The notes: generated by a model from the sequence alone, not told the origin. 50,564 nt of DNA from Cytophagales bacterium (GCA_013298075.1 JAAFJG010000030.1:1-50564); one strand, 5' to 3'; positions 1-50,564 are shown, counted from the first letter of the stretch. Translations and numbers: made by a program.

Positions 1-1
1 T

Positions 2-874
2 GATCCTTATAGTGGGATAGGTGGTGGTAGTGGAAGTAGTCCTGCTGGAGATATAAGAAGACAAGATGAGGATTGTACCCAACCACCAAAACTACCTTTA
101 GATAATCATCGTGTTTTTTGCGAAGATGCACCAATCAATGGCTGTAATGGAACTTTGAATGATAATACAGGGGGAGAGTGTGATGATAATGAAATAAAAG
201 GCGTTACATTAGACCCATCTATGAATTTATCTCAAAACAAAAAAATAAAATGTGTTTGGGATAAATTGTCAAAAATGCCAGAAATAAAAGACCTGCTTAG
301 CGTTTTTGCAAGAAATGGCTACAGCGTGAAATTGGGGGTAACTAATACGTTCCCTATTAATCTTCAGGGGCGGACAAGTATTCAAAATAACTCTTTTGCA
401 AATAGTATCGTAACTATCAATCAAAAATTACAAAGCGGAGAGGGTGACTATTCTCATCTGGGGATTGCTAGCACGATTATTCATGAACTTATTCACGCAG
501 TTTTGAATGCAGAAACTTTTGATAAAGGTGGGTTGAATGCAACTCAAACAGGTTTATTGAATCCAAGTGCTTTTCCTACTTATCACGCTTTGATAGTTTC
601 AAAAAATGGTGATTTAAATGCGGCTGACCATGAATACATTGCCCTATATCAAATGGAACTGCTCACTAACTTGATAGCCTTATATGACGGTAATCGTCTT
701 TCAACCGCCAATTACAAAGCACTTGCTTGGGATGGTTTAGAAGGAACAGATAGGTATAGTGGCACTGGACCTAATACATCAGGGCATAGTGATTATTATA
801 TGAATTTGAATAGGGAAAGTGTGAGAGATGCAGTCATAAATTCACGCAAATCTGAAGATCCTTGTAATCGTTAA
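2..874 (+). CDS. Hypothetical protein with HExxH zinc-metallopeptidase motif; 5' end truncated by the window edge
   Basis: The frame stays open from nt 2 through the annotated TTG at 155 with no upstream stop, so this is the C-terminal part of a larger protein. It has an 'IIHELIHAV' HExxH motif and a Gly/Ser-rich linker (GGGSGSSPAG) before the last ~260 aa. Confidence 0.5.
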   Translation, partial: DPYSGIGGGSGSSPAGDIRRQDEDCTQPPKLPLDNHRVFCEDAPINGCNGTLNDNTGGECDDNEIKGVTLDPSMNLSQNKKIKCVWDKLSKMPEIKDLLSVFARNGYSVKLGVTNTFPINLQGRTSIQNNSFANSIVTINQKLQSGEGDYSHLGIASTIIHELIHAVLNAETFDKGGLNATQTGLLNPSAFPTYHALIVSKNGDLNAADHEYIALYQMELLTNLIALYDGNRLSTANYKALAWDGLEGTDRYSGTGPNTSGHSDYYMNLNRESVRDAVINSRKSEDPCNR

Positions 875-899
875 AACTTAAACACTTTTTTTAATATTT

Positions 900-1391
900 A
901 TGAAAAATATCCTTATTATTTTGCTTTTATGTATAAGCAATATTGCGTTTTCGCAGAATTTATATTTGATTTATGACCCTACCGAGCCTATTGTTACCAA
1001 AGATGTTCGTAAGTATATTGGTCATCATGGTAACGCTGTTATGAAACAATGCGGAGTAGGTAAATTGGGGAACTACGGTTATTCTTTTGGTTATCCTTGG
1101 TATGGTGGAGTAGGCTTGCAACTCAAAAAAAAGACAGACATAGCACCTGTGAGTATGACGGTTGCTCAAACGCAAAGTCTTTATCCTAATGCGATGAATG
1201 CTACTCAATTAGACCAACTTATGCAACCTATTATTGATCAACAATATGCTTTAACCGCTCCCTTTCCACAACCTGAAAATAGACCTAGTGTGTTATATTT
1301 TGAGCAATTTCAAAAAATATTTGTGATAGAATATTTAGGAAATGGACAAGCACAAGTAGTGGAAGTGCGGATAACTAGTGCTTTTAAGTAA
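900..1391 (+). CDS. Small exported hypothetical protein (signal peptide MKNILIILLLCISNIAFSQ)
   Basis: 163-aa ORF starting 25 nt after the HExxH gene, with an N-terminal hydrophobic signal peptide ending 'AFSQ'. A hairpin+T-tract terminator follows it. Confidence 0.55.
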   Translation: MKNILIILLLCISNIAFSQNLYLIYDPTEPIVTKDVRKYIGHHGNAVMKQCGVGKLGNYGYSFGYPWYGGVGLQLKKKTDIAPVSMTVAQTQSLYPNAMNATQLDQLMQPIIDQQYALTAPFPQPENRPSVLYFEQFQKIFVIEYLGNGQAQVVEVRITSAFK

Positions 1392-1447
1392 TTATTCTTT
1401 TGATTTTATTAAAAATAATTATCAACATTTTCTTTTGTTACTAAAAA

Positions 1448-1483
1448 CCTTGCATTTATTTTTTTAAATGCAAGGTTTTTTTG
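1448..1483 (+). terminator. Rho-independent terminator (ccttgcattta...aaatgcaagg + T-run)
   Basis: A perfect ~10-bp inverted repeat followed by TTTTTTT, immediately downstream of the 900..1391 gene. Confidence 0.6.
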
Positions 1484-1646
1484 TTTATAATTTCTGAAAT
1501 AAACAATTTTTTTTTAGATAAAAAAATGTATATAGTTTCTAAGAAATATACCAAGAAATAAAAAAATCTCAAACGATAAATTTCAATTATTTTCATATTT
1601 CAAAACAAAATTATTGCACAAATTTTTATTATTGAGTAGAAAAGAT

Positions 1647-1654
1647 TAAATTTG
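1647..1654 (+). promoter_or_regulatory. Candidate Bacteroidota -7 promoter box (TAAATTTG, matching TAnnTTTG) upstream of gcvP
   Basis: The sequence matches the Bacteroidetes sigmaA -7 consensus TAnnTTTG about 70 nt upstream of the gcvP start. A tandem 'aattcctaatt' direct repeat lies between the box and the ATG. Confidence 0.3.
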
Positions 1655-1722
1655 CATAATTTTTTATATAGTTCAAAAATAAATTTCTAATTCCTAATTT
1701 TTAATTCCTAATTAAAATATAA

Positions 1723-4644
1723 ATGCCTTTAAATTTAGAATATAACGAAGTATTTGCAGAAAGACATCACGGATTGTCAGAGACCGAAATGTCGCAAATG
1801 TTAGAAGCAATTGGTGTTGCTTCGATTGATGAATTGATTGATAAAACTATTCCCGAAGGTATCCGCCAAAAAAAAGCAATGGATATTCCGAAGGCTCAAA
1901 CTGAAAAAGAGTTTTTAACTAATTTTAAAAATATCGCCAATAAAAATAAAGTTTTTAAATCTTTTATTGGAATGGGATATTATGATACCATTACTCCCAA
2001 CGTAATTTTAAGAAATGTATTAGAAAATCCTGCTTGGTACACTGCTTATACGCCTTATCAAGCCGAAATTGCACAAGGAAGAATGGAGGCGTTGATTAAT
2101 TTTCAAACGATTGTCATGGATTTGACAGGAATGGAAATTGCGAATGCGTCTTTATTAGATGAAGGAACGGCTGCTGCTGAGGCGATGACTATGTTATATA
2201 GCCATAGAAAAGGAACTCGTAAAAATGCTAATCAAATTTTTGTTTCTCATCATACGCACCCACAAACCATCGATATTCTCAAAACAAGGGCTTTGCCGTT
2301 GGGCATAGAATTGTTGATAGATGACCATACAAAAATAGATTTAACCAATGAAAATATTTTTGCGTTGATGTTGCCTTATCCCGCCTCTAATGGAGAAGTT
2401 TTTGATTATAGTGATATGATTGCTACTGCCAAAGAATTAGGAATTTTTGTTGCCGTTACAAGCGATTTATTAGCCCTTACTTTATTGACTCCACCAAGTA
2501 AAATGGGAGTTGATGTAGTGGTTGGCTCTGCTCAAAGATTAGGCGTACCAATGGGTTATGGCGGACCTCACGCCGCTTTTTTTGCGACTAAAGACGAATT
2601 TAAAAGACAAATACCGGGAAGAATTATTGGTGTTTCGATTGATAGTGAAGGTAATAAAGCGTATAGAATGGCTTTGCAAACAAGAGAGCAACATATCAGA
2701 CGTGAAAAAGCAACTTCTAATATTTGTACTGCACAAGTTTTGTTATCTGTGATGGCGAGTATGTATGGCGTGTATCACGGAGCAAAAGGTTTGTTACAAA
2801 TTTCAGAAAAAATATACGGCTTAACACAATTAGCCAAAAGAGGTTTAGAAAAATTGGGGTTTGAAATTGAAAATAAATATCATTTTGATACGATTACTAT
2901 TCAATTAAATCATACACAATCTATCGAAACGATTAAAAAAGCAGCCGAAAAACTACAATTTAATTTTAGATATTATTTAGATAATAAAATTGGAATTAGT
3001 TTTGATGAAACAAAAACTTTAGAAGATGTGCAGAATATTTTCAAAGTATTCCAAACGGTTGCTAAAACATTATCAGCCAAAGAAAAAACGGCTTTTACTA
3101 CGTATATCAAAAGTAGTATCAAAAATATTTCTGTTAAATATCCTGATAATTTGATGCGTCAAGAATCATTTATGACGCACCCAGTTTTCAATTCTCATCA
3201 CACTGAACATGCGATGTTGAGATATATGAAATCGTTGGAAAGCAAAGATTTATCATTGGTACATTCGATGATTGCTTTGGGTTCTTGCACGATGAAATTG
3301 AATGCAACGGCTGAAATGATTCCTGTTACTTGGAAAGAATTGGGCGGTTTGCACCCATTCGCACCTCTGGAACAAGCACAAGGTTACGCTGAAATTTTCA
3401 AACATTTAGAAAAATGGTTGATGGAAGTTACAGGTTTTGCGGGCATTAGTTTGCAACCTAACTCAGGAGCGCAAGGCGAATATGCAGGTTTGATGACGAT
3501 TAGAAATTATTTTATTGCCAAAAAAGAATCACACAGAAATATTGCATTAATTCCTTCGTCGGCTCACGGCACAAATCCTGCGAGTGCGGTCATGGCGGGT
3601 ATGCAAGTGGTCGTTACAAAATGTGATGAAAAAGGCAATATTGATGTAGAAGATTTGCGTTTGAATGCAGAAAAATACAAAGATAATTTGGCTTGTTTGA
3701 TGGTAACTTATCCATCAACACACGGCGTTTTTGAGGAAAGTATTGTTGAAATTTGTCAATTAATTCATAATTTTGGGGGACAAGTGTATATGGACGGTGC
3801 CAATATGAACGCACAAGTTGGGCTGACAAGTCCTGCGTTGATTGGGGCAGATGTTTGCCATTTGAATTTACATAAAACATTTTGTATTCCTCATGGTGGC
3901 GGCGGTCCTGGTATGGGTCCGATTGGCGTAAACTCTCATTTAATTCCATATTTACCCAATCATAGCGTTATTAAAATCTCTGAAAGTCCTGCGACAGCCA
4001 TTTCTGCTGCTCCTTATGGCAGTGCGAGTATTTTGACAATTTCTTATGCGTATATCGCAATGATGGGGGCAAATGGTTTGGTTGATGCAACAAAAAGAGC
4101 GATTTTGAATGCAAATTATTTAAAATCTCGTTTGGAAGGACATTATAAAGTTTTGTATGCGGGTAAAAATGGAACGGCTGCTCACGAATTTATTTTAGAT
4201 TGTAGAGAATTTAAAAATGTGGGAGTAGAAGTGGCAGATATTGCCAAAAGAATGATGGATTATGGTTTTCACGCACCCACAGTTTCTTTTCCTGTAGCGG
4301 GAACTTTGATGATTGAGCCAACCGAAAGCGAAAATTTAGCGGAATTGGATAGATTTGCGGAGGTGATGATTAGCATTAGAGGTGAAATAAGAGAAATTGA
4401 GGAAGGAAAAGCGGAAAAAACTAATAATGTGATTGTCAATGCACCACATACGGCTCAAATGTTGATAGCAAATGATTGGAAAAAACCTTATTCGAGAGAA
4501 AAAGCGGCTTATCCAATGCCTTATTTACATGATAATAAATTTTTCCCTTCGGTAGCAAAAATTGATAGTGCGTATGGAGATAGAAATTTAGTTTGTTCTT
4601 GTATTCCTGTCGAAGAATATGCCAATACTGAAGTAGAAGCATAA
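1723..4644 (+). CDS. gcvP: Glycine dehydrogenase (decarboxylating), single-chain P-protein
   Basis: 973-aa translation with conserved P-protein blocks ([20 protein letters not shown], the PLP-lysine region '[24 protein letters not shown]'). The length is typical of fused GcvP. Confidence 0.95.
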
Positions 4645-4663
4645 TTTTTTGTTGATATGATAG

Positions 4664-4714
4664 AAAAATGGCTGTATTTTTTTTGAAAATACAGCCATTT
4701 TTTTTTTTTTTCGA
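4664..4714. terminator. Hairpin (aaatggctgtatttt/aaaatacagccattt) + long T-tract; a likely bidirectional terminator between convergent genes
   Basis: Perfect inverted repeat followed by T13, between the gcvP (+) stop and the stop of the minus-strand gene 4756..5391. Confidence 0.6.
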
Positions 4715-4755
4715 GGATAAACTTGAAAAATAATAAGAATAAAATTTATCAAAAA

Positions 4756-5391
4756 TTATGCTCTAAACCAACGTTGAAAGAAAAACTTACCTAATTCAAT
4801 TCCTGAATCAATAAACGTTTTTCCGATGGCATCAAAAGAAAAATTAACTGATTTTTCGATAAAAATATCTGTATTTTCGAAGTTTTCGGAATGGTCATTT
4901 ATCCAAAATTTTAGCACGCTCAAAGTCAATCCCCAAAATGCTCTTGGATAGATTTTATCTGTAAACATACGATTATAAATTTCTTGCGTTTCTTTTCCTT
5001 CGAGCAAAACATCATCTAACCAAGCATAAAAATTATGTTTCAAATCTTCCAAAAAATAAGGTTTTAAATCTAAAAAAGCCTTTCTACGCGCTGAAATCAA
5101 TATAAAATCTCTATTTTCTTTCAATACTTCGAGCCAAGTATAATAAAATGCCAATACTTTTTCTCTGCCCGAATATTGTGGATATACGTCTGTTTCGTAT
5201 AATTTTTGTTTTGTATTCAAAAAAGTTCCTAACCAAATATCGCTATCAATATCATTCAAAGAAGAATAATATTCGTAAAATTCAGTAGTAGAAATTTCTA
5301 AATAAATTGAAAAATCATCAACAGAAGTAGGAAATTTGCTATTTTCGTGTGTATATTTTATAAATGAATGTTGAATTTGTAATTTGTCCAT
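4756..5391 (-). CDS. Putative TetR/AcrR-family transcriptional regulator
   Basis: 211 aa. The N-terminal segment 'TSVDDFSIYLEISTTEFYEYYSSLNDI' fits the TetR HTH pattern (TxxDIAxxxGVSxGxLYxHFxSKExL). The size is typical of the family. Confidence 0.45.
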   Translation of the reverse strand: MDKLQIQHSFIKYTHENSKFPTSVDDFSIYLEISTTEFYEYYSSLNDIDSDIWLGTFLNTKQKLYETDVYPQYSGREKVLAFYYTWLEVLKENRDFILISARRKAFLDLKPYFLEDLKHNFYAWLDDVLLEGKETQEIYNRMFTDKIYPRAFWGLTLSVLKFWINDHSENFENTDIFIEKSVNFSFDAIGKTFIDSGIELGKFFFQRWFRA

Positions 5392-5502
5392 TTTAATCTT
5401 TTTTAATTTAAGGAGTGATTATATTTATTACAATGATTTTTTTAGTGATTTTGTTCATTTTAATAAAGATTTATTTTTATTATTTATTTGAAATGATTAT
5501 TT

Positions 5503-7596
5503 TTGCAGAAAATAAAAACTATGAAAGCAAACGAAACAAAAGTAGAAGGTTTTTTATCTTCTAATAAAACACAATTTGTCATTCCTGTATATCAGAGAAA
5601 TTATGATTGGACTGCCAAAGAATGTAAACAATTATTAAACGATATTTTGGGAATAGGAAGGACTAATAATAATTCTTTGCATTTTATTGGGAGTATCGTA
5701 CACGTACACGAAGGCATAACGACTTCTTCACGAACTACAGAATTGGTAATTATTGATGGACAACAAAGATTAACTACTATTACACTGATTTATATTGCTT
5801 TATATTGGTTGGCAAAAGAAATAGACAATAAACCATTAGCCGATGATATTTATGAAACTTATCTAACGAATAGGCACGTATCCGAAAGTGAAAAGTTAAA
5901 ACTTCGCCCAACAGACAATAACGACAAAGCATTAAAATATTTATTGCGTGCTGATAAAGATGAAGAATATACAGATTATTCAAGATTAGTGAATAATTTT
6001 AGATATTTTCAAACAAATATACATAAAGAAAATTATCAAGATGTTAGAGATGGATTGAATAGATTGATGTTTGTGGAAGTGGCTTTGGATAGAACTCAAG
6101 ATAATCCGCAAAGAATTTTTGAAAGCTTAAATTCTACGGGACTTGCGCTTTCTCAGTCTGATTTAATTCGAAATTATATATTGATGTGTCTCGAACCCAA
6201 AGAACAACAAGAGATATACACAAAATATTGGGAATATATCGAAAGACTTGCCAAAGAAGAAAGCAATAATCAAACAAGAGTTTCTGATTTTATTCGTGAT
6301 TTTTTAACACTCGAAAATAAAAACATTCCTAATAAAGGAGAGGTTTATAATGAATTTAAGAAAAAATATCCAACGGACAAAGAGCAATTAAATCTTACGC
6401 TTGCCAAATTAAAATCGTTGGTAAATTTTTATAATAAACTTATCAATCCAGAAAAGGAAAATGATAATGATATAAAAACGCATCTAAAATATATCAAACA
6501 TTTGCAAATAGAAGTAACATATCCTTTTTTGATGAAAGTGTATGAAGATTATGCGAATAAAATTATTTCTAAAGCAGATTTTATTCAACTATTACAAATT
6601 GTACAATCTTATGCTTGGCGAAGATTTATTGTTGGATTGCCTACTAATGCACTCAATAAGGTATTTATGACGCTTTATGATAAAATTGATTTAGATAATT
6701 ATATTATTTCAGTTCAAAGAGCATTGTTAGAGAAAAAAGGAAACCAAAAATTTCCAAGAAATGACGAAGTTGAAAATGCTTTGAAATTAAAAGATGTTTA
6801 TAATATACAACCTAAAAATAGAACTTATTTTTTAGAAAGATTAGAAAATTTCAAAAATAATGAATCTGTACAAATTCACGATAACGAAAATATAACTATT
6901 GAGCATATTTTTCCTCAAAATCCAAGTCCAAAATGGAAAATTGAAATGAATGACGAAGCCGCTTTTAATGAAATGAAAAATATACATTTACATACGATTG
7001 CGAACTTGACATTGGTTGGGCATAATAGTAGTTTGGGTAATAAAACTTTTCAAGAAAAAAAAGAATTAAAAGATGTGGGTTATGAAAGCAGCCGTTTGTG
7101 GCTCAATAAATATCTATCTACGATAGAAAAGTGGGATGTAGAAACATTAGAAAATAGATTTCAAGAAATACGAAAACGCTTTTTTGAAATATGGGAAATT
7201 CCTAGTATTGTTGTAAGAGAAAATAACGAAACGGAAATTAATATTTTTGATGCAGAAGACCCTACAAATAAAAAATTAGAGTACGCAATTTTCTTTGATG
7301 AAATAATTATAACAGATAATTTTGCTATTTTTTATGTAAAAATAATGAAAAAATTATTTGAATTAGATTCTTCTTTGTTTTTTGAAACCGATTTAAAAAC
7401 AAAAATTGCTTCTGTAAACGATACTTGTGTAATCTTTAGACAATCAGCAACAATTAGCGAACATTACGTGATAGATACTCATTCATCAAGTTCTACAAAG
7501 TTTAAAATAATTAAACAAGCATTAGAATTATTCGAATTCGAAGATGAATTATTTATAAAGTATGTTAATGAAACTAAAAAAACTTCGCTTTTTTAA
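5503..7596 (+). CDS. DUF262 (ParB-like NTPase/nuclease) + DUF1524 (HNH-like) protein; GmrSD-family type IV restriction endonuclease-like
   Basis: N-terminal 'IPVYQRNYDW' and 'IIDGQQRLTTI' motifs are diagnostic of DUF262. C-terminal 'ITIEHIFPQNP' ... 'HTIANLTLVGHNSSLGNKTF' motifs are diagnostic of DUF1524 (His-Me finger). Confidence 0.8.
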   Translation: MQKIKTMKANETKVEGFLSSNKTQFVIPVYQRNYDWTAKECKQLLNDILGIGRTNNNSLHFIGSIVHVHEGITTSSRTTELVIIDGQQRLTTITLIYIALYWLAKEIDNKPLADDIYETYLTNRHVSESEKLKLRPTDNNDKALKYLLRADKDEEYTDYSRLVNNFRYFQTNIHKENYQDVRDGLNRLMFVEVALDRTQDNPQRIFESLNSTGLALSQSDLIRNYILMCLEPKEQQEIYTKYWEYIERLAKEESNNQTRVSDFIRDFLTLENKNIPNKGEVYNEFKKKYPTDKEQLNLTLAKLKSLVNFYNKLINPEKENDNDIKTHLKYIKHLQIEVTYPFLMKVYEDYANKIISKADFIQLLQIVQSYAWRRFIVGLPTNALNKVFMTLYDKIDLDNYIISVQRALLEKKGNQKFPRNDEVENALKLKDVYNIQPKNRTYFLERLENFKNNESVQIHDNENITIEHIFPQNPSPKWKIEMNDEAAFNEMKNIHLHTIANLTLVGHNSSLGNKTFQEKKELKDVGYESSRLWLNKYLSTIEKWDVETLENRFQEIRKRFFEIWEIPSIVVRENNETEINIFDAEDPTNKKLEYAIFFDEIIITDNFAIFYVKIMKKLFELDSSLFFETDLKTKIASVNDTCVIFRQSATISEHYVIDTHSSSSTKFKIIKQALELFEFEDELFIKYVNETKKTSLF

Positions 7597-7689
7597 ACAA
7601 CAATAATAACAATTATGAAAATATAAAAATATTTTAATTTATTTGTAAATATAAAAATATTAAACTAATTTTGTGTAAAATAAACTAAA

Positions 7690-7923
7690 ATGAATAAAAT
7701 AAAACCTTGGAGTATTTCTACTACTGTTCATAATCCTGAAAGAATTAGGAGTTTTTTGTTTGTACTTAAAATGTTGGAGGGCAATGTTTGGAATAAAGAA
7801 ACCCAAAATCAGTTTCAAATAATGCTTATACAATATAAATTCTATGGAGCGGGTGAAAAACATTTCTATAAAGATTTAACTCAAACACAAATTGATTTAT
7901 TAGAAACACCTAATATATACTAA
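7690..7923 (+). CDS. Small hypothetical ORF (77 aa); possibly a gene remnant
   Basis: The ORF is open but has no recognisable domain. It ends exactly at the terminal inverted repeat of a 132-bp palindromic element. Confidence 0.25.
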   Translation: MNKIKPWSISTTVHNPERIRSFLFVLKMLEGNVWNKETQNQFQIMLIQYKFYGAGEKHFYKDLTQTQIDLLETPNIY

Positions 7924-8055
7924 GTGTTCAGTCAGAGTGAAAAATTCGTTTTTTATTTTGTAAATAGCATCTAAAAAATAGGCATTAACGCCTATTTTTT
8001 AGATGAGAAACAAGTTTTTATTTTATTATCCGAAAATTTGAGAAAGACTGAACAC
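7924..8055. repeat. 132-bp element bounded by 10-bp terminal inverted repeats (gtgttcagtc / gactgaacac) with an internal 16-bp-stem palindrome (7968..8005); MITE-like or a strong bidirectional terminator
   Basis: The inverted repeats and the internal palindrome 'catctaaaaaataggc-attaac-gcctattttttagatg' are visible directly. The 'gcatctaaaaaata' core recurs at 22392 and 22450. Confidence 0.45.
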
Positions 8056-8283
8056 TAGAGGCAATTCAAAAAATATATTTCCAAAAAAACACCTCATACT
8101 ATCTCAAACCACCACCAAAAAATAATAAAATAGGTGATTTTACTTTTAAATATTATCAAAAAAATCAAAAAAAATCAAAAAAAATCTAATAAAAACTTTG
8201 AATATTATAAAAAAGCACTATATTTGTCCATAAAAGATAAAAATATAAGATAAAATATAAAATATAAAATATATTCATAAAAA

Positions 8284-9516
8284 ATGGTACTAAACTACCT
8301 TTGGGTCAGTTTTTTTTTGATTGCCTTTGTGTTAGCAAGCGTCCAAGCATTTGTGTTTGGAAACACACAAGTCTTTCAACAAATGGTCAAAGCAACCTTA
8401 GACGCATCTGAAACTGGTTTTCAGGTCGCATTGGGCTTGACGGGTACGATGACTATGTGGTTAGGTTTTATGAAAATTGGCGAAAAAGCAGGCATTGTAA
8501 ATGTGTTGGCTTTTTTATTCGGACCTTTTTTTAGGCGATTATTTCCCGAAATTCCACCTAATCACCCATCATTGACTCCCATTTTTATGAAGTTTTCGAT
8601 GAATATTTTAGGATTGGATAATGCAAGTACGCCTTTGGGAATAAAGGCAATGAAAGAAATGCAAGACTTAAATCCAAGTCCTGATACGGCTTCGAATGCT
8701 CAAATTATGTTTACGGTATTGAATACAACAGGTTTGACTTTAATTCCTATTACGATTATTGCGTATCGTGTGCAATATGGAGCGCAAAATCCTACCGATA
8801 TTTTTATGCCCATTATTTTGGCGACTTCCGTTACTAATATTTCGGCTTTGATGATGGTGGCTTTTATTCAAAAAATAAATGTATTTAATAAAGTTTTTTT
8901 GGCTTATTTAGGCGTTTTTGTCGCGTTTTTATTGAGTATGGTTTTATATTTTGCTTATTTGCCTCCTTCTGAAATTAGTAGAGTTTCGGGCTTTATGAGT
9001 AATTTTTTATTATTTTCTTTGATTGTTACTTTTATTTCTATGGCTGTTTGGCAAAAAGTCAATGTATATGAATCTTTTATTGAAGGAGCAAAAGAAGGTT
9101 TTGAAGTGGCGATTCGGATTATTCCGTATTTAGTTGGTATTTTGGTAGGAATTGCGGTTTTTCGGGCATCAGGTGCGTTAGAATTTATGATCAATTCTCT
9201 AAAATATGTGTTGCAAGAATCAGGAGTTGAGGGCGAATATAGTTTTGCTTTGCCCGTTGCTTTTTTGAAACCTTTGAGCGGGACAGGTGCGTCAGGTATG
9301 ATGCAAGATATTATGAAAACTTATGGACCAGATTCTTTTATGGGATATTTGGCGTGTGTATTTCAAGGAACGACAGACACGACTTTGTATATTATTGCCG
9401 TTTATTTTGGAGCCATCAATATTAAAAAAATTAGATATACTGCCACAGTAGGACTTTTGGCTGATGTAATTGGCTTGACTTCTGCTATTTGGATTGCTTA
9501 TTTTTTCTTTTCTTAA
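8284..9516 (+). CDS. Polytopic membrane protein, fused SpmA/SpmB-like nucleoside-recognition (Gate) domain protein
   Basis: 410 aa with many hydrophobic segments. Its similarity is to 'spore maturation protein A/B'-type Gate-domain proteins, which are common in Bacteroidota. Confidence 0.5.
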   Translation: MVLNYLWVSFFLIAFVLASVQAFVFGNTQVFQQMVKATLDASETGFQVALGLTGTMTMWLGFMKIGEKAGIVNVLAFLFGPFFRRLFPEIPPNHPSLTPIFMKFSMNILGLDNASTPLGIKAMKEMQDLNPSPDTASNAQIMFTVLNTTGLTLIPITIIAYRVQYGAQNPTDIFMPIILATSVTNISALMMVAFIQKINVFNKVFLAYLGVFVAFLLSMVLYFAYLPPSEISRVSGFMSNFLLFSLIVTFISMAVWQKVNVYESFIEGAKEGFEVAIRIIPYLVGILVGIAVFRASGALEFMINSLKYVLQESGVEGEYSFALPVAFLKPLSGTGASGMMQDIMKTYGPDSFMGYLACVFQGTTDTTLYIIAVYFGAINIKKIRYTATVGLLADVIGLTSAIWIAYFFFS

Positions 9517-9605
9517 TATGTTAATTTTCAAAATCACAAAAATTTTATTATTTCTTATTTTTATATTTAAAGTTCAAAAAAATTCACATTAAAAAAAAGT
9601 ATATT

Positions 9606-9965
9606 ATGGAAACAACTCCAAAACAGGATTTAGCCATGGCTAAAGGTAAACATTATTTGTTTAAAAGTAAAATGAGAGCATATCTTGATGGCTCAAGAGA
9701 AGTAGAAGAAGCAGTTTTAGCAGATTATAATGCTTGTGCTTTGGGAAAATGGGTCAATGAAGTGGGCAAAGTGAAATTTGCTGAATTTGCTGAAGTAACG
9801 GCTTTGGATTTAACACACCAAAAAATTCACGGCAAAGCAAACGAAATTATCAGACTAAAAAAAGAAGGAAACGACGAAGAAGCAGAGAAAAAAATGCTTG
9901 ATATTGAAGAAATTGGTGCCGAAATTATTCATCATATCGAAATTTTAGAAGAAAAATTAACCTAA
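9606..9965 (+). CDS. Small CZB (chemoreceptor zinc-binding)-like domain protein
   Basis: 119 aa with 'CALGKW' followed ~25 aa later by 'HQKIHGK', which matches the Cys-x-LG-x-W ... HxxxH signature of the CZB domain. Confidence 0.45.
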   Translation: METTPKQDLAMAKGKHYLFKSKMRAYLDGSREVEEAVLADYNACALGKWVNEVGKVKFAEFAEVTALDLTHQKIHGKANEIIRLKKEGNDEEAEKKMLDIEEIGAEIIHHIEILEEKLT

Positions 9966-9979
9966 AAAAACAAAAAAAT

Positions 9980-10018
9980 GGCAGAAAATTATGAAAGTAA
10001 TTTTTTGCCGTTTTTTTT
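9980..10018 (+). terminator. Hairpin (ggcagaaaatt / aattttttgcc) + T8 terminator after the CZB gene
   Basis: Imperfect inverted repeat followed by TTTTTTTT immediately 3' of the stop at 9965. Confidence 0.45.
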
Positions 10019-10354
10019 AATCAGTTTTATTTCATTGCTAATTTATTTTCCATAAGAAATACATCATTTAAAAACAACATATTTGCATTTTTTTTCAAAT
10101 ATTCAAATAGCTTTTATAATGAATTTAGAGCAATACTAAATATTTTTAAAATTTTAAAAAAATATTTAATAAATTCTTTGTTTTTTCAATAAACACTATT
10201 TATCTTTGCATACCCTTTAATACGCAAAATAAAAAAAAGAATTTTTAGATTTTTCTTTAGCATTTGTAAGTTTCTATAACTTAATACAAATGTTAGCAAA
10301 ATCATATCATTAGAAAATATAGCATTACTTTTTTAAACCATTTTAAGTAATTAT

Positions 10355-11344
10355 ATGAGCCAAATATTTAAAGATAGCTTTCAGCAAGCAACTTCACCAG
10401 AAATTCCTAATTTATTAGATATTTTAAATTCTTATTACGAAAAAATACCAGACCACCAAAAAGGAAGTTTTAATACTTTAAAAAATAGATTTTATAATCA
10501 ACCCAATAATTTCGAACTTGAAGAATGGAAAAGTCAGTTTTTAACGCTTATAAATGGTTTAAAATTTGAAATTAGCATGGAAAAGAAAAAAAAAGGAATG
10601 GAAAACCAAAAAAAAAGAATCAATGTAACTTTTGTTTTTAAAATTTTTATTAGTATTAGCTTTAGTTTTGCTTTTATTGGAGGAATTGCTTGGATTTTAA
10701 TTTATCCATCGTGTAAAAAAATTACAGTAACTTTTAAAATACATGATAAAAAGACAGATTCTATTTGTAAGCAAGGTGTCAAATTAATATTGAAAGAACT
10801 TAAGAATGGAGATGGTGAACGAATTATTACTATTGGAACAGATGGTATATTAAATGTACCAGATATTGAATTAAAAGAATCTAAAAAATTTGAAATACAT
10901 TATTGGTTATCAGATTCTAAATCTATACTAATTAGCGCAGTAAATTTAAATGATGTTAATATAAATAATTGTTCCATAACAAGAGATGAATATGTAGATT
11001 TTCCAGATGTTTATTATAATAATGGCAAAAAAACTTCTAATGAAAAGAAACAAGAAGGAAATAATGCACCTACTTCTATAAATAAATCTGAAGAAAAACC
11101 TAAAGTCTTTAAGGAGGATACTAACCCATTTAGAAGTATTATCATAACAACAAAAAATGGCAATGAAACTAATTACATTTTTCAAGTAAATGGCGAAGAT
11201 ATTAGTCGTTTTGATGCTAGTAGTGGAATAAAAAGTTGTACTTTAAAAATCGATACATCTGTAAAAAAAATAGTATGCATTGGTGGTAACGGTAAACAAG
11301 ACACTATAAAATTGGGAAAAGAAAACTCCTATTCTATCAATTAA
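10355..11344 (+). CDS. Hypothetical membrane-anchored protein (N-in, single TM, ~210-aa extracytoplasmic domain); gene 1 of a four-gene operon of unknown function
   Basis: 329 aa. Residues ~88-115 are hydrophobic (VTFVFKIFISISFSFAFIGGIAWILIY) and are preceded by a Lys-rich stretch. No domain is recognisable. The coding DNA is extremely AT-rich. Confidence 0.55.
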   Translation: MSQIFKDSFQQATSPEIPNLLDILNSYYEKIPDHQKGSFNTLKNRFYNQPNNFELEEWKSQFLTLINGLKFEISMEKKKKGMENQKKRINVTFVFKIFISISFSFAFIGGIAWILIYPSCKKITVTFKIHDKKTDSICKQGVKLILKELKNGDGERIITIGTDGILNVPDIELKESKKFEIHYWLSDSKSILISAVNLNDVNINNCSITRDEYVDFPDVYYNNGKKTSNEKKQEGNNAPTSINKSEEKPKVFKEDTNPFRSIIITTKNGNETNYIFQVNGEDISRFDASSGIKSCTLKIDTSVKKIVCIGGNGKQDTIKLGKENSYSIN

Positions 11345-11365
11345 ATATAGAAATGAATTAAAACT

Positions 11366-12196
11366 ATGAAACTATACATTATTTTTTCGGTGATAATATT
11401 TTTTTTAATACAAAATAAAGTATTTACACAATGTAATGGTATCATCTATATAGTCGAGGGGGTTGATATAAGTATAAGTGATATGAATGCTGAACAACGC
11501 TTGATATTTAGTCAGATGAAAAAGAGTTGGTATAGTAGAGCATCTGCTAAATTGACAAAACTTGGTTTTACTACTGAAAGACAAATTAATGAACCTGTTA
11601 AGAAATATCCTTATTTGAAACTTGAAATTTCTGGTGACGTATCAAGCGTGATAGTTAGTTTAGTATATTTTAGCAAAGCAGGTCTTGGTGGAACAACATA
11701 TGCAGTACCAAAAGAAGGAGGAGGATCTATTAGTCTTTTAAAACTTAGTATTACAGAACAATTATTAGAAAATCTGATACAAGAATGGTATGACTTTAAT
11801 TGTAAAAAAAATCAAAATTGTGATTGTAAAGATGAAGGGTACAAATATTATGTTGAAAATTGGCGTTTTTATCAAAAATATTCAAATAAATGTTTTCCAT
11901 TACTTGATGATAAAGAACAAAAATTATTATATGCGATAAAACAAAGTAAGATAAGTCGAAGATGTAACACAGGGGAAGATTATTATATAATAAACTATCC
12001 TTTCTTTGAGTCTTTTTTTGATATTATTCATAAAATATCTAGGTATAAAAAATTTACTAAGACACAAAAAGAGGATTGTTTAAATAAAATAGATACAGCT
12101 ATATTAGGCTGTGGAGATGAAAAAGTTTTTAAAGAACTCAAAACAGATAAAACTATTTTATCAGATATTATCAAAAAGTGTATAAAAAATAAATAA
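11366..12196 (+). CDS. Hypothetical exported protein (signal peptide; Cys-rich C-terminal half); operon gene 2
   Basis: 276 aa with an N-terminal signal peptide 'MKLYIIFSVIIFFLIQNKVFTQC' and multiple Cys residues (NCKKNQNCDCKDEGY). No recognisable domain. Confidence 0.55.
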   Translation: MKLYIIFSVIIFFLIQNKVFTQCNGIIYIVEGVDISISDMNAEQRLIFSQMKKSWYSRASAKLTKLGFTTERQINEPVKKYPYLKLEISGDVSSVIVSLVYFSKAGLGGTTYAVPKEGGGSISLLKLSITEQLLENLIQEWYDFNCKKNQNCDCKDEGYKYYVENWRFYQKYSNKCFPLLDDKEQKLLYAIKQSKISRRCNTGEDYYIINYPFFESFFDIIHKISRYKKFTKTQKEDCLNKIDTAILGCGDEKVFKELKTDKTILSDIIKKCIKNK

Positions 12197-12197
12197 T

Positions 12198-13994
12198 ATG
12201 AACAAATATATTTACTCTTTTTTAATTTTATTTTATTTTCAGAATGTTGGTTTATTTGCTCAAATTGCTAGTAAATTGGAAAAAATAACTGAAGATGGCT
12301 TTGAAAAATGCCTACAAGGAACTATCTTTAATTGTAAAGATATATTCTATACAAATTTATCTGGAACATTTGAAGAAAAAATATTAATACTAAAAAATAT
12401 CATACCATTGGCAGGTATTTCAGCAGATCCTAATAGTATGAATAAAAAAGCAAGTAATTTAAAAAGCCAAATACTTGAAAGCGATAAACATCCTATACTT
12501 TTTTTTGATTCTTTTGCATTATATCTCAAAGTTAAATTTGAAAGAATGGAAACAGATAATAAAAATAATAAAAATAGTAAATATTTATCATACGACAGTA
12601 CTTTAAAAGAAACTGCTTTATATGGAGTTTATGTTGCAAGAATTGGATTAGCTATTTTAAACGAATATCATAATAATAGAATACCATTTACTAAAGCACC
12701 AGATTTTAGACAAATTAAAGAAATATCTAATATAAAGGAAAATAAAAAGTATAAAGGAAAAGTAAATAATTGTGAGAACTGTGGAATTACATCTTTAAAA
12801 TTACCTGATAATTTAGCTGCTCTTGATTCTTTTTTTGTAATCAAAATAGAGCAATATCAAAAAGAAATTGAAAAGGAAATTAAAGATACAGAGAAATTTC
12901 AAAAAGAAATAAACGAACAAATCATTTCTTTGAATAATTTGATAGAAAAAACAAAATCTTTAAAAAAAAGACATCCTAGTTTTAAAGCTGTAGATATTAA
13001 ACGCTATGAAAATACAAAACTTTGGGAATCTCGTACTATGAGTTCAAAAGGATTTGAGGAATCTTATTACCCTGTTTTTAATTTTTCACCAAATAATAGG
13101 TGTGATGCTAGGACAAAAGAGTTAGTAAAACCTATAAGTGATACTATTTTAAAGGTAGCTAACAGTTATGAACAAAATATAACAAATATACTCGAAAAAC
13201 TCAATGCAATTGATACCCTTGTACAAGGTACTCCAATAGAATTATTTAATAAACTAGACTCACAAGACACGCTGACATTAAAAAAATATAAGGAGGGAGA
13301 GTTTAAAGTAATAAGAGAATCTTTAACTGAGAGTAGAAAACTCCAAGAAATAAATGTAAGAATAAAAGGAAAAGCAGATGGTAATGGATATAATAGTTGT
13401 ATCAGTAATATTTGTCCAGATTTAAGAAAATTTAAAACTATTGTTTTTGAACAATATTCAGCAGGTTATTGGGGTAGTACAAGTCCCATTAGTGTATTTC
13501 AACAAAAAAATAATTCACAAGAATCTAAAGTAAATTTAAAATTCTATGATGAAAGTTCATATTTGGGCGATCATTGTCAAAATAAGGATAAAAATAAAAT
13601 ATTAGTAAAGGGTAGAAATATTACAAATCTACAACTTGCTTTTTTACGAGCTATTTGCGCGGGAGAGTATATGTATGATAGTTTTTTAATGTCTAATACT
13701 TTGACGATGATTAGCAAAAAAATACTAATCGAATATCAAGCATATGAATATCAACAACAACTTTCTGATAAAGATAGAGGTTTTGATATAGCGATAAATT
13801 ATAAAACGCATAATTTCGCTTTGGATGAAGTAATGAAAGATTTGGATCGAATAAAAAATATTTTAGTAACTTTAACTGAGAAAGATATTAAAGATTATTT
13901 AAAATATCTAGAAAAAGTTCGTAGCCAATTGGTAATAAAAGATTTTACAAAACTTACCGAATTATTCATACAAAAAATAAAAATAAAAAAATGA
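12198..13994 (+). CDS. Hypothetical exported protein with a central coiled-coil-like region; operon gene 3
   Basis: 598 aa with a signal peptide ending 'FAQ'. Its start is 1 nt after the gene-2 stop. It has a Lys/Glu-rich heptad-like segment (KEIEKEIKDTEKFQKEINEQIISLNNLIEKTKSLKK). Confidence 0.55.
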   Translation: MNKYIYSFLILFYFQNVGLFAQIASKLEKITEDGFEKCLQGTIFNCKDIFYTNLSGTFEEKILILKNIIPLAGISADPNSMNKKASNLKSQILESDKHPILFFDSFALYLKVKFERMETDNKNNKNSKYLSYDSTLKETALYGVYVARIGLAILNEYHNNRIPFTKAPDFRQIKEISNIKENKKYKGKVNNCENCGITSLKLPDNLAALDSFFVIKIEQYQKEIEKEIKDTEKFQKEINEQIISLNNLIEKTKSLKKRHPSFKAVDIKRYENTKLWESRTMSSKGFEESYYPVFNFSPNNRCDARTKELVKPISDTILKVANSYEQNITNILEKLNAIDTLVQGTPIELFNKLDSQDTLTLKKYKEGEFKVIRESLTESRKLQEINVRIKGKADGNGYNSCISNICPDLRKFKTIVFEQYSAGYWGSTSPISVFQQKNNSQESKVNLKFYDESSYLGDHCQNKDKNKILVKGRNITNLQLAFLRAICAGEYMYDSFLMSNTLTMISKKILIEYQAYEYQQQLSDKDRGFDIAINYKTHNFALDEVMKDLDRIKNILVTLTEKDIKDYLKYLEKVRSQLVIKDFTKLTELFIQKIKIKK

Positions 13995-14839
13995 AAGCAT
14001 TATATTTATTATTTTTTTCGTTATTTGTTTATCAAAATATTAATGCACAACAGATTAAGATTGATACAATAACATTTGAATCATCTTCCTCTCAAATAAA
14101 AATACATATAAAACCTCTTGAATCATTAGCAAATAGAGGACATGACTTGTTGGTTTTTTATAAATTTGAGAATAATAAAAATACACAACTAAATCCTTCT
14201 ATTATTTTTGAGAATACTCGTGAGATATACTCAATTGACTTAAAATTAGATACAACTAAATATAATTTTTTTAGCTTACAATCTTTTGAAGGAATATCTA
14301 GTTTAAGAAATGCAGGTAGTGCTATAAATTTTAGTATATGGACGACTGGAAACCAAAAACAAAACGAAATTAAATTAAATCATAAAAATATGGTTTATAT
14401 AAAAATAATTTATTCTCCAATTGACTGTATAAATTCATTATCTTTTGAATCTTTTGAAAAACATAAAGTAAGAGATACTTTAATAAAACTTGAAATTTAT
14501 TTTAAAGTTGAGAAAAGTAGCACTCAAACAAATAATACTGCTCGTTTTAAGATAATATATAAAAAAGGAATTGAAAAATTATATACAGAGGATATTATCA
14601 AGCGAGTCAATGCTACAACCCCTGTTTTGGTGTATAGTAAAAATATCCATCCTGATAGTATATATGACATTAACGTTTATTTAAAATGTCTAGATTTTCC
14701 AAGCGGGTATGAGAGTATGCAAATTTATAGTATTTATAAAAAAGGTGCTACTAATATAGCATCACTTCGACGGTCAATTAGAATTAAAAAGAAGAGTCCT
14801 AACTGTATTAATTTTGTTTTAAGAAAAAAGAATAAATAG
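13991..14839 (+). CDS. Hypothetical exported protein; operon gene 4
   Basis: 282 aa with a signal peptide 'MKALYLLFFSLFVYQNINAQ'. Its ATG overlaps the gene-3 stop (ATGA), which implies translational coupling. Confidence 0.55.
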   Translation: MKALYLLFFSLFVYQNINAQQIKIDTITFESSSSQIKIHIKPLESLANRGHDLLVFYKFENNKNTQLNPSIIFENTREIYSIDLKLDTTKYNFFSLQSFEGISSLRNAGSAINFSIWTTGNQKQNEIKLNHKNMVYIKIIYSPIDCINSLSFESFEKHKVRDTLIKLEIYFKVEKSSTQTNNTARFKIIYKKGIEKLYTEDIIKRVNATTPVLVYSKNIHPDSIYDINVYLKCLDFPSGYESMQIYSIYKKGATNIASLRRSIRIKKKSPNCINFVLRKKNK

Positions 14840-15031
14840 CCTCCTAAATTGATTAAAAAATTATTTTGTATTTGATATATTTTTTATCAAAAACATACTA
14901 AATCCCTATAAAAACTCTAAAAACAACTTCTCAATTCCCCTCTCCTATTTCAAAAAAAAATCACTATTTTCATAAAAAAAAGTGATTTTTTTTTGCTTAT
15001 TTCGTATTTTTTGACTAATTTTACACTTTAA

Positions 15032-17659
<2,628 letters not shown>

Positions 17660-17675
17660 TATATTTCACAAAAAA

Positions 17676-17707
17676 AACCCTCTACAATCAAATAGAGGGT
17701 TTTTCTT
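17676..17707 (+). terminator. Rho-independent terminator after gyrB (aaccctcta...tagagggtt + T-run)
   Basis: Perfect 9-bp inverted repeat followed by TTTTCTTATTTTTT, 17 nt after the gyrB stop. Confidence 0.65.
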
Positions 17708-17748
17708 ATTTTTTATTAAATCAGTTAATCCAAAAAGAGTAAAATAAT

Positions 17749-19113
17749 ATGAAAAATTTATTGGTTATTTTTTTGTTTTTTGCGTGTATATACATCACAA
17801 ACGCACAAAACAAACCCGAAAATTTAGTACTTAATCCAAGTTTTGAAGAATTAACTTCTTGCGATATTTACCTTGATGATTTTAAAAAGGTAAAATATTG
17901 GGAAGGTTTTTCTTTTACACCTGATATTTTTAGTACTTGTTCAGAAAGTCAATATTTCAAAACGCCTAAAAATATTTTTGACACACAAAATCCCGCTTCT
18001 GGTAACAATTATGCAGGTTTTTTGACATATCACAGAGATTATCCCGTAGAATTGATAGGACAAAAACTAACAAAACCTATCCAAAAAGGTGATAAAATTA
18101 GTGTAAGTTTCAAAGTCAGTCGGGCTGTTTCGCATAGCAATACTGCTACTAATAATATCGGTTTATTGTTTACCAATCAACCTAACAAAGCATTAAAATC
18201 AAAAAAAGTACACGTCAATCAAACCGAAATATTAACAGAAGGCGAAGTTTGGCACGAAATAAAAGGCATTATTGAGGCAGATAGTACTTACGAATATTTT
18301 GTGATTGGTAACTTTTTTTCGAAAGAAGATACACGAAAACAAAAGATGAATAGTGGAACTTTTGAATCTGCTTATTATTTTGTTGATGATGTAAATATTA
18401 GCGTTTATAAAGGTGAAATGCCAATTAGTCAAAATCTAAAAAATAACGAGAAAAAAGAAGAAGTAAAAATTATTACCAATCCTTTGGAAGAAGCGAAAAA
18501 ATTAGATATGCAAAAAGTAGCCATTGCAGGAAAAGTTTTTGATGCCAATACAAGAGAGCCTTTGGTGGCAATCGTGGAGTTTTTTGTGCCAGAAACTCCC
18601 GATAAACAACAATATGAAACTGATGATGTAACAGGACAATATGCTTTTGCAGGGATTTTTTGTCCCGAAAAGTTTGGTTTACGCATTACTGCACGCAATT
18701 ATTATCCAATGTTGGAGGTTTTATATAGACAAGGAGAACCACGTTATGCGCGTGATTTTTATTTGATGCCTTTGAAAACAAGACAAAATATTGAACTTCG
18801 ACATGTAGAATTTTTGAGTAATGAAGACGAATTGACTCCTAATTCTTTTGAGGAATTAAATCGTTTGATTGAAGTTTTGAGAGAACATCCAACGATGAAA
18901 ATAGAATTGGGTGGTTATACCGATGACCAATCTAACTTAGCATTGGCACAAAAAAGGGCTTTATCTATCAAAAAATATTTGATAAAATTTGGGCAAATTA
19001 ACGAAAAAAGAATGATTACAAGGTCTTATCATTCTTTACCTGCTCAAAATACGGGCGCACTTTCAGGCGAAAAAGAAAAACACGAAAGAGTTATGTTCAA
19101 AATTTTGAACTAA
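17749..19113 (+). CDS. OmpA-family exported protein (N-terminal signal peptide, CarboxypepD_reg-like segment, C-terminal OmpA/MotB peptidoglycan-binding domain)
   Basis: Signal peptide 'MKNLLVIFLFFACIYITNAQ'. The C-terminal 'MKIELGGYTDDQSNLALAQKRALSIKKYL' matches the OmpA_C consensus (IxGHTDxxG...N..LSxxRA..V..YL). Confidence 0.7.
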   Translation: MKNLLVIFLFFACIYITNAQNKPENLVLNPSFEELTSCDIYLDDFKKVKYWEGFSFTPDIFSTCSESQYFKTPKNIFDTQNPASGNNYAGFLTYHRDYPVELIGQKLTKPIQKGDKISVSFKVSRAVSHSNTATNNIGLLFTNQPNKALKSKKVHVNQTEILTEGEVWHEIKGIIEADSTYEYFVIGNFFSKEDTRKQKMNSGTFESAYYFVDDVNISVYKGEMPISQNLKNNEKKEEVKIITNPLEEAKKLDMQKVAIAGKVFDANTREPLVAIVEFFVPETPDKQQYETDDVTGQYAFAGIFCPEKFGLRITARNYYPMLEVLYRQGEPRYARDFYLMPLKTRQNIELRHVEFLSNEDELTPNSFEELNRLIEVLREHPTMKIELGGYTDDQSNLALAQKRALSIKKYLIKFGQINEKRMITRSYHSLPAQNTGALSGEKEKHERVMFKILN

Positions 19114-19182
19114 TATAATCGTAAAAAAACTATAAAAATACTTATTTTCACAATAATAAAATTGTTTTAAAAAAATATCAAT

Positions 19183-22149
19183 TTGAACAAAAAAATGTTT
19201 TATTTTCTAAAAATTTCACTCTTTGTATTGCTATCTTCGTTGTCTTATACAGATAAAAATACTAAAAATATATCGTTACAAAAAAATAAAAATCCATATA
19301 TTCAACAAATAAAAAATGAAGATATTGATAAAAAAGTGGATAGTTTGTATCAAAAACTTACACTACGCCAAAAAATAGGACAACTATTTATGGTCAGGGC
19401 TTATAGTAATGATAAAACAGAAAAAAACAAAGAAATACTATCATTGATTAGAAAATATAATATTGGCGGTATTTGTTTTTTTCAAGGAAGTCCAACAAGA
19501 CAAGTAAAACTAAGCAATGAATTTCAAAAAAATTCTAAAATCCCGCTTTTAATGGCTATTGATGGCGAATGGGGCTTGGGAATGAGGTTGGATAGTACGT
19601 TGAGTTATCCACGTGCTATGACTTTGGGAGCTATCAAAGACGATAATTTAATCGTAAAAATGGGCGAACAAATCGCAGAACAATGCCAAAAAATAGGAAT
19701 ACATATCAATTTTGCTCCTGTGGCTGATGTCAATAATAATGCTGAAAATCCTGTGATTGCTGATAGAAGTTTTGGAGAAATGACTGAATTAGTCAATCAA
19801 AAATCATTGGCTTATATGAAAGGAATGCAAAATAAAGGCTTGATTACGACTGCAAAACATTTTCCGGGGCATGGAGATACAGACACAGACTCACACGAAT
19901 TGTTGCCAACTATCAAAAAAACGAATGAAAATTTAGAAAATATAGAACTAAAACCATTTAAAAATTTAATCGATAATCAAATAAAAGGTGTGATGGTTGC
20001 TCACCTCAAAATTCCTGCTTGGGATGATTCTTTGCCTACGAGTTTATCTAAAAAAATAATTACTGATATTTTACAAACCAAATTAAATTTTCAAGGATTA
20101 GTTTTTACTGATGCGTTAGAAATGGGAGGAATTGCAGGATATTTTCCTGATGGAATGTTAGAAATGAAGGCTTTGGAGGCGGGAGTTGATGTATTATTGA
20201 TTGCGGCAGATGTTCCAAAATCAATAGAATATTTGGAAAATGAATACAAAAAAGGCAATTTGAAAGAAGAATTTTTGGCAAAAAAAGTAAAAAAAATATT
20301 GAAAGCAAAGTTTGAAGTCAATTTATTTAACACCAAAAAAATAGAAAAATTCAATACAAAATCTTTGCATAAACCTGAATATTATGCGTTAATAGAAAAA
20401 TTATATCAGTCTTCGATTACTTTGGTTAAAAATGAAAATAATTTTTTACCTTTACAAACGCCTTTTCCTTATCCGATTGCTTCTTTGTCTTTTAATACGA
20501 AAGAAAAAACAACGTGGCAAAAAGAAATGGATTTGTATGGCAATGTAACCCATTTTCATATTCAAAAAAATAGTACTTTGGCAGAATATGATAGTCTTTT
20601 GGTGGCGTTAAAAGCCTTTCCATTGACAATTATTGGTGTCAATCAAATGAATAGAAAGCGAAAAGAAAATTATAATTTTGATATTTTTCAACGAAAATTT
20701 ATTGAAAAAATAAGTACGATTCGAAATACTTGTGTGATGGTTTTTGGTTCTCCTTATAGTCTTACTTTTGAGCAAAATTCTTCTGTAAAATCTGTGATTT
20801 GTGCCTACGAAGAAAATATTTATACACAAAGAGCGGCTATTCAAAGTGTGTTTGGCGGCTTAGAAACTACTGGAAAATTACCTATTTCTGTAGATGTTTT
20901 TCCGCAAGGAATTGGTTTGTCATTACCCAAAACAAACAATATTTTTGGCTCAGGTTTTCCTTCTTCTGCTGAAATTAGTGTGGATAGTTTAGCGAAAATT
21001 GATGTTTTGATGGGCAAAGCATTGAAAGAAAAGCTATTTTCGGGTGGACAAATCGTTATTATTCATAAAAATAAACTAATTTTTGAAAAAAACTATGGAA
21101 AAACGGCTTTCAAAAAACAATTTAATCCTCAACCTATCACAGAAAATCATTTGTTTGATATTGCTTCTTTGACAAAAGTTTTGGGAACATTGCCTGCGGT
21201 GATGTATTTGTATGAACAAGGAAAATTAAATTTAGAAGAAAAAGTTTCTTTTTATTTGGAAGAATTAAAAAATACAAACAAAAATGATATTACTATCAAA
21301 GAATTATTAACGCATCAAAGTGGTTTAGAGCCTTTTCAACCGCATTATTTGAAAACATTATTGAATAAAAAACCTAATCCAATTTGGTATCAAACTCAAA
21401 AAAGTAGTCAATTTTCTTTACCGATTGCAGATAATCTATTTGGAAGAAATGATTTAAAAGATAGTTTGTGGACTTGGAGTGTGACGTGCAAACGTAAGCC
21501 AAGAAATGAAAATGGATTGCATAAGTACGATTATAGCGATATTAATTTTTATTTTTTGAAGAAAATTTGTGATAAATTATTAGAAAAACCTACGGAAATT
21601 TTTGTCAATGAATATTTATATCAACCACTTGGATTACAAAAAACAACTTTTAATCCCTTAGAAAAATTTAAAAAAGATATGATTGCTCCCACAGAAACTG
21701 ATACTTATTTTCGTATGCAAACGATTAGAGGTTACGTACACGACCAAGGAGCGGCTATGCATGGAGGTGTAGCGGGACATGCGGGACTTTTTAGTACGGC
21801 AAAAGAAGTGGCGATGTTAATGCAACTTTTTTTACAGAATGGACAAATAGGAAATCGAGTTTTTTTTCAGCCTGAAACGATACAAATGTTTATAAAACCT
21901 CACTTTGAAGGTAATAGGCGTGGTTTGGGTTGGGATAGAAAAGATAAAGTGAATATTGGTTATATTCCTAATAATGCTTCTGAAGTATCTTTTGGACATT
22001 CAGGTTTTACGGGTTGTGTGGCGTGGGCAGATATGAAAAAAGAGTTAGTTTTTGTATTTTTATCTAATCGCGTGCATACAGAAGTACGTAAAGAGGATAA
22101 ATTTGTGAAAGAACATCTTAGACGAAAGCTAATGAATTTAGTTTTTTAA
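19183..22149 (+). CDS. Bifunctional-architecture protein: glycoside hydrolase family 3 (NagZ-like beta-N-acetylhexosaminidase) N-domain fused to a class-C beta-lactamase/PBP-like serine hydrolase C-domain
   Basis: The N-terminal half has GH3 blocks (KIGQLFMV, MAIDGEWGLGMRL, KHFPGHGDTDTDSH, DALEMGG). The C-terminal half carries the SxxK active-site motif 'FDIASLTKVLGT' and the YxN-like/HxG regions of beta-lactamase-fold esterases. There is also an N-terminal signal peptide. Confidence 0.8.
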   Translation: MNKKMFYFLKISLFVLLSSLSYTDKNTKNISLQKNKNPYIQQIKNEDIDKKVDSLYQKLTLRQKIGQLFMVRAYSNDKTEKNKEILSLIRKYNIGGICFFQGSPTRQVKLSNEFQKNSKIPLLMAIDGEWGLGMRLDSTLSYPRAMTLGAIKDDNLIVKMGEQIAEQCQKIGIHINFAPVADVNNNAENPVIADRSFGEMTELVNQKSLAYMKGMQNKGLITTAKHFPGHGDTDTDSHELLPTIKKTNENLENIELKPFKNLIDNQIKGVMVAHLKIPAWDDSLPTSLSKKIITDILQTKLNFQGLVFTDALEMGGIAGYFPDGMLEMKALEAGVDVLLIAADVPKSIEYLENEYKKGNLKEEFLAKKVKKILKAKFEVNLFNTKKIEKFNTKSLHKPEYYALIEKLYQSSITLVKNENNFLPLQTPFPYPIASLSFNTKEKTTWQKEMDLYGNVTHFHIQKNSTLAEYDSLLVALKAFPLTIIGVNQMNRKRKENYNFDIFQRKFIEKISTIRNTCVMVFGSPYSLTFEQNSSVKSVICAYEENIYTQRAAIQSVFGGLETTGKLPISVDVFPQGIGLSLPKTNNIFGSGFPSSAEISVDSLAKIDVLMGKALKEKLFSGGQIVIIHKNKLIFEKNYGKTAFKKQFNPQPITENHLFDIASLTKVLGTLPAVMYLYEQGKLNLEEKVSFYLEELKNTNKNDITIKELLTHQSGLEPFQPHYLKTLLNKKPNPIWYQTQKSSQFSLPIADNLFGRNDLKDSLWTWSVTCKRKPRNENGLHKYDYSDINFYFLKKICDKLLEKPTEIFVNEYLYQPLGLQKTTFNPLEKFKKDMIAPTETDTYFRMQTIRGYVHDQGAAMHGGVAGHAGLFSTAKEVAMLMQLFLQNGQIGNRVFFQPETIQMFIKPHFEGNRRGLGWDRKDKVNIGYIPNNASEVSFGHSGFTGCVAWADMKKELVFVFLSNRVHTEVRKEDKFVKEHLRRKLMNLVF

Positions 22150-22437
22150 TAGTAAAAATATTGATAAGAAATAAGATGAATATTTTTATGATACTTTTAT
22201 TTCTTATAAAAATATACTTATAATAAAATTAAAAATAGCGTTACTATATTACATCATTTTTTGAATAATAGTTATCAAGATAAAATCCGTATTAATTCGC
22301 CTATTCAAATTAGAATTTTTATAAAGTTTTAGATGGACGTTATTTTTGTAGTAAAATACAAAAATAAAATCCTAAGCTCTAACGAGATAACATCTAAAAA
22401 GTAAGATACTACACATATTGGGCTTAGGAAAATATTT

Positions 22438-22536
22438 TATTATGAGGGAGCATCTAAAAAATAAACTACCCACTCAAAAAAACTTATTTTTAGTTCCCTC
22501 ACCGCTGGGGAGGGTTAGGGCAGTGTTGTTAAATTC
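22438..22536 (-). repeat. Copy A (inverted, diverged) of an 85-100 bp interspersed hairpin element
   Basis: Its reverse complement reads 'gaatttaacaacactgccctaaccctccccagcggtgagggaact...', which aligns with copies B and C. Confidence 0.5.
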
Positions 22537-22666
22537 TTTTTTTTTAACAAATAAAATAGAAATTAACTTGTATAATATTCTGTAAAAAATCTATAATTTT
22601 TTGAAAATGTTATAGATTTGGCAAATTATATTTTGATTTGTAAAATAATTTACCTGACAAATATTA

Positions 22667-22750
22667 GAACTTAACAACACTGACCCCAGCCCTCCCCGAA
22701 GGTGAGGGAGTTTTTTTAGGTATATTATTTTTTATTTAGTCCCTTACTTG
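22667..22750 (+). repeat. Copy B of the interspersed hairpin element (gaacttaacaacactgaccccagccctccccgaaggtgagggag + T7 + tail)
   Basis: About 85% identical to copy C. It contains the ccctc/gaggg stem followed by TTTTTTT (terminator-like). Confidence 0.55.
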
Positions 22751-22762
22751 TTAAAAAAAAAG

Positions 22763-22843
22763 AATTTAACAACACTGCCACCCCAGCCCACCCCAAAGGT
22801 GAGGGAGTTTTTTTGGGTATAATATTTTCTACTTAGTCCCTGA
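22763..22843 (+). repeat. Copy C of the interspersed hairpin element, tandem with copy B
   Basis: Reads 'gaatttaacaacactgccaccccagcccaccccaaaggtgagggagtttttttgggtataatattttctacttagtccctgaa'. Confidence 0.55.
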
Positions 22844-22968
22844 ATACTATAAAGATATTACTGCCTCTCTGAGGCTTAATATATTATTTTTGTGAAAAAT
22901 AAAATTGCCACGAATTTAGGACAGCATCAATATCTTTGAAAAACTATTCTAGATTTATCATTTCAAAA

Positions 22969-33430: not shown

Positions 33431-33775
33431 TTTTTTTTGGAGATTGTCAAGTTTGTGATATTGATGACTCCGAAAAAAAACTACAAATAAAACAAATTCC
33501 TTTATTTCTTTTATCAGTTTTTTATTTCGATGTCAATCTCCGAAATAAAAAACTTATCCCAACAAAAACTTACAACAACAAATCGTTTTTCTAACAAACG
33601 CCGTTTTTTCAGATTGTCAAGTCTTCGACATTGACAACTGAAAAAACTACAAATAAAACAAATTTCTTTTTTATTTTTTTTATCAGTTTTTTATTTCGGA
33701 GTTGTCAATGTGCGAAGCACTTGACAATCTCGGTTTCCACAACAATCTCGATTTCCACAACAATCTCGGTTTTAT
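33431..33775. repeat. Compound repeat region: two ~170-bp units, each bounded by inverted copies of the TTGTCAAG...TTGACAA palindromic element, plus three tandem copies of 'tttccacaacaatctcg'
   Basis: 33439..33471 'ggagattgtcaagtttgtgatattgatgactcc'; 33610..33640 'cagattgtcaagtcttcgacattgacaactg'; 33697..33733 the inverted copy. The internal segments 'aaaaactacaaataaaacaaatt' and 'tatcagttttttatttcg' are repeated. Direct repeats at 33734..33769. Confidence 0.6.
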
Positions 33776-33806
33776 CTTTGATTTTTTCAAACCAAAAATT
33801 ATATTC

Positions 33807-34553
33807 CTAACTAATTCCCAACGAATCACAGGCTTTTTGTGCGGCTGACTGTTCTGCTTTTTTCTTATTCAATCCGTGTCCGATGGTGTATGGTTCGTCG
33901 TTGATAAAAATTTGTGCGGTAAATTCTTTGAGGTGTTTTGTGCCTGATTCTTTGATGATTTCAAATCGTAGTATTTTTCCTTCTTTTTGCGCCCATTCAA
34001 TAATGGCACTTTTGAAATTTTTATTATTCGCAATTACCTCGTCCAAATCATAATGTTGATTGAGCAATTTTTTGACGATAAAATTTTTACAAAAAATAAA
34101 ACCTCTATCCAAATAAACCGCTCCTACAAATGCCTCCAACGCATCACCGCTCATAGAACGATTGGCGATATTGATGTGTTTGTTAGATGGATTAAGTGTG
34201 TAAGAAATAATTTCTGTCAATCCTATTTTTTGTGCCAATCTATTTAAGGCTTCTCGATTGACAATTCTTGACCTGATTTCTGTTAAAAAACCTTCGTCTT
34301 CGAAAGGGAATTTTCTAAATAAATGTTCGGCAACTACTGCTCCTAAAACAGCATCACCTAAATATTCTAATCTTTCGTTTGATTCTTTTTGTCCGTTGAT
34401 TTGATTGAGTGATAAAGCAGAGGTATGTTTGAGGGCGAGCTTATACACTTCGATATTTTGAGGAGCGTTTCCCGTAATTTTTCGAATTGCCTCTATGATT
34501 TTTTTATCTTCTTCTGAAAGTTTTTTAAATAAATTAAAAAAACTTGTAAACAT
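33807..34553 (-). CDS. rnc: Ribonuclease III
   Basis: RNase III signature 'ERLEYLGDAVLG', plus a C-terminal dsRBD (KHLKEFTAQIFINDEPYTIGHGLNKKKAEQSAAQKA). Confidence 0.9.
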   Translation of the reverse strand: MFTSFFNLFKKLSEEDKKIIEAIRKITGNAPQNIEVYKLALKHTSALSLNQINGQKESNERLEYLGDAVLGAVVAEHLFRKFPFEDEGFLTEIRSRIVNREALNRLAQKIGLTEIISYTLNPSNKHINIANRSMSGDALEAFVGAVYLDRGFIFCKNFIVKKLLNQHYDLDEVIANNKNFKSAIIEWAQKEGKILRFEIIKESGTKHLKEFTAQIFINDEPYTIGHGLNKKKAEQSAAQKACDSLGIS

Positions 34554-34704
34554 TATTAAATAAAATTAAGAATTAAGATTTTTGAACACACAAATATATC
34601 ATAAAAAATATATACAAAATACAAAAAAATATTTTACTTGATTAAAAATAAAAGAATTAGAAAATATATTTACATTCAAAAATATTTTCTAATTCTTCTA
34701 AAAT

Positions 34705-35973
34705 TTATTCGTCGTATCTTTTAAAAATCACAGATGAATTATGTCCGCCAAAGCCAAAGCCATTGCTCATAACAAAATCAATTTTTCGTGATTGTGCTTT
34801 ATTAAATGTAAAATTTAATCTCGAATCAAACGCTTCATCATCAGTAAAATGATTGATAGTTGGTGGAACCATTTGACTTTCGATGGCTAAAATACTCGCC
34901 ACTGCCTCCACTGCACTTGCTGCTCCCAATAAATGTCCTGTCATTGATTTGGTAGAACTAATATTGAGTTTATAGGCATGCTCACCGAATATATCTTGAA
35001 TGGCTTTTACTTCCTGTGGGTCACCAATCGGAGTAGAAGTTCCATGCACATTGATATAGTCAATCATTTCAGGAGTAACTCCAGAATCTTCAAAAGCAGC
35101 TTTGATAGCCAAACTTACGCCTAAACCTTCAGGGTGTGGGGCGCTAATATGATAAGCATCAGAAGAAAGTCCACCGCCCACAATTTCAGCATAAATTTTT
35201 GCTCCCCTTGCTTTTGCGTGTTCGTATTCTTCTAAAATTAAACAAGCTGCCCCTTCGCCTAATACAAATCCATCTCTTTCTTTGTCAAAAGGACGCGAGG
35301 CAGTTGCGGGGTCATCATTGCGTTCAGACATTGCCCTCATTACACTAAAACCACCTACGCCTGCTTTTGTAACGGCTGCTTCAGAACCGCCTGTAACAAC
35401 TACATTTACTTTTCCTAATCTTAGATAATTAAAAGCATCAATAAAAGCATTGTTAGCAGAGGCACAAGCCGATACGGTGGCATAACTCATTCCTCTAAAT
35501 CCATTTCGGATAGAAATATAACCACAAGCCATATTTGCAATCATTTTTGGAATAAAGAAAGGATTATAACGAGGTGTATGATCATTTTTTAGATTGACAG
35601 AGGTTGTATAATAAGCCACTTCGTCCTCAAAAGTTTTTAAACCTCCGATGCCTGAAGCCCAAATAACGCCTACTCTGTTTTTATCAATCTTTTCTAAATC
35701 AAGCCCTGCATCTTTAATTGCCTCATCAGAAGCAACTACTGCATACTGTCCATACCAATCCATACGTCTATGTTCTTTTTTATCGATAAAATCATCAACA
35801 ATAAAGTTTTTTAGTTCGCATGCAAATCGTGTTTTGAAAGCAGATGCGTCAAATTTGGTAATTGGTGCTGCACCGCTAACCCCATCGAAAAGACCTTGTT
35901 TATATTCTTGCAAAGTATTTCCGATAGGGGTAAGTGCGCCCATTCCAGTTATTACGACTCTTTTAAGATTCAT
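34705..35973 (-). CDS. fabF: 3-oxoacyl-[acyl-carrier-protein] synthase II
   Basis: 422 aa KAS II with the active-site Cys region 'SYATVSACASAN' and the His-His motifs 'INVHGTSTPIGD' and 'GHLLGAAS'. Confidence 0.95.
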   Translation of the reverse strand: MNLKRVVITGMGALTPIGNTLQEYKQGLFDGVSGAAPITKFDASAFKTRFACELKNFIVDDFIDKKEHRRMDWYGQYAVVASDEAIKDAGLDLEKIDKNRVGVIWASGIGGLKTFEDEVAYYTTSVNLKNDHTPRYNPFFIPKMIANMACGYISIRNGFRGMSYATVSACASANNAFIDAFNYLRLGKVNVVVTGGSEAAVTKAGVGGFSVMRAMSERNDDPATASRPFDKERDGFVLGEGAACLILEEYEHAKARGAKIYAEIVGGGLSSDAYHISAPHPEGLGVSLAIKAAFEDSGVTPEMIDYINVHGTSTPIGDPQEVKAIQDIFGEHAYKLNISSTKSMTGHLLGAASAVEAVASILAIESQMVPPTINHFTDDEAFDSRLNFTFNKAQSRKIDFVMSNGFGFGGHNSSVIFKRYDE

Positions 35974-36003
35974 CGTTTTAATGTACGGTGGAAAAGTGAA
36001 AAA

Positions 36004-36240
36004 TTACTTGCTATTGCTTTCCAAATACGAAATCGCGTTTCCTACGGTTTGGATATTTTCAGCTTGTTCATCAGGAATTGAAACATTAAATTCCTTTTCA
36101 AATTCCATAATCAATTCGACTTGGTCTAATGAATCAGCCCCTAAGTCATTTTGGAAGCTTGCATCTGCAGTTACTTCTGATTCTTCAACACCTAATTTGT
36201 CGATGATGATGTTTTTTACACGTTGTGCTATATCTGACAT
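36004..36240 (-). CDS. acpP: Acyl carrier protein
   Basis: 78 aa with the 4'-phosphopantetheine attachment motif '[16 protein letters not shown]'. Confidence 0.95.
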
Positions 36241-37280
36241 TTCTTTACAAAAAGTTTAAATTTCCTTTTAATTGAACTGCAAAAAAAACGTATCTTTTGG
36301 AATTTTCCAAAAAAAATGTTTTAAAAATAATTATTTTTTATCTAAATCATTGAAAATCAATGAAATAAATAAATAAATATTTTATTTCGATACAAAGGTA
36401 AATACTATTTGTTGTAATTCAAATATTTTAAAAGAAAAAATAAAAAAATTAAACAAAATAAATAACATGAGTACCATTTTTGATATTTTAAAAAAAGTGC
36501 TAAAAAATGTCAATCTCAGATTCTTTAAAGTATGAACTAACTTGGTGCAATGTTAATATATTAAATACACTTTTGCAAGTTTGTTGTTGGTATACTGAAT
36601 ATCCAACCGTAATATGATTGGCTAGTTAGGGTTATTTTAGTTTATGTAATTTATTTCGTCTTTTTGGGTTTAAAAATTAGTTAGACGCGAATTAGTATTT
36701 TATTATTTAAAAAGTATATTTTTAAAACCAATAAGGAGCATATTTTAGTTTTTGATGAAATGGTAGGAGAAAATCACGCAAAAAAAATTTTGGTATAGAT
36801 AATTTTTGGAGTAATCTTGATAAAAAATCCATCAGTAGTGTTTTTATTGCATCAAGGAGTTTTGTATCTATTTCTGATAAAACTTCTTTCAGATTTCAAA
36901 AAAATTAAAGAAACATAAGTTAAAAATATGTTAATACTTAATTTTTGATGTGGTTAATTTCAAAAATACTGCTAAAACATTACAGAGAAAAATACAATAA
37001 ACCTAAATTAAGCATAAGAGATTAAAAAAACATAAAAGACAACATTCGAGTATCAAAAACTATTATAAAGAACATCAAAAAGATGGTATTTATATTTTAA
37101 AGGACGATATTTTAAACAAATATATGTCAGGTGACCTGATTAACTAAGATAAAATGGCACTCACGTTAATCTAAAAAAAGTTTTTTTTATTTTTTATTTT
37201 TTTGATGCTTTCCCAGATTCTTTACAGAAAAAAAACTGCAAATTTTAAAGGAATAAGTAAAAAAAACAAATTTCAATATT

Positions 37281-38864
37281 TTACACCCAAATTGCCAAGA
37301 TATTTTTATCACCCAATTCGATATTTTCTTCTTTAAATTCTTTGTGTTGATTAAAATTAAAAATCAATAAAAAGCCTTCTTTTTTGTTGTATAAGTCTAA
37401 ATATTCGCTTAATTGTTCTAATCCTTTTTGGTGATAACTTTCGCCTCGCCAAATTTTTAATTCTAAAATATACAACGTTTTCATATAGGTTATCACAATA
37501 TCCATTCTTCTTTCTTCCTCAATCGTTGGCTCTTTGAAATCAAAACCTACACCATTTATAATCGGTCTTAAAAAAGATAAAAACAATAAACGACCTTCTC
37601 TTTCAATAAATTCCCCATCTTTTTGGTTGTAATTTTCGAGCATAAATTGTTGGAATTTACGCAAAATTTTAGGCATATCTAATGTGTTATCTATCGAAGT
37701 ATAAGAATCGGACAGCAAAAAATTAGGTCTGTATTCGTGTTTTCTAATCGCTTGTGTGGTAAAAAATAAATACATTCTTTGTTCAAAAATACGATTATTT
37801 ATTTTACAATATTCTGCATCTCTGTCAAAAATTCCATACGTATTTGCCAATTCTATCAAATAATCGTTGGCATTATTAGGTAATTTTAAACCATTAATCA
37901 CTACATCTTTTGTCAAAGCATATAAGTCTTGATTGTTTTCTATATTTTTAAATAAATCATCAAAAATGGTAGTGGTATAATTTATTTTCACTAAATATTT
38001 AAAACTATTTTCTATCTCTTCTAAAGTCCATTCTGTCTGATTTTCTTTTTCGGGTAATAAAATTTCATCAATCACTTTACACATTTTACTGACTAAAAAT
38101 GGATAACCTGACGTATAATAAAAAATACGTTCTGAGAGTTTTTGAATATCCATTTTGATATTTTTTTCTTCTGAATATTGCAACAGCATTGTCGAAATTT
38201 CTGCAGGATTGAAAAACATATTCACTTTAAAATCTACAGCAATATTCCAAGGACTATTTATTTTCTTTTCCTCATCAGGACGAAGTTTTAATTTGATGGT
38301 TTTTATATCGTGAATACCTACTAATACAACTGAATGAAAAGTTAAAAAAGGTGCTAAATTTCTATCTAAATATTTATTTCTTAATAGACCTAAAAAATGT
38401 AAAAATAATTGATTATTCGTCGATTTATCTACTTCATCAATCAAAACGACTACTTTTTTTTGAACTTTTTGTGTAAAATCAGTGATTTGTAAAGATAGTT
38501 TTGCAAAACCAACTTTATCAGTTTCAAAATTTTTATCTATAAAAATTTGTTGATTTGGATAACTAAATTTTAATCTATCATTAAATTTTCCTATAAAATG
38601 AGAAGAAAATTTATCAGCATCTTCATAAGCATCGTCATCACTAATTTCAAAACTCAATAAAATGGTTAAATAGTCATCTTTAGTTAACAACTCTTCATAC
38701 AGACGATATAAAGAGGTCGTTTTACCAAATTGACGAGGACGATTCATAATAAAATATTTTTTACGTTCAATCAACTCAAAAATATTTTCAATTTTTGGAG
38801 TAGTATCCACCATAAAATGTTCGTCTTTGATACAAACGCCTGTGTCGTTAAATTCTTTTTTCAT
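37281..38864 (-). CDS. AAA-ATPase-like (PF09820-type) + C-terminal PD-(D/E)XK nuclease (PDDEXK_9-type) protein; paralogue 1 of a tandem array
   Basis: 527 aa. N-terminal P-loop 'FIMNRPRQFGKTTSL'. C-terminal 'RRMDIVITYMKTLYILELKIW' carries the D...ExK nuclease motif. Confidence 0.75.
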   Translation of the reverse strand: MKKEFNDTGVCIKDEHFMVDTTPKIENIFELIERKKYFIMNRPRQFGKTTSLYRLYEELLTKDDYLTILLSFEISDDDAYEDADKFSSHFIGKFNDRLKFSYPNQQIFIDKNFETDKVGFAKLSLQITDFTQKVQKKVVVLIDEVDKSTNNQLFLHFLGLLRNKYLDRNLAPFLTFHSVVLVGIHDIKTIKLKLRPDEEKKINSPWNIAVDFKVNMFFNPAEISTMLLQYSEEKNIKMDIQKLSERIFYYTSGYPFLVSKMCKVIDEILLPEKENQTEWTLEEIENSFKYLVKINYTTTIFDDLFKNIENNQDLYALTKDVVINGLKLPNNANDYLIELANTYGIFDRDAEYCKINNRIFEQRMYLFFTTQAIRKHEYRPNFLLSDSYTSIDNTLDMPKILRKFQQFMLENYNQKDGEFIEREGRLLFLSFLRPIINGVGFDFKEPTIEEERRMDIVITYMKTLYILELKIWRGESYHQKGLEQLSEYLDLYNKKEGFLLIFNFNQHKEFKEENIELGDKNILAIWV

Positions 38865-39075
38865 AGTTTTAATGTTTTATTTTTTTGCAAATATATGTAT
38901 TTATTCATCAATTTCTTTGTATTTTTAGTAAAATATATAAACGAAATTCTAAGCCTAATAAGAAAGCAAGATATTGTCCTGATTGGTGTTTTTCTATTAT
39001 ATTTTTTGATACTGTCCCAAATTCTTTACAGAAAAAAACTGTAAATTTTAAAGGACTAAGTAAAAAAACAATATT

Positions 39076-40658
39076 TTACACCCAAATTGCCAAGATATTT
39101 TTATCACCCAATTCGATATTTTCTTCTTTAAATTTTTTGTGTTGATTAAAATTAAAAATCAATAAAAAGCCTTCTTTTTTGTTGTATAAGTCTAAATATT
39201 CGCTTAATTGTTCTAATCCTTTTTGGTGATAACTTTCGTCTCGCCAAACTTTTAATTCCAAAATATAAATATTAGTCGTATAAGTGATGACAATATCCAT
39301 TCTTCTTTCTTCGCCAATATTTGGATCTTTAAAATCAAAACCACGTCCATTAATAATTGGTTTTAGGAACGATAAAAAGATTAAACGTCCTTCTCTTTCG
39401 ATAAAATCAGCATCTTTTTGACTATAATTTTCTTTCATAAATTCTTGAAATTTACGCAAAATTTTAGGCATATCTAACGTGCCTTCGTAGGTGGAATATA
39501 CATCACTCGAAGCACTTAATTTATTATATTTTCCTGTTATAATCATTCCTACTAACAAATGATTGTATAATTTTTGCTCAAAAATACGATTATGAATTTT
39601 GCAATATGTTCCATCTGTATCCAACATTCCATACACTTTTGCTAAAGAAATAGTTTGGTCTGAAGTTATAAAAGGAACTTTCAAACCTGCCATTAAAATA
39701 TTGGTTAATAATTGTTTTATATCAGGATTATTATCTACATTTTTAGTCAAATCATCAAAAATAGTGGTCATATAATCATCTTTTACCAAATATTTAAAGC
39801 TATTTTCAACTTCATCTATCGTCCATTCTGTGTGATTTTCTTTTTCTGGTAATAATATTTCATCAATTACTTTGCACATTTTGCTCACCAAAAAAGGATA
39901 ACCAGATGTGTAATAAAAAATGCGTTCTGATAGCTTTTGAATATCCATTTGTACGTTTTTTTCTTGCGAATATTGTGAAAGCATTGTCGAGATTTCTGCG
40001 GGATTAAAAAACATATCTACTTTAAAATCAACGGCAATATTCCAAGGGCTATTAAATTTTTTCTCTTATCAGGACGAAGTTTTAATTTGATGGTTTTTAT
40101 ATCATGAATACCAACTAATACAACAGAGTGAAAAGTCGAAAAAGGAAATATATCTCTCTCCAAATATTTATTTCTCAATAAACCCAAAAAATGTAAAAAT
40201 AATTGATTATTCGTTGATTTATCCACTTCATCAATCAAAACAACTATTTTTTTTTCTACTTTTTGCACAAAATCAGTAATTTGCAAAGATAATTTATCAA
40301 AACCTTTTTCGATGGTTTCAAAATTAAGATTGATAAAAATTTCTTGATTTGGATAATATTGTTTTAATTTACGATTAAATACATTGACAAAATAAGCACA
40401 AAAAACATCAGCATCTTGAAAAACATCATCACCACTTCCTTCAAAACTCAATAAAATCGTCAAATAATCTTCTTTAGTTAATAATTCTTTATGCAAACGA
40501 TATAAAGCAGTCGTTTTTCCAAATTGACGAGGACGATTCATAATAAAATATTTTTCATATTCTATCAATTCAAAAATTTTATCAATTTTTGGAGTAGTAT
40601 TCACCATAAAATGTTTGTCTTTGATACAAACGCCTGTGTCGTTAAATTCTTTTCTCAT
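39076..40658 (-). pseudogene. Paralogue 2 of the AAA-ATPase/PD-(D/E)XK array, disrupted by a 1-nt deletion (frameshift near 40020..40080)
   Basis: Two adjacent ORFs (40017..40658 and 39076..40014) together cover the full paralogue. Alignment with copy 1 shows 'ctattaaattttttctcttatcagg' where copy 1 has 'ctatttattttcttttcctcatcagg', i.e. 25 nt against 26 nt. Confidence 0.7.
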
Positions 40659-40707
40659 AGTTTTAATGTTTTATTTTTTTTGCAAATATACGCATTTTTT
40701 TTACAAA

Positions 40708-42291
40708 TTACACCCAAATAGCTAAGATATTTTTATCTTTAAATTCAATATTTTCTTCTTTAAATTCTTTATGTTGATTAAAATTAAAAATCAATAAAAA
40801 GCCTTCTTTTTTGTTGTATAAGTCTAAATATTCGCTTAATTGCTCTAATCCTTTTTGGTGATATGCTTCGCCTCGCCAAATTTTTAATTCCAAAATATAT
40901 AACGCTTTCATATAGGTTATTACAATATCCATTCGTCTTTCGTCACCCACTGTTGGCTCTTTGAAATCAAAACCTACACCATTTATAATCGGTCTTAAAA
41001 AAGATAAAAACAATAAACGACCTTCTCTTTCAATAAATTCCCCATCTTTTTGGTTATAATTTTCGAGCATAAATTGTTGGAATTTACGCAAAATTTTAGG
41101 TATATCTAACGCATTGTCTATCGAAGTATAAGAATCGGACAATAAAAAATTAGGTCTATATTTGTGTTTTCTAATTGCCTGTGTGGTAAAAAATAAATAC
41201 ATTCTTTGTTCAAAAATACGATTATTGATTTTACAATATTCTGCATCTCTGTCAAAAACTCCATACGTATTTGCCAATTCTATCAAATAATCGTTGGCAT
41301 TATTAGGTAATTTTAAACCATTAATCACTACATCTTTTGTCAAAGCATATAAGTCTTGATTGTTTTCTATATTTTTAAATAAATCATCAAAAATGGTAGT
41401 GGTATAATTTATTTTTACTAAATATTTAAAACTATTTTCTACATCTGTCAAATCCCATTCTGTCTGATTTTCTTTTTCGGGTAATAATATTTCATCAATC
41501 ACTTTACACATTTTACTGACCAAAAAAGGATACCCTGACGTATAATAAAAAATACGTTCTGAGAGTTTTTGAATATCCATTTGTATATTTTTTTCTTCTG
41601 AATATTGCAATAGCATTGTCGAAATTTCGGCAGGATTAAAAAACATATTGACTTTAAAATCTACAGCAATATTCCAAGGACTATTTATTTTCTTTTCCTC
41701 ATCAGGACGAAGTTTTAATTTAATCGTTTTTATATCGTGAATACCTACTAAAACAACTGAATGAAATGTTGAGAAAGGTGCTAAATCTCTTTCTAAGTAT
41801 TTATCACGCAACATTCCCAAAAAATGTAAAAATAATTGATTATTAGTTGATTTATCTACTTCATCAATTAAAACAACTACTTCTTTTCCTACTTTTTGAA
41901 TAAATTCAGTAATTTGTGCTGATAATTTATTAAATTCTTTTTCACTTGTTTCAAAATTTTCATTAATAAAAATTTCTTGATTGGGATAATATTGTTTTAA
42001 TTTACGATTAAAAAGTGTTATAAAATAATTAGAAAAACTTTCTATGTCTTTAAAAACGTTATCGCTGCTTATTTCAAAACTCAATAAAATTGTTAAATAA
42101 TCGTCTTTAGTTAATAATTCTTTATGCAAACGATATAAAGCAGTCGTTTTTCCAAATTGACGAGGACGATTCATTATAAAATATTTTTCATATTCTATCA
42201 TCTCAAAAATTTTATCAATTTTTGGAGTAGTGTTTACCATAAAATGTCTTTTTTCTACGCAAACGCCTGTGTCGTTAAATTCTTTTTTCAT
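40708..42291 (-). CDS. AAA-ATPase-like + PD-(D/E)XK nuclease protein; paralogue 3 of the tandem array
   Basis: 527 aa, about 85-90% identical to paralogue 1 by eye. The same P-loop and D...ELK motifs are present. The upstream flank (42292..42430) repeats the 38865..39000 flank. Confidence 0.75.
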   Translation of the reverse strand: MKKEFNDTGVCVEKRHFMVNTTPKIDKIFEMIEYEKYFIMNRPRQFGKTTALYRLHKELLTKDDYLTILLSFEISSDNVFKDIESFSNYFITLFNRKLKQYYPNQEIFINENFETSEKEFNKLSAQITEFIQKVGKEVVVLIDEVDKSTNNQLFLHFLGMLRDKYLERDLAPFSTFHSVVLVGIHDIKTIKLKLRPDEEKKINSPWNIAVDFKVNMFFNPAEISTMLLQYSEEKNIQMDIQKLSERIFYYTSGYPFLVSKMCKVIDEILLPEKENQTEWDLTDVENSFKYLVKINYTTTIFDDLFKNIENNQDLYALTKDVVINGLKLPNNANDYLIELANTYGVFDRDAEYCKINNRIFEQRMYLFFTTQAIRKHKYRPNFLLSDSYTSIDNALDIPKILRKFQQFMLENYNQKDGEFIEREGRLLFLSFLRPIINGVGFDFKEPTVGDERRMDIVITYMKALYILELKIWRGEAYHQKGLEQLSEYLDLYNKKEGFLLIFNFNQHKEFKEENIEFKDKNILAIWV

Positions 42292-42609
42292 AGTTTTAAT
42301 GTTTTATTTTTTTTGCAAATATACGTATTTATTCATCAATTTCTTTGTATTTTTAGTAAAATATATAAACAAAATCCTAAGCTTAATAAGAAAGCAAGAT
42401 ATTTTCCTGATTGGGCTTTTTTATTTTTTTTAATCAAAAAAGTTGTTCAATATATTTATCTGTGATGTATTTTTTATGAAATATAAAAACAAAATTGCAA
42501 CGAATTTGGGACAAAATGAAATATTTTTTATAAAAATATAAAAATATAATAAAAAAGTCATAAAAATTTACGAATTTTGCTTTTCAATAGAAAAAATCAT
42601 TAAAAAATT

Positions 42610-43974
42610 ATGCCAACACAAAATTTTCGCTTCGGCAATCATACAGATATAGGCAAAGTCCGCACACAAAATGAGGATTATATGGGCTTTTTTGAAAATC
42701 AAAATGGGTCATTTTTTGTCGTCTGTGATGGTATGGGTGGACACGCAGGCGGAGCAACTGCCTCACAAACCACCGTTCAATCTATCAAAGATTTTTTTTC
42801 GCAAGATACTTTTACAGATACAAAACAAGCACTTTATCAAGCCATTACGCAAGCCAATTTAAAAGTTTATGAAAAGGCATTGAACGATAGAAGTTTGAGT
42901 GGAATGGGAACAACTTGTGTCGTTTTAGCTATCAAAGACAATAAAATTTATTACGCACACGTAGGCGATAGTCGTTTGTATATGTATATGAATGGCGAAT
43001 TGGTGCGGCTAACTCAAGACCATTCTGTCGTGCAAAATTTGGTGGCACAAGGCATTATCACAGAGGAAGAGGCAGAAACTCATCCACGCAGAAATGAATT
43101 GATGCGAGCAGTTGGAACGAGTTCTTTTGTTGATGTGGAAGTTTGTAAAGATATTTATATCCCCAAAAAAGGAGATACATTTTTGTTGTGTTCTGATGGT
43201 TTGTGTGGACTTTTGAGTGATGCAGGAATCAAAGAAATATTAGAAAAACCAATAGATTTACAAAGAAAATGTTTGCAATTAGTCGAAACAGCCAATGCTT
43301 TGGGTGGATACGATAATATTACGGTGCAACTCATAGAAATTACGAAAAATGCGGATTTTAGTGTGCCAATTGAAGACGATTTTGTGCCTGCTTCAATTGG
43401 CAAAACTGCTATTAAAGGTAAAATAGATGCACAAGCGATAGAAGAAATTCCCGAAAAAACAATTAAAAGACGACAACAAATAGACACCATTATAAATATG
43501 GATACTGATTCTGAAAGTTTTGATTTTGCTCCTTATCTCACCAAAATTTTTATTGGTTTGTTGATATGTGTGGGCGTGTATGTTTTGTATGAAAAAACAT
43601 TAGGAAAATATAAAATTTTTGGTACTACAGGAGATATAAAAGGCGATAGCGTAAAAGCCATTGGTTTGCAAAATCAATTTTATGGATACGTTTATAATTC
43701 GAGTCCTGCTTTACAAAATGCTAAAAAAAATTATGATGTTGTCAAAAAAGAAATCAATGAATTGAGAGAACTCAAAAACGAATTATTGAAACGAAAAACT
43801 GAGTTCGAAACAATTAGAAATTCATTATCAGAAGAAAAAATAACAGAAATGGCAAAGCGTTATGGCTCAAAAGTAGAATGGATTTTGAAAGCAAATCAAG
43901 TGCAAAAAACGAGTGATTTGATAGGGCGTGATTCTTTAATTGTGCCAAAAGAAAGACCAGCAGGGGCAGAATAA
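42610..43974 (+). CDS. PP2C-family Ser/Thr protein phosphatase with a central TM segment and a C-terminal LysM-like domain
   Basis: PP2C motifs 'FVVCDGMGGHAGGATAS' and 'LLCSDGL'. A hydrophobic 'IFIGLLICVGVYVLY' segment is present. The C-terminal 'ITEMAKRYGSKVEWILKANQVQKTSDLIGRDSLIVP' resembles LysM. Confidence 0.7.
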   Translation: MPTQNFRFGNHTDIGKVRTQNEDYMGFFENQNGSFFVVCDGMGGHAGGATASQTTVQSIKDFFSQDTFTDTKQALYQAITQANLKVYEKALNDRSLSGMGTTCVVLAIKDNKIYYAHVGDSRLYMYMNGELVRLTQDHSVVQNLVAQGIITEEEAETHPRRNELMRAVGTSSFVDVEVCKDIYIPKKGDTFLLCSDGLCGLLSDAGIKEILEKPIDLQRKCLQLVETANALGGYDNITVQLIEITKNADFSVPIEDDFVPASIGKTAIKGKIDAQAIEEIPEKTIKRRQQIDTIINMDTDSESFDFAPYLTKIFIGLLICVGVYVLYEKTLGKYKIFGTTGDIKGDSVKAIGLQNQFYGYVYNSSPALQNAKKNYDVVKKEINELRELKNELLKRKTEFETIRNSLSEEKITEMAKRYGSKVEWILKANQVQKTSDLIGRDSLIVPKERPAGAE

Positions 43975-44041
43975 ACAGAAAAAAACTACATTAATTTTCT
44001 CAAAAAAATAATATATTTCACTAAAAAAAAATACAAAAAAA

Positions 44042-45223
44042 ATGGTTGCAACTGAAAATCAAACAACAGAACTTATTCCTCGTTCACTCTATTCAGAGGA
44101 ACATGTACAATTTGGAGAGGCTGTTGAGCAATTTATTCAATTAGAAATAACGCCTAATAATGCAGAATGGGAAAAAAATCACATGGTTTCGCGTGAATCT
44201 TGGACAAAATTAGGACAACAAGGTTTTTTAGCGATGCAAGTTCCTGAAGAATATGGCGGTTTGGGCATCAATGATTTTCGATTTAATATGATGTTTATCG
44301 AAAAATTAGGACATAGTGGCTGTGCAGGACCTGCGGTTGGTTATCCTTTACATTCTGATATTGTGTTGCCTTATATTTTGCATTATGGCAATGAAAAAAC
44401 AAAGCAAAAATACTTGCCTAAAATGGTTTTGGGGGAATATATTGGGGCGATTGCTCTGACGGAGCCTGGTGCGGGAAGTGATTTGCAAGGTATGCGTACC
44501 AGTGCGATTGACAAAGGTGATTATTATTTGGTGAATGGTTCTAAAACATTTATTACCAACGGATATTTGTCCGATGTGGTCGTGGTGGCTGCCAAAACTA
44601 ATCCACAATTAGGGGCAAAAGGAATTAGTATGTTGGTGATAGACAAAGATATGAAAGGATTTTCAAAAGGAAAACCATTTGATAAAATAGGTTTGCACGC
44701 ACAAGATACTTGTGAACTATTTTTTGACAATGTAGAAGTACCCAAAGAAAATTTATTGGGGCAAGAGGGAAGTGGTTTTGGATATATGATGACTGAATTG
44801 GCACAAGAAAGATTAGTGGTAGCACAATCAGCCGTTTCTTTGTCAGAAGCATACCTAAAAAGTACGATTGAATACGTCAAAGAAAGAATGGCTTTTGGTA
44901 AAAAAATCGCAGAGTTTCAAAATACGAGGTATAAATTAGCAGAATTAGCCACAGAAATTGCGATGGGACGTGTATTTATGGATAGATGTGTCGAACTCCA
45001 CAATGAAGGAAAATGTGATGCAGCAACCGCTTCGATGGCAAAATATAAATTAACAGATTTGCAATGCAAAGTCGCAGACGAATGTGTGCAGTTGCATGGG
45101 GGTTATGGGTATATGTGGGAATATTTGGTGGGGCGTGGTTATGCAGATGCCCGCGTACAACGTATATACGCAGGTACAAATGAAATTATGAAAGAACTTA
45201 TTTCAAGGAAAATTTTAAAATAA
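44042..45223 (+). CDS. Acyl-CoA dehydrogenase
   Basis: 393 aa with ACAD motifs ('ALTEPGAGSD', 'GSKTFITNG', and the C-terminal 'QLHGGYGY...RIYAGTNEI'). Confidence 0.9.
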   Translation: MVATENQTTELIPRSLYSEEHVQFGEAVEQFIQLEITPNNAEWEKNHMVSRESWTKLGQQGFLAMQVPEEYGGLGINDFRFNMMFIEKLGHSGCAGPAVGYPLHSDIVLPYILHYGNEKTKQKYLPKMVLGEYIGAIALTEPGAGSDLQGMRTSAIDKGDYYLVNGSKTFITNGYLSDVVVVAAKTNPQLGAKGISMLVIDKDMKGFSKGKPFDKIGLHAQDTCELFFDNVEVPKENLLGQEGSGFGYMMTELAQERLVVAQSAVSLSEAYLKSTIEYVKERMAFGKKIAEFQNTRYKLAELATEIAMGRVFMDRCVELHNEGKCDAATASMAKYKLTDLQCKVADECVQLHGGYGYMWEYLVGRGYADARVQRIYAGTNEIMKELISRKILK

Positions 45224-45447
45224 ATAATATGGTTTTTAATTTTTTATGATGTTTTTTTGTCAATGTAAATTTACAAAAATTATCAAAATATTTGTTCTTT
45301 TTATAAATGTTTTTCACTTAAAACATTAAAAATCAATATATTTAAAAAAATAAATTAAAAAAAAGACTTTTTTAAAACAAAATCTTGTTTTTTATTGTTA
45401 TATGTATAGGTTTTCATAATTGTAAGTTTTTGATTAGTTAGGTTTCA

Positions 45448-45488
45448 CAGACTCCAAAAATAATGTTTTTGGAGTCTGTTTTTTTTTG
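45448..45488 (+). terminator. Rho-independent terminator (cagactccaaaaa/tttttggagtctg + T10)
   Basis: Perfect 13-bp stem with a 5-nt loop, followed by a T-run, downstream of the acyl-CoA dehydrogenase gene. Confidence 0.6.
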
Positions 45489-45512
45489 ATAATTTTTATC
45501 AAACTTATAATT

Positions 45513-46922
45513 TTACAATAATTGATGCAATAAAAAATATAAACCACCTGCTCCCAAAATACAAACAGGCAAAGTCAGAACCCAAGCCAACGCAATATTT
45601 GTCAAAGTTTTTCTTTGTAAATTTTTCAATCCGCCTTGTGCCGCCATACTTCCTGCGACTCCTGATGAAAGTATGTGCGTAGTACTTACTGGCAACGAAT
45701 AAGCACTCGATAACAAAATTGTTCCTGCCGTTACCATTTCTGCAGATGCCCCTTGTGCATAATTAAGATGTGCTTTTCCAATTTTTTCACCAATCGTTAC
45801 CACAATTTTTTTCCAGCCAATCATTGTTCCCAAACCCAATGAAAGCGAAATAATCAATAAAACCCAATAAGGTGCATAATCTGTATTCGTTTTCAAATTT
45901 TCTAAAGCATATTTGAGTTTGCTGATTTCTTGTGGCGTGAAATTTAAAGAGGGGTGGTCAATATTTTTTTTGATTTTTTTATCAATTTCTAAAATATTTT
46001 TTCTAATAACAAATCTTTTTTCTTTGGGAATTTCATTTTTAGCAAAAGATACATTCAAAATTGTTCCGATTTCAGTAATTTTTTCTTTGGCGATATTTAT
46101 ATCTTTAGTAACTTTCGAATCGCTTAATTGTTTGTCTGTCAAAGTATTCACCATACTTGCCACTTCTTGCAATTCTTTTTGAATTTTATATGGATTTTGA
46201 TAATCTTGAATGGCAAAATAACCCGGAACAATCGCAATCAAAATCAACATCACCAACCCAACTCCTTTTTGTCCATCATTCGAACCGTGTGCAAAACTAA
46301 CGCCTGAGCAAGTCAAAATTAAAGTCGCCCTCACCCACCAAGGTGGATATTTAGTTACATCAGGCTCTACAAATAATTGTTCATTTTTCCTAAAAATATT
46401 CCGCAAAGTAAACATCATTAAAATCGTCATCACAAATCCAAAAATAGGCGAAAACATCAAAGATAAGCCAATATCACCTGCTTTGCTCCAGTTTACACTA
46501 CTCATATCGTTATGAATAAGTCCATAAGCCAAACCTACTCCCAAAATTGACCCTATCAATGTATGCGAACTTGAGCAGGGAATTCCATAATACCAAGTAC
46601 CTAAATTCCAAAGAATAGCCGTTAATATCAACGATAAAATCATTGCCATACTTTGATAGACATTCTGGTCGGTCAAAACTTGTGCGGGCAATAGATTGAT
46701 AATACCTACTGCAACGCCAATTCCTCCCGAAAAAACGCCCAAAAAATTTAATACGCCTGATAAAACTACTGCGTGCATAGGTTTGAGTGAATGGGTATAA
46801 ATCACTGTCGCTACTGCGTTGGCTGTATCATGAAAACCATTGATAAATTCAAAAGCACACGCCGCCAAAATGCAGATAATTAAAATAATCAATAAAGAGG
46901 TTTCTAAACCAAACATATACAA
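45513..46922 (-). CDS. Inorganic phosphate transporter, PiT (PHO4) family
   Basis: 469 aa with duplicated 'GxNDxxN'-type signatures ('NGFHDTANAVAT', 'HGSNDGQKGVG'), polytopic helices, and a large central hydrophilic loop. Confidence 0.85.
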   Translation of the reverse strand: MYMFGLETSLLIILIICILAACAFEFINGFHDTANAVATVIYTHSLKPMHAVVLSGVLNFLGVFSGGIGVAVGIINLLPAQVLTDQNVYQSMAMILSLILTAILWNLGTWYYGIPCSSSHTLIGSILGVGLAYGLIHNDMSSVNWSKAGDIGLSLMFSPIFGFVMTILMMFTLRNIFRKNEQLFVEPDVTKYPPWWVRATLILTCSGVSFAHGSNDGQKGVGLVMLILIAIVPGYFAIQDYQNPYKIQKELQEVASMVNTLTDKQLSDSKVTKDINIAKEKITEIGTILNVSFAKNEIPKEKRFVIRKNILEIDKKIKKNIDHPSLNFTPQEISKLKYALENLKTNTDYAPYWVLLIISLSLGLGTMIGWKKIVVTIGEKIGKAHLNYAQGASAEMVTAGTILLSSAYSLPVSTTHILSSGVAGSMAAQGGLKNLQRKTLTNIALAWVLTLPVCILGAGGLYFLLHQLL

Positions 46923-47497
46923 AAAATATACGTGAAAAATATGTTTTTATTTGCAGTGCAAAGGTATTGTTAAAAAACGATTAAAAAAACAAAGTGTATG
47001 TTATATTTAGGTTAAATTTTTATAAAATAAAAGTAGGCTCTTTGCCAATTAAATATTAAAATATAATTTTTTGTATATTTTTTTATCATTTTTTGTATTA
47101 TTCTAAGAAAAAAATAAAATTTAATTTTCTAAAAAAATCTCAAAACAACGCAAAACTTTACTCGAAATAAGACTTTCTTTTGTTTCTTCAAAAGCATTTT
47201 ACCAAGTTTTTCAGGATTTACTACACAACTAATACCAAAAACAGCATTTGTCAAAACAATATTTTTTATGCTTCTGTGCCATTATTTTTCAGAGTATTAA
47301 TAAAAAAAATTTGTTACTGTGATTAAAATATGGAAATGTTTTTTACATCAAAATATAGCATAATTCCTAAAAAATATAAGAAAAAACTTAATTGATTATT
47401 TATCACATAAAAAAATTACAGTAACAAAAATGAAAATAAAAAAAATTTTTTTTTAACAAATTTGAAGAAAAAAACATAATTTTATGCAAAAAATTTA

Positions 47498-47505
47498 TAC
47501 TTTTG
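47498..47505 (+). promoter_or_regulatory. Candidate -7 promoter box (TACTTTTG, matching TAnnTTTG) for gpsA
   Basis: Consensus match about 34 nt upstream of the gpsA start. Confidence 0.3.
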
Positions 47506-47538
47506 CAATTATAATCACTATATTTTTATCGATTCAAA

Positions 47539-48588
47539 TTGACAAATCTATTAAAAAATATTAGATTACGCCGAAAAAAACGTAAAACTAATGATATTAC
47601 TACCAATATTGCAGTCATCGGAGGTGGTAGCTGGGCAACTGCTCTGGTAAAAATGCTCTCAGAAAATAACACGATGATTCATTGGTGGATGCGCGACAAA
47701 CAAGCCGTCAAACATATCCAAAAATATCATCATAATCCTGCTTATTTGAGTGGAGTAACGATAAATAAACGAAAAGTAAAAGCAACTATGGATTTGAAAG
47801 AGGCTGTGAAAAATGCTGAATTTGTTCTGATTGTGGTGCCTGCTGCTTTTGTGGAAGATGCTTTAAAGCCATTGACTGCCGATGATTTGAAAGGAAAAAT
47901 AGTTATTTCTGCTGTAAAAGGCATTATTCCCGAAAAAAATTGGCTCGTAACCGAATTTATAGAAAAAACTTATCAAGTTCCCAAAGGAAAAATTGGCGTG
48001 GTTGCGGGTCCGTGTCATGCGGAAGAAGTCGCTTTAGAAAAACAATCTTATTTAACGATTGCGTCTGATGATTCGTTTACAGCCGAAAAAATTGCTCATC
48101 TTTTGGCTTGTCGATTTATTAAAACTTTTTTGAATGATGATTTATTGGGCGTAGAATATGCCGCAGTTATCAAAAATATTATTGCTTTAGCGTGTGGAAT
48201 TTGTCACGGACTAAATTATGGTGATAATTTTCAAGCCGTTTTAGTAACGAACTCGATGCTCGAAATTGAACGTTTTGTAGATAAAATTGCCCCACAAAAA
48301 CGCAACTTAAATACTTCTGCTTATTTGGGTGATTTGTTGGTAACTGCTTATTCGCAATTTAGTCGAAATAGAACTTTTGGTAATATGATTGGGCGCGGAT
48401 ATAACGTAAAATCTGCCCAAATGGAAATGAATATGATTGCAGAAGGTTATTATGCGGTGCGTTGTATTTATGAAATTAATAAAAAATTGCAAGTAAAAAT
48501 GCCGATTGTTGATGCAGTTTATCGTATTTTGTATGATAGAGCATTACCCACCGCAGAAATAAGACAATTAGCGGATTTATTATCTTGA
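47539..48588 (+). CDS. gpsA: NAD(P)H-dependent glycerol-3-phosphate dehydrogenase
   Basis: Rossmann motif 'IAVIGGGSWATALV' and GpsA C-terminal blocks ('EGYYAVRCIYEINKK'). No in-frame ATG precedes the Rossmann fold; the annotated start is TTG, so the true start is uncertain. Confidence 0.85.
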   Translation: MTNLLKNIRLRRKKRKTNDITTNIAVIGGGSWATALVKMLSENNTMIHWWMRDKQAVKHIQKYHHNPAYLSGVTINKRKVKATMDLKEAVKNAEFVLIVVPAAFVEDALKPLTADDLKGKIVISAVKGIIPEKNWLVTEFIEKTYQVPKGKIGVVAGPCHAEEVALEKQSYLTIASDDSFTAEKIAHLLACRFIKTFLNDDLLGVEYAAVIKNIIALACGICHGLNYGDNFQAVLVTNSMLEIERFVDKIAPQKRNLNTSAYLGDLLVTAYSQFSRNRTFGNMIGRGYNVKSAQMEMNMIAEGYYAVRCIYEINKKLQVKMPIVDAVYRILYDRALPTAEIRQLADLLS

Positions 48589-48606
48589 TAGATAAATAAT
48601 TTTTTT

Positions 48607-48647
48607 ACTTGGAGTTTGTCAAGTCTTCGATATTGACAACTCCAAGT
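48607..48647. terminator. Perfect palindromic hairpin (acttggagtttgtcaag-tcttcgata-ttgacaactccaagt) flanked by a T-run and an A-run; bidirectional terminator; member of the TTGTCAAG element family
   Basis: 16-bp perfect arms, with T6 upstream and A8 downstream, between the convergent gpsA and sdaA stops. Confidence 0.7.
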
Positions 48648-48707
48648 AAAAAAAATTTGAGAATAAAAAAACATACTGAATAAAAAATAAATCGTAGAAA
48701 AATAAAC

Positions 48708-50153
48708 CTAACATTCTGCCACAATCACAGGAATATTGATTGCTAAACCTCCTTCTGCTGTTTCTTTGTATTTATAATTCATATCCAAAGCCGTTGTCCA
48801 CATCGTTTTTACGATAGCATCTAACGAAACTTTGGCTGCTTTTGGGTCGCTTTCTAACGATAAATTAGCCGCTGTAATTGCCTTGACCGCTCCCATCGAA
48901 TTGCGTTCTATACAAGGAATTTGCACCAAACCACCGATTGGGTCGCAAGTTAAACCTAAATGATGTTCCATAGCAATTTCTGCTGCCATCAAAGATTGTT
49001 CAGGCGTTGCCCCCCAACATTCTGCCAAAGCACCTGCTGCCATTGCCGAAGAAACGCCTATTTCTGCCTGACAACCGCCCATCGCAGCCGAAATAGTAGA
49101 ACCTTTTTTGAAAATACAACCAATTTCGGAGGCGGTCAATAAAAAATGAATAATATCTTCGTCTTTTACGTTGGGAGTAAAACAAATATAATAAGCCAAA
49201 ACCGCAGGAATTACGCCCGCAGCCCCATTCGTGGGAGCAGTAACTACACGCCCAAAGGCTGCATTTTCTTCGTTTACCGCCAACGCAAAACAACTTACCC
49301 AACGCAAAATAGAGTTAAAATCTGCTTTATGTGTGCCAATATGTCTAAACCAATCATCAGCATTTGAAAAATTGGTATTGCCTTCTCCTAATAAATTGTG
49401 GTTAATTTTTTTGGCACGCCTAATTACTTGCAATCCGCCCGGCAAAATACCATCTATATATGCCCCTTTAAAAATACATTCTTTCATTGCTTTCCAGATG
49501 TTCAAAACGCCATTTTTGACCGCATCTATATCTCGCCAAGTCAATTCATTTTCCAATACAATTTCCCAAATAAGTTTTTTTTCTGTGGCGGTATATTTCA
49601 ATAAATCTTCTGCTTTTTGGATAGGAAAAGGCAAATCGACCAATTTATTATCTTGATTGCTGGTTTCTCCTTCTTTGGTTACAAAACCACCACCGATAGA
49701 ATAATAAGTTTCAGAAAATTGCTCCTCATTTGCGAGTGTAATGGTGAGTGTCATAGCGTTTGGGTGCGCAGGAAGAGATTTTTGGAAGTAAAAAACCAAA
49801 TCAGATTCATATACAAAAGACAACGAAAAGGTTCCTGCGACTTGTAACGTTTGATTTTTTTTGATAAAATCAATTTTTTCATTGATTTTAGAAGTGTCAG
49901 TTGTAACAGGGTCTTCGCCTATTAATCCCATCAAAACAGCAATATCAGTACCGTGTCCTTTGCCTGTTTTTGCCAATGATCCATATAAAAATACCTGTAT
50001 TTTTTGAATTTCATTGAGTTGATATTTTTTTTGGAAAGATGCCAAAAAATATTGTGCGGCACGCCAAGGTCCCATCGTATGCGAACTCGAAGGTCCTACG
50101 CCAATTTTAAAAATATCAAATATGCTTAAAGTTTCTTTGATGTCTGTTTTCAT
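48708..50153 (-). CDS. sdaA: L-serine dehydratase, iron-sulfur-dependent, single-chain
   Basis: 481 aa. It has '[12 protein letters not shown]' (beta-domain signature) and an alpha-domain Cys-rich region ('GGCQAEIG'). Confidence 0.9.
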
Positions 50154-50516
50154 AGATATAAAAAAATAGGGTGAAATATTGATACAATATATTTAATTCG
50201 TTTACGCAAACGATTTCAATATAAAATTTTAGTGCAAATATTATATTTTTTTTGGAATATAAAAAAAAATATCCTCAAAAAAATATAAAATATTTAAAAG
50301 AATTGAATTATTATTTTTAATTTTGAAGAGAGAGAAATTTTGTTACTGTAATTTTTCGTATGGTAAACAAATAATAGGAGGTTTACTTGTAATTTTATGC
50401 AAATAAATTGATTTTATTTGTTAAAAAGTTATGATTATTTGTTACTGTAATTAAAAGTGTGTAAAATAATTTGGTTATTTTTTCGTTTGTTAGTTATCCA
50501 CAAAACAATTATAATT

Positions 50517-50564
50517 ATGGCACAAGTAGAATTTAAAATCACAAGAGATAATGGCTCTGTTATT
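50517..50564 (+). CDS. Start of an unidentified gene (MAQVEFKITRDNGSVI...), truncated by the window end
   Basis: An ATG lies in a good context after three copies of the TTGTTACTGTAATT motif. Only 16 codons are visible. Confidence 0.3.
   Translation, partial: MAQVEFKITRDNGSVI

Follow-up and report, generated by a model that had tools for sequence, protein, structure and literature searches.

Tandem paralogs encoding an ATPase-nuclease with two re-assorting hypervariable modules in a Cytophagales contig

Three tandem gene copies and their flanks

We analyzed a 50,564-nucleotide stretch of DNA from a Cytophagales bacterium (GCA_013298075.1, JAAFJG010000030.1:1-50564), which we call the window and from whose first letter all coordinates are counted. 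ORF listing, repeat finding, three-way alignment, and self-BLAST concordantly placed three co-directional, head-to-tail copies of one gene on the minus strand (c1, c2, and c3), in agreement with the original prediction of a tandem array of three paralogs, one of them frameshifted. Self-BLAST found no fourth copy or remnant in the window.

37281-38864, minus strand: c1, intact, 527 aa (ORF; PF14516, PF09820, and PF13366 above cut-offs; AF2 model; fold matches)
39076-40658, minus strand: c2, 1,583 nt, broken by a 1-nt deletion (ORF listing, alignment, repair, translation)
40708-42291, minus strand: c3, intact, 527 aa (ORF listing; Pfam)
37184-37280, minus strand: 3' flank of c1, with an extended hairpin (folding, -17.6 kcal/mol, z = -2.8)
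38865-38993, minus strand: 5' flank of c1, ~130 nt, common to c3 (repeat finding, alignment)
38995-39075, minus strand: c2 3' flank, a homolog of the c1 3' flank that forms the same hairpin (folding, -18.3 kcal/mol, z = -2.85)
40659-40707, minus strand: c3-c2 spacer, 49 nt
42292-42421, minus strand: c3 5' flank, a homolog of the c1 5' flank (repeat finding, alignment)

The 5' flanks of c1 and c3 are 92% identical over 119 nt (38875-38993 versus 42303-42421, repeat family D6) and the 3' flanks of c1 and c2 are 88% identical by self-BLAST (37184-37265 versus ~38989-39075), such that both flank sequences quoted in the original prediction do recur. The further claim that each unit comprises both flanks held only in part: the three-way alignment showed that c3 has no 3' flank, that the 5' flank of c2 consists of the proximal ~35 nt only, and that the units are unequal, with start-to-start distances of 1795 and 1632 nt and spacers of 49 nt (c3-c2) and 211 nt (c2-c1). 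The proximal 35 nt of the c3-c2 spacer (TATATTTGCAAAAAAAATAAAACATTAAAACTATG) recur unchanged upstream of c3; the exact matches cover 40656-40690 and 42289-42323, and 0/100 shuffles gave any. The c1 5' flank contains a TAtaTTTG box of the Bacteroidota type ~27 nt upstream of the ATG, which we read as a putative promoter from its match to the Bacteroidota -7 consensus, TAnnTTTG. The hairpins of c1 and c2 differ by a two-sided compensatory change (UUCC/GGAA in c1 versus GUCC/GGAC in c2) and probably act as a terminator or an mRNA-stabilizing stem-loop.

A single-nucleotide deletion in c2

40017-40658, minus strand: N-terminal ORF of c2, 213 aa
39076-40014, minus strand: C-terminal ORF of c2, 312 aa
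40056-40068, minus strand: frameshift site, G absent from GAT(G)AAGAG at ~40068 (alignment, repair, two-frame translation)

Relative to c1 and c3, c2 carries exactly one 1-nt deletion, located after CGTCCTGAT at ~40068 in the alignment. Putting one G back yielded a 527-aa frame with RPDEEKKFNSPWN, which matches the intact relatives P0126 and P0006; alignment and repair thus confirmed the predicted split of c2 into ORFs of 213 and 312 aa by loss of one nucleotide. Both ORFs lack the invariant NSPWNIAxDF motif, in which S204, P205, W206, N207, A209, and D211 are invariant columns across 71 homologs. The deletion plausibly inactivated c2 recently, because intact relatives of its N-terminal part are present in other assemblies and its dN/dS is not above that of the intact pair c1/c3. 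An in-frame A_AAA_AAT heptamer lies 5 nt downstream of the frameshift site (40062-40056), and, as a speculation, if ribosomes slipped by -1 at this heptamer, c2 would again read ...KRKN/FNSPWNIAVDF...

Domain architecture of the encoded proteins

38715-38741, minus strand: Walker A of c1, RPRQFGKTT, aa 42-50
38427-38450, minus strand: Walker B of c1, VVLIDEVD (DEVD, aa 143-146)
37413-37604, minus strand: PD-(D/E)XK catalytic core of c1, E421/E423, D455, E468-x-K470, Q484 (invariant residues; PF13366; restriction-endonuclease fold matches)

We then analyzed the protein sequences. PF14516 (AAA_35) covers aa 14-265, corresponding to the ATPase and lid, with 37.3 and 33.6 bits in c1 and c3 (cut-off 27), and it is also annotated in most homologs (precomputed). 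PF09820 (AAA-ATPase_like) scored 29.7 bits in c1, 34.3 in c3, and 31.4 in the c2 N-terminal ORF (cut-off 26.1). At the other end, PF13366 (PDDEXK_3) marginally passed its cut-off of 22 with 23.5 bits over aa 442-511, and reached 26.4 bits in the c2 C-terminal ORF. TIGR04256 (GxxExxY; 17.7 bits, cut-off 35) and PF01637 (19.5 bits, cut-off 33.2) remained below threshold. The original prediction had suggested searches with PF09820 and PF08011 (PDDEXK_9): the former passes, but the latter gave no match for c1 even at E <= 10, and its best score in a relative (L004) was 13.2 bits (E = 0.088, cut-off 25.5).

The AF2 model of full-length c1 has a pLDDT of 82. The AAA+ core is followed first by a helical lid and then by a winged helix, the domain order of the ORC/Cdc6, archaeal-ATPase, and STAND class; the C-terminal model matches restriction-endonuclease folds, and the C-terminal domain belongs to the PD-(D/E)XK nuclease superfamily. 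In 71 sequences, the ATPase residues R44, Q45, G47, K48, T49, T50, D143, E144, and D146 and the nuclease residues E421, D455, E468, K470, and Q484 are invariant. The predicted P-loop ATPase (RPRQFGKTT) is therefore supported by two Pfam models and by fold matches, and the predicted C-terminal D...ExK nuclease by PF13366, invariant residues, and fold matches. Each gene thus corresponds to one polypeptide in which an AAA+ ATPase of the same type as ORC/Cdc6 proteins, archaeal ATPases, and STAND proteins is joined to a lid, then to a winged helix, and finally to a PD-(D/E)XK nuclease with its catalytic residues intact. We place the family in the AAA_35/AAA-ATPase_like group, as a sister of the DUF1703 family.

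Two hypervariable segments in old, partly homogenized paralogs

38460-38648, minus strand: segment A of c1 (aa 73-135; nucleotide identity, dN/dS, entropy peak)
40254-40442, minus strand: segment A of c2
41887-42075, minus strand: segment A of c3
37665-37994, minus strand: segment B of c1 (aa 291-400), winged-helix domain plus linker
39460-39789, minus strand: segment B of c2, allele B2
41092-41421, minus strand: segment B of c3, allele B1, near-identical to that of c1

The similarity between copies is unevenly distributed. As originally predicted, c1 and c3 are intact and highly similar over gene nt ~540-1400 (91 to 100% identity, with 100%-identical tracts of up to ~150 nt), but at nt 181-360 their identity is only 64 to 73%. 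Segment A, which in the predicted topology consists of helices inserted after strand beta2 and ahead of the Walker-B strand, shows 64 to 82% nucleotide identity versus >90% elsewhere and a dN/dS of 0.30 to 0.56. Family-wide, variability (entropy) peaks at aa 76-135 and 316-400. The combinations A1B1, A1B2, A3B1, and A3B2 were all found among 17 close paralogs from ~8 assemblies; segments A and B are thus hypervariable and assort independently among paralogs. This modular variability recurs in other phyla. The cultured Desulfonema limicola, whose genome is complete, carries a tandem triplet in which segment A has 18 to 22% aa identity in every pair and other parts are 99 to 100% identical at the nucleotide level, and segments A and B also assort independently in a tandem triplet of a Eubacteriales MAG.

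Pairwise dS values among the copies are 0.34, 0.63, and 0.71, so they are not recent duplicates. The longest concordant runs of variable sites had permutation p values of 1e-4 (c1/c3, nt 880-1025), 3e-4 (c2/c3), and 2e-3 (c1/c2). The copies are old paralogs, and the high-identity stretches between them are gene-conversion tracts. Of the original view of a recent duplication with ongoing pseudogenization, the second half survives in a frameshift that is plausibly young, but the duplication itself is old. Overall dN/dS is ~0.22 to 0.26, with 0.06 to 0.11 in the core versus 0.3 to 0.56 in the variable segments, where dS is near saturation; these raised values, still below 1, are explained as well by relaxed constraint as by diversifying selection.

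Distribution and genomic context

The family comprises ~364 clusters at 50% identity (E <= 1e-30). The original prediction described it as massively expanded in Bacteroidota, but it is not specific to them: Desulfobacteraceae, Anaerolineales, and Lachnospiraceae also have close relatives of full length, as do plasmids of Clostridium and cyanobacteria. The number of copies per locus ranges from 1 to 4. Since no neighbor gene is conserved across the loci examined (L001, L006, L009, L011, L013-L015, L019-L021), each gene is a standalone unit. In the window, we found neither a defense island nor mobile-element hallmarks beside the array, and no methyltransferase or immunity partner that would account for self-protection is present. 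The array and most of its relatives lie amid housekeeping genes, outside defense islands, which, like the absence of such a partner, counts against a defense role.

PADLOC-DB v2.0 contained no full-length match to any anti-phage system protein and no match to the ATPase; weak matches to PDC-M29B (E = 9e-6) and PDC-S54 (E = 1e-4) were confined to ~55 to 65 residues of the nuclease core. Our literature search retrieved no paper or experiment assigning the family a function.

A proposed function and its alternatives

We propose that the three genes form a tandem array of old paralogs, partly homogenized by gene conversion, and that they encode an ATP-gated nuclease that works as a standalone unit and diversifies its recognition modules by exchanging cassettes, probably for defense; we give this account as a whole a probability of about 0.5. 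Taken alone, its anatomical and evolutionary part is highly probable. The functional part, in which we infer that the substrate is DNA, that ATP gates the enzyme, that the variable modules determine specificity, and that the role is in defense, is tentative and falls somewhat short of even odds. In the predicted topology, segment A occupies the position of the initiator-specific motif (ISM) of ORC/Cdc6 proteins and may be its equivalent. ATP binding would drive oligomerization on nucleic acid, recognition contacts would come from the helical insert between beta2 and Walker B and from the winged helix, and the C-terminal nuclease would cut after recognition. Conversion between neighboring paralogs would homogenize the scaffold, both recognition modules would remain distinct and be reshuffled, and the array would therefore constitute a small repertoire of specificities. 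The role would most likely be defense against foreign DNA or another genetic conflict. The original suggestion of a defense system or selfish element is likewise tentative.

An unlikely alternative, although the least so, is that these genes serve the maintenance of selfish or mobile elements, for example as an addiction-type nuclease or as a factor for the stability or replication of plasmids or ICEs, spreading horizontally and multiplying locally while the host gains nothing. Replication initiators use a winged-helix, ORC/Cdc6-like fold, and the proteins share this design. P0009, the closest outgroup at 69% identity, directly follows parA-parB and adjoins barstar, a large ResIII helicase, and HTH regulators of phage type; 24 plasmids carry homologs, several of these plasmids being from one Pseudanabaena strain, and one homolog is followed by a tyrosine recombinase; and the genomic context is variable, our array occupying a synteny breakpoint adjoining acpP. 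However, the window contains no integrase, transposase, or replication gene and no convincing terminal repeats (an inverted 11-mer match is no more than expected by chance), no homologs were found in the phage collection, and the relatives are mostly chromosomal single genes among housekeeping genes. The ATPase and nuclease cores are under strong purifying selection, which is consistent with a working function, whether selfish or host-beneficial. Such selection also agrees with a conflict-free factor for DNA transactions (repair, recombination, or nucleoid organization) whose paralogs reflect ordinary subfunctionalization, as do the housekeeping neighbors in the window (rnc-fabF-acpP, PP2C, and acyl-CoA dehydrogenase) and similar ones in Desulfonema, Cytophagales, and other loci. 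We consider this improbable: the gene is missing from the syntenic site of a relative with a 95% identical FabF, and its patchy cross-phylum distribution, at ~50% identity between Bacteroidota and Desulfobacteraceae members, points to horizontal transfer. These features, the range of 1 to 4 copies per locus, the re-assorting hypervariable modules, and the loss of one copy are atypical of core functions.

That the triplication, mosaic pattern, or frameshift is an assembly or sequencing artifact of a metagenome-assembled genome is very improbable. The window is an entire MAG-type contig, the identical c1/c3 tracts could mislead a short-read assembler, and a single-base indel is checkable from reads only; but the copies are 11 to 20% divergent overall, which makes a collapsed or duplicated repeat implausible, the deleted base sits outside any homopolymer, sister assemblies independently show four paralogs on a single contig, and the same mosaic architecture is found in the complete D. 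limicola genome. Least probable of all, and only marginally conceivable, is a secreted effector nuclease acting on a host or competitor cell, along the lines proposed for Cardinium DUF1703 paralogs, for which secretion was predicted (Siozios et al. 2019, PMC6387759), the source organism here being a Cytophagales-like Bacteroidota. The N-terminus (MKKEFNDTGVCIKDEHFMVDTT...) lacks the hydrophobic core of a signal peptide and falls within the conserved ATPase domain, with F5, G9, C11, and H16 invariant; a T9SS C-terminal domain is absent because the protein ends in nuclease strands; and an ATP-dependent switch would hardly make sense outside the cell.

Returning to the ATP-gated nuclease with exchangeable modules, it is possible, if doubtful, that the family represents widespread single-chain "ORC-like" restriction or immune nucleases with bipartite recognition (ISM-position insert plus winged helix), the tandem arrays being cassette libraries. 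If true, new specificities would arise by conversion, like the shuffling of HsdS TRDs but within one ATPase-nuclease polypeptide.

Comparison with known systems

The array proteins share only 10 to 13% identity with archaeal PF01637 ATPases (Pyrococcus abyssi PABY2304, 2qen; Sulfolobus solfataricus SSO1545, 2fna) and with Orc1/Cdc6 initiators (2qby, 1w5s, 1fnn), and neither group has a nuclease domain. Compared with the STAND/NLR-like proteins Avs3, Avs4, Avs5, and bNACHT, the array protein is much smaller (527 aa), lacks TPR, LRR, or WD40 sensor repeats in the Pfam scan and the model, and carries its nuclease at the C-terminus, not the N-terminus; the Avs and NLR models of PADLOC did not match it.

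The sister family DUF1703 (PF09820 plus PF08011) has an atypical Walker A, RPRxFGK[ST], a DExD Walker B, and a C-terminal PD-(D/E)XK domain (Knizewski et al. 2007, PMC1913061), and in Cardinium cCpun it is expanded, with recombination among paralogs (PMC6387759); architecture and paralog recombination are thus already published for this sister. The array proteins share its plan of four domains in ~520 aa (an AAA+ core, a lid, a small helical region, and a C-terminal PD-(D/E)XK domain), both Walker motifs (Walker A at residues 42-50), the placement of the nuclease motifs (E~420, D, ExK, and Q~480-484), a PF09820 score above cut-off, and multicopy expansions of recombining paralogs. They differ in that their nuclease domain is caught by PF13366 instead of PF08011, that their ATPase scores higher with PF14516, and that two hypervariable modules re-assorting in tight tandem arrays are not described in PMC1913061 or PMC6387759.

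To type I HsdS, the array protein has no sequence or fold relationship, and it has no methyltransferase or HsdR partner. The likeness would be one of analogy: two variable modules in a conserved scaffold, re-assorted by recombination between neighboring paralogs to give combinatorial variety.

An old mosaic array with one frameshifted copy

The array consists of three head-to-tail paralogues of an ATPase-nuclease gene (c1 to c3), which the direct-repeat families place in register, with start-to-start distances of 1795 and 1632 nt.

Features of the array (copies from the ORF listing; the two c2 reading frames by translation)
37184-37280 (-): 3' flank of c1
37281-38864 (-): c1, 527 aa
38865-38993 (-): 5' flank of c1
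38995-39075 (-): 3' flank of c2, 88% identical to that of c1
39076-40658 (-): c2, 1583 nt, two ORFs
40014 (-): ATG of the 312-aa C-terminal ORF of c2
40019-40017 (-): TAG ending the 213-aa N-terminal ORF of c2
40708-42291 (-): c3, 527 aa
42292-42421 (-): 5' flank of c3, 92% identical to that of c1 over 119 nt

A three-way alignment including the flanks revealed unequal units, with ~130 nt of 5' flank common to c1 and c3 and 80 to 95 nt of 3' flank common to c1 and c2. The c3-c2 spacer measures just 49 nt, and its proximal 35 nt are the same sequence as upstream of c3, so that a TAtaTTTG box is retained ~27 nt upstream of the ATG in every copy. From the known consensus, we take this box to be a Bacteroidota -7 element; a sigma-70 promoter scan was uninformative (50 sites versus 47 expected). 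An extended hairpin can be folded from the 3' flank of c1 and likewise from that of c2 (z ~ -2.8), and one two-sided compensatory change (UUCC/GGAA in c1 versus GUCC/GGAC in c2) supports it. The sole candidate for terminal inverted repeats bounding the array, the 11-mer GAATTTGGGAC at 39014-39024 (-) and 42502-42512 (+), was rejected as evidence for a transposable unit because it is at chance level (8/100 shuffles reach its count) and is missing at other loci. This 11-mer is the 3' arm of the hairpin downstream of c2, and its inverted recurrence immediately precedes the 5' flank of c3. Self-BLAST detected neither a fourth copy nor a relic anywhere in the window, including the 1-kb ORF-free stretch between acpP and c1 (36241-37190, ~950 nt, ORFs all ≤43 aa), where an Rfam scan also gave zero matches.

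The original prediction took the array for a recent duplication. The divergence of the copies overturns this reading: dS values of 0.34, 0.63, and 0.71 and dN/dS values of 0.22 to 0.26 (Nei-Gojobori) are those of old paralogues under purifying selection. Whole-gene nucleotide identity (89% for c1/c3, 80% for c1/c2, and 79% for c2/c3) is very uneven along the gene.

Nucleotide identity between copies along the gene
nt 61-150: c2 and c3, 97-98%
nt 181-360: all pairs, 64-82%
nt ~540-1400: c1 and c3, 91-100%
nt 871-1020: c1 and c3, 99-100%
nt 1411-1584: c1 and c2, 98-99%

Runs of concordant variable sites exceeded those obtained by permutation for c1/c3 (p = 1e-4), c1/c2 (p = 2e-3), and c2/c3 (p = 3e-4), which demonstrates that the three copies exchanged sequence by gene conversion or recombination. 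Positive selection was unsupported, with dN/dS below 1 in the variable segments, where dS nears saturation.

In the alignment, c2 is one base short after CGTCCTGAT, at ~40068. Putting a G back restores a 527-aa frame with RPDEEKKFNSPWN, a reading shared exactly by two intact relatives, P0126 and P0006. Both c2 ORFs lack the family-invariant NSPWNIAxDF (S204, P205, W206, N207, A209, and D211), so c2 as assembled is probably nonfunctional. c2 and the intact pair have matching dN/dS values, consistent with c2 having been inactivated recently, as originally predicted. The missing base may be a sequencing error in the assembly, but it sits outside any homopolymer. An in-frame A_AAA_AAT heptamer lies at 40062-40056, 5 nt downstream of the deletion, where a -1 slip could possibly recover the downstream frame; the heptamer itself is a by-product of ancestral Lys-Lys codons.

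Domain organization of the encoded proteins

We then analyzed the protein sequence and predicted structure. In the N-terminal half, PF14516 (AAA_35) and PF09820 (AAA-ATPase_like) exceeded the Pfam cutoffs, and PF13366 (PDDEXK_3) was marginally over its cutoff at aa 442 to 511. The architecture first proposed, PF09820 with PF08011, thus holds for the former model, whereas the latter had no match. NCBIfam and PADLOC gave weak matches limited to the nuclease domain, and a sequence search of the PDB returned nothing meaningful. An alignment of 71 homologues (47 to 88% identity to c1) showed invariant residues in Walker A (R44, Q45, G47, K48, T49, and T50), in Walker B (D143, E144, and D146), and in the nuclease (E421, D455, E468, K470, and Q484). 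The fold matched STAND proteins (plant NLRs, CED-4, MalT, Avs5, and Avs3), ORC/Cdc6, TnsC/MuB, BrxC, and RdrA, with concordant Foldseek results. Residues 286 to 527, modeled separately (pLDDT 77.5), matched two fold classes, including the restriction-endonuclease fold (EcoT38I, 7.5; BamHI, 7.4; CinB, 7.2; McrC, 6.1; Cap4, 6.0). Together, the Pfam matches, invariant residues, and fold matches establish the order of an AAA+ core (aa ~20 to 200), a lid (~215 to 292), a winged helix (~295 to 375), a linker, and a PD-(D/E)XK domain (~397 to 527).

Two hypervariable modules are re-assorted among paralogues

We compared 17 close paralogues from ~8 assemblies of this lineage; by cluster membership, two sister contigs (98,574 and 43,204 nt) carry four each. 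Mean pairwise identity was 82% in the N-terminus, 88% in the core, and 86% in the nuclease, and fell to 63% in both segment A (aa 73 to 135) and segment B (aa 291 to 400). Column entropy across the whole family likewise peaked at aa 76 to 135 and 316 to 400. Clustered at 80% identity, the segments formed discrete alleles in free combination: A1B1, A1B2, A3B1, and A3B2 were all found, which satisfies the four-gamete argument for exchange between A and B. Segment B comprises the winged helix and linker. In the predicted model, segment A lies between strand beta2 (aa 65 to 71) and the Walker B strand (aa 137 to 143) and would thereby occupy the topological position of the initiator-specific motif (ISM) in DnaA and Orc1/Cdc6. 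In Orc1/Cdc6-DNA complexes (structures such as 2qby), this motif and the winged helix touch DNA.

The same mosaic was found elsewhere. The complete genome of Desulfonema limicola contains a tandem triplet amid housekeeping genes (Dl_1 to Dl_3; 6420-7997, 8001-9578, and 9768-11351 of locus L019). There, Dl_1 is 99 to 100% identical to Dl_2 over nt 1 to 150 and to Dl_3 over nt ~600 to 1200 and 1380 to 1587, and segment A has 18 to 22% amino acid identity in all pairs. In a Eubacteriales MAG with three copies, of which two are adjacent, Eu1 and Eu2 are 87% alike in segment A and 54% in segment B, and Eu2 and Eu3 are 86% alike in segment B and 32% in segment A. A scaffold homogenized by gene conversion, with two divergent and re-assorted modules, is therefore a repeatable pattern that belongs to the family and is not an artifact of one MAG. 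That the array arose in assembly or sequencing is highly improbable, since a complete genome holds the same mosaic. A few genes separate the Desulfonema triplet from the upstream rnc (RNase III; CP061799.1, 3235-11351 of L019). The array in the window is close to rnc as well (order rnc-fabF-acpP-array), a likeness that may be coincidence.

Genomic context and distribution

The window, which spans an entire NCBI contig of an uncultured Cytophagales-like Bacteroidota, has a GC content of 30.5%, and its FabF is 95% identical to that of a "Bacteroidetes bacterium" MAG and 75 to 78% identical to those of Microscillaceae and Cytophagales MAGs. Housekeeping genes flank the array: to one side rnc, fabF, and acpP, and to the other genes for a PP2C phosphatase, an acyl-CoA dehydrogenase, and PHO4, together with gpsA and sdaA. 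Homology with GCA_004293265.1 (87% at the nucleotide level) runs from rnc to 220 nt past acpP and ends at a synteny breakpoint at 36461 of the window, beyond which that genome has no array. About 5 kb upstream of its acpP (L016, 1-4729), it carries a small defense-like cluster with Abi_2, DUF1016/YhcG nucleases, Bro-N, and an SMC_N/AAA_15 ATPase, and no AAA_35 array.

At other loci, the gene usually occurs as a single copy amid unrelated genes; the nearest outgroup (P0009, 69% identity) follows parA-parB and adjoins barstar and a ResIII helicase. A 529-aa neighbor of the homologue P0022 was ruled out as a paralogue. The family comprises at least 5,440 clusters at 90% identity, spanning several phyla, and 3,038 (E ≤ 1e-3) or 364 (E ≤ 1e-30) at 50% identity; the genome-contig search returned only Lachnospiraceae and Eubacteriales relatives (33 to 38% identity). 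Homologues were carried by 24 plasmids, the majority of them large plasmids of cyanobacteria, and no conserved partner gene was seen in the plasmid contexts (Pseudanabaena and Clostridium). Pseudanabaena galeata CCNP1313 and Pseudanabaena sp. ABRG5-3 have several plasmids per strain, each with one distant full-length homologue (~24 to 26% identity), one of which precedes a tyrosine recombinase.

Other genes in the window include the following.
5503-7596 (+): GmrSD-type type IV restriction endonuclease (PF03235 and PF07510), ~30 kb from the array and the only recognizable defense gene in the window
10355-14839 (+): four codirectional ORFs (329, 276, 598, and 282 aa, with a 4-nt overlap between the last two), with zero Pfam matches at E ≤ 1e-4
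15071-17659 (+): gyrB, 862 aa, with an intein (PF14890, Intein_splicing, aa 466-651) between the DNA_gyraseB and Toprim domains, the Toprim match (aa 652-756) following directly
22969-25440 (-): 823-aa bacterial homologue of the eukaryotic major vault protein (PF11978, MVP_shoulder, 6.7e-31; PF17795, Vault_3, 5.6e-8)
30493-31827 and 31931-33271: ORFs of 444 and 446 aa, with zero Pfam matches at E ≤ 1e-3

Proposed function and alternatives

Taken as a whole, the data are best explained by an old, gene-converted array of ATP-gated nucleases with exchanged recognition modules, probably serving in defense, a reading to which we assign a probability of about 0.5. For the single protein, the best functional reading is a standalone ATP-gated nuclease whose variable modules provide recognition, which we propose tentatively. 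An ORC/STAND-like switch would assemble on nucleic acid via the two variable modules and, once assembled, would license the C-terminal PD-(D/E)XK domain; exchange between paralogues would keep the scaffold uniform as differing recognition modules are maintained and re-assorted. The simplest explanation for a uniform scaffold with re-assorted modules is selection favoring diverse specificities, as would occur in defense or another genetic conflict, the role suggested in the original prediction. Our confidence in the ATP-gated nuclease is limited by the housekeeping neighborhoods, the dN/dS below 1, the lack of a matching PADLOC system or an evident self-protection partner gene, and a literature on PF14516/AAA_35, PF13366, COG1373/COG1672, and STAND conflict systems in which we found no functional study of the family.

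A selfish or maintenance element is unlikely; homologues do occur on plasmids, and we found no integrase or transposase in the window and zero homologues in the phage collection. A housekeeping factor for DNA transactions, a role to which the neighboring genes might point, is very unlikely given the re-assorted modules, and a secreted effector is extremely unlikely for a nuclease in which no signal peptide was detected.

Comparison with known systems

In the papers examined, we found no description of two discrete modules, at the ISM position and in the winged helix, re-assorting in tandem arrays in three phyla, and we consider this re-assortment a useful lead into a large multiphylum family without assigned function. 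Members of this subfamily are labeled "AAA family ATPase" or "Predicted AAA-ATPase/PD-(D/E)XK nuclease" in public databases. If the defense reading is true, a compact single-gene system would join the known set. The four-domain architecture was already described in 2007 for DUF1703, with the motifs RPRRFGKS (Walker A), DExD, E420, and Q480 (PMC1913061). The Walker A, Walker B, and nuclease positions of the array protein agree with that description, but the protein is not a PF08011 member and falls into a sister subfamily. For Cardinium, an expansion of recombining paralogues was reported in 2019 (PMC6387759), and the array is one more case of the paralogue expansion already known in the DUF1703 sister family.
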